From contig OZ038378.1 of NCBI GenBank assembly GCA_964036045.1, forward strand, positions 179,180,001-179,244,000: a stretch of 64,000 nucleotides of DNA, written 5' to 3'. The first letter of the stretch is position 1. Every line of letters starts with the position of its first letter. Source of the DNA: Eutreptiella sp. 'Long Island Sound 2002' (taxonomy: Eukaryota; Protista; Euglenida). Positions 1 through 64,000 of the stretch are shown here, in pieces. The notes under the pieces were generated by a model. The model did no database searches, was not told where the DNA came from, and worked only from the letters and a program-made list of their open reading frames with translations. A program made the translations under genes and the position numbers.

Positions 1-664
1 CTGGGTCTTAGGTGCTCGCTTGAGATTCAGGTGTAAAGGAGTCCCACGGTCTCTGTTTCTCCAATCCCTGCCATCCCTGAAGTGGGAAGGCAAAGAATGG
101 CTACTGAACCCCTGCTATGCTGGGTTCTCCAAAGAGGGGAGGAATGGAATGGCAAGACAACCTCTGCCATTCTGGGGTGCTCAACGTGGGAAGGCAAAGA
201 ATGGCTCTGGTCAGGGGATGGCAAGGAAAAAGCGCTAACTGAAAGCTTGTGCACAAAGCAGCCACCCTGCGTCCTCTGAATCAGCTTGCTATTTTGTCAA
301 GCTACCCACTTTTCTAAGCCACCATCAGTGAATTATCGCCTGCTGTCTGGTGACTGGCATCAACTGATGCTATAGGTTGTCTTTCTCAAAAAACAAAACA
401 ACTTTCAATACCAAATGACAACCCTGTCATGTTGTAAAGACAATCCATGATCCACAATCCATGATTCAGCGCGTTTTTTGCATGTTGCAGGTCAGATGGA
501 TATCAAAAGGAAGAGCAACCAGATTGTGCTGCCAGCATGCACCCTGAAACACGATGTCCACATGACCCACATACCACAGCACTCAGAACTACTCAACAAT
601 CCTGCACCTGCAGCCAGCCCAACAACCTTAGCAATCACAAAAATCATATCCATCAACTGTTGAA

Positions 665-1087
665 TTAGGGCGGGAAAGAAATTGTTTCCTGAAGGGGACT
701 CAGCCCATTTCCTGAATGCCCCCACCCCCTTCCTTGGCGGCCGTGCTGGAACGACAGGGCCCGGGCAGGGTGGTTCGAGAGTAGGGCGGGGGTGTACCGC
801 GACACATGAGTTAACATGATCCCCGAGGCCCGCGCGCTCATTACTTCGAGGTATGCAAAAATTTCTGCTTGGGCCTCCTGGGGGCCCAACTTCCCCCAGT
901 CCTCAAACAGGCTGGCGCGGAGGCCCATTCCCCCGACCCCCCCTTTCTTTTCCGGGCCTCCGTGCCCTCCCCCTGGTCGCCTCGTGTCGAAGGAATAATC
1001 GTCGATAAAGACATTAGAAATACAGATGTAGATCTCACGGACCACGGACCAGGGATCAACGACAGGCTGCAAGAGGCCCGCTGCCAA
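665..1087 (-). other. Unassigned coding-like ORF fragment
   Basis: 140-codon GC-rich frame (…SLFEDWGKLGPQEAQAEIFAYLEVMSARA…) with no recognised motif; it lies in a region of decayed element-like sequence. Confidence 0.2.
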
Positions 1088-3672
1088 GTGGCATCACGAG
1101 CTGCCACTGACAAACAGCAACGAGCAGGTGGGACAGCCCTGGGCTTCCATCATTGATTTGCTTTCTGTTGGTTGAGCGACCTCCGGCTGGGACAATACGC
1201 CAACCTGGTGTGTTTCTGCTTAGTCCTGCGAGCACGGAATTGGTCCAAAGGCGGGGCTGCGCATAGCAACAGACCCGTCCCGAGACAGGGACTGTCCAGG
1301 CTTTTGGTGACGACCCTGGGCGGAATTCTGACACTTCACTGGGCGCAAAAATCGATGACCGTTGATTGGATCCCTGCAACAAAATGTCTCAGTACGTTCC
1401 TCATCACACCAATCCTGTCCAATCGGCCAATTTTAGAGTGTAGCCGAGAAATTGCCGATGCTCGAACCAATGCAAAAATTTTACCAGCCGTGACAGACGG
1501 ATAACAGATGTTGCCAGTCGAAGTCCCTATCCTGCACCTGTGTTGCCGACCGACAACGGGAGGGATGAAACCACATCACCTACTGGCCCTCCTGAGCAGC
1601 ACGACACCACCACTTATTTTAGGCTATGCGATGCGCGCATCGCATGGTGCGAAAGGCTCATGTACTCGTACGGGTTCTGGGTGTCTGCCATCAAGCTGCA
1701 GTTTTGCTGGATTTCTGGTGCCCCCCCCCCCCCCCAAAGTCCAAAGAGAGCGCTTATCCTCTGCGGCACGCCTATACGGGCTTCCTCCACAGAAAGGGTC
1801 CTCCATATTCTGCAGTATACAATCCTCTCTCCTTTGTGCTGCAGGCAAAACCCTCCCCCTTGGGGTCTTTTGGGGTTTTGTTTTTAGAAATTCTGCAGTG
1901 GTTGCTTTTTTGCGTGCCCTTTTTTGGGTAGTGGGCAAGGTGAAGCTTGGCAAAGTGCAAACGTGCGCACGCTACCGAACGTGACCGTCAAACACACTGT
2001 CATCATGTGACACGAATTAGCTCAACGATTTATGACACCCATGGGCTGTTGTTGTGCCATAGCTTTTGTGACGCTCCTTTCATGGATTCTCCATACTCAT
2101 ACGACAAGAAAACTGAGGTGGAGTTTCCCCTTAGTGGCAACGTCAGCTGCAAGACCAGGACGCTGCGCAACATTCACTGGAGCCCCACCCCAGCTCAAGC
2201 TGCAGAGGCCATCATATGGTTCTGCCCAAGGTGCACTCTGCGAGGGCAAATGCTCACATTGCCGAGTGCAATGACATTACGAGAAAGGCTGGTGGGCATG
2301 CGAAACCGGGAGACACCACCACTCCATGAGGGCTAGTGGCGAGGGACACTCCGAGGGAGCATCTCCTGGGTGCATTGGAAAGACCGCCAATCGAATTTCC
2401 TCTTTTGCAGACACTCTGCCAAACAAGTGGTAAAACAGATCCTGCGGCGCGGACGTGCACATCTTCAAAAGCCAGCGAGCGTCAGATAAGGCACCGGGGC
2501 AACCAGTTTCCTCTAGGGCCAAAATGGTGAAATGGCTGCAATTGGAAAACCAGTTGAAGCAAAGAATGTGGCATGTGTGCCAAGACACCGGACGAAGTGA
2601 GAATGCACTTACTGAAAACTATTCCGCGTTTGGTTGTCTATCTGTCTAACGGTCTGCACAAAAAGCGCAGGCCGTTGGTTCTCTCTTCTCCGTCTGTATG
2701 AAGTCCTGAACTGAAGTTCCAGCAGCTTATCAGTGGCACCATATATGCGCGCAGTGACACTTTTGCTTTTCCCTCACGGGCGAGAGCGCTGCAGCGGGCT
2801 GCAGACGGGTGAAGGGATGGTTGTGGATGGTTGACTAGGACAATCTTGAGGGTGTAGAGGGGAGAAGAGGGATGTAGATGACTACACAGTAGAGTGAATG
2901 AAAGGATCGTAGATGTAGAGGGCGGTGGAGGGCACTGGGAACAAAATCAGGCTCAAGAAAAAGAGTCCTGACAGGGCCATGGCCAACGCTAGTGCCACCA
3001 TTATAGGCCACCAAGGCACTGGTATGGGGCCAATATAATAGCAATCTTATACGCTCCGCCGTTGGTACACCAAACGGGCGGAGGAAAATACAGCCCACAA
3101 AACATGCACCCGCTACAAGTAGTTGCAAAATGCTGGAGGGGTGCGTTGTCCAGGGTTGCAGAACACTGCAGAGTGTAGATTGAGGGTCGCAGAGGTTCGA
3201 TAAAAGTTGAAGTGCGACAGCGAGAGCAATATTTTGTTCATTTGGAATCCGCCAACTACTTCAAATGCGGGAGTTTACTCGCTCAAGTCTGCACTTTTGC
3301 GTTGAGATGGTGCACCCTGCCAGTCGCACTGCGACGGTCGGTTGCTGTGAAAATCACCCATGCGCACGCCGCACGGAGCCGTGAAGTTGCAGAGGCGGCA
3401 CCTGCTCTTCCTCGTGGGAGCCTGAGAGCATTCAGCAAAAGACTGCCTTGCCACACCCCTCCAACAGACACAACACGTGCAATCCAAATCGGATACCAGG
3501 CCTTGGAACAGGTGGGCTGTTGGCCCAGTCAACCCAGAGCAGGTGACGCACCGAATGATTGTTTAGCACAAATGGCCCGGCGACAGCCCGGTCGACCGGT
3601 GACCCACAGTTCTGAAGGGCTGTCCTGGACCCGACAAGAAGAAAGGGGAACACTTCCGAAGCGTGCATCACG

Positions 3673-6600
3673 TCAACCGTCGCATTGCTCACGGAAATCC
3701 TCAGCATAAAACGGGTCAGTGGGCTTCGCGTACTGCCACGTTTCAGACAAGCGGTACATGATCCAGGTCGGAATGCAGAGCAGCGCCGCACTCCAGTACG
3801 ACTGCATCTCGCGGTCTGGGACCCAGTGTGTAAAGATAGGCCACAGGGAGGACAGTGTGAGGTCTGCAACTGCGGACGTCAGCAAGAAAACAGCAGACAT
3901 GGCAGATTTCATGGATTCGGGTGCTTCTGTATAAGCAAACTCCAGCCCAGTCACCGACACCAAAACCTGAGACACAGGGCACAGGGGTATACAGGTGGCA
4001 GTAGCCCTATCTTCACTCGATTTTGTAGTCGGATTGCGCTGGAGAAAAGACCGAGGAGGAAACTTACGAGGCCCGCCCGCACTTTTTGGGGGGACAAGCT
4101 GCCCACTGAAACCTGAAACCGCCCCTCAAAACAACACCTTCCACCAAGCGCATACCTCTGCACAAGACAGCACAAACCACTGGGGCAACTGCCATAAAGC
4201 AGAGATTGGCTGCAGACTTGCGGTCATCCAGTGCTCTATACCACCAGCAATGACATAGGACAGACCTGCAAAAAGCAGTGCACATGCTAAAGCACCTGGA
4301 CGGAAATACTGTGCCCAAAAATGCTGGTGGCCATTGGTATTGGCCATTCAACCGTTAGGGCTTCCAAAAGCGCCAAAACATTACCCTGTCGTCTGCGTCC
4401 AACGGCAGGTTGTGATCAACCGAAAAAGACGATGACCCCTTCGCTTCCGGTAGTGTTAAGCGTCAACCGCCGTCCGCCAGTGAAGAAATGCCGTTCACTC
4501 AGTGTGCATATTGTGAGTGCTGAGTGGTGTACCGACACAGCTGCAACTGTCAGCCTCCATAGCAGCAAGCAGGTAGGGACAATGCAAACAGAATACGCCT
4601 TGCAGAAAATTGCAGTCCGCCAATTTCTGCACTGCAATGCGGTTTCCAGCAAATGGCCGGATGGAGGGTGACCGACGGTGGTTGATGGTTAAACAACGGA
4701 AGCTATTGATGCTTTACGGACAGCATCTTAAGGTCCATGGATGGCGGGTGGGGGGCTGATACAGATATGTAATGACCCCTTGTTTAAGCTGATCGCAAAT
4801 CTCTGCAAATAACATATCTGAGTGTACAGTTACGGTTGATGGGTCAGGAGGGCGAGGCAGTGTGATAGCAACCTTGTCCAGGTGATGCTTGCACAGACTA
4901 CCATGGATTTGTTGCCACAGTGCACTCAAGTGTTACAACAGGTGCCTCGCTTGTGGATCCTCTTCTTCGTTCTCCCTTAACCAACCTGACTTGCCTTCGA
5001 ACCCCAAATGTTACATGACGCAGGCACAACAATCAAGCCCCACCTCACCCGACGGCAGTGGGTTGCCTGGAATACATTGCTGCAGTAGTTGCTGTTGGCT
5101 CATCGCCACCAATTCGCCTCCACTGATCGCCTCTCCCTTGTAAATACCTGTCAACGCCATCCCAAAGACCATGCGCATCAGCGGCGACGGGTAAATCTTG
5201 TTGCGGGCCAAGAATGGGAAGATCACCCGATCGAAAATTGGAAGCAGCATCTGGGCAAAAGCAACCAGACACAGCTGCAATCGCAATTCCATCCTCCCTG
5301 TCCCCCACACACCGCATCACTCCGTGATTCCCTGACGCCACTCTCACCCGTGACCCCATCACGTGCCCTACTCCTTCATACACTATCGCATCCAACCAAT
5401 CAAGCCTCCCGCGCCACAGCCACGCGCAGTTTTCCCCTTATGCCACTTCTCACCTTCACCATCGATTTCACAGGCCGCCCGAGCACGTACCTCTTCCGTA
5501 CACTCTGTGCTCCGTTGTGAACCAGAGCCTTGTGTGGTGAACGAAAGGGCTGGCTTATCTGCCGTCAGACAAGTATCATACCGACCCCCTGTGTGACATT
5601 CCGTCTGGTTGTTGCTCCTTTACGGGGGCCTGGACGGTCACCCGTTCTTCCCTTCGCATGTTGCGTCGGGTCGCTACTTTCTGTCGGCCGCTGCGGCCGG
5701 TGCTCTTGCTGGTGTCGTTTCCGCGTTCGCGTTCGCGGAGCCCAGTAGTTGGCGTGTTGGGACTGTGCTGAATGTGGCATGGTGTGCCGTTTGCGTGTCA
5801 GCGGCGCCCAATAGTTGGCGTATTGAGGATGTGCTGGTTGTTGCCGGGGTCGTTTGACTGTTTTTGCTGTCCACACACCTCTGTCCATAGGCCGTCCATA
5901 GCCTGCCTCGCTGTGTTTCTGTGCGGCCCAGGTGCCCTGTTCCTCCACGCGCTGTCCGGGCCGTCCACCATATGTCCTTTTCCCCCTCACGGTTGGTCTG
6001 CCCCTGACGGGCTCCCACTCCTGTTGCGCAAACAGCCCATCTGGGCTGCGGGAGACACCCCCCACCTGATGCCGGTTGAGCAGGGGTTGCCCTGGCACCC
6101 GGTAGCGACGGGGTTGGCTGGCCAAGCCATCCCCTTTATTGTCGCTGCCTCCCATGCGCACGCTCTGCCATCCGCTCCATTCTGGTTCTCTGTTCCCGCT
6201 GTTCCGGTTGCCTCTCCCGCCTTGCTGTGCCCCTCCTCCTTGTCTGCTGTGCCCGCCCTTGTCCCTCCTGGTGTGGCTCCCGCGTTCTGTGTGTCTGTGT
6301 TGCTCCTCCCCCTGTCTGGTGGCGCTGCTGGGTGCCCATGTCGCGCACCCCCTCCTGTCCCACCCGCCTGCCCCCCCATACGAAGATTTCACATCTCCAT
6401 ACAACGTGGACTGCCCCGTGCCCGGTTGGCTGTTCACGGCCCTGTTGCCACCCCCGTGGCAACCACCTCCCGGAGCGCGGGGCACAGCCCCCGCCCTTGT
6501 GGAGTACGTGGGCACCTTGTAGAGGGAGGGGGGGTGTTTGCTGATGGCTCGCTCGGCGTGCGCTACATTTGGTGGTTGCTGCAGTGCTCGCACCTCATGG

Positions 6601-9600
6601 TTCCCTTGTGTCTTGTTGTGTGTCCTGCTGGGGCTCGTCTCCCTGCCGTGTGTAGGGCGGCCTTGTGCCCAGCTGTTTTGCTGCATGCGTTCCTCCCAGT
6701 TTCGGGCTCTTTCTTTTTCTGCTGGCATGCTCACTACTTCTGATCTGCGGCGCCAGGGGGGTAGCATGTCGCTCCCTGCATCCAATTGTGGCTGTTGGGT
6801 TGTCCCACTCGCAGTTGGGTGGTGCAAGGGGCACCAGGCACTTTTGCACATGTCTCCAAATCTACAAACTGACCTGTCACTGGTGTTTGTTGGGGTTGTT
6901 CTGGGGTGAATGTGTTGCGTTGTTGCTCTTTTGCTTTCTGGGCTGCTGAGGGGCTCCCCGTTTGAGGACTTCACTCCGGGCTGTCCACGCCTCGGAGCTA
7001 GGGACTCGTGTGAGTCCACCCCCTGGTTGGTCGTGTGCAGTGACCACCAATGGTTTGGACGCTGTGTCTCATAAGCGTGCCCAAGGCCCCTGCACTAGGC
7101 CTTGGTGACAGAACTTAGCTACTCGCGGGCAGTACATGTTTTAGGTCGCTGCCCAATGGACAACCGCGTAGCCCCCCTCCGAGTACAACGATGGTGTGTG
7201 TCACTTCAGTGCTTCCCAGTGATTCCATTCCATGAGCGGTTCATGCAGCAGCACGGCTTTGGCCACATTTTCTGTTGGTGGTCCTTTTGTATTTGCAGAA
7301 ACTCAATTGCTTTTTGTCGGGCAGACCTGACCTGCAGTGGGCGGACTTTCGACTGATTGGAAGTGAGGATTCGTGAGACACCAAAAAAGGCTCATTTGAC
7401 AGGATCCCAAAAAGGAAAAAATCAATTTCAATCAGTGCGTCCGTCAGTCAGTCAATTTACAAGAGCCCAGAGGGGAATCCAGATATCAACCTGCGTCAAA
7501 CTTCTTGGTCCCCACCAACCTGCCGCCCTCCCAACGACAGCATCCCAATTTTACATTGCAAACTCCCCGACCTTTAATGCAGAGCTGCGCACAGCAGCGG
7601 CAGTTTGCGCACAAATCCCTGGTGCAGCCCCGCTCGTAATGTATGTGGCGGACCCACTCCTTGTCCAAGAATTTGTATCCGAATTTGGAGGTTGCGGTTG
7701 AAAGCTACAGTGGACGGCCAGGTCCGGCCACCCTTAGCCTTAGCCCTTAGCCCTTAGCCCAAAGCCGGGCATACCAGGATAAACATTGAATTGTAAATTT
7801 GGACAATGGCGGGACTGATCCAATGTGGAACACTCATGAATTTGGCCTGATTGGTCCACAAATTGGATGCGTTGTCAAAGAGCATCCAAAACGCTGGAAG
7901 AATGGCGAACACCTTGAAGACGCTAATCAGAGGCTTGACCTGTATATCATGGATACCAGCCACTCTACAAAAATGCACTGTGCCCGCTCTGCACATTGCA
8001 CACCGCACGTTGCACGCCGCACAAGCTGCGCACTTTGAACATTGCGCACTGTGGCAGGACGCACACTCTGTGCACCGCGCACTCTACACGTTGCACATTG
8101 TGCATTCTGCACACTGCATACCGCAAACTGCACACACCGCTTCCCTGCACACCATGCGCCCCGCTGAAGAAGCATTGTCTAGTCGCATCGCACACCCTGC
8201 ACACTTTGCAGAGTGTGCAGTGCGCGGTCTGCAGATGCGAAAAGTGTGCACTGCACACTGCGCAGTGCACACCGTGCGTAGACAATGATTCGTCAGGACG
8301 GTGCATGGCTTGCAGTGTGCAGGAAAATGCAACATGCAATGTGCCGAGTGTGCAATATGCAGTGTGCAGTGTGCACACTGCACATTGCACACTCTGCGCA
8401 TTGCACATTGCGTGTGCAACACCCCCTGTTGACTCAGTATTGCACACTGTACAGTGTGTTCTCGGCACATTACACAGTGTGCCTCTCCACTTTGCACTTT
8501 ACAGATTGTACACGGCATACACTGCACCCTGCACCCTGACCCTGCACTCTGCACCTTGCACATTGCGCACTCAGTACACACACTGCAAACTGCACTCAAA
8601 ATGCACTCTGCAGACTGCATGCTGCGCACTCTACACGGCGCACTCTGCAACTTGTTTATGATATCCAAATGGGCGATTTCAAAGGCCTTCTGCATTGAAA
8701 GGGGGCAAAACAGACCCGAAACAGCGTACAAAGACCTGCTTGAGCATCCCAAAAGGTCTGGCATTACTTGTGGAAAAAAAGAACCTTTTTTGGCCCTTTT
8801 TCGGTCCCACATTGCCAGAGTAGGGTTACCAGGGGTCACCTGTGGGTCAAAAATTGGTTCAAAATGGTTAGCCTTTTTACGCATCGGAGCTCCTAAAGTT
8901 ATCGGACCTCACTGCATCGAGCAGCTCGGTGAAGAGTTTTACAAAACCTTACTGGTTGACCCAAACGGCAAGCCTTACCAAGGGGTGCTATCCTTAAGAG
9001 CGGGGGGGGGGGGGGCCTCCTAAAAGACAGCCCCGGTCCCAAGCATTCGTGCATTGCAGTATAGCACACAGATCCCCAGGACCAAGCCCAGGTAGGAAGG
9101 TCAGGGATGCATGCTGTCTCTCTGCCTCTGCCTTGCCCAGTCATCGGCCACACCTCTTCCACAATATGGCGTCCATGAAAAGGAATTGCAAAATCCAACC
9201 AGTGTCTCTTTTCGCTGTTTGACTGCCTGCCGCTCTTGACACGGCACTTCAACGCGTCTTTGATCACCTGCCAAACCATCCCAATGACGGATCCTGAACA
9301 TCAGAAGGAGATGGATCAGCCAGCGTCTGCTACGTTGTGTTTCCTGGGGTTCCATAAATGCACAAAAGGCAGGCCAACACAAATGGCTTAATGCACAGCA
9401 ACTGTTCATGGAGGTGCTGGGTATGGAGCTGCATGGGGTGAAGATCAAGAGAAAAAAATGCAACAGTCTATACTTCTGGTATCACTTAGTTGTTTGAAGT
9501 TCTTTGTGGACGGAAATGTCCGCAGTGTGGATGGCTGATGCTGAGGACAGGGACCTACGAAAGAGGGCCGTGCCCAACAGCTCGATACCAATGTAAACAC

Positions 9601-12600
9601 ATGCACACTACAAAGAGACCTGATGGAGGCAAGTGCAGACATTGATTCCTGATTAGCCACACCCAGACCGTGCAGATGAACAGCAAGAATCCTGCAGAGA
9701 TGACAGACAACGCGCGGCAGGAGGTCGACGCACAGGCAAACATGAGCCACCACGCAAGATGACTAAGCACTTGAATATCTGGACGCATCACGAGGCATAC
9801 CTGGAATCAAAAATGAGACCCCGTATCCGTACGCAGGGGTCAACACAGACATCATCCCCACCCCTAGCAGGGAACCCATGTTTATGCTCCAATAGAACCA
9901 TCGAAAATAACTTTTGGTGGCCTCTTCTGCATCCTGGGAACAGTGTTGGCCCAGGAGGCGGAGAACGCACGGCAAAACCACAAAATTCGCACCGCATATC
10001 CACGCCCTTCAGCCCACCACTGCAAATATGTGATACACAGGGAAAATATGACTGAGCACTGGAGGAAACCCCTGCTGCACCACCACTTAATTGTAGGGGC
10101 TCTGAGGTGCACCGTTTTTCCATGACCTGTTCACATCATGGCAATTGGCAGATCCTTCGCACCATCTTTCACGCCATATTATGCCGTGTCACGCATGCCA
10201 TGTCGTTACAAATCATGCCATGGCCGGGTATTGTCCTGTCTTGTCCAGTGTGGTCTCGTGTGACAGTACATTGGCAGGTATGATCGCACGTTCACGCAGG
10301 CAAGCCCAAGGGAACACATACGCCGTGCCCTTGATCATCATCAAAACAGATCTGAGCAGCGCCCAGCGTAGACACACATGGTTTAATTCCGCCAGTCCCC
10401 AAAGCAATGAACATCAACCCACTGGTGGTGAGCAGCACCGCAAACTGAGAGGACATACAGCAGACATGTGCAGCATGCAAACGCCACCTGTTTTGCCGAC
10501 CCAAAACGCAATCAGTCGACACTCCTTGGGGAGTCATTCTGACCTTCATTTGGGGACGCTATCGGATCACACATGGTGCTAACACCTGCCCTGCCGAGGC
10601 AGTTGTCGGCAGATGTCACGAAGATTTCGGCAGGTGTCGGCAGGTGTCAAGAAAATTTTGGCAGTGTCAGGCAGATTGGTGGTAGACACACAGAGATCCA
10701 CACGCAGATGCAGACACATAGACCCCATAAATGCAAACACACACACACACACACAGCAACTCAGATGCATATATGTACAAACATGATCTACACCACATTC
10801 TGCAGAAAAAAAGAGATGGATCTAAAACTGATGGATTCCGGATTGCACAATGCAATCTGGCAGCACAATGCGAAACATCAACCTTACCCCCTCCATCATC
10901 TTGCATCACGGGGCTGGCATACAGCAGATCCACAATAGCTTTGGGGCATGTGCCCCAACAAATCCAACTGGCGTTCCATCCAACATCCAACACCTTGAGC
11001 ACATCCGATACATACATGCTGCTAACACCCACAGGAACATTTAGAGACACCTGGCGACAACTGCCAAAATTTTCTTGACATCTCATGACACCTGCCGATA
11101 GTTTTCTTGACAACTGCCGACACCTGCGAAAAAAATTTCCTTTAATACGCTGGGCGTGCCGGACATCTTTTCAGGCCAAAATGCCCCCGACCAACACTAC
11201 ACCAAACACTATCCAAGAATTTCCCGCGCTATAGTCTCTGAGAAAGCAGGGGTTACAGAGCCACTTTGATTCCTCTCCACTTTAGAGGCCCCAGATAGCA
11301 GGTGTTAGGTGGCCATTTTGATTCCTTTCCGCTTTGTGACATTGGGGTTTGGTTCGGAACATTTAGTGTGGTGGTCTAAATGAGTTGCATCAGTCCTTCT
11401 TTTGTTGCATTTTGCACAGCTTTGCATTTGAAGGCAGGTCCATCACCCCCTGTATGGACCATGGGAAACCCCTCGCACCCCTCGTGTTTGGAAGACTACC
11501 GATGTAAGAAATTCACCTGCCATGTGCACAACTGCAGTGGGCCTACTGTGCACACGGGGTGTTCTCCCTGTGGAAAATGGGGCGATGCGTACACCCATCT
11601 TTATTCGAGAGAGCACTTGCTACCTCAAGAAACATCATCAAAAGGTGCTTTGCTATCATTTTGCACCATGCCCCCCCCCGGGGGTTTGGTTCTGAATGTT
11701 ATCTTATGTCCAGCAACCAAGAAGAAGGGTTTCCAGGAGAGGGCTCCAACGTATGAGACCCTGTTATCAACACCACACCCCCGAGCGGCGAAGGGCCAAC
11801 GAGGTGGCAACGAGTCAGCGAAGTCGGCGAATAGAGTGATTTTGTGGGGCCCTAATATATTAGTGTTTTGCGGCCACAAAGCAAGGCCCCAACCCCTCCA
11901 CTTGAGGCGTGCAGAACGCGGAATATTGGACAGAGTGCACTGGCCTGGGTGCACTGGACCGGGTAGCTGCACATCGATGGACGCGCGGGCATGGGTGCGT
12001 ACCAAAGGACTGACGTTGGTTGTAAGCGCTCCAGCAGCCAACAGAAATAGACCGAAAGTGTAAAGCATTGAGAAAAGAACGATGACTGTGTGTTTGCCCA
12101 AGTACACGTCCGCGAGGTACCCACCGAGCACTGTCAGAAAAAGGCGAAAAGGCTCAGAGGACTCAGGAGGAGGAAGACTGAAGAATAACTCAAATGCACA
12201 CTCGCTCCAATACCCCAGACATGACCCAAACAGAACTGGCAGTGCATGGTCCGCATGTTCGAATGACAAAGCAAATGGCTGAGCCATATCTTGCGTCTGG
12301 ATCACGGCCGGGGCAGATTGTGGACTTTATAGCGTATGGGTCTTGGAATGCACTATGCACAAGGATGCCCCGCAAAGGCCAAAACGGGGGGGGGGGGGGC
12401 ACTGCAAAATGATGAAAAACACAGTTTTGCACGCACCACGCCTGTTTGACGGGGGGACACCCTTTTTGGGCGAAACGCAAATTTTTACAGCGCTGGCACC
12501 GCAAAAAAAAAAGGGCCGAAAAATAAAAAAACAGCTGAAACAACTACCGCTATCTGTCCACGGTTCACACAAAAATACAACCGGAGTCCCTCTGTTGGAA

Positions 12601-12933
12601 CAGATGAAACCCAGAGTGCTGTTTTCTTCTGTTGTGAAGGTGCCCAGTAATTATCTGCCGGGACATGCCGTGGTGCAGGTCCTGCGTGTAAGAGACTCTG
12701 CGGTCGACCAACCGTCTCCAAATCTTGTTTACGGACAGAACGAGGCTCCACCTGGAGTAAAATAGGCACCGGATGTAAAGAGCAGGACGTGCGATGCCGC
12801 CGCGTTGTCGGACATCTGCAGCTTCGTCTCGAAATACAGGAGCAGCTGCGTGGACATGCCGTAGTACGCAAAGCGCTCGCAGAACTCGATGAGGATGATG
12901 ATTAGCGAGACGGACGGGATCCCTTGGAATTTT
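3673..12933 (-). CDS. PTR2: POT/PTR2-family (SLC15-like) proton-dependent oligopeptide transporter, multi-exon; N-terminal exon(s) unresolved
   Basis: Phase-consistent GT-AG exons (minus): 12933-12752, 12130-12003, 10444-10322, 9933-9801, 9691-9620, 9293-9154, 7939-7775, 5250-5148, 4265-4156, 3966-3673 (TGA); about 480 aa. Family motifs: EFCERFAYYG (ExxERFxYY), LGGYLADVYLGK, ALGTGGIKPCVS, FYWSINMGSL (PTR2 signature), FWMLFDNASNLWTNQA, WQLPQW, AEVLVSVTGLEFAYTEAPESMKS. Confidence 0.92.
5585..7019 (-). mobile_element. Probable repeat/retroelement-derived insert in a POT intron, carrying a 484-codon low-complexity ORF with a CCCH zinc finger
   Basis: ORF 5565-7019 (minus) has CRFGDMCKSAWCPLHHP (C-x5-C-x4-C-x3-H), a Gly/Arg/Gln-rich body and a duplicated ANYWAP(L/R)TRKRH unit. 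Its left end begins with a C-run (CCCCCTGTGTGACATTCC). It has no splice links to the POT gene. Confidence 0.45.
7960..8660. repeat. Degenerate TGCAC(A)-based low-complexity repeat in a POT intron
   Basis: Dense TGCAC/TGCACAC/GTGTGCA motifs in both orientations. Confidence 0.9.
10590..11130. mobile_element. Foldback/MITE-like element with modular inverted ends
   Basis: Perfect 21-bp inverted pair TGTCAAGAAAATTTTGGCAGT (10645-10665) and ACTGCCAAAATTTTCTTGACA (11060-11080), embedded in GGCAGGTGTC / GACACCTGCC sub-repeats. Confidence 0.75.
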
Positions 12934-13009
12934 CTGTAAAATGCAGCGCAGTGCAAACAGGTTTGGTACAAGCAGGGGGGCGGGTTGCCCATAAGAGGTA
13001 AATAAATAC

Positions 13010-13260
13010 GCCGGTTGGTACTTCCGGGTGTACACAGTGGTTTGAATTTTCAGGGTGAATTGTCTATGTTGCTTTTCCCAAGCGATTGGGGAAAAGCATT
13101 GATCGTAGTTGAGAATGGGACCGTTGTCCCAAGTGCTGCTTCTGCCCCTTGGCTTCCCTCCCATCCCAGCGCGAGCGTGCTCCACACTTGGTCATTCTTA
13201 TGACCGTGAAGTTTGGTCCTGTTTGGAGGGTGCTCACCACCACTGATGTGGGAAATGTAA
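13010..13260 (-). repeat. Dispersed intronic repeat family R1 (SINE-like), copy in reverse orientation
   Basis: Shares GGGGCAGAAGCAGCAC, GGGACAAC(T/G)GTCCCA, CCCGGAAGTACCAACCGGC and GTGAGCACCCTCCAA with copies at about 14275-14365, 14520-14600, 26560-26840 and 27255-27450. Confidence 0.75.
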
Positions 13261-15190
13261 CCCAGGGCCAGAGGCTTACGGATCACGAAATGTTACCCAT
13301 CAGCGGTGGGTGCACAGCCTTTCCGGGCATTTCGCCTTTGAGGAAAAGCATAGGTGGGTTGGCAATGTGGTTGCGTTGTGTGTGGTTATTTGTGCAGGGA
13401 GGGTCAAAAAAAATCAAGGAAGAGCTGGCAGTAGCTTGTGAGGTTGCCAGGCGTGACTCACAGTGATGCCATTGTATCTTCGGGTATGCGTTTGGCCCTG
13501 CAGTGGGGCCTAGCTTCCTGCGGTGCCTGCACACCAATGTGCCGTCAGGGGTGGCTGGAGGTTGTCACAAGTGACCACGGCTGGTCAAATTTGGTCATAT
13601 TTGATTAAATGCGGTCTGGGGTGATCAACGTCAAAGTACTGAAACCTGCCTTCCCGACACCTTTGTCCAGCCACTTCCGCTGCACTTGCTGCGCTTCCAG
13701 CAAGAGCCACAGCCGTTGCAATCCACTCCAGTATCCTGCCTATCGAACTGCCACACCTCGACGGCTTCTGAGGCGCACTCGCTCCGATTTCGTACCGAGG
13801 CGCGTGGAGCATCCAGTCATTAGTGGCCGCAAACGGATCCCAAAAGAACACCTGGCGGCACGCATGCGCACGAGGGCACAAGAGCACCGCTCTGGGCACG
13901 GAAGCACGTAAACACGCACGAGTACCGACGCGTATTACGGAACATGACCGTTGGATGTCCTTAGGAAATGAGTGCACGGACGCACACCCTAGTTGTCAAA
14001 TGCGTGTTGAAGACACGCTTGGGTTGTGGCAAGCAGTCCTTCGACAGCTGGGCACCCGTCCCTCGCCCTCTTTGGACCCTCAGACATGTGGTCTTGCTGT
14101 ATTCATGCACACGTGCACACATGACGTCTTGGCTATTCCCAGCCAACTATTAATTTTGCGGCAACGCACTGACTCAACAGTGCATTTAGTGGCCATCGAC
14201 GACAGGTGTGGGTTGGTTGCCAAAAAGGCTTATGAGGGGGGGAGGGGGTTGCCATAAAGGCCGAGTAAGGGTGCCCGTTGCTACTTCCGGATGTACGCAC
14301 TGGTTGGTGCGTTCAGAAAGAAATTGGTGACTTTGCTTGTCCCAAGCCACCGAGGAAATATTTTCAATGGGTTTGCCAACACCCCTCGGTTCGCTCGGTC
14401 GTCTGTACCTTGGTTGTTTTCCCGTTTGTGCAGTGTGCCAGCGGCAACGGAATGTAGACGAGAAAATTTTCAATGTGTTGGGGGAGACTTTGTGTGAAGC
14501 ATGCTGGCGCCAGCATGGGAGGGACGCCAGGGCGCCAGAAATTGCACCAGCAGAGGGACAACTGTCCCACGCTCCTGCAGCTTGTGGGACGTATCCATGC
14601 AAGACCCTTGAATGTGTACTGTGATTCAGTCCAGCACAAGCCTGAACTGAACCACGCGATGGAACGCACACGACGCAGCCCGTGGAGCTGTATGACCCAT
14701 GCGCTTCCCAGTCCCCTTTGTTCATCGGGCACAACTGACTGACGAACATAGAAAGCACGAAACCAATGCCCTGACCCAACCCTGCTTGCGCTGACGCCAC
14801 CAATTTTGTCCCGCACAACAGGCATGCCGCTGCATACCGAATAATGCAAATCCCGGTTGTCATGATACCACTCCCCGGCTTCCCCCGTAATGTACGAATA
14901 CGTCGCATGTCCCAACAAAGGGGCCGTCTCGCGCTCATTCCGCCGGACCACCGGCTCTGAGATGGAACGCGCAACTTCCGAGCCGCTGCGACCTACGTAA
15001 GGGAACCGAAAGTGCCAAAAAGTGCGACTATAGTGCTGGTCCGCGGTGCCCTCCACTCCCCGCACTCGACTATGCAATGCCCAACACCATGTGGTTTAAG
15101 GTGGCGTGCCCTTCCTTCTGCCAGCCGCACCCGACCTTGGCGATGTGCCCGCACACCACTCCGCTTCTCCTCCGATGCACTAGCTCATAC

Positions 15191-15560
15191 CACTAGTGAC
15201 ACTCCGATTCTCCCAATCCGCATTGGTGGGGGAGTCGAGTGGCGATCGAGATCGAAATCCCGTGAGCACACCCCGATTGTCTCGGTCCATGGGCATTGGG
15301 GACATGGGGCCTAGGCTCATGGGGATGGACATGGGGGATTTTGGCACCGGGATTCGCTTGTCGGGGGCCGAGGTGGGCGATCCGGAATCGGCGGTTGAGC
15401 CGTAAGCTCTCGCGGATCTGTGCGCAAAAAGGAGGACCAAAAATGCCGTGTCTGGGGTTTTGTCCGGGCCCTTGCTCTCACCCAACGTGCACTTCACAAG
15501 TCGCAAAGTGTGTGTATTCCACAACAAGCCACCTTTGGGGGCCGAGCGCCCATCGCCCAT
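15191..15560 (-). CDS. Candidate N-terminal exon(s) of the POT transporter (Ser/Pro-rich cytosolic tail)
   Basis: Open frame MGDGRSAP...ARAYGSTADSGSPTSAPDKRIPVPKSPMSIPM...VTS(G). It has a pyrimidine tract plus CAG acceptor before 15417 and a GTATGA donor after 15191. Its phase (1) does not match the acceptor at 12933 (2), so an extra exon or an alternative acceptor is needed. Confidence 0.4.
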
Positions 15561-15891
15561 CGAAAAACATGAAGGACAAAAGGGGATTCCGCCCGCTACC
15601 GAGCCACCACCGTGGCCGTCACCTCGTCCTCACACGACGCATCCCAAAGCCACCCAACCGCAAACCCCCGGAGGGACATGACGAACCCCACATCAAAGAA
15701 GGGGTCGAAATCCAATGCAAAATCGATTATTATTATCATCTCAATTCATTGTGACGTATGCCCACCGAAATATTTTGTGCGTCACGAGGAAAATTGTTGT
15801 TTTCTTGGAAAGCACAAAAGTTTAGGACCCACGTGTCGACAATGGCTCATGTTTTGCATGACTTGCAAATCCTTTTTCGGCGATACATTAT

Positions 15892-17001
15892 GTGGGCCAT
15901 TACATAACGTTTGTGCGGTTTGCTTTGGTGCCCGCCTCTCGGGGAACGTGTGAACCCGTGAGTCTTTTCGGAGTCAAGATAAATGCGCAATTTTCTTGGC
16001 TCGTGGTCCATTACGACCCCTTCATACACCACTCGCTGAGGAACAACACCGCCACTTACAAAAGCACGCTCAGCACCATGGTGCACGACTTATCAAATGA
16101 TTATGAAAATGGCGCACACCGAACATGGCGAATTTTGTACAAAATGGAAAAAAAATTGGACGAGATATAGATTCCCATATTCGAAGGTTGCACGGTTCTT
16201 CGATCAACCTTTTTTAAAAACGGAAAATTTTCAATTGATGCTCAAAGACAATACGAAGCACAACCGACCACATTTCATCGAACAAAAAAACCCACATTAA
16301 CGTTGAGACAAAAAAGCCCTCACATTTCAAAGAGTAATGCAAAATCGGACTTGAAATCGTAGTAGTCCACCAAAGTGTTGCATAAACGACATGCCGGGGT
16401 AGAATTCAAGGTACGTGATTGTGTTTTAAGATCCACTTCGGTCCGTAGGATTTTGCTCGTTTTTGGTCTCCGAGTGACGGCATTGGTTCTCATCTTTGAA
16501 CCCGTGACAACCACGTCCCTGCATGAGGTATCATTCCCAATCGTGCAACAATTGTTCATGGTCACAAAGGGGAATTAATCGTTCAACAACATGCCAAACT
16601 TGGTCAACAAAATAGAAAGGCTACAAAACCGTGAGCACTAGCTTTCCGCATCTGCCAACTTACGAGGCAATCCTTTCCCCAAACGAACGAATGAAGCGCA
16701 TGCCACCAATTGTCCAATCACAAAAACCGAAATGGATGAACGGACGAAGAAAGAGTTCTCACCTCATTTGAAGCGTTGGAACGTGTTTAACGTCAATACC
16801 CCGCTGCACTTGGACCTCGCAAATTCAGCAAACCCGAATTGTCTTAAATTCATCCTTTACCAACCAAAGTGCCGCAAAGCGAAACACGCTTTGCACTACC
16901 CGAGAAAGACTTGCTTTCCACGGAAAGCAATGTCCTATGCAATTAAGGGGTCTCGAGTGGGAGATACCATGGATATGCTTTTGAATGGATGCGACGTGTG
17001 A
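15892..17001 (+). pseudogene. AT-rich, stop-depleted reading frame; possible decayed gene with weak PIG-S (GPI transamidase)-like motifs
   Basis: One frame runs 370 codons with only 5 internal stops (16168, 16360, 16363, 16576, 16639). GKFSIDAQRQYEA (16222-16260) and LKFILYQP (16843-16866) resemble remembered PIG-S segments GNFSVDSQILYYA and LNFLLYVP. By-eye similarity only. Confidence 0.3.
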
Positions 17002-20000
17002 TGACGGGTTCGTGCCAATTGATTTTGAGGTAAAATAAATGGCTTTCTTGTGTTGCGTTCGTTCCGACGCTTATGAGGACGGACGTGCATTACATCACAC
17101 AGGATGGGCGTGTGATCACGAAATGTTCATATCATGTTGCAAAATTACCATGGGGTCCGGGGGCATGCACAATGAGGAGGGTCTCCGCTTATACCAAAAT
17201 GACCGACGACATAAAACGCGCCCGTTGTTTGCAACAAATTTACTCTCCGGCTTGTGTTATTGAGACGTGGTTGTGTCATGCGTTAAGGCAAGCGAGGGGC
17301 ATATACAAGTCAATTATGTTGTCGGGCTAGCACCACAAAACACACACCTTGAAGGCCATGATACCTTAATGGCCCCACTCATAGAATTGATTTGGCCCCG
17401 TTTGCCAACCTATGTGAAAGCAATGAGAGTGTGAAATTCAAGGACACGGTGTAAGCGCCAAATGTACTGTATAATTGATCTAAACGTCAGTGTGGAAGAA
17501 ATTGTTGGTCAATATTCAAACACAGTGCTTCATTGGGTTGGTCGTGATAAGAATAACACACGGCGCCCACATTGTAAAGCATCAAAACAACGTATTGTGT
17601 AGATTGTGTGTTCATTCCCATCTCTTCATTTCATTCCGTGACAGAATGGTCAGTCGCGGCGCTGATGTCGCGACATCCGTAAGTTGTTTGGAAAGCATTT
17701 TTTAGGGCTTGATGCTACCCCCTTGAAAAAAAACCGCCTTATGCCGCCCATGCAACTTTTGTTTGCTACAAAATGTTGTGTGTCAAGGCAAATCTCGCGC
17801 ACTGCAATACCCAACATATGTTCGCCGCTTTGTGTAAGACATGGTTACACGTGAGCATCTACAGAGTGCAGCACTGATCGATCCCTCCGTCGGAGCAAGC
17901 GTGGAAAAGGCGATCGCCCCCAAAATCGATCGGTGAATCCCCCGAATCCCCACACAAATAGACCTAGCCCTAACCCAACTTCGAATCGGGAGGCTACTTA
18001 CCCGAACAACAGCGGGTTGGCGGACTCAGAACTTGTTCCGTGGCTATTATTGTGGTTGACAACGGGCATGGTGCAATCGCGGCAGCACTTCTAGGGCAAG
18101 ACCTTTGCGGCGCAAGTAGGGATGACACTTGGATTTTCTTGTCGGGTTCATCGGCCGCAAAACTGACGTCTTGGTCGCGTTGGGCGTTGGTTGCACTTGC
18201 ATTGCGCGGCTAGCCGGAGGCACAATGTTGCACCTCCTGTGCCCGCTGCTCGGAAGTCCCCCCACTGATGAGGATGTAAGTGGAGTGCAACGTAGATGTA
18301 GTACGTGAGTGAGTGAGTACAAAGTTAGGATAATGATCGTGCAAGAATTCTTTTTTCCTGTTCATCGGCGCGAGGAGAAATGAACAGAGCGTCATACAAC
18401 GTATGCCAATAATGGTAAGGTAACCACGTGCCCAACATGTGTGTGCATCACGTTTTGTGCAAGACATGGAACCAAGATGAGCGTGTTATCTATGCTTCAC
18501 ACCCGTATCACAGAAATGTGTTACAACATTGTGGCTTTTTTTTAGCACTTGCTCGCGTGCTTGCAGCCTTTTGCCACCTGACGAGTGTATACGGGTACCT
18601 TGAGTGCCTTCATTTCTGATAATCTGGCATATGGACCCACAGCAAAATCGCAATAGTTCTAATTTGTGATTGCCCCCAATGAAGTCGACTGCCAAGACCA
18701 CATGCATACTTTCCAAGTGTCACCATCAAAAAATGAAAAGGCGTTTGTACCGGGTGGTTACAAGAAATTGTCCTAAGATTCGGCTCCTTCTATTGGATGT
18801 TGTGCACTTGGCCTCGCCCAACAGTAGTGCACCTAGTTTCATGTGCCACGTACAATCCTCCGCCAACAAGTCCTCAACCAATGGCATTTGCACTTGTTGG
18901 TCTCAATATGCCACCTCAATTCTTAGTGTTTTGAGGGGCCGCTGCGTTAGCTCAAACATTGCCACATGTTGTACCCTTTTGGAATAAACGGGACAAACGA
19001 GTCAAAACTTTCCACGTTGCAAGTCCACACCACACCGCAACTGGCAAACAAGGGCAAGGAGTGGCTGACACTCCCTCTCCAACGAGGCGCGATGCCCACA
19101 AAAATGTGACCCGCTTAAGCAAGGAATAAGATGAAATGCACAAGAAGAGGCGTTGGGTTGGCGAGTTTGAAACTCGCCGTCCTCGTCGTCTTAACAATTC
19201 AATGATGCTATTGATGTAATTGGTGGCGGTATGTTCAAACATGGCTCTCGGTAGTTTGACAAACAACATTGATGGTTAAATGAGGAGCCTTTGTGAAGTC
19301 GATTCATGCATCGTAGTGGTGCATTCATGGCGCCTCAGCACACAACCCATACCGTGGGATTTTGTCAAACGTGCAAAAAAACTTACATTCAATCTTGCAT
19401 GTACACAATCAAGCACTGCAAGCGCTAGGCCCATTTTTTGGGGTCATGGACTCTTGAGTTTCTGTCGCCTCTCACCGACACGGTGAGGTAGATAGCGGTA
19501 GTCCTAGGTGATGCACCGCTTGACGCATGTTGTCCCTCTCTTGTGTGACCCTACTGAGCCTCTAATGACAAGGGTTCCGTGGGCCCCGCTTCACAAGATG
19601 TTACCTCCCCAACGTTCTCCAATCCCTAGCATTTCCGTCGAGGAAATGAGAAAATGCGTCGTTCATGGCTCCAAACCCAACGGTCTACCAAATGCAATGT
19701 TGCCGAAGGCATAGGACGGTGTTGGTGGAGGCAAACCCTCAAGGGCATCCACCACCGTGCCCAAGCGTAGCGTTCGTGCGATACTCCCACTCAGCCATGT
19801 TGTACATTCTTCAGTTTCTCACGTTTTGCTTCATTGAGTTGTTGCACCTTGCACCTTGCACCTTGCACCTTGCACCTTGCACCGTTGCATTGAACCTCGA
19901 GTTGTCATGGCCTGAGCGGGGTTTGCTCTTTTTTCATCTTTGATTTGTCGCATTTGTACTAAGGTACATCTTGGCGGTGTCAATTTGGAATTGTGGACAG

Positions 20001-20365
20001 ATATGATTGGGAAGACTGCCATATGCTTGCTCTAAGCTAACACCCTTGTTTGATTGAAGGTGTATGGATGTGTGCATGTTCAACGATGAAGGTATTGCGA
20101 ATGTGTGCATCCAAAGAAAACGAAAAGTGGGTGAGAAGGTACGATAGGTGCAGGCATTCCGGAGTTTAGGTGACCAAATGACAACCGGGCATAGTTTTGT
20201 ACTCGCCTTCCGCAACCTCTTATGCATTTGTGAGTAGCTTTCTTGCTTTCGTCGTCCCCGAGGTCTTGGCCACTCATCCTCTAGCACCCATCAATGGATA
20301 TCATCCGCATCAGTCTTCGGCAACCTTTGCTTTGTTCAGGCACATTTCTTCATTTGTGTGTCACA

Positions 20366-23300
20366 ATGCCGTTTGGGTGGTTTCATAAAAAAGAAGAGAA
20401 GTTCGACAAGTTCAAGTTGAAGTCATCATTGAAGATGGCGGTATGTGGGCTGTGACCAATTCTTGTGGCCCACCGTTGCATCCGTTGTCAACAACCTATT
20501 GCCATAGTGCGAGCGGGGGATCCCCCTATGCCCCTCGGGCCCCAAAACAAAAAACAATTTGTCGGTCATGCAAGGGCACGAATGCGACCGGGGGCGCAAC
20601 TTCGAAGAGGGAATTTGTATTCGTATTCCTGCAACTATTTTGTTAAGTCGAGGGGCTACTTCTTTAGATCAAGGGGAGGGAGTGGCGCACCTCAGCAACT
20701 TGTGATTGGATTTGGCTTGGCGTCGGTTTCCCGCCGTTTTAATGAACGAGTAGACTTCACACACGTTCCAATCTCATCCTTGGCATGGGCTCCCCTCCTC
20801 CGTGCAGGTCACGCGGCTGCAGATGCAAAAGAACAAGAAGGAGAATGCCATCAAAGTACAACGCAGGGAAATCGCCGGGCTTTTGCAAAACGGCAAGTAC
20901 GAGAGCGCGCGCATCAAAGTGGAGACTTTGATCCGGGTATGATTGCTGCTGCGTGCGTGCGTGCGGCTTGCTCAATGGGGGTTGCATGGGCTAGCCACCA
21001 AGGGAAGGGTGGGGCGTTTGCTTGCTACGATGGACCACGATGGACAGGATTTGGGCACATGGAGGGGTGGCGCAGGGGGGGGGACTTCGCCATGGGACAT
21101 GTTCGCGGGGGAAACTTCGCCTTTCAGATGGTGACGAAATTTTCCCCGCGGAATTTTTTTTGCGCAGTTTCATAGTTGATTGACAGTGACAGTGGCAGGT
21201 TGTCCTTGCTTGTCCCATCTCGGGCTCTCTCTGATGGTTTGCTTCGCTCTGGTTTTTTTTTGTGTTGCGTTGGGTCAGTTCTAGTGATGGCCTCCAGTCA
21301 GTCATGCTTGCTTGCTTGTGAGTGAGTGGTCGTTGTCAGAGAGATTGGGGGGCTGTCAGAGAAACATGGGCACTCGAGCTAGAGCTCCTTCAGTATGGAG
21401 ATCCAACTTGGGTCTTGCTCTTTTTTGGGTCTCTGTTGAGTTGGTATTGTTCAAAATTTGGAACTGCCAAAGTAGCACATACCTGATTGTCCACACGGAA
21501 CCAAGTGCTGGGGGTGTGACGAAATTTTCCCCAAAACAAATTTTCCCCTCCGGTGTCCGATGGCCGTGCACCAAAATTGGAGGTGTGACGAAGTTTTCCC
21601 CTGATAAAGTTTCCCCCGTCGAAGTTGTCCCCAGGCGAAGTCCCCCCCCCCCCTGTTTACCGCGATTTGCTTCACTCTTTGGATTCCTAGGATGAGTATG
21701 TGATCGAGGCGTTCGAGTTGGTCACGTTGTTTTGTGAGCTGTTGTCAACGCGGTTGCAGTTACTGGTGGAGACTCGAAGCTGTCCACCAGATATGAAGGA
21801 AGGTGTCTTCGCCTCTGTGTCGGGCTCACCAACCTCGTGCAACCGCACTCGTGCTGGGCCAACCAACAGCTGGGCTCAAATTCCGGCCTGCTCATGTTGA
21901 AGGGAGGACGTCATGGTGATCCAGTCTTCCCCTCACCAGGTGAACGTATGATGATATCAGGCTTTCTGGCGTGTTGGAGCTGCCACAGGCAGCGGGGCCA
22001 CCGCTGCGCGCCGTTCTCGTTGCTCCGCAATCTCAATCTGATGCTGTCAACGCCAGAAGTCCATGCACTGCACCCGATGTCTCATGGAAAATATTTTACC
22101 CTTGAAAGGCAATGAGCGGCGTCCTGGTAGGTGCCCCAGTAAGGGCTTGGTAGAGGCCTTCGTGTGGACTGGGCGCATCTCAAGATAGGCTGGGTTAACT
22201 AATCCGCATGACAATTTGCTGCATTATCCTCTTTTCGTGTGACTGCAGCCGTGAACCACGGGACGTAATTTTTTTTTTTTGACAGAGGCGAAACTGTCAC
22301 AGGACGCACGCATGCATGCAAGTTCAGAACTTCACAGGGGCCGAATTGGTGCTTGCGGGCCTGTGGGCACAGACGAATTCATACCATCATCACAGGCGAT
22401 TTTTGCACATCGCGACAAAATCGCGATGTTTCGGGCCAAGTCGGTATGGCAACCACTGGGGGCGTTCAGGGGGAGGGGCATACCCCCCCTTCCCCTCCTT
22501 CTGGACCCAGGCCCCCAAGGCTACATCCGTGGGGAGCACTTTTTGTGCTTCTAACATTACTCCTAACAACAGACAGCAGACAAAACCTGGGCCCAGTCTT
22601 TTCCATGGATCTTTCCAAATGGATTGATTTGGCTGAAAACCAGCCTTTGAAGCCCGCCATGGACACCATATGGCTCCCCGTGGGTTTATTTGCAACCCCA
22701 TTGTCACCAAATGATGACCCAAGCCTGGCCCGAGGCACCCCAAGGGTCGTCAGGGATTGCCCAAAACAACGCAATTGTTCAGCCAACCCATGCCCGCGGC
22801 CTGAAAACGGTCAAGTCCTCACCGTTGGGACCCTACACCAGAAGATAGAGCCTGCCCCCCCCCCCCCCTCCCCCTCCCCGCGCCATTCGTTCGGGAGTCC
22901 AAAGAGAAGAAATACGTTGCCTGGGTGCTGGGTCTGGATCAACGCGTAGTGGCTGCAATAGGCCAACCAAGGTTTATTCACCATGGTGCAGAACATTTCG
23001 GGCGTCTCCTGCCCCCCCCCCCCCCACTATGGTGCATTTGTTACCCCCACTTATCTGCAGCCAAATGCTCAGACTAATGGGGAGTTCACACTTGCCAACA
23101 TAACAGCCGAATTTTGTTTACCCCCCGCATGATGGCAACTGAATACGCCCCACAGCCGCCTGTTGGCACAGGTCAGCAGGGGGCAGTGACAGGGCAGGCG
23201 TGCTGCATCGTGATTTGCAGGACCCAAACACTCATGCAGTCGTTGTGAGCTCGAGGCTGATCCTCACAATGGGTGGGTTTGTAGGCGCCAACAGTTCCAT

Positions 23301-24607
23301 CGGACGAGATGTCCCGTTCCCCAAACCTTTCGAGCCACGCATGTGAGACCTCCAAACACAAGACGTTGTTCGGACCGCACAGATAGTTCCGTTGGGGCAC
23401 AGCCAGGGGAGATGCAGGGCGATAAGGTGGAGGGATATCCCAGTAGGCGCCACCAGGGGTCCGTAATACCATGGGTGATTGGTTGGAACGTGGTCGGAAC
23501 AAATGGTTGCAAAGATCTGGCAGATGTCTGGCCATGCGGAGTTAATCAATTTCTGTGCTCAGGAGTCCATACGCTGATTTGGACGGCCCCAAGAATTGAG
23601 AACATTCCGGAGCTGCTCGTCATCCGAGAGCAATTGGCGCGAAAGTATGGGGTCGAATTTGCACATGCGGCTGGGGACAATGCCGAGATGGTGGTGAATC
23701 AAAAGGTGTCGCAACCCTGTGCTGGGCTGAGGTGCGGGTGGTTGATCTGCGACAGATTTGGGGAACCCAGTAACAGCGCCAACACAGAGCAAGTTGACAG
23801 TGTTTCCGTCAGAATGGCTCGATATAGGCCTGACTGGGTGAAGAAGGAGAAGCCTGCTCCCAGCAGCCTTTGTGCAAGCACCCAGATCGCGTCCACAGCT
23901 GAGGTCACCGCTTTTCACGCCAAGTTAGAGATCGAAAACAAGTCCGGCAAGGTTTTTTGGGTAGCTGCCTGGATGTCGACCTGGATGAACAGTGAAACAT
24001 GCGAGGAGACAGAAATACCCTCGAAAGAGGGGGCACAAGGGTTCATATATTGTGCAGTACGGGTTGCTCGACAAGAATTCGCAAAACGCAAATCATGCAT
24101 GAACAGGTGCCGGCTAAGCAGGTCGGAATGCCAGAATCAGGAGGGGGAGTGACCCAATGGAGTTGTGAAGTCCCCCATGAGCACGTCATATTTGTGGGAG
24201 CCCATGAAGGCAGCCTGCCACTTCTTCGTTTCGGAGGTCGTAGTTGAGGCCCTTGACTCTGGACCGTCCCATGAAGTGCAGTGTGAACGAGGAGCAACCG
24301 TCACATGCTCCTGGCGCTGCTCCTGCTCCTGCTCCTCCTCCTGCTGCTACTGCTGCTGCTGCTGCAGATAGTGCTGCTGCTGATGATGGTGTTCCTCACT
24401 GCCTGATTCTGCAGGTGCTGTACAGGCTGTCGTTGCTTGTCCCGGAGCCGTATTTGTGTGCACAACACCTCAAAGGCATTGCCGAGCAGTTTGACGTCGA
24501 TTGGGACGAAAGTGACGCGGCTTTGAACCTTCCGGTGGCTGGACTCGGGGCTGGAATAGGTGCACATTTGTGTGTCTTTGACTGTCTGTCTGTCTGTCTG
24601 CCTCCCT

Positions 24608-24640
<33 letters not shown>

Positions 24641-27600
24641 GTATGGGTGTGGGTGTGGGTGTGGGTGTGGGTGTGGGTGTGGGTGTGGGTGTGGGTGGCT
24701 TGGTCTAGGCCTGGGTGCAATGCAGTGACGCGTGAGTGGTGTGGATACGGTGTTATGTGCACGTTCGTATGTGTGTTGTGCTGTGTTGTGTTGTGCTGTG
24801 ATACGCATGCTCTCCTGTGTGTGTTCGTGTGCGTATGTGTGTTTTGCCGGGAGCCGAATGGCTTGCTAATGGCGGGGTTGGCGGCTGGCGCCAACTGTGG
24901 CAGCCCATGCAGCTGCCACCAACCCTGAAGTCAGTCGTGGTTGTTCCCAACGACACCGCTAGTTGTCTTCTCGCAGTATTGGGTTGTCGCCACCGCTGCT
25001 GCGTTGCAGGTACGATGCCAGAGCTCTCCGGGAACCCAGTGCCCCTGCCTTCGGCCCCATCGGGACCCGCAGGACCAGTACCATCCCCACATTTGGGGGC
25101 GGGTCCTTCCTCGCAGGCCACCCCCCCTCCTCAGCCCCCAGCCCAAGCTCCCGCAGCCCAGCCTTCGCCCCAGGCCCCCGGGGCTGAGAAGTGCGCAGCG
25201 TCGACTTGTGCTGCTTCTGCCCCGCTGGCTGCGAGTCAGGAGTGGTACGATTGTCAACAGGTGTTTGGTCGGTGGTGGCCTGAATGGGCATGTGCTGAGT
25301 GCAAGGGAAATGGAACCAGGAGGTTTGGTGCATTCGACCCGTGCTGGGCTTGTACACTTGTGGCCTGGACCTGTGCTTGTGAGTTTATTGCTGTGCCGTT
25401 TTGCAGGGGATCGGGTCGACACAGTTTTGTGCCGCTGAGAAGCCTGGCAGCGATGCATGCGGTGGCTTTTTTTTTGTTTCATAACTGATCGAGTCGAGTC
25501 AATTCTGTGACTGAATGCATTTTGTACGGCCCGAGGGCTATTCATGTGGGCCCACCCAGACGAAGCGGTTCTTCCTGTGGCTTTGTGTGTCGCGTTCGTA
25601 TGCGCTCCGTTTTTTACAGGATGTCCCTCCAACACACAACCCTGCCTGGGAGTCCGTGCACAAGCCGCCGTCCCAGCCCCATCCCGGGCAACCCGTGCCC
25701 AGCTCCCAGCCTGATTTACCGTCAGCTCCCCAGCAGCCCTCGCCTCAACAGTTCCAACCCCAACAGCCCCTCTCCCAACAGCCCCTCCAGCAGCAGCCTC
25801 TGCAGCAATCCGAACAGCTTGATTTCCTGCTACAGCAGTCACCCTCGCCGCCCGTACAGCCTCACCTGCAATCCCACCCGCAGCAGCCCCCTCCTCAGCC
25901 CCCCTCTGAGCAGCCCGCCTTCCTGCAGCCTGCCCCACAGCAGATGCTCCCTGAGCAGTTCCAGCAGCAGCCCCCTCTCCAACCGCCTGCTCAGCAACCC
26001 TCTGTCCCGCAGGTGGGTCTGCAGCAGATGCAGCCGCAGCAGCCTCCTGCCCAGCCCCAGTCGGAGTCAAGTATGGGGCCCTTGACAGATGCCATAGGAG
26101 AGCTGTCCTTTGATCCCGTGGAGAAGCCCTTCTGGGGCCTGGACTCGCCCACCACAACGAAGCCACCCCCCGTCGGGCAGGCGTCGCAGAGCGCTGATGA
26201 AGCGGCGATCAATTCCACGGGCCCAGCGCATGCGGATGCGGTATAGTCCCGTGGCCTCCGACTGTTGTTTGTCAGACCCGGTCAAAGAGAGCCCCTTTGC
26301 CCACTGCCATCTGCCCTCTGCCCACTGCCCTGTCCCCCGTGCCCTGTGCTCTGCGCCCTGCCTGGTGCATTTTGCACTATGCACACCGATTAACCTGCAA
26401 TCAAGACTGGATGCGTGTCGATGAGAGCTCTTTCGGGCACGTTTCCGAGATGCAAGGCATTCTTCGTCACTGGAGGCATTCCAAGACATGGCCACCGAAA
26501 CACCCACCCTCCCACGTTAATCGGGAGCGAGACGGGTCATTTTACGCCCCTGCCTCCCTGTGTTAGGTTTCCCACATCAGTGGGGGTGAGCACCCTCCAA
26601 CCTTCACTGCCATCGGAAGTTCTGAATGTGAATGTGAATGTGAATGCGGGCGCCGGCATGGGAGCGACGCCAAGGGGCAGAAGCAGCATTTGTGAGCAGC
26701 CGGACAGCTGTTCCACTCTCACCCACTAAAAACATTTTTCCCCAGTGGCTTGGGACAAGCCATGCAAACAATTTTGTCCTGAAAACGGCAGCAAGTGTGT
26801 GCACCCAGAAGTACCAACCAGCACACGTACTCAGTCTTTACAGGGGGAGGGAAAATTTCGGGCGGGGGTAATTTGGTGGAAAAGTTTCGTCTTTAAGGAA
26901 GGTGGCGAAAGTTTGCCCTGGCGAAATTTAGGGGTGTCAGCAGTGCAGTGAAGATGCCAATGGCATTGCATTCTGTGGGTCCATAGTTAATGAGCAAGTG
27001 TTTGACCAGCAGATGTTGTGAACTAAGCTGCTTTCAGTAGCCTTGATTTGCAAATCTTTTTGCCTCTGAAACGGAGCATGGGCTTGCACATTAAAGTGTG
27101 CGTGAGGCAGTTGAGAGCTTTGGGAATTCCAAGGGTGGCGAAATTTCCCCCCTACGTAATTTTACACGGCAACCCCCGTGCAATTTTTTTTCCCTCCCTG
27201 TATGGCTACCGCCCCCCACCCTGCCTGGGAACAAGAGGCCAAAGAAAACAAGCGGACTGACTGGCATGCTAGGGATGCCAAGGGGCAGAAGCAGCACTTG
27301 CGAGTCGAGGGACAACTGTCCCACGCTCTCGTATTGTACTTCTCCTCAGTGGATTGGAACAAGAAGTGCAACAATCTATTCCTAAAAACTCAAACCAGTG
27401 CGTAAACCAGGCAGTACCAACCGGCACAGCTACTCGGCGTTTTATGGTAACCCCCCCAGCCCCCCCGCCCCCACCCCCTCAAACCCATGGGTGTCTACGC
27501 AAGAGAACCCCAAGTTCTATTGTGCAATGCTTGCTCAAGATTATTTCGTCGAAATTCGCTGGCTCGGGGAGTTGGAGACTTTGTGCACGCTGCAAAAAAG

Positions 27601-29568
27601 ATGGACCTCACAGAGGCACACACAATAGTAATAATAATATTATTATTGCTCTCTAACACTAGGGGTTGTTGTACTAGGGTTAAGGTGGCCTAGCTGGTGG
27701 AACAGTCGGATCTTGTAGCCCTCTTGAGGGTGTAGGGTGGATCGATCCCCCCCCAGAGTCAAGCAATGCGCGGCCTACGTGCCCCCCATGAAACTGCACT
27801 TTAGCTCGTTCCGGATGTTTCGGCCGGGGTTTGTGTCTGCCGCCGCGATTGCCTGCACCCTAAAGCGATGGGCTGCTTTGCACAGGCACAGGCAAGTGCG
27901 CCAAGCGCCCCAGAGGTGCCCGCGGCCCCGGATCTCGGTGCACCTTGCGAGTTTCATTTCGATCCTGTGCTCAAGCCGTCGCCAGCCCCCGCCAGCGACG
28001 ACGTCGACCCCAACAGTGCACCTCCCGGACAGGTACGTCGGTTAGGGGGAGCCCTGCACATACATGGCGGGCACTCGGCAGCACATTGCAGCACGGGGAT
28101 TGGCAGGAGCACCGGGAGGTTACTGGAAGTGGCAGTAGCATTGCCGTAGCGGTGAGTCCGTTTGAATGACCCCCCCCCCCCCCACCACCACCCCACCCCC
28201 TGCCACCGCAATTATCAACCGGAAATCCCCCCCCCCCCTCCATGAGCCAAGGTCGGGGGCATGAAGCGCTGCCAAAAGCCCTTGAAGAGCTTGAATACGG
28301 CAGAGGAAGTTTCAAGAAAGCCACCCGTGGCACAGCATTTGTACTGACGTAAAGTGCGGGCGAACATGGTATGGTCAGATGGAGGACTAAGCGCGCAGAC
28401 AACACCGTGCGGAAGCAGTGCTCTGCCGAGCCGCGCAGAAACACAAACAATGGGCGCTGGTTCCGTCAAATTTGGATTTTTGTTTGGAGGAGAGTATTGT
28501 CGATTTGCTGCAAATGGCATGATTTGCCGGACGGGAAGGGGTGCATTGACTGTCTTTTTTTTTCCACAACCAAAGGGCCTGCAAGTGAGTGCTATGGGCA
28601 GCGGTCTTTCTGCGATGAAGCAGACAGCCCGTCTTTTGCCGCAACACAACGCAGCCCGCGACGAGTTTGATGCGATAGCGGCTTCAGCACTGCTGCGCAC
28701 ATGAGGGGGGTATCAAGTGACAGGTGCTGGAGGTTGAGGTCTGTTGAAGATAGACCGACTTCTTGCGCAGATCTGTAGTTTGGCAAGTGCCTGGTCCTCG
28801 CGTTTGAGTCTTGGGTCCATGAGGACACCACCATTTTTCGCCGTGATGTGGGTAGTGCGGGGGGGGGGGGGGGGGGGTATATGACATGGTATATGGCAAC
28901 GTGCACAGACACATGGTACATGGAGAGTGTACACTACTCGGCGCTTCGTTATCACGATTCAGCGTTGTGTTGCGTTCCCGAGCCAACTGCCTATTTACCA
29001 GTACGACACTCCCGCCGGCCCGCCGTTTCGCCCTCCGCGCTGAAGATTATTGCCGTCTGGATCCTTAATGTGTTGGTGCCCCGCCCCGCCACCATGGAGA
29101 CACGGAAACGGTGGGCCAACACAGCGGCTTGGTGGATCTTCGTGACCCTGGTAGGCCTCGGCGAAGGAAGGCCTGGTCGAGATCCCCCCCCCCCCTTGAG
29201 CAAGCATGTGCTTGTCCAAGCACGGCGACCGCGTCTGACCGTTGTTTTCCTGACCGTTCCTTTAGGTTTCCTCTTGTGGGCACTGCCTTGTCTCAGCATA
29301 GGACGCCATCTGACCGTTGTTTTCCTGATTTTCAATGTGCTTGCGCAAGGGGGGGGGGTTTAGTGTGCTCACGGGTCCGGGGGCTTTTGCAAACGTGTGT
29401 GATCGACTGCGTGTCCGGTGTCCGCAGGTGACCACAATGGCCGCAAGTGATATTCCTGCGGACGCGGACGCTGACGCGGACGCACAAGCTGATGACGCTG
29501 GCGACGGAGCGGCGGTTGACTTCTCCGATTTGGAAGCCCGCTTCGAGGCCCTCCGACGTTCGAGCTAA
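20366..29568 (+). CDS. IST1: IST1 (ESCRT-III-associated regulator of Vps4), about 587 aa, with a long Pro/Gln-rich C-terminal region
   Basis: Exons 20366-20440, 20808-20936, 21691-21802, 23563-23705, 24415-24559, 25010-25260, 25620-26240, 27886-28032, 29428-29568 (TAA); all GT-AG and phase-consistent (1764 nt). Ist1 domain: KLKSSLKMAVTRLQMQKNKK, REIAGLLQNGKYESARIKVETLIRDEYVIEAFELVTLFCELLSTR, HTLIWTAPR, ELLVIREQLARKYG. C-terminal MIM1-like DFSDLEARFEALRR. Boundaries of exons 5-8 (low complexity) are less certain. Confidence 0.92.
21073..21655. mobile_element. MITE-like element (CAGGG...CCCTG ends, GAAATTTTCCCC subterminal motifs) in IST1 intron 2
   Basis: Left end CA(G)nACTTCGCC and right end GGCGAAGT(C)nTG, with about 40 bp of imperfect inverted similarity. 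A related motif cluster lies at 55065-55260. Confidence 0.75.
24315..24700. repeat. Microsatellites flanking IST1 exon 5: (GCT)n, (CTGT)n, (GGGTGT)n
   Basis: (GCT/CCT)n at about 24315-24385; (CTGT)n at about 24582-24635; (GGGTGT)n at about 24644-24697. Confidence 0.9.
26560..27450 (+). repeat. Two R1-family copies in IST1 intron 7 (the first interrupted by the 26841-27200 MITE)
   Basis: CCAAGGGGCAGAAGCAGCA at about 26670 and 27277; GTACCAACC at about 26812 and 27414. Confidence 0.75.
26841..27200. mobile_element. Tc1/mariner-like MITE with TA target duplication, nested in another repeat
   Basis: TA|CAGGGGGAGGGAAAATT ... AATTTTTTTTCCCTCCCTG|TA. The rejoined flank (GTCTTTATGGCTACC) resembles the uninterrupted sister repeat at about 27435 (GCGTTTATGGTAACC). 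Confidence 0.75.
27677..27755 (+). ncRNA. Degenerate tRNA-like sequence in IST1 intron 7
   Basis: A-box-like TGGCCTAGCTGG, hairpin CCCTC-TT-GAGGG, B-box-like GGATCGATCCC; no complete cloverleaf. Confidence 0.3.
29184..29358. mobile_element. ~175-bp MITE, family copy 1 (poly-C/poly-G-tipped TIR)
   Basis: (C)nTTGAGCAAGCA ... TGCTTGCGCAA(G)n. The internal sequence (TTTTCCTGACCG...CCTTTAGGTTTCCTCTTGTGGG...GCATAGGACGCCATCTGACCG) is shared with 57007-57178. Confidence 0.8.
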
Positions 29569-29953
29569 AGGCAGCCAGCACCGCTCTCTGTGTGCTGATT
29601 CCTGAGGGCAGAACGTTCCTTACGACCCGGAGCGTTGGTTTTTTCATTCTACGAATCAAACTCGCGTGCAGCTTTGACGGCGGTTGCCGCATTACCGAAT
29701 GCAGTTGGTGCGTAGTTGACCGCCACTTGGGGGCAACAGACGCCAGCGCGTAACTGACGGATATTAGCGCATCATATTTGCAGTTCGTCCTTGATCGTTG
29801 CAATTTTTGTTGGAACTATGGAACCTCTCACCTCACAACTACTTTGACACGCCGTTCCCGCCGTAGCTAATGCCTCAGACGGCTGTTTGTGATTGATCAT
29901 TCGCCAGATCAGGTTGGAGTTGTGCTGAAACAAGGCTGGGCTCTCCTTCCCCA

Positions 29954-30800
29954 TCAGGGCCAGTAGCGTCCCACCCAGTTTCGGATGCAGCACAATGTCC
30001 CCATTAGGCCAATGGTCCAACCGCCCACCCGTGTCCCAACCGCTCCGAACCACCGTTTGTAACCGTAGTAATTTCGCCCCTCTTTGCCCTGATGCAAAAC
30101 ACTAATCTCGTGGTTGAGTTTCTGGGGCCCGTTCCCACAATCACGACTTGACGAGCACGATTCTGATGCCATGCACAAGGGCCGCCTGAGGTTGTCGGGG
30201 GTCGAAAGGTCCTCGTCGGCAGGGCTGGCTGTGGTACACCTGTGGTAGGCGTCCAAGTACGAAAAACGCCGGCCACACAGCAACTGTTGGCAGTCACCCT
30301 TCCATCGCCGCCGGTTTTTTCCCATCTAACTGCAGCACTGCCGTTTTGGGACCGCAACACAGCTCAATATCCATCTCCGCATTGGGGCTGGCACGCCCTG
30401 TCCGGAATACTGATGTGGTACGCAGATGTGGGTATTGCTGCTTTGTAGTAGTCCCGCTGTCTGCTCTGCCGAGAACGCCCACGCAGTTGCCCTGGTCGCT
30501 CTACCATCTCGACCGACCGAACTCTCGGGGGGGGTCTGAAGACTAGTGAGTTGTCTGCTTCTTTCATTTTGACTGTGGGGCAAGGATTTGTCACAGTGTG
30601 TCCATTGCGACATGGCGGACAACCAAAGGCACGCCGACCAGTTCACATCCAGTATCAGCAGCGAGTGATCGCCCGAAGTTTTGACGGTTGGGGGGGGCTT
30701 TGTGGATTCTTGGTCGGGCTCCGGGCGAAATCGACGGGTGGTGAGTTCCTGAACCAGTGATGGAGGATTGCTTACAGCGCCTGGGTTGGGGCTCTGCATG
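29954..30800 (-). other. Decayed coding-like segment, Cys/His-rich, of unknown origin
   Basis: One frame spans about 280 codons with a single stop (30326). It includes CQQLLCGRRFSYLDAYHRC (C2H2-like), and an adjacent frame gives an open 93-codon continuation (29772-30053). No family recognised. Confidence 0.25.
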
Positions 30801-31208
30801 TGGCATAAGTTTCCCCTGTGACATGCACTGCAATATTCATCGACCCCAGGCCAGGGCTATTACTCATCCGCGATCCCCCACATCCGATGTGTGACTCTGT
30901 ATTTCGGGATGTGTGAATTGTGTGACAAGTAGGATCCACCCATGATCATAACCCTGACCCCATCTTTCCTCAGTTGATCGCGTGTCATTGACACGTGATC
31001 AATCAGATTATCTGCGTTTTTTGCCTGCTGACCCTGTATTTGGCTGCACCTGTGCTGCAACTTTTGGGTGGGCACGCGCCATCTGCCAAAAAAAGCAGGC
31101 CAATATTTTCCTCCTGAGAGAGCCCCCAACAGGAGCTGAGAGGGGGCGCGCTGTGCGCTGTGCGAAAAGTTGGCTGTTTTCCGCCACCCGTAGCCACGGG
31201 TCCCAGGG

Positions 31209-31232
31209 CAGACATGTGGTTACAGCCGTGCG
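31209..31232 (+). repeat. Left TIR of the hAT element
   Basis: CAGACATGTGGTTACAGCCGTGCG, exact reverse complement of 35387-35410. Confidence 0.95.
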
Positions 31233-31803
31233 CAAGGGTGGGGCTTTGCTGTGCGCAACTGTGCGTCCTCTTCAAATGTAGCCGTGCGCAACCGTGCGCT
31301 GCCTTGTAATCTAGCCGTGCGCAACCGTGCGACCAATTTTTGACCAAAAATTTTGACCGGAAAGCCCCTTAAGTGCCGGCCGCGTCCGATGATGGTGTTT
31401 ATTGGTACAACACCGGAGGGGTGGGGGTACCTCGTCGTCTTCTCCTTCTTTGCCAACAAAAGCTGCTGCACAAAACGAACCAAGAAGCAGACCCAACGGC
31501 CTTTAGGGCCCTCACTGCGGAGAGGCAAGCATGCAGCACCAGGTGGATATATTTCAACAGCAACCATGGTATGAAAAGATGGGTATTTGGCGCTACTGTG
31601 GGTTGTGGAAGTTGAAAGTTGCCTGGGCCACTGGGTAGTGTGGTATGCTTGCCAGAAAGGAGTAGACACTCAGACCTTTGGCTGAGGCATGTCGCCACAT
31701 GTCGGTCAGCAAGTGATTCTTTTCAAGGATGCAGGCCGATCCCATCCCTTGGAGCAACACCTCTTTTTCCTCTTTGGCCACTCAGACTACCTTTTTACGC
31801 GAC

Positions 31804-34800
31804 ATGTTGGCGAAGTGGGTGAAGAAGGCGCAGATTCCACTCCCGAGCGACAGCACCAGCAGCAGCAACGACCTCCGTGTTGCTGAGCAAAGTGTAGCGC
31901 AAGAGCCCAACCCACCATCCCCTTCCACACCGTTACAGGCGGGCAAAGGCAAGACCAGCAGGGAAAAGAAGAGGAAGGACGCGGAGAGTTCATCGCCATC
32001 GCCAAAGAAGTCAACAAGATCAAGTTCACTGCAGGTACCTTTCTTTGTGCTATTTTTCCATGCCTGTGGGGCAGAGTTGTCTTTAGCGGTGGTCACAATC
32101 ACAGTCACTATCACAGTCACAGTCACAGTCACTATCACAGTCACTATCACAGTCACAGTCACAGACACAGTCATTATCATAAGTCACAGTCACAGTCACA
32201 CTCACAGTCACAGTCACAGTCACAGTCACTATCACAGTCACATTTGGGCAGAATTTGTTGTTGCTTTCTGTGTGCCACTTTTCTGTTTGTGTGTTTGTAG
32301 AGGACACCGAAGTCCCGCAAGTCCACACCGGATGCGTGTACCGTGGCATCGCCGAAGCGTGCATTCCGGAAGGAGTGGCAGATCGGGCGCAATTGGTTAC
32401 TATTCTCAGTGGACGATGGGATGTGGTGTCTCCTCTGTTATAAGTATCGTCACGATTCCCGAGTGGTACGCTTTGGCCGACATACCAATCCTCTGGTGTA
32501 TGCTACAAAAAATTATCGGGTGGAGATTGTGGTTGCACATGCGGAGACATCCTATCACCTTCGTGCTGTTCATTTGGAGTCCATGAAGACTGCAGCAACA
32601 GTGCAGGCTGTGGCTGTTCGACTGCCGCCCACAATCGTTCCACAAGTGAAGGTTATTTTCCGTACAATTTATAGTATGGCGCAGCGCGGCATCAGTTGGT
32701 CTCAATTGCGTGCGGAATTGGAGCTGCAGACAGCCAATGGGGTGATATATCACTTGAGGTATTTGTGTGGTGCTGCTGAGCCCTGTTTGCCCTGTTTGCC
32801 CTGTTTGATGTGGTACAGAATATCCAGAGGGTGAAATGGGTAGGGTTGTTGCATAGCTATAGAGGCAGGAACACATGGTGTGCCATATCAGCCAAAAAAA
32901 AAATCACACAGCTCGTTCTATGCGACGAAAAAATGGCATATGTAGAACGAAGGTCATTGGCTGAGCGGTTAAAGGCATGGGTGATAAAGCTGTCAATTTG
33001 ACAGAGATGGGTTCAATTCCCACTGCATGCATTCTATGTCCTGTTGTGCTGGGGGCACTGAGCACTCTACCCTGCTGTCATGTCTTTTTCATGTCATTGT
33101 TGTGCTTCCGTTCAGGTACAAGGAGCGCTACTACGTACCGTTGGTGTTGTGCTTTTTGGCTGCGGAGTGCCGGCGCTGGTTGTCGAGGAAGTTGAGCATG
33201 GCAACATCACGGTCGTTCATGGCCGATGAAGTACGAGTGGCTGGTGAGGATTGGCTGACAATATGTGCACGATGGTTTGGGCCACAAGAATTCAGGGAAA
33301 GTCCAATTGGAGTTTTGCAACTGGGAGAAGACCGCGATGCTGCTGCCTTGGTTGCTGGATTTGTTTCCATTATGCAGGGATTGGGCTGCAATGACAAGGT
33401 GTGGATGAGTTCTTCAACAATTTCGTGCACTTTTGATGGTGCGAAGGTTCTACTTTCAGCAGTATCCCGGTCATTGAGAGAGCGGGTGTTACCAAAGGAC
33501 GAGGAAGAGGAAGAGCAGAAGGAGAGTGCCCAAGAGGAAAGGCCTTTGGCAGGCATGTATACACTTTATTGCTGCAGCCATCGCACACAACGTGTGGATG
33601 CAGATGCAACCAAGAACTCTCCCATTGTGCGGAAGTTGCACTCCTTGCTGAAGAACACTGCGAATTTCTTTGGCCGTTCAACCAAAAGATGGCATGGAAT
33701 GCGCCGTGTGGCCCGTTGTATGGGTTATGCCACAGAACTGGGGGCAAAGAAAGCAGTGCTGTGCAGGTACACAAAGTTGCAGAAGACAAGGTTTGTGGTT
33801 TGGAAGGCCAAAGCCATCAAGCGTTGGTTGAAGAATATTTTTGCCCTACTGCCATACCTGGAGGGGTCAAAGTTCAAAGACAGGAAGACTCGTCGCAAAG
33901 CTTCTGGACTTCTTCGCCGTGCGCAAAAGGCTCAGTATGTGTATGCCCTGCATCATTATTTCCACTACTGTGCTGCACTCCAACACTTGTCGCTCAGCAC
34001 GCAGGGGTATCAAGCTGTGTTACCAACGTTGCGACATTCTCTGGTCACATGCCACCATATGTTGGACGCTGCGCGCACAAACACGTTCCGTCAAAAATGG
34101 GATCCTTCAACTGGGAAATATCATACAGTTAAACTGATGGGCACGTTGGAGGAGCTGGACCACGTGGACAATTGGTACACCAGGCTACTGGGCTATACAC
34201 GGCAAGCCTTGAAGGATCGGTTTCCTGAGGATGAAATAGTAACCGCAGCCAGCCTTTTTGACCGCCGAACATGGCCAAAGGAGCCCAAGGACCTGTCAAA
34301 AGATGACCGTCTCCCTGCATTGCAAAAGCTGAGCAGTACATTTCCTGCAATCAAACAGTTTTCGGAGAAGCAGTTTGTGTCAGCGGCTTGTGCAGTGGCA
34401 GCAATGGTACCACCTCTGGTTTCTTCAAGGGGCCGCATACGAGCACATGATTGCACGCATTGTTGGGCAATTGCGAGTCAAGCATCCTGGGCAACGTCAC
34501 ACCTCCCTGTTGTGCGGGCTGCCACCGTGCTTTGCACTATTGCCCAGTCCCAAAGTTCCACCGAACGTATGAATAGTATGTTGAAGCTAGCTGCGGGTGG
34601 TCGGCGGTGGCGTTTGACCGGACAAGGGTTAGCGGATGAAGTGCTTATTCGTACAGTGGGTCCAAGTCTGCCGGATGCAGAGGATTTGATACATCGGGCT
34701 GTGGTGCAGTGGTCTATCGCTGCGGAACGTCGTCCTCAAAGCTATGAAGACTCATCAGAAAGTGATTCTGATGAAATGGGTACCTCGGATTCCGATACTT

Positions 34801-35156
34801 CGTTTGCTACGGGCTCAAGTATCTCAAGTGGGGAAGAGGGAAGCATGTCAAGCCGTTCAGCAGCTTCAGCTGATGACGATGAAGAGCCTTTGCCGCAACC
34901 TGAACCAGCTGAACCACAACAACCCGAACAAGCCGAAGAAGATGTGCAACAAGACGCTCCACAAGATGCTGCACCAGATTTCTTGTCATGGCTCTCTAAG
35001 TACCGCCCCCAATTGGCTGCTTATGAGATCCGCCTGCGGCGCGATGGTTGGGACACAGTTCAATCGTTGAAGCTATTGACAGTGGAGGACATGGCGCAAT
35101 TGAATATTCTACCAGGACATCGCCGCTTATTGGTGGACACGGTGAAGGACTTGTAG
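31804..35156 (+). CDS. hAT (ZNF862/Tip100-like) transposase with N-terminal TTF-type zinc finger and C-terminal SAM domain, about 909 aa
   Basis: Exons 31804-32034, 32301-32758, 33116-35156 (GT-AG, phases 0 and 2 match; 2730 nt). Zinc finger WLLFSVDDGMWCLLC...HAETSYH. Catalytic motifs SFMADE (D1), CTFDGAKV (D2), YCCSHRT (CxxH), KTRF (TRW position), SQSSTERMNSML (E). SAM-like end DFLSWLSKYRPQLAAYEIRLRRDGWDTVQSLKLLTVEDMAQLNILPGHRRLLVDTVKDL. Confidence 0.9.
32095..32240. repeat. (CACAGT)n hexamer microsatellite in transposase intron 1
   Basis: More than 20 imperfect CACAGT/CACTAT units. Confidence 0.9.
32952..33030 (+). ncRNA. tRNA-like sequence (probable tRNA-derived SINE head or pseudo-tRNA, long variable arm) in transposase intron 2
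   Basis: A-box-like TGGCTGAGCGGTTAAAGGC, variable-arm hairpin CTGTCA-ATT-TGACAG, B-box-like GGGTTCAATTCCC. Acceptor and anticodon stems do not pair well. Confidence 0.4.
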
Positions 35157-35386
35157 CTCATGGTGCTTGGCCTGGTGGGGCGCCAACATTTTTTGGTTGG
35201 CCCAGAATTGACTGGGGGGTCTTTTGCACTGCACAGTGCCCTTAAACACAAATTCCACCAGCACCACTTTTTGGTATGTACTTTTTCTTGAAGTGCCGCT
35301 CAACCGTGCGCAAGCGTGCGCCACGTTCAGATCTCGCTGTGCGCAACCGTGCATATCCGGAAAAAGTAGCCGTGCGCAACCGTACA

Positions 35387-35410
35387 CGCACGGCTGTAAC
35401 CACATGTCTG
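35387..35410 (-). repeat. Right TIR of the hAT element
   Basis: CGCACGGCTGTAACCACATGTCTG, exact reverse complement of 31209-31232. Confidence 0.95.
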
Positions 35411-36516
35411 GTCCCAGGGTCCTGAATTCTGCACCCTACAGCCCCTGCTGGTATTAGTCTGATGCTTGCCACGGGTCCCAGGGTCCTGAATTCTGCACCC
35501 CATGCTGTTTTGAATTGATCATGCATGCTTCTGTAGGTGGGTGGTTTTCAAGGGTGTTCCCGGGATAAACAACATAATACTTGGCGCTATGCCTGCGCTG
35601 TGCAAAAACGCCCCCATAGTTTGCAGGATCGGGGCAGCAAAGCAAGTGGTATGGGGACATCTCACGTGGAGGTCATTCATAACCACAGGCATGTGATTCT
35701 GATTCAGCCGCAATCACCCCAAGACCATCCTGCATCTTATGTGATTCAACCACATCTAACAATGTTCCAGTATCAGAGTTGCCACGTACATCTGTGCGTG
35801 TACAACGGTGGGTGGAAATGTACATATGATCGGGGACAGCACAATATCTTTGCATTGATGTTGGCGCCAGATATCGGCCCTGAAATGGCTGTACATTGCG
35901 CTTGCTTCCTGGTGTGTCCCACAATCCTTTGCCCAAGCACAGGCCTGTCCAATGAAGGAACTGGGCGCTCTGTTCTGTGCGCACACCGTGCAGAGTTTTC
36001 GGATGGTGACCTCAGCAAACCCATTGCACGCCCACGGGCACAGTGTTCGACTAACTTATGGTGTCACATCACAGATCCCAACCCCTGGCTGCCTCTGCAT
36101 GACGTTTGCCATCCAGCCTGCCCTTCCTAGTGCATAGGGACTTTTTCTTGTTTTCTCATTGTACACTTACCACCGCGTCAGCTTCCTTGTTACTACCCTG
36201 CTTCCAAGAGTTCGAGCAACATCTATGCCCCACTCCTGGTTTTGCTTGACGTTCCCACATGCTTGGGATCTCCTTCTGGTGTGTGAATGTTGGAGCGGTG
36301 CCCTGTGAGGCCGTTTGTGTGAATGTTGGAGCAGTGCCCTGTGAGGCCGTTTTGTCAGACAATAAACCAAACTGCTTTACGTCATCCCGTCGTTTGTGCT
36401 GTTGTGGTGCAGGGAGGTTGCGGTGCCATCTGTTACAATGGTGTGGGGGAGAAAGATGGCTATTTTTCAGAGATGGGGCCGTGGTCTGCCAGGTCAGGCA
36501 ACCCCAGGTGTGGTTG

Positions 36517-37094
36517 CCCCCCCCCCCCCCGTGTCCAACAAACACTGTGTCCAACGAACACTTCCGTTCGGACCGTATTTTTTGAGGACCTAATTAATTA
36601 GGTACTTAATTAGGTACCGGGCTCCAGAACCGCGGTTTCAGGCTAAAGGTTTGGGGAAATGAGGGGCTGTTGTGATGTATTTTGCAGTAATGGTGGGCAA
36701 ATTTGTAAAGCAGGTTGTGAGGGAATGGTGTCCCTCAACTACGGGACCTCTATTGCCCACCATGACTGATTCTCTGCTTGCACCTGGCCAGGAGGTGCTA
36801 TACAAGCAGTACCACCACTTCTGCCCATGCCAAGGACAAGAAGGGCCCTAAGCCTGGGGAGCATATTCAACTTTTCCACATGAAGCGGGACCACAACAAG
36901 GGCTTCTACTCTGAAAAGTGCTAATTGGAGGCCTCCATTGGATTGTGATTTGAATGGGCTGGGTAACTTGTGCCTAGGGATGTGTTACCGCCGTTTCACA
37001 ATATTGTTGTGCGCACCGAACGGTGTGTCCAACGAACACTCCTGTTCGGACCTTGTTTTTTCAGGACAAAATTGTTCGTTGGACACAAGGGGGG
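36517..37094. mobile_element. MITE-like element with (C)nGTGTCCAAC / GTTGGACAC..(G)n termini
   Basis: Left (C)nGTGTCCAACAAACACTGTGTCCAACGAACAC; right GTGTCCAACGAACAC...TTGTTCGTTGGACACAA(G)6; internal palindrome CCTAATTAATTAGG near 36590. Confidence 0.6.
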
Positions 37095-37096
37095 TA

Positions 37097-37606
37097 CCCC
37101 CCCCCCCCTGTCGTTCCCCACCCCTTGTCGTTCCCCGGGGGGGGGGTGGGGGACCGTCACTTGGTCAACCCAAAATTTTTCGTTGCGGCTCATTGTGTTG
37201 TTGTGTGGGTGACTGTGTTGTGGGGCACTACCACTTGCATCCCTTGCACTCATGGCAGGACATTTTGCTCACTTTCGCTGAAATGGAACTTGATAGCACA
37301 ACCATGTTTCCCCCTGGGACAAGTGGTGAGCATGTGGAAGAGTTCAAGGTCAAGTGGAGCAGGACCAAGAAATTTTATACCGAGCCGGTCAAGGAGTAGG
37401 TCTCCGTACATTGGCAACCCTTTGAACGCATCCTATGCTGAATTCTTTCGTTTTATGCTGCAATTTTTGTGCCTGCAAATGTGCATGTACGGTGGGGGTG
37501 TGGTCCCCCATGGGGGGGTGGGGGACCGTCACTTGGTGACCATCCCCCAGGGGGTGGTGGGGGACCGTCTTCCCTGGGGTGGGGAACGACAAGGGGGGGG
37601 GGGGGG
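37097..37606. mobile_element. MITE with poly-C/poly-G-tipped TIR and TA duplication
   Basis: TA|(C)nTGTCGTTCCCCACCCC ... GGGGTGGGGAACGACAA(G)n|TA, with GGGGACCGTCACTTGGT subterminal repeats at both ends. Confidence 0.8.
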
Positions 37607-37879
37607 TACCTATTTCTGGAAAATTATTGGTGTCAGAAAAATGGCTACTACCGACCGTGGCAGCATTGTAAGGGTCTTTTGAAGTATTGCAATAATTATG
37701 CAGAATAGTGCAGAATGCAGAATATCAAAGGACTATGCAATGAAAAGCAGTCTCCAGCAGGAGAAGCTTGAGCAAGAAGGAGGGAGGGTTCAAATCAGAC
37801 CAATCCCCAGGACCCAAGGCATCTGTGGATTGTCGCCATGCCTCAACCGTTGTGATAGGCAAAACTGGAGTCCGTTGCG

Positions 37880-39187
37880 CCCGTCTGTCCGTTGCGGCTG
37901 TGCATGCCTTGTGCCTGTCCCTGCGTCGCGCCTGCCCGTCTGTCGCGCCCGTCTGTCCCTCGCGGCCGTCCGTCCGTCGTGCCTGTCCGCCCGTTGTGCC
38001 CGTCCGTCCGTCGCCGCTGTCTGTCCGTCGCGGCCGTCGCGCCCGTCTGTCTGTCATTCCTGTCCGTCCATCGCACCCATCTGTCCGTTGTGGCCATCTG
38101 TCCGTTGCGCCCGTTCATCCGTCGTGGCCGTCGATCCCGTCCGGCCATTGTGCACATCCGTCCGTCGCACCCGTCTATCCGCCGCGCCTGTCCCTGCATT
38201 GTGCCCGTCTGTCCGTTGCGGCTGTGCATGCCTTGTGCCTGTCCCTGCGTCGCGCCTGCCCGTCTGTCGCGCCCGTCTGTCCCTCGCGGCCGTCCGTCCG
38301 TCGTGCCTGTCCGCCCGTTGTGCCCGTCCGTCCGTCGCCGCTGTCTGTCCGTCGCGGCCGTCGCGCCCGTCTGTCTGTCATTCCTGTCCGTCCATCGCAC
38401 CCATCTGTCCGTTGTGGCCATCTGTCCGTTGCGCCCGTTCATCCGTCGTGGCCGTCGATCCCGTCCGGCCATTGTGCACATCCGTCCGTCGCACCCGTCT
38501 ATCCGCCGCGCCTGTCCCTGCATTGTGCCCGTCTGTCCGTTGCGGCTGTGCATGCCTTGTGCCTGTCCCTGCGTCGCGCCTGCCCGTCTGTCGCGCCCGT
38601 CTGTCCCTCGCGGCCGTCCGTCCGTCGTGCCTGTCCGCCCGTTGTGCCCGTCCGTCCGTCGCCGCTGTCTGTCCGTCGCGGCCGTCGCGCCCGTCTGTCT
38701 GTCATTCCTGTCCGTCCATCGCACCCATCTGTCCGTTGTGGCCATCTGTCCGTTGCGCCCGTTCATCCGTCGTGGCCGTCGATCCCGTCCGGCCATTGTG
38801 CACATCCGTCCGTCGCACCCGTCTATCCGCCGCGCCTGTCCCTGCATTGTGCCCGTCTGTCCGTTGCGGCTGTGCATGCCTTGTGCCTGTCCCTGCGTCG
38901 CGCCTGCCCGTCTGTCGCGCCCGTCTGTCCCTCGCGGCCGTCCGTCCGTCGTGCCTGTCCGCCCGTTGTGCCCGTCCGTCCGTCGCCGCTGTCTGTCCGT
39001 CGCGGCCGTCGCGCCCGTCTGTCTGTCATTCCTGTCCGTCCATCGCACCCATCTGTCCGTTGTGGCCATCTGTCCGTTGCGCCCGTTCATCCGTCGTGGC
39101 CGTCGATCCCGTCCGGCCATTGTGCACATCCGTCCGTCGCACCCGTCTATCCGCCGCGCCTGTCCCTGCATTGTGCCCGTCTGTCCG
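37880..39187. repeat. Tandem repeat, 4 x 324 bp (apparently identical copies) plus a degenerate tail to about 39400
   Basis: Unit starts CCCGTCTGTCCGTTGCGGCTGTGCATGCC at 37880, 38204, 38528 and 38852, with a partial copy at 39176. It is built from CCGTC/CTGTC submotifs. Identical 68-aa ORFs in the track recur every 324 bp. Confidence 0.95.
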
Positions 39188-40170
39188 TAAGGCCTGTCTG
39201 TTCGACGCGCCCGTGCCCTTGTGTCTGTCGCACCCGTCCGTCTGTCATGTCCGTCTTTTTTTTGCGCCCGTCCATCCGTCGCGCCCCTCCGTCCGCCGCG
39301 GCTGTCTGTCCGTTGCGCCTGTCCATCCATTGCGCTCATCCGTCCGGTGCGCCTGTCTGTATGTCGCGCCCGTCCATCCGTCGCGCCCGTTCATCTGTTG
39401 TGGCAGTCTGTTTGTGGCGCTCATCACACGAGAGAAGTGGAGTTGTGGGGAGGAGAATGTCGTGGGATTGTGATTGTGTATGATTGGTGAGTCGAAAAGT
39501 TGCGGTGGGTGGGGGTACTGCCTCCTCTTCCATTCTCATGAACTGCATCCAGGCTTGACAGGGGAGTTCAGGGTCACTACATGGGTGCCTCACAATACCA
39601 GAAAGCGTGTTGTATTGGCAGTTATGCTCAGGATTTGGGTCCGACATTGAATGAGGAAAAAACGCCGAGCACAGAAAGAGAGGATGGAGGAGCTGGGCAG
39701 GCATGCAAGGCCAGTAGGCAGGATGAGGTGTTTTGGAATGCCCTGAAGCTGCATTGGTGCCTCGTGTCTCTTGCACCTATGGTGTTGGTATTTAGTGATT
39801 GGTGAGTCTGGGCCATGTGCTTTGGGTGCACTCGTCGCCTCTGCTGAGATAAAGAGGTGGCGTAGGTGATGTGTCTGGATGGTGAGGGAAATGTTCAAAA
39901 CTGGAGATGGTGAGCAAGGCCAATCCTGGTCTGGGTAGGGAGATGAACTGGCCAAGAAGGTATTGACTCCCTACAACGCAGTGATGGCAAGGGCGGGCTG
40001 AGGGTTTGGACTCAGAAGTTTGAGCCAAGCACTAAACAGGAAAGGTTCCGCAGCCCAATTGGGCGAACTCAAGGCAACACTTGGCGCTAGGTCAGTATGC
40101 ATTGGTTCTGTGCGGCTGCTGCTGCACCTGCCCTGCAAAGAGCCAGTGTTCTATCCGCTTGGCAGGGAGA

Positions 40171-43100
40171 ATGGTACTGTGCTGCGCCCTTGCCATGAGG
40201 CGCTGTCTCATGGCAACGCGTGGGCGCGGGCCTGCACGCACGTGGCACCGACGCCAGCCCCGTGGCCTGGCCCCTCGTTACGCGCACAATGTCTTCCCTG
40301 GCGTGACCATGGTGGAGGACGTCGCGACGGCCCGTGACGTGGCACAGCACCTGATGACCCTGACCGATGCGATACATGCGGTTGATACCGAGACCTCCTT
40401 CATCGAGATTACCGCGGAGAGCCCGTGGGACACCGGGGACATGATCTGTCTGTCCATCTTCTGTGGTGATGGGCACGATTTTGGTATGCTGCATGATCCC
40501 ACGTTACGCGGGCTCCACAAAATCTGTGTGGGTGCCGAATCGGAGACTCGCCTAAGATCAGGGACAACGGCGCTTCTACAGTACAGGAGGCGTTCCGTGC
40601 GAGTGCTTGTACATGTTTGGCCTGTGTCTTGGTTTGTGCTTGTTATCCTCAGCTTTCCTGTTGCCCTTGACCTGAATTTTCGTGTGATACTTGTCAGCTT
40701 TGGCTGTCAGGCTATATTTTATATTTGTCAACCTCGACCTCCACCCCCCTCCTCCCTCCAGCCCACGTGTGTGCTCATGCCTCCGCTTGGTACACGACGT
40801 GGCCTGGCCCGAGCACAACCGCTGTTACTGTAGAGGCGGACACGGAAGCCAGACACAGGGGACCCTGGGGGTCTGAGTGCGTGTGAGGGCTTTACTGCGC
40901 CCACCTCTGGTGGGGTCAGCGGTGGTCCTGGGCCTGGAGTCCAACGCGGGGCAGCCTGAGGCACGCTGCGTGGTCAGTCAAGAGCATGGAGCTGCCGTGA
41001 CGCATCAGTGTAGGCCAATAGGGTGCTGGACATACTGCCATCCCGTCCCATCCCATCCATCCCTCCTCCCTCCTGTCCTCGGTCACACTGGGGGGCGCCT
41101 TTTGCATGCGGTACACAGTTTTAAAATTAATCCATGCTGATGCTCTTCCCTGCCGCAGTATCGCACGGGTTGGAGCCGCTCTGATAGCTACGGTCATTGG
41201 GTAGGAGCCACCCCGGCCGGGTATGACTTTTGACTGTACCCACAACCAATGGTGTGGAAGCATAGCGCCACAACCACAAAACCACCCCGGCCAGGTGGGA
41301 TGGAGGGGGTGCCACAAAGGCTGGGTGAGTAGGCCGGTTGATATTTCCAGGTGTCCCCTTGCCTCTGAACTGCGGTCTCGGTGGGACAACCCCCAACTTT
41401 GCAGTGCGTGTAAACTTGTTGCCGGAAGCCATGTCGTATACCCATGAAAACCATGACCTACCGAGAGCACCGCTAAATGCACCAAAACGCAATTTCTCTT
41501 TGTCATAATCTTCTCTGGAGGCATCCTTCTCTCCCCATAACCCATACTGGTTTATACCCATTATACCCACAGCGGAGTGCGGGTTGAAATAGGGTCCCGG
41601 CAGTAATATTTCCGAAGTACAGAGCAAAAACTGTGGGGATAGTACAGCCCTTTCTCAACTATGAGCACTGCTTCGGCTCACTGGGACCCAGGCAGAGTGT
41701 CGGATGTTGCGGGCGGTACCCTGACTCTGGACAAGATTGTCGGGGTGGAGACGAGGGGCGTAACGGGGGACCAGGTCGTGGACTTGCGCCCTACGTCCAA
41801 GTGGGTGAGAGGCCCATAGCCCCCCCCCCCCCATCCCCTCCTACTCACCACCGTTGCGGTGCTTCCGTGTTGCAGCCCCTGGCCTTTGTGTCGTATGCCC
41901 CTTGATTGCCCTCCTGGTCCAGGGGCGGGGCCCAGCCTCTGGGTGGACACGACATGCGAGGGGGTGCTGGCCGAGTTCCGGGAGTACTTCGCGGCCCCCG
42001 GGCTCCGGAAGATCTACCACAACTACAGCTTCGACAAGGCCATCCTGAGCCGCGCGCTGTGGCGGGCCACGGGGGCCGAACCGGCGGAGCGGGTGCTGCG
42101 GGGGTTCCACGCCGACACCATGCACATGTCGCGGCTGCAGGACGCGGGCCGCCTGCACCACAGCCTGGCCCACCTCACCTCCGAGCTCCTGGAGGAGCGT
42201 TACCAGAAGACGCCCATGAAGGAGAAGTTCAGCCGCCCCTTCGTCAAGAAGGACGGCACTCTGTCGAAGCGGCTGGTGATGCCCTCAACGGTGGAGCTGC
42301 AGGAGGAGCACAAGGAGGCCTGGGTGGAGTACTGCACAGGCGACACGGTGGCCACGTGGAAGGTGTCGTCACCGGCCCCAGGTGGCGGACGTGCATGTGC
42401 CGTGGTGGAGCATGGCGCTGAGTGAATGCTGCCGGCACCACGCCCCCCCCCCCCCCCCCTCCCAGCCCAAGTGCTACAACCGCACACATCAGCGCTCCGA
42501 GAGCCCTTCAAAGTGCACCGTCTGGGACTGAAGTGAGGAGAGTGGGGGCATGAACCTGACCCACAATGTAGATGTGGAAATCTTCAGTAGTGCTGCTGGT
42601 CACCAACTCAAGGCAACATGTGGTAGTGGAGCAAAGCGGCTCAGCAATTGAGGAGGCATCCAATACAATATTCTCGTTGAACTCGAGTGAGTCGGTGCAT
42701 TGTTCAGGCCCCATAGTAAACGGGATCAAGCCTGTCAGCGCTGGCAGGGGAGTTCACGCCACAGGGGCAGTCTGCCGCAGTCGGGGGCAGTGGGACAGGC
42801 ATTCCACTCTCGCCAACTGCCCTTCTTCCCTCCTCTGCAGACCCCCCCTCAGAACTGACCTGGGCCCAACCAGCATGTCACCGAAAAGCCATGGCACTCG
42901 ACACGGTACCCGACGAGCCTTTGTGGAACAATCGCCCCCCCCAACCCCTCCCCCACACACCGCCATACAACACCATTGGGACCCCTCCCTTCTGAATTGT
43001 AGGGGGCGCCTTAAGCGTAGTGCGTGTACAGTGCGTGCGCAGTGCAACTATTTTGGGCGTCTGGCCGTAGTAGAAACCCATATTTTGTGGTACTTTGGGC

Positions 43101-46100
43101 ATCATTGTTGTTTTGGTAGTAGGTTTTGATGCATTGGGGATCTGGCATTTTTGGATGTTCACCCTGTTCACCCATTTCTACTTTTTTGCACACATTTCCT
43201 ACCCATTTCCACCACATCTACTCTTTTTGCACACATTTTTTACCCATTCCCACCACATCTACTCTTTTTCTCGGTTGATTGATATGGTGATACACTTTGA
43301 GGGTGCCTGCTACAGGATATCATACTTCCCTCCTCATTTCTCAGGCCCATTTTCTCCATGGATCTGTATTGGGGATAGGGTGTTCTACACCCGCTCCAAT
43401 GGCCTGCGACCTCTTGCCACGGTGGTTGGGACGGCTGAAGACGGACTCCTCCACTTGGAACGCTACCAAGATGGATTGAGAGTGGTGAATCGACAATACA
43501 AGATGGAGTCCATCTCCTTTGCCATCCCTAGTTCAGACTCGCCACCTGACTGCCCTCCATCTTTGCCGCCCAACACACAGTCAAGTTCCCCCCCAAAGGC
43601 CCCTGGTCCTTCACCATGCCACAAGAATCGGGCAGGTCCCCCTCAAGGTCCCCTCCAGTCCAGTTTGGGTCGCCTAATTCTAAGGGTGTTTCCAAAGGGC
43701 CTGCCTAGGGGCTCTTCGGGGGGAACATAGTCTAAAAGTAGCGCGCAGTGCAAGGGTTCCCCCGTAGGCCAGGAGCCATGGACAAAGTATGGCCGAATGA
43801 GTGCCCGCTTTTCCACAGCGCGGACAGCATTTGTGCATGATTCTATTGGAATATTTGTCGTCATGTTTCGTTTTTGTATTTTTTTTGTATATATATTTGG
43901 CTTGCTCAAGCTTCTTGCTTGATCAACTGTACCGTTTGACAGGGATCAGTGGACATTGTCGGTGTTGCCGGGGGGAATGTTTTTTGTTGGCATTGCGGCT
44001 GGAGTCAAGTGCGTGGCGGCATACCTGACCATTTGCCCCCCCCCCCCCCCGGCCCCTTTGGGCAGTCGCTTCTTGCAGCCGCAGGTTGGAGGGTCCTCAG
44101 GTTTTGGGACAAAGCCGCGACCCACAGCAGTTCCTGGGCAATCAGGGCATTCGCCCACGACAGCCTGCCAGTCTGAAGACGATGTGTATTATAGCGATCG
44201 CTTTCATCGAGTCACTTTGATTGCTTGAAGACGCCTTCCCATGGGCACGTGGCCCTGCCCAAGTGGGGCCAACGGGCAGCAAATGCGTCCCCATGGGTGA
44301 CGGAGTATTCATATAGCCACCAAATGATCAGCTTCATCGATGCGAGACCCCCTGGAACGCTTTGGGAGAATGTCAAAATTGAGAAACCCTTCAAATTCCT
44401 TTGGGCCTGAGCAGTCGTGTGGGGCCCAAGAGGCTCGGAACCACCGACAGTTGGTGACAATCTCCGCAGTGTGGTGGGGACGCCATTGCGCATGGTGGGG
44501 TGCTATTCGGGGAAGGGTGTTTAAGGGGTCTGCTGGTGATGTACGTCACCGTTTTCACTAAGCATATGTTTGTGACTGGAACTATTAATAACTTCCCATT
44601 GGTCATTCGGCGCAGAGGTGAAGCAGTTTTTTTGCATCGAGCCTGCAAAATTCTGGACGTGAGAGCTAATGGCAGAAAGTGTCTGATGGCGGGGACGTTC
44701 AGTCTATCGTCCCGACCGCAAATGAGCTATCTGAGAAAAAGCTTTGAAGACGAGGGATGACTTTGAATCTGGAATCTTGAAGGCAGGACCCCCGCACCTC
44801 TGGGGAAGTGGGAAGTGCGATATGGTACCAACCCACCCTATTTACCCCCCCTTCCCCCCAACACCCTCCGCTTCTGAGGACCAGAAGAACCTCAGATCGG
44901 AACCGCCCACCCAAGCCTCACCCAAGCTTCTCGCATGGGGGCTTTCGCAACCAACAGCAGTTGGTGCTAGACCGCAAGTAGGGGGGGTGAAGGTGGTTTA
45001 TGAACAACCAGCGAACGGCAGCAAACCAACCCAATATACGACGCTGATCTTCCCTTGTCAGATCTACGAGTCACTGAAGCGCAGCCTGGAGCGCCAGGAC
45101 TATCCGGCGCAGGCTGGCAAGTCGATGTGGGACTTCTATCAGCAGTGGTACCAGCCGTTCGGGGAGCTGCTGACGGAGATGGAGGAGCGAGGCATCTTCG
45201 TCGACCGGCAGCAGCTGGAGGAGCAGTTGGAGATGGCCGAGAAGGACATTACGCAGAAGGACCAGGCATTTCGGACGTGGGTGCATGAGTTGTACACCCG
45301 CCTCTGGGGCCGGGACTTTGCAGAAAGCAGCCGTGTCAGATTCTTGAACATTCACTCCGCCGCTCAGCGGCGGCACCTCTTTTTTGCACCCATCGCCCAG
45401 CGGGCACGGAAGGGCCGACCCAAGGACGAATGTGAGCAGTTGCTGGAGATAGACGCTTTCAAGGTCTGCTGAGGGAGGGATGGCATGTTTAGTGTGGTGC
45501 AGTGCTGAGGACTTCGATTTTTGTGGGGGTTTTGAACTGATGAAAGCATGGCGCTGCACCCCCCCCCTCCCCCATTGTCCTAACACGCGCTTGTCCAAAC
45601 ACAGCGACCGTGTGTTTCCGCACTTTTGAGGTTTTTTTTTGAACCATTGTTTTCGCGGTTCCAATCCAATAATAGAGAAAGTGGGTTACAGCTTTCTGCA
45701 GGCTGCAGGAAGGGTCAATATGGGTGTCAAAGTGTTGGTGTAGCTGAAAGTCCATATGCTCTGGGGTGTATGCTGGCCTGTTGGACACCTTTTTTGTCGT
45801 CGTGAAGGGGGAGGGTTGGCTTATGTCTGCAACATGTGTTCCATGGTACGTGCCGTGCGGTATCACGGGCTTGTCCAAACACGGCTACCCCCTGTTTCCG
45901 CACTTTCGCCCTCTGAACCGGAACCTGGCGCGTGTTGGGACAGAGGGGGGAGGGGGGTAGGTGGACGTATGGTTGGCTGCGAAACTACGGTGGTTAATGG
46001 TGGTCAATGGCAGCAGGTCTGTATCCAATAGCCCATAGTCAATGACAGGGAGAAGACCGAACCCCAGTCTTCTCCCTATCCTAAGGCCGTGGGGTCCGAT

Positions 46101-49100
46101 CCAGAGGCCGACGCTCTGGAATTGAAGGAGTTCGACGAGCGCATTGCGGAATGGGAGAACAAACTTGCGTTGGCAGAAAGTCTCCGTCCAAAGACGAAAG
46201 AGGCGCAGAAGGCACTGAAGGATGAAGTGAAGGAGCTAAAGGCCGAGGTCCGGGCTCTCAAAAAGGTGCAGCCGTGCTCTGCTTTGGGCCCGGGGGCCAC
46301 TTTGTGTCCAGGGCTTTGCTTCGCGCTCTTCTAACTGCCCCTGAACTTGCACCCCCAGACTCCCCCCCAGATTTGACTTCGATACACAAGCAGGTCATAC
46401 AAAAGGCATGATACTGCGCACGGGTTGTACTTCGCGGCAACCCACTTGCAACCCCCCCCCCCCCCCCGAGTTGGCAAAACTCGGCGAAGTTGCCAAAAAC
46501 CAAAATTTTCGGTGCAGCACTGATTGAGGAGTGCCATGCAAAATGGAATGATGCACAGCTACCACCGCATAACAGGCCTTATTTTGTGCCAATTTTGTGG
46601 CATTTTGATCCCGCCCTTCAAGTCGGGTAAAACGCGTCGCCGACTCGCTCGCCGACTCGTTGGCCGCTAGGTTTGCCGACTCGGGGGGCGGGTTGCACTA
46701 GCCTTTGCGAAACAGCCCCGCACGTACTTCTTCCCACAGTGTGGAGGCCCCCAGTATGTTGAACGGCAAGTACCAACCAGCACCACTGCAACATTGTTGA
46801 TCCCCCCCTTCCTTTCCCCTTGCCCTGCGCTCTTGGATGTAGACAAATTCGCATTCTCAGCAATGCAGGGAACCTGCACACAGCCTGACCAAAGTAACAA
46901 ACCATGACACCAATGGCGCAGCGGATCACCTGCTTGCCTTGTGGGCATCCCCTCACCCAGCTTGATGGGAACTGGAGGACCTCCCCACCCACCACTGCAG
47001 GAGAATGGCGGAAAGGCTTAAGGGCTGGGACTGGGTTGGCACCCCTCCTCTCCTCCTTCTCCACTTCACTCCCTCTTCTCCTTCCCCCTCCGTACCGAAA
47101 AAACAGGCACTGCAAGTCTGGGAGCAAGTCTAGGATTCTGCTGTTGAGGGATTTTTCTGGTCGCTGCTACGCCTGTTACTCACTCCTTGAAGTACAGTCT
47201 TCAACCCTCATGCAAGTGGTTGTGGACACCTTTCATCCGCCCTCACGAAAGTGGTGGTAGACATGTTGCTGATGCACACCAGTTCTAGCCTTCAACCCTT
47301 ACACAAGCCAAGACAGAGGCCGTAGATGTGTTGTTGATGCACATTTCTCATTGAAGACCCTCAGCTACTTCCCTTTCCCTGCACGCTGGGGAGCTGTTAG
47401 GCTTTGGGACCGATGGAAGCACAACTAGAAGGAAGTTTGGGCGAAGTTTGCTGTACCCACCAAAACGGGAAGCATGCGCAGCAAATCCAAGCTGAAGGTC
47501 AAGTGAACGGCTTTTTGTGTGCAATGTAAAATGGTCCCAACCCCCGCACCTTGCAAGAGCAGCAATAAAATCCCAAAATTTGACAGAAACAACTGCTTTA
47601 CATACCCAACTGGAGAGGCATTTGGGCCACAGGGTAGAAGACTTACCAATCCACAAGGATGTGGGACTTGCCCTCTCACAGACTCACAGACTCAGAGGAG
47701 CGACGGATTCTGGCGAACTCCCTCCTTCAGAACAGACACTATGCAGGGGGTGTGCATCGAAATTTGCTGCGCCTCATGCAGCGTCGCGCCCACGAGTACA
47801 CGGCATATAAACATCAGGTGCGAAGGCTGTATCTTAACTGCAGTACGCGGCCCCGTGCCCCGACAGATGTCACGATGGAAGGCCAGAGCCCTGCAGGGTT
47901 TGCACCTGCGAAAGTCCTGGTTTGATGGGTACACGGAAACCAAGGAACACTTTTTCAAGTCTGCAGCATTCCACACCACGACAGCATACACCACCAGGTG
48001 CTGGGATGAATGGCACCACTACATCAGGCACACACTCCGGGGTTGGTGGGCACGCAAACGAGAATTGTATGAAAGTCAGGTTGAGCAGATGAATATCCCT
48101 AAGGGCAGAAAACGCGGCAGACCCGACGATTGGAGGGCACAATGGGCAATTAAACGCCCACGTACAGGAGGCACATGAAGGACACCATCCCACTGTAGAC
48201 ACTGGACTGGCTTTCCCCCTTTTTCACATGGCGACCCCCTTTTCACTTTTACTTTTCTTTTCCCCTTTCGATGCCTCAGTGGCGTGGCAGTCTCTGGTAC
48301 TGCATGAGTGAGTGATAGACTACAGATGAGTTTCAAATCAAATATACGTCCCGCCACTAATGGTGGTATGCGACCCAGGAATCGCACGGGACAACATATG
48401 TTGTACTTACACTGTCATTACTGATCCGGCCCGTGTTGCCGAGCACTTACGATGAACTTGTGAGTCTGAGTCAAAAAAAAATTGACAGAAACAACACCTA
48501 GTGTTGCTCTGACAAGGGCTGGGGATGGGTATGTATAAAGGGCAAAGTAGGACATCGTTCCAAAAGTTGCCGAAGCAACACCTACTGTTGCTCTGACAAG
48601 GTGTTGCTCTCGTAAAGAGGGGGGTGCCCACTGCCCTCTACAGTGTGGCAGGACATTGAAGGAGCCCCACTGCCCACTCACTGCCTGTTGCAGTGTGTCT
48701 CAATGTACTGAAGGATCTCATCTGCCCAAGTGCCGGCCCCATTAATGCCTGACCAGGGCCTGGAGGCACATAGGCCTGGGCCCAGCAAGAACCTCAGTTT
48801 CACCATCAGGCAAAGCGGCAAGGCATCCCCAAGACAGCCTTGGACAGCCGCCACCCGGCCACCCGGCGCCAAAGAGAGTGCCCCATGCAGTTAGGACCCC
48901 TATGAGGTGAGGCAGTGCTCTGAAGGAGCCCCACTGCCCACTACCCCATGGAGTGAGGCAGTGTTCTGAAGGAGCCCCACTGCCCTCTACCCCATGGAGC
49001 GAGGTAGTGTACTGAAGGAGCCCCACTGCTGACTTCCGCATGCAATGAGGCAATGAACTGAAGGAGCCCACTGCCCATTGCGCCATGCAGTGAGGCTGTG

Positions 49101-52100
49101 TAGTGAAGGAACCTCGCTACCCACTGCTCCATGCACTGAGGAAATGTACGGGATCCCCGCTGCCCACTGCCTCATGCAGTGAGGTAGTGTATTGCACGAT
49201 TCCCCCTACCCACTGCCCCATTCAGTGAGGCAGTGTACAGAACCCTGCCCCCTACCCCCTGCAGTGATGCAGTGTACTGCAGGATCCCCGCTGCCCATGG
49301 CCCCACGAAGTGAAGTAGTGTACTGCAAGAGCCCCACTGCCCATTGCGCCATGCAGTGAGGCGGTGTATTGCAGGATTCTCCCTACCCACGGCCCTTGCA
49401 ATGCACTAAAGGAGCCCCGCTGCCCACTGCCCCATGCAGTGTGGCAGTGTACAGAAGGAGCCCCACTACCCACTTTCCCATACGGTGAAGCAATGTACTT
49501 AGGGATCCCCGCTGCCCATCGCCCCATGGAGTGAGCCAGGGTACTGAAGGAGCCCCACTGCCCACTGCCCACTACAGTGTGGCAGAATACGGAAGGATCC
49601 TCACTGCCCATTTGCCCGTCGTAGTGTGGCAGTGGGCTCAATGACCTCAGCTGCCCAAGTGCCGGCCTCAATGCCCGACAAGGACAATAGCCTAGTGGGG
49701 AGCCTCCGGGTCTCCCTCTTCCTGCTCTCCACCCCTTTCTAAGCACACGGCGCACACACAACACACACAGCCTTCCCGTTTACTTGTACCCGTGGGTAGA
49801 CATCCCGGCCTTTGCCCTTTGGTAACAGCGCCTTCGGCACACCACACCACACCATGCCGCACCACACGCTGTGGTGCAAGCTGTGTTTTGGTGCATTGAG
49901 TTTTTCTTGGTTGAAACTAGCGAGAGCACAACTTGCTGAGTTCACGGTTTCCACATGGGATGTTGGCTGGACCTGCTGTCTACCTGACTGCTCTTGGCTC
50001 GGGCAGGGGCTCTTTGGACATACGCTGCTCTGTGCATGCCTTCTCACATTTTGCGGCACTGCCTCTTGGCTCCTGTACTGCAGCAACGGGCGGTGATCGC
50101 AGACCCCACGAAGCCACGTGATGTGATCATCCGGGGATTGGGCGTTCCCCCGGTATCCCGAAAATACACGAATACGGGCTGGCCCTCGTGCGGATCAGAG
50201 GTGTGTGTGTCCCGCATACACTCGTTGCTCACCACAAATCATGCACCCCACATCCCATGACATCCCCACACCTCACACCAACCACCATGTACCAAGCATC
50301 ACACACCTCACACTCCACAGTTCAAACCCCACACACCACATACCCCACACCAAGCACCCTAAACCACGCTACACCTCCGACACCCCATAACATGCACTAC
50401 AAACCACGCACCCCACAACCCAACCACAACCCCACCACAACCCCACCCCAACACACCACACCACACTACACACCACACACCCACCGTAATCTACATACCC
50501 AAAACAGGCCAAAAACATCTTTTGGGGGGTCATCTTTGCCAGCGCCGGGAACCCAATCCAAACAGGAATTTAGCCACCATCGTCAGACCAAGTATGTCAG
50601 GGTATCGTCAACCAAAATTTGAGCGGAACCTGAACAACCAAGCTCCAATTCTTATGTTTCCGTCCGTGTTGTGTGTCCCTGCTGCTGTTGCTTGCTGCCG
50701 GTGCTAATGATGGTGCCCGTGGTGGTGCTGCTGCTACCGCTTCCTTGCTCGGTTGCTGCTGCTAATGCTGCTTGCCACGAAAAGGAATAACTCTGCCCTA
50801 CACTATACTACGCCACATTCGCACACTGTAGTATTTGTGCTCTGTGCAGGTGCTGAAGAAGTTGGCAGGCAGGCCCTTCGAGGAGCCGCCCATCCTGGGG
50901 GACATCACAAAATGCAGTAAATTCGCAGACGAGGTGCACGCGCTGGAGGCGTGCCGGGCCATCCACACCTTGACGGAGCTCAGCGGCATCCAGAAATTAC
51001 AGAGCGCCTTCCTGCGCCCCCTCATCGCCATGTCTAAGTTCGGCCGCATCCACTGCAGCCTCAATCTCAACACTGAGACTGGAAGATTGTCGTGCCGCCG
51101 CCCCAATTTCCAGCAACTGCCTGGTGGGAGGAAGGACCGCTACCAGGTCTCTGTTGGGCATGTTGTGCCTGAGTTAATCTCATTTTCTCGCGGTTGCCTG
51201 GTGTTCGGGGGGCGGGGTGCGTGATGTCAGGGGTTGTGGGGCGTGAGGTGCAGTGTGGTGCGTTATCTTGCATGGTTTTCACGACCGGATTTTATGCCCC
51301 TTGCGCTGTTTGTGCTTCTGCCACACCAATTTCTGCAAACCGGATCACACCACACACCACACACCACACACCTCGCACCAAGCACCACACACCACACACC
51401 ACACACCTCGCACCAAGCACCACCTGCTGCATACCTCGCACTGCCGAATGTCACCTCTTCCACCCTCTTGCAGCACACACCATGCACCTCATACCTCACA
51501 CCTAACACCACACACGACACACCCCTTTCGACTTCAACCCCTCCCCGCCCCCCACATATCACACAGTACACAGCACGGCACACAGCACACAGCACACAGC
51601 ACACAACCCTCACGGAACAGCGCCCCCAGCACCTCGCACCCCTTCACATGACACACCTTATCAAACCCCATATTCTCCTTTTATGCTCCTGTCCCTGTCC
51701 TCAGATTCGAGCCTCGATCACCGGGGAACATGGCAATTGCATTTTGACGGCAGATTACAGTCAACTCGAGCTTCGGGTGCTCGCGCACTTAACCAAATGT
51801 CGCGGGCTCGTGGATGCGTTTACGAGAGGGGGCGATATTCACAGTGAAACGGCGTATGATATGTTTCAGGTTGTTGCCAGTCCTCAACAACAATCAATGC
51901 TCGGTCACTTTCACAATCCTTCACAACCCTCTACCCTCTGCAACCCTCCGCAATGCTTCATAACTTCGAAAATCACATTGCCATCTATGTTGTTAGATCA
52001 ACCCGGCCGTGAGAAAGCAAATTTTTGTGCATTTTGGTGGCATATCGGTTCGGACATGCCACTGTTTTTGTGACACGTGGATTTCCTTGACGGGAGTTAA

Positions 52101-52667
52101 AAACTTGGGGTTTCCAAGCTGTGAGCCGAAGCCTCCTCTGCACGCCCGGGATCTCAGATCTGGCTTGCAGGGGGGATGGGAGGGGGGAGGGCTGAAATTT
52201 TGTACCCCCATTTTTTGACCTTAAGAGCACAAATCACCTTGCAGAGATTGTCAAATTAAACCCAGGCGGCCTGCATATATAGGGCAAACAACATATAGTC
52301 CCCCTTTTGGGCCCATTCATGTACCATAGCCCAAGGGGTTAGAATCGGGGTTTAATCCCTTACAAAACCTTTTTTTGTCCAATAAAAATTTTCTCCATTG
52401 TTGGATGAGGCCCCCGCTTAGCCCCGCCAGACCTCCCCTCCGGAAACCAAGTTTTAGGGGGGATATGGGGTGGGGTGGACCGCATCGGACCGAAAATTGT
52501 CAATCATTGGACTTCCTTGCGATTTTGAGCCGAATTGTTTTTTCGGGCCCCCATCCTACCCTGAGTACCCCCAGTCCCACCCTGAGGTCCGTGCTTTTCA
52601 ATTCTTTCTGTGTGATGGTGCCTATTGGTGTGGTGTTTTTGTTCTGTTTTGTTTTGTTTTGTTTTGT

Positions 52668-52701
<34 letters not shown>

Positions 52702-54901
52702 TAGTGTGGTGTGGCGTGGTGTGGTGTGTACATGCTCTCCTGCTGGCCCTCACAGCATATCCAAGACGCGTACAACGGTAATCGCAACGAGGCCCTGAAG
52801 GAGCTTAAAGACCGCTTTGGGGACGAGCGGGGCAAGGCCAAGACACTGAATTTTGGGATTCTGTATGGTCAAAGTGCCTCGTCGCTGGCGGAGTCGTGGG
52901 CTGTTTCCGAGGCTGAGGCGGAACAGAAGGTGCAGGCCTGGTTCAATGCCCGGCCGGAGGTGAAGGAGTGGCAAGAGCACGTGCTGAACTTGGCCCGCCG
53001 GACCGGTTACGTGGCCACGTTTTTGGGCCGCCGGCGGAGCGTGCCCGATATTCTTGATGAGAGGGGGTGGTGTCGTGGGCACGCGGAACGGCAGGTCCAG
53101 GCGCTTTGGGGCTTGTATGCAGGGGCTGGGGGCTGACCCGCAAAGGCATCAGGGGAGCCGGTCGAAACCCTCGGCTACAAGCACCATTTCAGGTCAGGTC
53201 AGACATATGCGTCTGGAAGACGAACAGTTGTGCACGGAATTTTTGGAACACTGTCTGAATGCAACAAAGTCGTCGGCCAAGAGCTTCAGGAACGGGTTCT
53301 GTCACTGTGCACATTGCGTTCTGCGTCCGACACCTTCCAGAGGGTGCCCTCATTCAAGGGTCAGGGCGAGGCCCCAGCTCTCCACATCCCCAAAGCACGG
53401 CAGTCTGCCATCATTCGGAAGGCGGGGGCGTTCACAACGCAACAGACAGATCCCCCAGGCCCCACAACCCACACTTCTCCACAGCCCCTCTCTCTCAACC
53501 GCGCACACACTCTACTGCACAAGTCCCTGCCCCCACAGCAGAGCAGAGCTGACAGGGACGTCCCGCGGGCCACGGCGGGACCAAACATTTCGGAACCGAA
53601 AACGACTTTTTGGCTCGAAGTCGAATAATTTCAAAAGTTTCATGCTTTTGAGCAAAAATAAAGAGGACACATTTTTCGGTGCGGTGTCTGCTCAAGCGTC
53701 CATGGGAGTTCAAAGGGGAGTTCAAAGATGCATCCGCAGCCGGTTCTGCTGGTGAGACTGCCCACCTGCCATCGTTTGCATGGCATTCTCCTCGTGGGCA
53801 TCTTGGGTTTGCCCATGCTTGCTTGCCTGCTTTCCTCCCTCGCTGCCCTTGACCATGACGCGCCAACAACACAACAGCGAGACCCTGACCTCCGCAACAC
53901 CAAAAGCCCACACATCCCCCGCCCCCCTCCACAAACTTCATCCTCCGCAGACCTGCTGCCCCATAAACGCCCCACCCCACAAATGGCCACTCCTCCACAA
54001 TCCCCCAAAACCCTCTGACCCCAGAACCGCCCTCATTTTGAAAAAGGGCAGCACAAAAATACTGTGTGCACTTTGGGACAAACTCCCTACTTGTCACAAA
54101 TTAAGGCATTGGAAGCCTACGGAGCGCCTTTGCCGGGTGGACCACCACCTAGAAACCATACACCACGTTTTATAGGAATGCAAGCGTCTGCAAGTTATGT
54201 TTCGTCTCCTTGATAAAATAGTTTCATTCTTTGTTTTTTTCCTTCAGCTTTTCAACATTAGAAAAGAAACACGTACAAAGTAAAAGGACAAAGTGAGTCA
54301 ACAGTGCATTGCATTTCTAGCCCAGTTGCAAAAGACTTGGAGCATGTATTCCGCCATGGGTGTTGTTAGGTCCATGAGCCTATGTTGTCGCTACTCTGTG
54401 TCGTGCACATTGACAAAATTTGGTAAACCAACACGCAATGGATCATGTGGGTGACATCGCAATTGGCCCACAAGTCCCCCATTTCACAATCCCCTGACCC
54501 CACAGCTCCCAACCGCCAGAGCCCTCCCTCAAGTCATCATGCCCCTCAATGCTCTACGGGACTCCCCTCAATCCCCCCACCCCTGGCCCCTCCCCCCAAA
54601 CCCCGCCCTCGATCCCCCTCCCTTGCCCGCAGTCGAATCCTCCTTCAAACAGGTCACGAACACGCCGGTGCAGGGCAGTGCCGCCGACATCGTGGCGGCG
54701 GCCATGCTGGGGCTTGCGTCCCATGAGCGGCTGAACGCCCTCGGGTACCGACTGATCATGCAGATCCACGACGAGGTTTTGATGGAGGGCCCCGCCGAGG
54801 CCATGGAGGAGGCGTCGAGCATCATGCAGCAGGTCATGGCCAAGCCTCCAGGGCTGCCTCCTCTGGCAGTGCCGCTTGTCGCGGAGCCGAAGCTGTGGTA
54901 G
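40171..54901 (+). CDS. POP: POP-type (plant/protist organellar) family-A DNA polymerase with 3'-5' exonuclease and polymerase domains, about 833 aa, probable mitochondrial targeting peptide
   Basis: Exons 40171-40483, 41923-42362, 45062-45463, 46086-46265, 50084-50200, 50850-51146, 51705-51869, 52756-53094, 54653-54901 (TAG); all GT-AG and phase-consistent (2502 nt). ExoI HAVDTET, ExoII YHNYSFD, ExoIII WVEYCTGD. Polymerase motifs RIHCSLNLNTETGRLS, motif A ADYSQLELRVLAHL, motif B RGKAKTLNFGILYG, NTPVQGSAAD, motif C MQIHDEV. POP-like segments ICLSIFCGDGHDFG, KYTNTGWPS, EACRAI. The start codon could be 40171 or 40195. Confidence 0.92.
43270..43730 (+). other. Coding-like repeat fragment in POP intron 2
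   Basis: Open frame IGDRVFYTRSNGLRPLATVVGTAEDGLLHLERYQDG..., a beta-rich Tudor/SH3-like pattern followed by a Pro/Ser-rich tail; no splice connection to POP. Confidence 0.25.
47519..48178 (+). mobile_element. 3' fragment of a non-LTR retrotransposon ORF in POP intron 4
   Basis: 219-codon frame containing CASC-x8-H-x4-C (47768-47821), the CCHC knuckle typical of non-LTR RT C-termini, followed by a W/R/K-rich tail and a pyrimidine-rich 3' UTR-like segment. No RT core is recognisable. Confidence 0.55.
48890..49625. repeat. Minisatellite, ~40-bp degenerate unit, in POP intron 4
   Basis: Recurring CCCACTGCCCA...ATGCAGTGAGGCAGTGTACTGAAGGAGC, roughly 17-18 copies. A related direct repeat (CTGCCCAAGTGCCGGCC) brackets the array at about 48722 and 49650. 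Confidence 0.88.
52640..52695. repeat. (TTTTG)n microsatellite in POP intron 7
   Basis: About 10 TTTTG units. Confidence 0.9.
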
Positions 54902-57006
54902 ACTTGTCAGTTTCCCGTTGTTGATGTCCATGTGACCCTCAGACGAACGAAACCCTGTAATATCTGTCCTGCTGCTTCTTCCTCCGGATCTGTATCTCTG
55001 TTGGCTTGAACATGAGTGTCATGGAGGGTGAGCTCTTGGGTCGGTCGCATTTGAATACAGGTGGTGGGGGGGGGATTTTGCGGGGAAATTTTCGCTGTTA
55101 AGAAAAGTGGCGAAACTTCCCCCTCGGCAAAATTTTCGCCAACAAATTCACTGCGAATTCAAATGCAGGCGGATCCGGAGCCCACCAGGAAAGAACAGCA
55201 AGCTTCAGGATTCCTGAAGGTGGCGAAATTTTCCCGTTCCGAAATTGTCCCCTGGCAACCCCTCTTTTACCTCCGTCAAGCTGTAGTTGTCGAGAAGAGG
55301 GGTGCTGCAGACCCCTAACTGACCCTAACCTGGAGACCCCCTCCGTTTTGGATATTCTATCGCACGACAGACCGATGCCTGATATGCGTAGCAGCGTGCG
55401 CATGCAACAAGCGTGGTGCATGCACCCCCCGGTGCACCATTGAGACGTTGCGGGAATGCACGTCCACAGGAGCCCTGTTTGCCGCCCCATCATCCAGTGC
55501 GGGTGACACAAAGCCTCTCCCCAAAGGGCCCATCGCAGGGTCATCACGGTCCGTTGATTCTGCAACCGTAGACCGTCCTGCCTCAAACTAACCCTGAGAC
55601 CGTGACTGATGCTGTGTCCTACCTGCAGAGGCTGCTGTACCACGGAGGCCTTTCGGTTGCTCTTGCACGTACCATTGCACTACTCCCGACACGACGCCGC
55701 ATCTTTCAAAGTAAAGGGGGACCACAAAGCTGAACGTCGAAAGCAAGGGAAAGAGGTGGACGCAATGTGCGTGAGTAAAAAAAAAGCTACACATGCGACC
55801 GGAGGCAGTGCCGCTCTCGCCCACACCACAGTCCGAATCCGACGCCTAATCCCCCCCCATCGCCCCTTCCACGTACACACAACAAAAGCGGACCAGCCCA
55901 TTCCTTCGCTGCAATCTGCTGCACCCCTTTTTGGGGTGTATTCGGCATCCCAGAAGTGCAAGAGGCTGACAACTGCTGACAAGGCTTCGCCCAAGGGAAG
56001 CGCAGTGTTCTGTGGCCCATCAGTGTCCCTCGTGCAAGGCACGAAACGTTTGCGCTGTATTGTTCGTCACTGCTGCAAGTCCACCCATTCAGCAAACGCC
56101 AGGAATGGATATCAGATCCGCCCCCCCCCCCCCCCCTTCGGGGGATCCTTCATCCCCTTCGCAGAAAAGGTGACCCCATCACCTCTCCTACAGTAGGAGG
56201 GGGGGTACTGCACATCATAGAGCGTTGGCCAGGGCTGTACCACCTTGGGCCCAAAGAGTCTTACGGGAAGGTTGGGGGGGGGGCTGGGTAGTTGGGTTGG
56301 CACAGACAAGACTCCTGTGCATGGCAGTTGCTGCCAGCTACCACAAAACTTGTCAGTGATTGCCTTTTTCCAAGCCCTTTTCAAGTGCGTGCCGGTGCTT
56401 ATTGAAGGTTTTTGAGTGTATGGGGCCAATTATCGCGCTGGCCATTAAAGGTTCCCAATTTTTTTTGAATTGAAAAACGCGTGTGTGCCCCTCTCATGGC
56501 ATGTGGTTCCAAGCAGGTGTCACGTCGCAGGCTGCCCCGCTGACACAAGCACCTGCTGAAGGAGAAACCACCGGGCACCATGAAAGAATCCATGGAAGCA
56601 AGAGAGGCATAAGCCACCAAATATATTCAGCGATCCGTAAATCAACATTATCAAAGTCGATGGATGCGGGATTATATGGCGACAACGATGTGGGCACAGC
56701 CACTAGCAGTGCCACACAGGCTGGCGCGGCTGGGCCGAGCAGGGCGCTGCTCTTGACAGACCAATGGCCGAGTCCTCAACGCGACTTTGCACTGGCACCA
56801 CAGAACACCGCGGCTGTACAGTGTGCACAATTCACCCACAAGCGACGAAAAAATGTGGCCAAAGAATGACACCTGCACTTATGCGAGCACCTGCAGAAGT
56901 ACAAGTGGCAAGCAGCGCAGCACATGGCCGGCCTATGGTGGCCTTTGGTGGTTGCCATCAGCGCCTTCGTCCCGTTATCTCAGAGCCCACCTGTCCCTTG
57001 GATGTA

Positions 57007-57178
57007 CCCCCCTTGCGCAAGCACTGCCTTGTACAAGCACTAGAGCCTGTCTGCCTGTTGTTTTCCTGACCGCTCCTTTAGGTTTCCTCTTGTGGGCTGC
57101 CTTGTCTAAGCATAGGACGCCATCTGACCGTCGTTTTCCTGACTTTCAGTGTGCTTGCGCAAAGCGGGGGGGGGGGGG
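57007..57178. mobile_element. ~175-bp MITE, family copy 2, flanked by TA
   Basis: TA|(C)6TTGCGCAAGCAC ... GTGCTTGCGCAAAGC(G)n|TA; near-identical core to 29184-29358. Confidence 0.8.
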
Positions 57179-60100
57179 TAACTGTGCAAGCGATGGTTGG
57201 CGAACCCCTATCCCCCGGCGCCCTTACCCACCAAGCACGGCCCGAGTGCAGACGAACCAATGCCATCCTGCCAGGCCCATGTATCCAATCGCAGTTGGCT
57301 GTCCTCTCTGGGGCTCATGAACATTCAAACGAGCCCTGTTTGCCACGCCGACAATGTGATTTGCATAACAGACAATTTCTCTATAAAAGGACCGGGCATA
57401 AGTGTATCACGGGCAGCCGTCAATTTTAATTGTACTCTGACGCCCTCACACGAACCCTGCAACTGATTAATACTGATACTGATACCGATACTGATACTGA
57501 TATTGATTGCCGACACTGATGCTCTCACCCCTGTTACGGGTACACATCAACCCCGAGTAGGGCCATGCATCCAAAGTTGGCGTATTCCGCACCAACCAAC
57601 CAATTGTGATGTTGTCTGCTGTCTCCTCGTTCTCTGAGGGTTCATGTGTACATAGCGCAAAGACGCCCGACTGTCGATGTGCCAAGCGACTGCCATGACA
57701 CAGAAGAATCTACACGACGCACTCCGCTGCACACCGAACACACAGAAGCATGCCCAATGGTAGCCCTGGCCCGATTCCGAATCGCAGCCCCAGCCCTGCC
57801 CTAACCTCCAGCCCGAGCCCTGGCCCTCGCCCGATCTACCCACAGGGGCTACCTGTGTCTTCGCATGTGAGGCACAGGTCTTCTCAGCATGTGATGCTCG
57901 AAATAACGGCGAAAAATTTTCCTGTGCCGACAGTCATTTGCGGATGGATACCGATGCTTTGTGCACAGGCTTGGTGAACAAAAGGCTCTGAGCATGTGAT
58001 GCCCCGTTGTTGTACATGTGTTGGCGTCTCAGGGCCGCTTGCACATGCGAACTGATGGTGGGAAATGACGGTCTGTGGTACTTTCTGGGGGTATGGCCAG
58101 TCGTCAACGATAGATAATCAGTGTCGGCACATGTATGTCGGCACACCGTGTGAAGCTACAGGTCAGACTGTACATTACACTGGACCTACTGTCCAAGTGC
58201 GTCAGGTGGATTCACCTCCTGTTGGGGGCTGCTACACACGCCAAGCGTCGGAACACACACAACAAAAGGAAAGTCAGTATCGGCACATACCAAATGTTGA
58301 TTGTACTGCCCCAACCGTCGACGAAAGCCCGCCCCCGCCAGCCCAATGCGACACACAGAATGCCTCCTGTGATCCATACAGCCCCTTGCCCCCTCAATAC
58401 AACCCCCCCCCCCCCCCCGCTTGAAGAATGCATGGTCCACCATCATCACTTTGTGGTGAGGTCGGTATATGCTAATGATTCCCCTATAGTTCCACAGCTT
58501 CTGTCGCACATTCTGCCGCAACTATCCTGCAGGGACGATGCATGATGCTGTGATTTATATGGTTGGGCTGTGAACTCGGCCAAAGAGCCTTTGCGGTGCC
58601 TTGCAGACACGCAGCGCAGCGTAGGAGAGTACAAAGAAGAAATTGCAGAGCGCGCAACACCACGAAGCTGTGTGGAGACCAAAGTGTATCTGGGGTGCTT
58701 TTTTATGGGTGACAAGGGTCCCCTGATGAGGAAAGAAGAGAGAGAGAAAAGCTGGTTCTTTAAGCACCACCGTGGGAGATGGTACGATACACCCCGCTGC
58801 ACCTCCACCTCAGGTGATATCACTCTCAAGCATATTGCCGATTGGATCAATACTGTTCAGCATCATGAAGGATCCAATGTCAGATGGTCCAGGAGCACAG
58901 AGACCTGGGCGGTGCTGCAATCAAGGTGCACGCTTTCTGAAGAACAGAGCCGTCCATTTGAAGCGGCTGGTCAATTCATGCAGAGGAGTTTGGCTGCCAA
59001 AAGCTAGCAAACACACACACAAGGCAGCATTTTGATCCAAATAGGCAAGGGGGAAAAAGAATGAAGTGAGGACTAGGGGTGCCCGGGGCTCCTCCTTGGG
59101 AGTGCCTTGCAATGCCCAACCCACTAAGTGAAATACACACTACGACCCCTGAAATGGATGACCACACACTCAGTCAATGTTGGAGTGGGCTATTGGCTGT
59201 AGTGGAATGCCCTCCAGCCCTGTCCACTGCAGTGGCACATTATGTGCAACATTGCACATCATCTGTCCCTGCACTTCGTCTGCATACTTTCCTGAGGTCG
59301 GCTCCTACTGCAGCAGCTGAGTCACCTTAGGGGTGCTGCCCTGTTCTTGGGGTACCTGCATGGCAGATGATAAGGGGCATATTCTGCTCCAGTATGAGCG
59401 GAAAAGCCCAACTGAGTGGTAGAGTGAAGCGGCTGCCAATCTGTACAAGCTGCAGACCTTACTACGACAGACATCTGGTAGAAGTGATAGAAGTGGACAC
59501 CAGGCAAATAACTCTAGGACTGCCCCCGAAGGCATAAGCACCACAACAAGTGGCCGAGAAGAGACCTCACCGCTTGGCGGAGGAAGCTTGGGGCCATAGC
59601 ATCCAAGGCAAACGGCACAAGGTCGTGCTGGGTGTGCCTTGCCATTATGCATGTGGGGCTCCTTCAGGCGCCACTGTCCATCAACCAGTCAAAATGCATT
59701 GCGGGCGAGAGCAGAGCATATCTGAAGGTGGTTACAGCACAAGTAGCAATCCCAACCACCAGCCTGAACAATCAATGTGAACCAAGGGAGCTGGGGTCCC
59801 TCCGGGTGTATGCTCCTGGCCTACCTGTACAATAACAAGCAGCAGCTAGCACACTGGGCTGATTAACCCACCTGACACGGAGGCCAAAGTTGCTACACGA
59901 ACATGCCAAGCAAGCTATGGCCAAGTGCATTGGACCGTGTGCATACTAGAACTGGGGCCGAGCAGCCCTAGGTCGCAGTGGAGCACTGGATACAATTCTT
60001 ATGTTGACCCTCATCCTTATCTGGACAGTTGCCGTTTTTTGGTAAGGATGGTAGGTTGGTGTTGCTGCCTATGGCTTATGGGAATGCTAACCGTGTGGCG

Positions 60101-60208
60101 CCTGCAGCGCGCCCTGCGATGTGTCCTACGGCGTGCAGTTTGGGTAGTTGTCCCAGAATACAGGCGGAACAGTGGTGCATACATTTACACACTTTTTACA
60201 TATTGTAT

Positions 60209-60496
60209 CCCCCCCATACACCACTTTTTGGGTCCGTGGTAAAACTTAGTAAAATTTTTTTAAACTTTTTTTTACTAAGTTTCAAAACTTAGCAAAAAAT
60301 ATTTATTTACTAAGTTCTTCCTTCTGGGGGTGGGTTTTTTACTAAGCAAATTACTTAGTAAAAATTTTTTTTTTTACTAAGTCAATTACTTAGTAGATTT
60401 TTTTTTTACTAAGTAAATTGCTGAGTAGAAAATTTTTTTTTTACGAAGTAAATGATTTACCCAAAAAATAAGTTTTCCCACTTCTGACTGCCACTA
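60209..60496. repeat. AT-rich TTTACTAAG(T) tandem block leading into the satellite
   Basis: Starts with a C-run (60209), followed by about 8 imperfect copies of TTTTTACTAAGT/ACTTAGTAAAA in both orientations, directly abutting the first satellite monomer. Confidence 0.7.
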
Positions 60497-63400
60497 GGAC
60501 CACTTGTGGGCTATTTCTGATATTGTCCCCCCACTCTGAAATCCACGCTTTGTTGTGTGGCCCCCAAAAAATAAGATTTTCCATTTCTGACTGCTGCCAC
60601 TTCTGATTCTGCCCCCCGCTGTGAAGCGGTGGGCACTCCCCAAGCGGAAGGGGTTATGTAGCCACCTTGCCCACTTGTGGGCCACCTGTGATTCTGCCCC
60701 CTGCTGTGAAGCGGTGGGGACCCCCTAGGCGGCAGGGGCTATGTAGCCACCTTGCCCACTTGTGGGCCACCTCTGATTGTGCCCCCCGCTCTAAAGCGGT
60801 GGGGACCCCCCAGGCGGTAGGGGTTATGTAGCCACCTTGCCCACTTGTGGGCCACCTCTGATTGTGCCCCCCGCTCTGAAGCGGTGAGGACCCTCGAGGC
60901 GGTAGGGGTTATGTAGCCACCTTGCCCATTTGTGGGCCACCTCTGTTCTGCCCCGTGCTATGAAGCGGTGGGGACCTGCTAGGCGGTAGGGGTTATGTAG
61001 CCACCTTGCCCATTTGTGGGCCACCTCTGTTCTGCCCCGTGCTATGAAGCGGTGGGGACCTGCTAGGCGGTAGGGGTTATGTAGCCACCTTGCCCACTTG
61101 TGGGCCACCTCTGATTGTGCCCCCCGCTCTAAAGCGGTGGGGACCCCCCAGGCGGTAGGGGTTATGTAGCCACCTCGAGGCGCTACGGGTTATGTAGCCA
61201 CCTTGCCCATTTGTGGGCCACCTCTGTTCTGCCCCGTGCTATTAAGCGGTGGGGACCTGCTAGGCGGTAGGGGTTATGTAGCCACCTTGCCCACTTGTGG
61301 GCCACCTCTAATTGTGCCCCCCCGCTCTAAAGCGGTGGGGACCCCCCAGGCGGTAGGGGTTATGTAGCCACCTCGAGGCGCTAGGGGTTATGTAGCCACC
61401 TTGCCCATTTGTGGGCCACCTCTGTTCTGCCCCGTGCTATGAAGCGGTGGGGACCTGCTAGGCGGTAGGGGTTATGTAGCCACCTTGTCCACTTGTGGGC
61501 CACCTCTGATCCTGCCCCCCGCTCTGAAGCGCTGGGGACCCCCCAGTCGGTAGGGGTTATGTAGCCACCTTGCCCACTTGTGGGCCACCTCTGATTCTGC
61601 CCCCCGCTATGAAGCGGTGGGGACCCCCCAGGCGGTAGGGGTTATGTAGCCACCTTGCCCACTTGTGGGCCACCTCTGATTCTGCCCCCTGCTCTCAAGC
61701 GGTGAGGACCCTCGAGGCGGTAGGGGTTATGTAGCCACCTTGCCCACTTGTGGGCCACCTCTGATTCTGCCCCCCGCTCTGAAGCGGTGAGGACCCCCAA
61801 GGCGGTAGGGGTTATGTAGCCACCTTGCCCATTTGTGGGCCACCTCTGTTCTGCCCCCCGCTTTGAAGCGGTGGGGACCCCCAAGGCGGTAGGGGTTATG
61901 TAGCCACCTTGCCCATTTGTGGGCCACTTCTGATTCTGCCCCCCGCTTTGAAGCGGTGGGGACCCCCCAGGCGGTAGGGGTTATGTAGCCACCTTGCCCA
62001 TTTGTGGGCCACTTCTGATCTGCCCCCCGCTTTGAAGCGGTGGGTACCCCCCAGGCGGCAGGGGTTATGTAGCCACCTTGCCCATTTGTGGGCCACCTGT
62101 GATTGTGCCCCCCGCTCTGAAGCGGTGGGCACCCCCCAGGCGGTAGGGGTTATGTAGCCACCTTGCCCACTTGTGGGCCACCCCTGATTCTGCCCCCCGC
62201 TATGAAGCGGTGTGGACCCTCGAGACGGCAGGGGTTATGTAGCCACCTTGCCCATTTGTGGGCCAGCTCTGATTCTGCCCCCTGCTCTGAAGCGGTGAGG
62301 ACCCCCAAGGCGGTAGGGGTTATGTAGCCACCTTGCCCATTTGTGGGCCACTTCTGATTCTGCCCCCTGCTCTGAAGCGGTGGGGACCCCCTCGGCGGTA
62401 GGGGTTATGTAGCCACCTTGCCCATTTGTGGGCCACCTCTGTCCTGCCCCCCGCTCTGAAGCGGCGGGGACCCGCTAGGCGGTAGGGGGTATGTAGCCAC
62501 CTTGCCCACTTCTGGGCCACCTGTGGTTGTGCCCCCCGCTGTGAAGCGGTGGGCACCCCCCAGGCGGTAGGGGTTACGTAGCCACCTTGCCCACTTGTGG
62601 GCCACCTCTGATTCTGCCCCCCGCTATGAAGCGGTGAGGACCCTCGAGGCGGTAGGGGTTATGTAGCCACCTTGCCCACTTGTGGGCCACCTCTGATTCT
62701 GCCCCCCGCTTTGAAGCGGTGAGGACCTCCAAGGCGGTAGGGGTTATGTAGCCACCTTGCCCATTTGTGGGCCACTTCTGATTCTGCCCCCTGCTCTGAA
62801 GCGGTGGGGCCCCCTCGGCGGTAGGGGTTATGTGGCCACCTTGCCCATTTGTGGGCCACCTCTGTCCTGCCCGCCGCTCTGAAGCGGCGGGGACCCGCTA
62901 GGCGGTAGGGGGTATGTAGCCACCTTGCCCACTTGTGGGCCACCTGTGATTGTGCCCCCCGCTGTGAAGCGGTGGGGACCCCCCAGGCGGTAGGGGTTAT
63001 GTAGCCACCTTGCCCACTTGTGGGCCAGCTCTGATTCTGCCCCCCGCTATGAAGCGGTGGGGACCCTCGAGACGGCAGGGGTTATGTAGCCACCTTGCCT
63101 ATTTGTGGGCCACTTCTGATTCTGCCCCTTGCTCTGAAGCGGTGGGGACCCCCTCGGCGGTAGGGGTTATGTAGCCACCTTGCCCATTTGTGGGCCACCT
63201 CTGTTCTGCCCCCCGCTCTGAAGCGGTGGGGACCCCCTAGGCGGCAGGGGTTATGTAGCCACCTTGCCCACTTGTGGGCCACCTGTGATTGTGCCCCCCG
63301 CTCTGAAGCGGTGGGGACCCTCGAGGTGGCAGGGGTTATGTAGCCACCTTGCCCACTTGTGGGCCACTTCTGATTTTGCCCCCTGCTTTGAAGCGGTGGG

Positions 63401-64000
63401 GACCCCCCAAGGCGGTAGGGGTTATGTAGCCACCTTGCCCATTTGTGGGCCACTTCTGATTCTACCCCCCGCGCTGAAGCGGTGGGGACCCCCTCGGCGG
63501 TAGGGGTTATGTAGCCACCTTGCCCATTTGTGGGCCACCTCTGTTCTGCCCCCCGCTCTGAAGCGGTGGGGACCCCCTAGGCGGCAGGGGTTATGTAGCC
63601 ACCTTGCCCACTTGTGGGCCACCTGTGATTGTGCCCCCCGCTCTGAAGCGGTGGGGACCCTCGAGGTGGCAGGGGTTATGTAGCCACCTTGCCCACTTGT
63701 GGGCCACTTCTGATTTTGCCCCCTGCTTTGAAGCGGTGGGGACCCCCCAGGCGGTAGGGGTTATGTAGCCACCTTGCCCATTTGTGGGCCACTTCTGATT
63801 CTGCCCCGTGCTATGAAGCGGTGGGGACCTGCTAGGCGGCAGGGGTTATGTAGCCACCTTGCCCACTTGTGGGTCACCTGTGATTGTGCCCTTCGCTCTG
63901 AAGCGGTGAGGACCCTCGAGGCGGTAGGGGTTATGTAGCCACCTTGCCCACTTGTGGGCCACCTCTGATTGTGCCCCCCGCTCTAAAGCGGTGGGGACCC
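60497..64000. repeat. Satellite array, ~85-bp monomer, about 40 copies, continues past the window edge
   Basis: Consensus approximately GGGGTTATGTAGCCACCTTGCCCACTTGTGGGCCACCTCTGATTCTGCCCCCCGCTCTGAAGCGGTGGGGACCCCCCAGGCGGTA. Measured monomer starts 61553, 61638, 61723 give a period of 85. The first diverged monomers lie near 60497-60600. Confidence 0.97.

Follow-up and report, generated by a model that had tools for sequence, protein, structure and literature searches.

Comparative analyses of a 64,000-nt stretch of the Eutreptiella sp. 'Long Island Sound 2002' genome (assembly GCA_964036045.1, OZ038378.1:179,180,001-179,244,000, forward strand; hereafter the window, from whose first base all positions are counted) identify a hAT transposon whose transposase ends in a SAM domain. 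Judged by sequence comparison, this tail is an ancestral, selected, and integral part of a distinct hAT clade. The transposon spans 4,202 bp (31209-35410) and contains a three-exon transposase gene (Table 1). That it is an autonomous hAT encoding, in order, a putative zinc finger, a Hermes-like DDE core, a hAT C-terminal region, a linker, and a SAM domain is regarded as virtually certain. It is suggested more tentatively, and with some reserve, that the SAM domain acts as an association module for transposase assembly or avidity. As a whole, the explanation that combines element identity, architecture, and SAM mechanism is considered the best of those weighed here and a reasonably probable one.

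Table 1. Features of the SAM-tailed hAT element (window positions; TSD, target-site duplication; TIR, terminal inverted repeat).
Feature	Position	Strand	Description
Left TSD	31200..31208	.	GTCCCAGG plus one extra matching G
Left TIR	31209..31232	+	24 nt, begins CAGAC (CAGACATGTGG...), 100% complementary to 35387-35410
Left subterminal repeats	31226..31331	+	Four CCGTGCGCAA-type motifs, last three 33 bp apart
Exon 1	31729..32034	+	Ser/Lys-rich N-terminal region with KKRK-type basic patch; ORF and GT donor in sequence
Intron 1	32035..32300	+	GT..AG; contains (GTCACA)25 microsatellite (TRF); frame restored across junction
Exon 2	32301..32758	+	Putative zinc-finger DNA-binding region, zf-C17orf113 type (Pfam PF25431, 21.5 bits, below cutoff 29.5)
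Intron 2	32759..33115	+	GT..AG; intronless P0004 and P0005 ungapped across junction
Exon 3	33116..35156	+	hAT core, linker, SAM domain, and stop
Exon 3, part 1	33116..34737	+	hAT catalytic core, helical insertion domain, and C-terminal hAT region; motifs DE, DGA, CCSH, and STERMNS
Exon 3, part 2	34738..34976	+	Acidic Ser/Asp/Glu/Pro-rich disordered linker, ~80 aa
Exon 3, part 3	34977..35153	+	SAM domain, five-helix bundle
Stop codon TAG	35154..35156	+	Crossed by RNA-library contig 35022-35169
Right subterminal repeats	35304..35379	+	Three CCGTGCGCAA-type motifs, 33-bp spacing (motif scan)
Right TIR	35387..35410	-	24 nt, perfect complement of left TIR
Right TSD	35411..35419	.	Matches left 9 bases

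The boundaries of the element have the hallmarks of hAT transposons, namely TIRs that begin with CAG and, at either end, subterminal repeats. The transposase gene lies between the two TIRs, as the original prediction had stated, and the same ends bound all copies found in the genome. A scan of the window for CCGTGCGCAA-type motifs returned 20 matches (5.6 expected), seven of which cluster at the two ends of the element, within ~120 bp of each end, and TRF assigns the subterminal repeats a 33-bp period. The nine bases of the left TSD recur directly after the right end of the element, and this 9-base match may be read either as eight plus one or as a true nine. Additionally, an uninterrupted paralogous target site is present at approximately 35468-35500, ~60 bp downstream of the element.

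Several further copies indicate that the element has moved. A second full-length copy on contig C5 is 99.6% identical and lacks the terminal CA of its left end. At least six copies with internal deletions have the same ends, at 99.8-100% identity. Exact 8-bp TSDs flank all six of the other copies checked. The near-identity of the full-length copy and of the deletion copies, together with these TSDs, therefore marks the element as recently mobile. Many short and more diverged copies consisting of ends only are also present in the genome. Similarly, in genomic contigs the element ends are ~300 times deeper than the interior, as expected from many short derivatives. Thus the element is autonomous and recently active, with Ds-like derivatives, and its earlier description as an intact mobile element is borne out by the perfect TIRs, near-identical copies, and 8-bp TSDs. 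The same TIRs, TSDs, near-identical copies, and deletion derivatives rule out a domesticated host gene.

The exons were taken from the sequence, and the frame is kept at both exon junctions; the whole of exon 3 lies within a single ORF (33027-35156, + strand). The intronless relatives P0004, P0005, and P0006 are colinear across both junctions. Exon 2 itself is colinear with these three proteins, which supports the exon 2/3 junction, and one paralog (L041, on contig C14) is without 22 residues around this junction. Exon 1 contains an alternative ATG at 31804. The predicted protein length of 909 aa is obtained from this second ATG, whereas the first (31729) gives 934 aa. The stretch 34977-35156 comprises the final 59 codons plus the stop of the gene. 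Homology searches were run exon by exon rather than on the joined three-exon protein.

Transcript evidence was sought in two estuary metatranscriptomes, in which eight short contigs, at least 99% identical to the gene, lie on exons 1 and 3. Those on exon 1 cover 31701-32024, and two on exon 3 (34621-35010 and 35022-35169) are colinear through the linker, the SAM domain, and the stop codon. In the two metatranscriptomes, no contig was found on the introns or on exon 2, nor any splice joint, and such contigs may include DNA carry-over. A message that splices or terminates before the SAM region had been named as one outcome that would refute the fusion; contigs from two RNA libraries continue to the stop, which is weakly consistent with a message that includes the SAM domain.

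The core of the protein resembles that of Hermes (Musca domestica; PDB 2BW3, 4D1Q, 8EDG, and 8SJD). An AF2 model of the exon-3 protein, built from a 149-sequence alignment, has a pLDDT of 88 overall and above 90 over residues 10-540. The modelled fold is a predicted Hermes-like DDE RNase-H core interrupted by an all-helical insertion domain, followed, as in Hermes, by a C-terminal hAT region. In Foldseek searches of the PDB, all 12 matches with E ≤ 0.001 are Hermes chains (best E 1.7e-11, TM on the Hermes side at most 0.65). A family profile made from the 149-sequence alignment (A2) matches the Hermes sequence with E 1.7e-14, and the resulting alignment pairs the second D (FDGA), the CxxH (CCSH), and the catalytic E motif (STERMNS, of the SxxERxFS type) of the two proteins. 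FDGAKV, CCSHRT, and STERMNS are invariant in the family alignment A1. The first catalytic D is putatively that of MADEV, placed from its position in strand 1 only. Further features shared with Hermes are the short TIRs, the 8-bp TSD, the subterminal repeats, and, putatively, an N-terminal zinc finger. In contrast, sequence identity to Hermes is only 11-13%, the putative zinc finger is of the zf-C17orf113 type rather than a classical BED, and the window protein has, beyond the hAT C-terminus, a disordered acidic linker of 80 residues and then a SAM domain, neither of them covered by the matched Hermes chains.

Less sensitive searches did not reveal this relationship. Pfam reported no transposase family on the whole exon-3 protein, and a three-member family profile retrieved SAM entries only, without Hermes, from the PDB. 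The deep profile and the structure model were therefore needed for the hAT link. Dimer_Tnp_hAT (PF05699) gave no match on the window protein at E up to 1. This probably reflects divergence rather than absence, since the model scores 22-33 bits in outgroup relatives and the profile alignment to Hermes extends over this region; P0004 is at 12.4 bits, against a cutoff of 21.4. The zf-C17orf113 model scores 21.2-21.5 bits in the window protein, below the cutoff of 29.5, and 38-49 bits in outgroup hAT relatives. An exhaustive profile search collected 226 relatives; in those that are full-length and more distant, Pfam finds Dimer_Tnp_hAT, zf-C17orf113, and DUF4371/DUF659. Of two protein-cluster searches, one gave only sub-threshold leads to FAM200/ZBED5/DUF4371/hAT clusters and the other gave no match. 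Overall, placement in the hAT superfamily, as first proposed, follows from the Hermes matches by fold and profile taken together with the 8-bp TSDs, the subterminal repeats, and TIRs of the CAG type. The Pfam families expected of the protein were recovered in part: SAM_1 and SAM_2 score on the tail and DUF4371-like domains occur in the outgroup relatives, but Dimer_Tnp_hAT does not score on the window protein itself.

Evidence for the SAM domain comes from pattern, profile, and predicted structure. The ORF at 33027-35156 holds in one frame the STERMNS motif, the acidic Ser/Asp/Glu linker, and a C-terminal SAM pattern (WL..Y..L..LTVEDM..L.ILPGHRRLL) that is followed by TAG. With Pfam SAM_1 (cutoff 23), the whole ORF reaches 23.0 bits, 34911-35153 reaches 27.3 bits (E 4.9e-6), and 34953-35153 reaches 28.0 bits, and SAM_2 scores 22-22.8 bits on the isolated tail (cutoff 20.5). 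Any concern that the C-terminus might not score as SAM is thus answered by 27-28 bits against a cutoff of 23. Among 34 family tails, 18 have a SAM_1 match at E up to 0.01, and a profile of all 34 (A3) matches the solved SAM domains of SHIP2, Caskin-1/2, ANKS1A/B, SASH1, and Eph proteins in the PDB with E-values from 2.3e-8 to 1.4e-3.

The predicted structure agrees with these matches. In the AlphaFold model of the exon-3 protein, residues 622-678 form five helices (pLDDT ~96), and the isolated tail adopts the same fold (pLDDT 85); the linker before these helices has a pLDDT below 50 at residues 549-616. Foldseek matches listed for the tail are almost exclusively SAM domains, the best having TM 0.65-0.76 and an rmsd of 1.6-2.5 Å over 57-59 residues, with E-values that are weak because the domain is short. 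The C-terminal SAM domain of the original prediction is accordingly upheld by Pfam scores above cutoff, profile matches to solved SAMs, and a five-helix model. The most conserved positions are a Gly turn, an acidic E-D-M patch, and a basic G-H-R-R at the start of helix 5. In our reading, the EDM and GHRR patches would be the usual mid-loop and end-helix contact surfaces. The SAM domains of SHIP2, Eph, Caskin, and ANKS1 share the G-H-(R/K)-(R/K)-L-L start of helix 5. Those proteins are animal signalling and scaffold proteins, whereas here the SAM domain is the putative association tail of an algal transposase.

Relatives in which a SAM tail is linked to a hAT C-terminus are P0004, P0006/P0155, P0009, P0017, P0028, P0035, and P0038. 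For instance, P0004 (908 aa) and P0006/P0155 (862 and 878 aa) are from other organisms and, at only 33-38% identity to the window protein, still have an alignable SAM tail. The gene call P0005 is truncated, with its SAM exon located downstream on the same contig (L014). A metagenome contig (L016) contains in full an element of 3.86 kb whose SAM-tailed gene (878 aa) has no introns; its TIRs are 30 nt long and start CAGAG (CAGAGTTT...), its subterminal repeats are GTGCGGACC, and its right flank is a poly-G run, so the TSD is unreadable. Because the best identity of its protein to the window's genome is only 36-52%, L016 comes from another organism. The contig ends of L013 and L017 look genomic and not spliced-leader-capped.

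Within the window's genome, a search with the SAM profile returned at least 150 matches among 532 candidates. In all 16 of the long-frame matches sampled, which represent at least six diverged subfamilies, the SAM domain lies behind hAT C-terminal sequence. A tree of 41 long sequences, made by a quick method, places all SAM-tailed rows in one clade of 10 with an SH-aLRT support of 100 and a long stem. Three rows inside the clade are without SAM and are C-terminally truncated predictions; all clade members with a known C-terminus carry the tail. The family SAM profile has no match in any of the 31 outgroup hAT rows of the tree.

The tail also appears to be under selective constraint. In comparisons with diverged subfamilies of the same genome, in which dS is high and partly saturated, the dN/dS of the SAM domain is 0.07-0.17 (dS estimable in five of seven comparisons; one decayed copy, 0.49). 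This is similar to the transposase C-terminus (0.06-0.12), and the linker (0.14-0.24) is the least constrained part. The expectation that other genomic copies retain SAM under purifying selection is therefore supported. In contrast, the view of the tail as a captured SAM carried as cargo has to be given up: the tail dates back to the ancestor of a diversified clade and is subject to purifying selection, and a tail so old and so constrained is not recently captured cargo.

The nearest relatives outside the clade are hATs with zf-C17orf113, DUF4371/DUF659, and Dimer_Tnp_hAT (profile E 1e-12 to 1e-5), the group that includes FAM200/ZBED5/GTF2IRD2-like proteins. They have the type of N-terminal zinc finger predicted for the window protein and the same hAT C-terminal region. 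However, none of the 10 that were scanned has a Pfam SAM match, several end in acidic tails only, and a long branch with a support of 100 separates them from the SAM-tailed sequences. SETMAR and the KRAB- or SCAN-transposase fusions also join a transposase to a host-type protein module, but these are immobile, domesticated host genes, whereas here the fusion is carried by a mobile transposon that has TIRs, TSDs, and near-identical copies. In chromoviruses, a chromodomain on the integrase has an established targeting role. As in those integrases, a C-terminal interaction domain of host type has been gained and kept across a whole clade; the element class and the domain are different, and the role of SAM here is putative.

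No description of a hAT or other transposase with a SAM domain or sterile alpha motif was found in the full-text literature. Likewise, none of 20 relative clusters is present in NCBI or UniRef or carries a name, all being from ENA or Logan assemblies. These relatives were found with a profile of the family itself, and such a profile would miss a SAM domain fused independently to a hAT of a different clade. The original impression that the architecture had not been described thus holds for the literature searched and for named database proteins among the 20 relative clusters. Within the scope of the literature search and the NCBI/UniRef look-up, the new feature is the conserved C-terminal linker and SAM domain on an otherwise known type of hAT.

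What the SAM domain does can be approached through the arrangement of the element. On its flexible tether of ~80 residues, it would be an additional protein-protein association module. SAM-SAM contacts, either head-to-tail or with other SAM proteins, could link transposase dimers into higher-order assemblies, and such assemblies would engage the subterminal arrays, in which three to four repeats lie 33 bp apart at either end of the element. The subterminal arrays at both ends, the predicted disorder of the linker, the protein-protein type of the closest solved SAMs, and the conserved EDM and GHRR patches support this mechanism. Hermes owes multivalent end recognition of this kind to its octamer. 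The octamer recognises its left end via BED domains from several dimers (PMC10368747). Because Hermes reaches higher-order assembly without a SAM domain, the tail may serve something else.

A second transposon of the same genome bears on this question. Located on contig C1 near 3.90 Mb, it is flanked by TA, has TIRs of ~47 nt, and encodes a 711-aa protein in which DDE_3 scores only 12 bits and a low-complexity linker precedes a SAM_1 domain of 32.6-37.6 bits. Its DDE part was not identified in a phmmer search of the PDB with this protein. The element is apparently SAM-tailed and unrelated to the hAT element, and its SAM domain is only ~27-29% identical to that of the hAT.

The occurrence of two such transposons is most relevant to a first alternative, in which the tail would attach the transposase to a host protein that has a SAM domain of its own, for instance a chromatin or scaffold factor, and would thereby direct nuclear localisation or the choice of target site. 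Precedent for such a tether exists in the chromodomains that direct some LTR-retrotransposon integrases. That an unrelated TA-flanked transposon also ends in a Pfam-significant SAM after a low-complexity linker, with so little identity between the two SAM domains, suggests convergent gain in one host and hence a partner on the host side; on this point, a host-specific partner fits at least as well as generic self-assembly. Additionally, the closest solved SAM domains pair heterotypically (SHIP2-EphA2, Caskin-EphA6, and ANKS1-EphA6). However, the 8-base TSDs of seven copies have no obvious common pattern, and the clade is present in at least one other organism, so any host partner would have to be conserved. 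A host tether is judged unlikely, while deserving serious consideration as the main rival. A broader possibility, which we hold equally lightly, is that at least two unrelated DNA-transposon superfamilies of this alga, the hAT clade and a TA-flanked Tc1/mariner/pogo-like element, have converged on SAM tails as an adaptation by which their transposases would join a host SAM scaffold or SAM polymers of their own making.

The deletion derivatives bear on a less probable reading, namely that the tail limits the element itself. In this case, SAM polymerisation would sequester excess transposase (overproduction inhibition), and truncated products containing SAM, made by the many internally deleted copies, would poison active complexes and so damp transposition. 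All internal-deletion derivatives seen retain the 3' part with SAM, several keep long open frames that end in SAM (268-707 aa, and P0002, P0003, and P0010), and a SAM-only frame of 96 aa is present in three identical copies. However, retention of 3' coding sequence is expected in any case, because internal deletions of a hAT must keep both ends, and purifying selection across subfamilies fits a role that promotes spread better than a brake. Self-limitation is thus considered improbable.

Some SAM domains bind RNA, and a tail acting on an RNA hairpin in the manner of Smaug/Vts1-type SAMs, for example on the element's own transcript, would have this precedent; yet every match, whether by sequence or by fold, is to a SAM of the protein-protein kind (SHIP2, Eph, Caskin, ANKS1, SASH1, and p73), neither Smaug nor Vts1 is among the PDB sequence matches at E up to 0.01 or the Foldseek matches listed, and RNA binding is very improbable. 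Least credible of all is that there is no functional fusion, the resemblance to SAM being fortuitous or the stretch a pseudo-exon that only the genomic ORF reads through: the full-ORF Pfam score exactly at cutoff and the lack of splice joints among the RNA contigs would allow it, but the domain alone scores above cutoff and matches solved SAMs by profile (E 2e-8), the five-helix model is confident, the frame is uninterrupted in intronless relatives, and clade-wide conservation with dN/dS of 0.07-0.17 rules out chance similarity.

The association module thus remains the preferred, if tentative, reading of the tail, and the finding is of interest beyond this element. The way in which eukaryotic cut-and-paste transposases build higher-order complexes is still being worked out, as is the need of Hermes for an octamer, and a natural hAT clade that has retained a tethered SAM domain offers a way to test transposase assembly. 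The finding is also an instance of domain accretion inside a mobile DNA transposon, and the well-known cases run the opposite way, with host genes capturing transposase domains. Recent activity and compact size (4.2 kb) make the element a candidate tool for the genetics of euglenid-type algae. The apparent presence in this genome of a second transposon with a SAM tail suggests a selective reason specific to the host, and, if the tails are indeed convergent, they would represent an unrecognised means by which cut-and-paste transposons control the assembly, targeting, or dosage of their transpososomes.

The hAT element has a single other full-length copy in the genome (L002), from which it differs at 14 positions and by two single-base indels in intron 2. 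In exon 1, one metatranscriptome carries two variants (31754 A and 31904 T) that agree with this second copy. The left TIR of L002 lacks the terminal CA, and no matching target-site duplication was present in its flanks. In six other copies of the element, the duplications are exact and 8 bp long, whereas the flanks of the window copy match over 9 bases (GTCCCAGGG). Either the duplication is 8 bp here too, with an adjoining G that is extra or matches by chance, or the cut was atypical, staggered by 9 bp.

The repeat into which the hAT element inserted is extremely abundant: in one sequencing run (X3), summed contig depth was ~214,000 over this host repeat vs ~191 over the element interior. Many contigs join 31198 directly to 35410, and these are uninterrupted host-repeat copies or empty sites. 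Within the transposase gene, contigs from all runs break at a (GTCACA)25 microsatellite in intron 1. Downstream of the element, inverted repeats tipped with poly-C/poly-G and repeated TGTGTCCAACGAACAC units appear to be further small elements, foldback or MITE-like, that adjoin the hAT. A satellite further downstream consists of 4.1 copies of a 324-bp unit (99% identity), each itself composed of degenerate 17-nt GTCCGTCGCGCCCGTCC units, and gives rise to spurious long ORFs on both strands and in several frames.

Locations of the features described. Plain ranges are window positions; G000 is the genome of the same organism, C1 to C24 its contigs, and L002, L041 and L043 excerpted loci.
Feature	Location	Detail
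Host repeat	31154-31208; 35466-35600	
Matching hAT flanks	31200-31208; 35411-35419	
Intron-1 microsatellite	32092-32242	
Inverted-repeat and TGTGTCCAACGAACAC region	36504-37619	
Example inverted repeat	37097-37124 vs 37576-37603	96% complementary
Satellite	37875-39188	
Second full-length hAT copy	G000:C5:28239329-28243530	L002
Paralogous hAT	G000:C14:38274121-38276562	L041:322-2763
TA-flanked transposon	G000:C1, about 3,900,471-3,903,476	L043:472-3477
711-aa ORF	L043:699-2831	minus strand
SAM copies in 96-aa frames	G000:C1:195845693-195845899; C20:20859156-20859362; C24:33102092-33102298	
77-aa SAM frames	G000:C1, 186.0-187.2 Mb	clustered

A paralogous hAT subfamily, 65-69% identical to the window element, encodes zinc finger to SAM in a single uninterrupted 814-aa frame (L041), which lacks intron 2 and, with it, 22 residues around the exon 2/3 junction. 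The hAT-type SAM domain also occurs in open frames of just 96 aa, in three identical genomic copies; these mini-frames stand alone, presumably within deletion derivatives. On C1, 77-aa SAM frames were found as well. Additionally, a candidate transposon unrelated to the hAT element (L043) has TA on both flanks and TIRs of ~47 nt (CAGGGGGGGGGG...). Its 711-aa protein matches DDE_3 weakly. A Ser/Ala/Asp-rich linker leads into its clear C-terminal SAM_1 domain (32.6-37.6 bits), which shares just 27-29% identity with the SAM of the hAT element.
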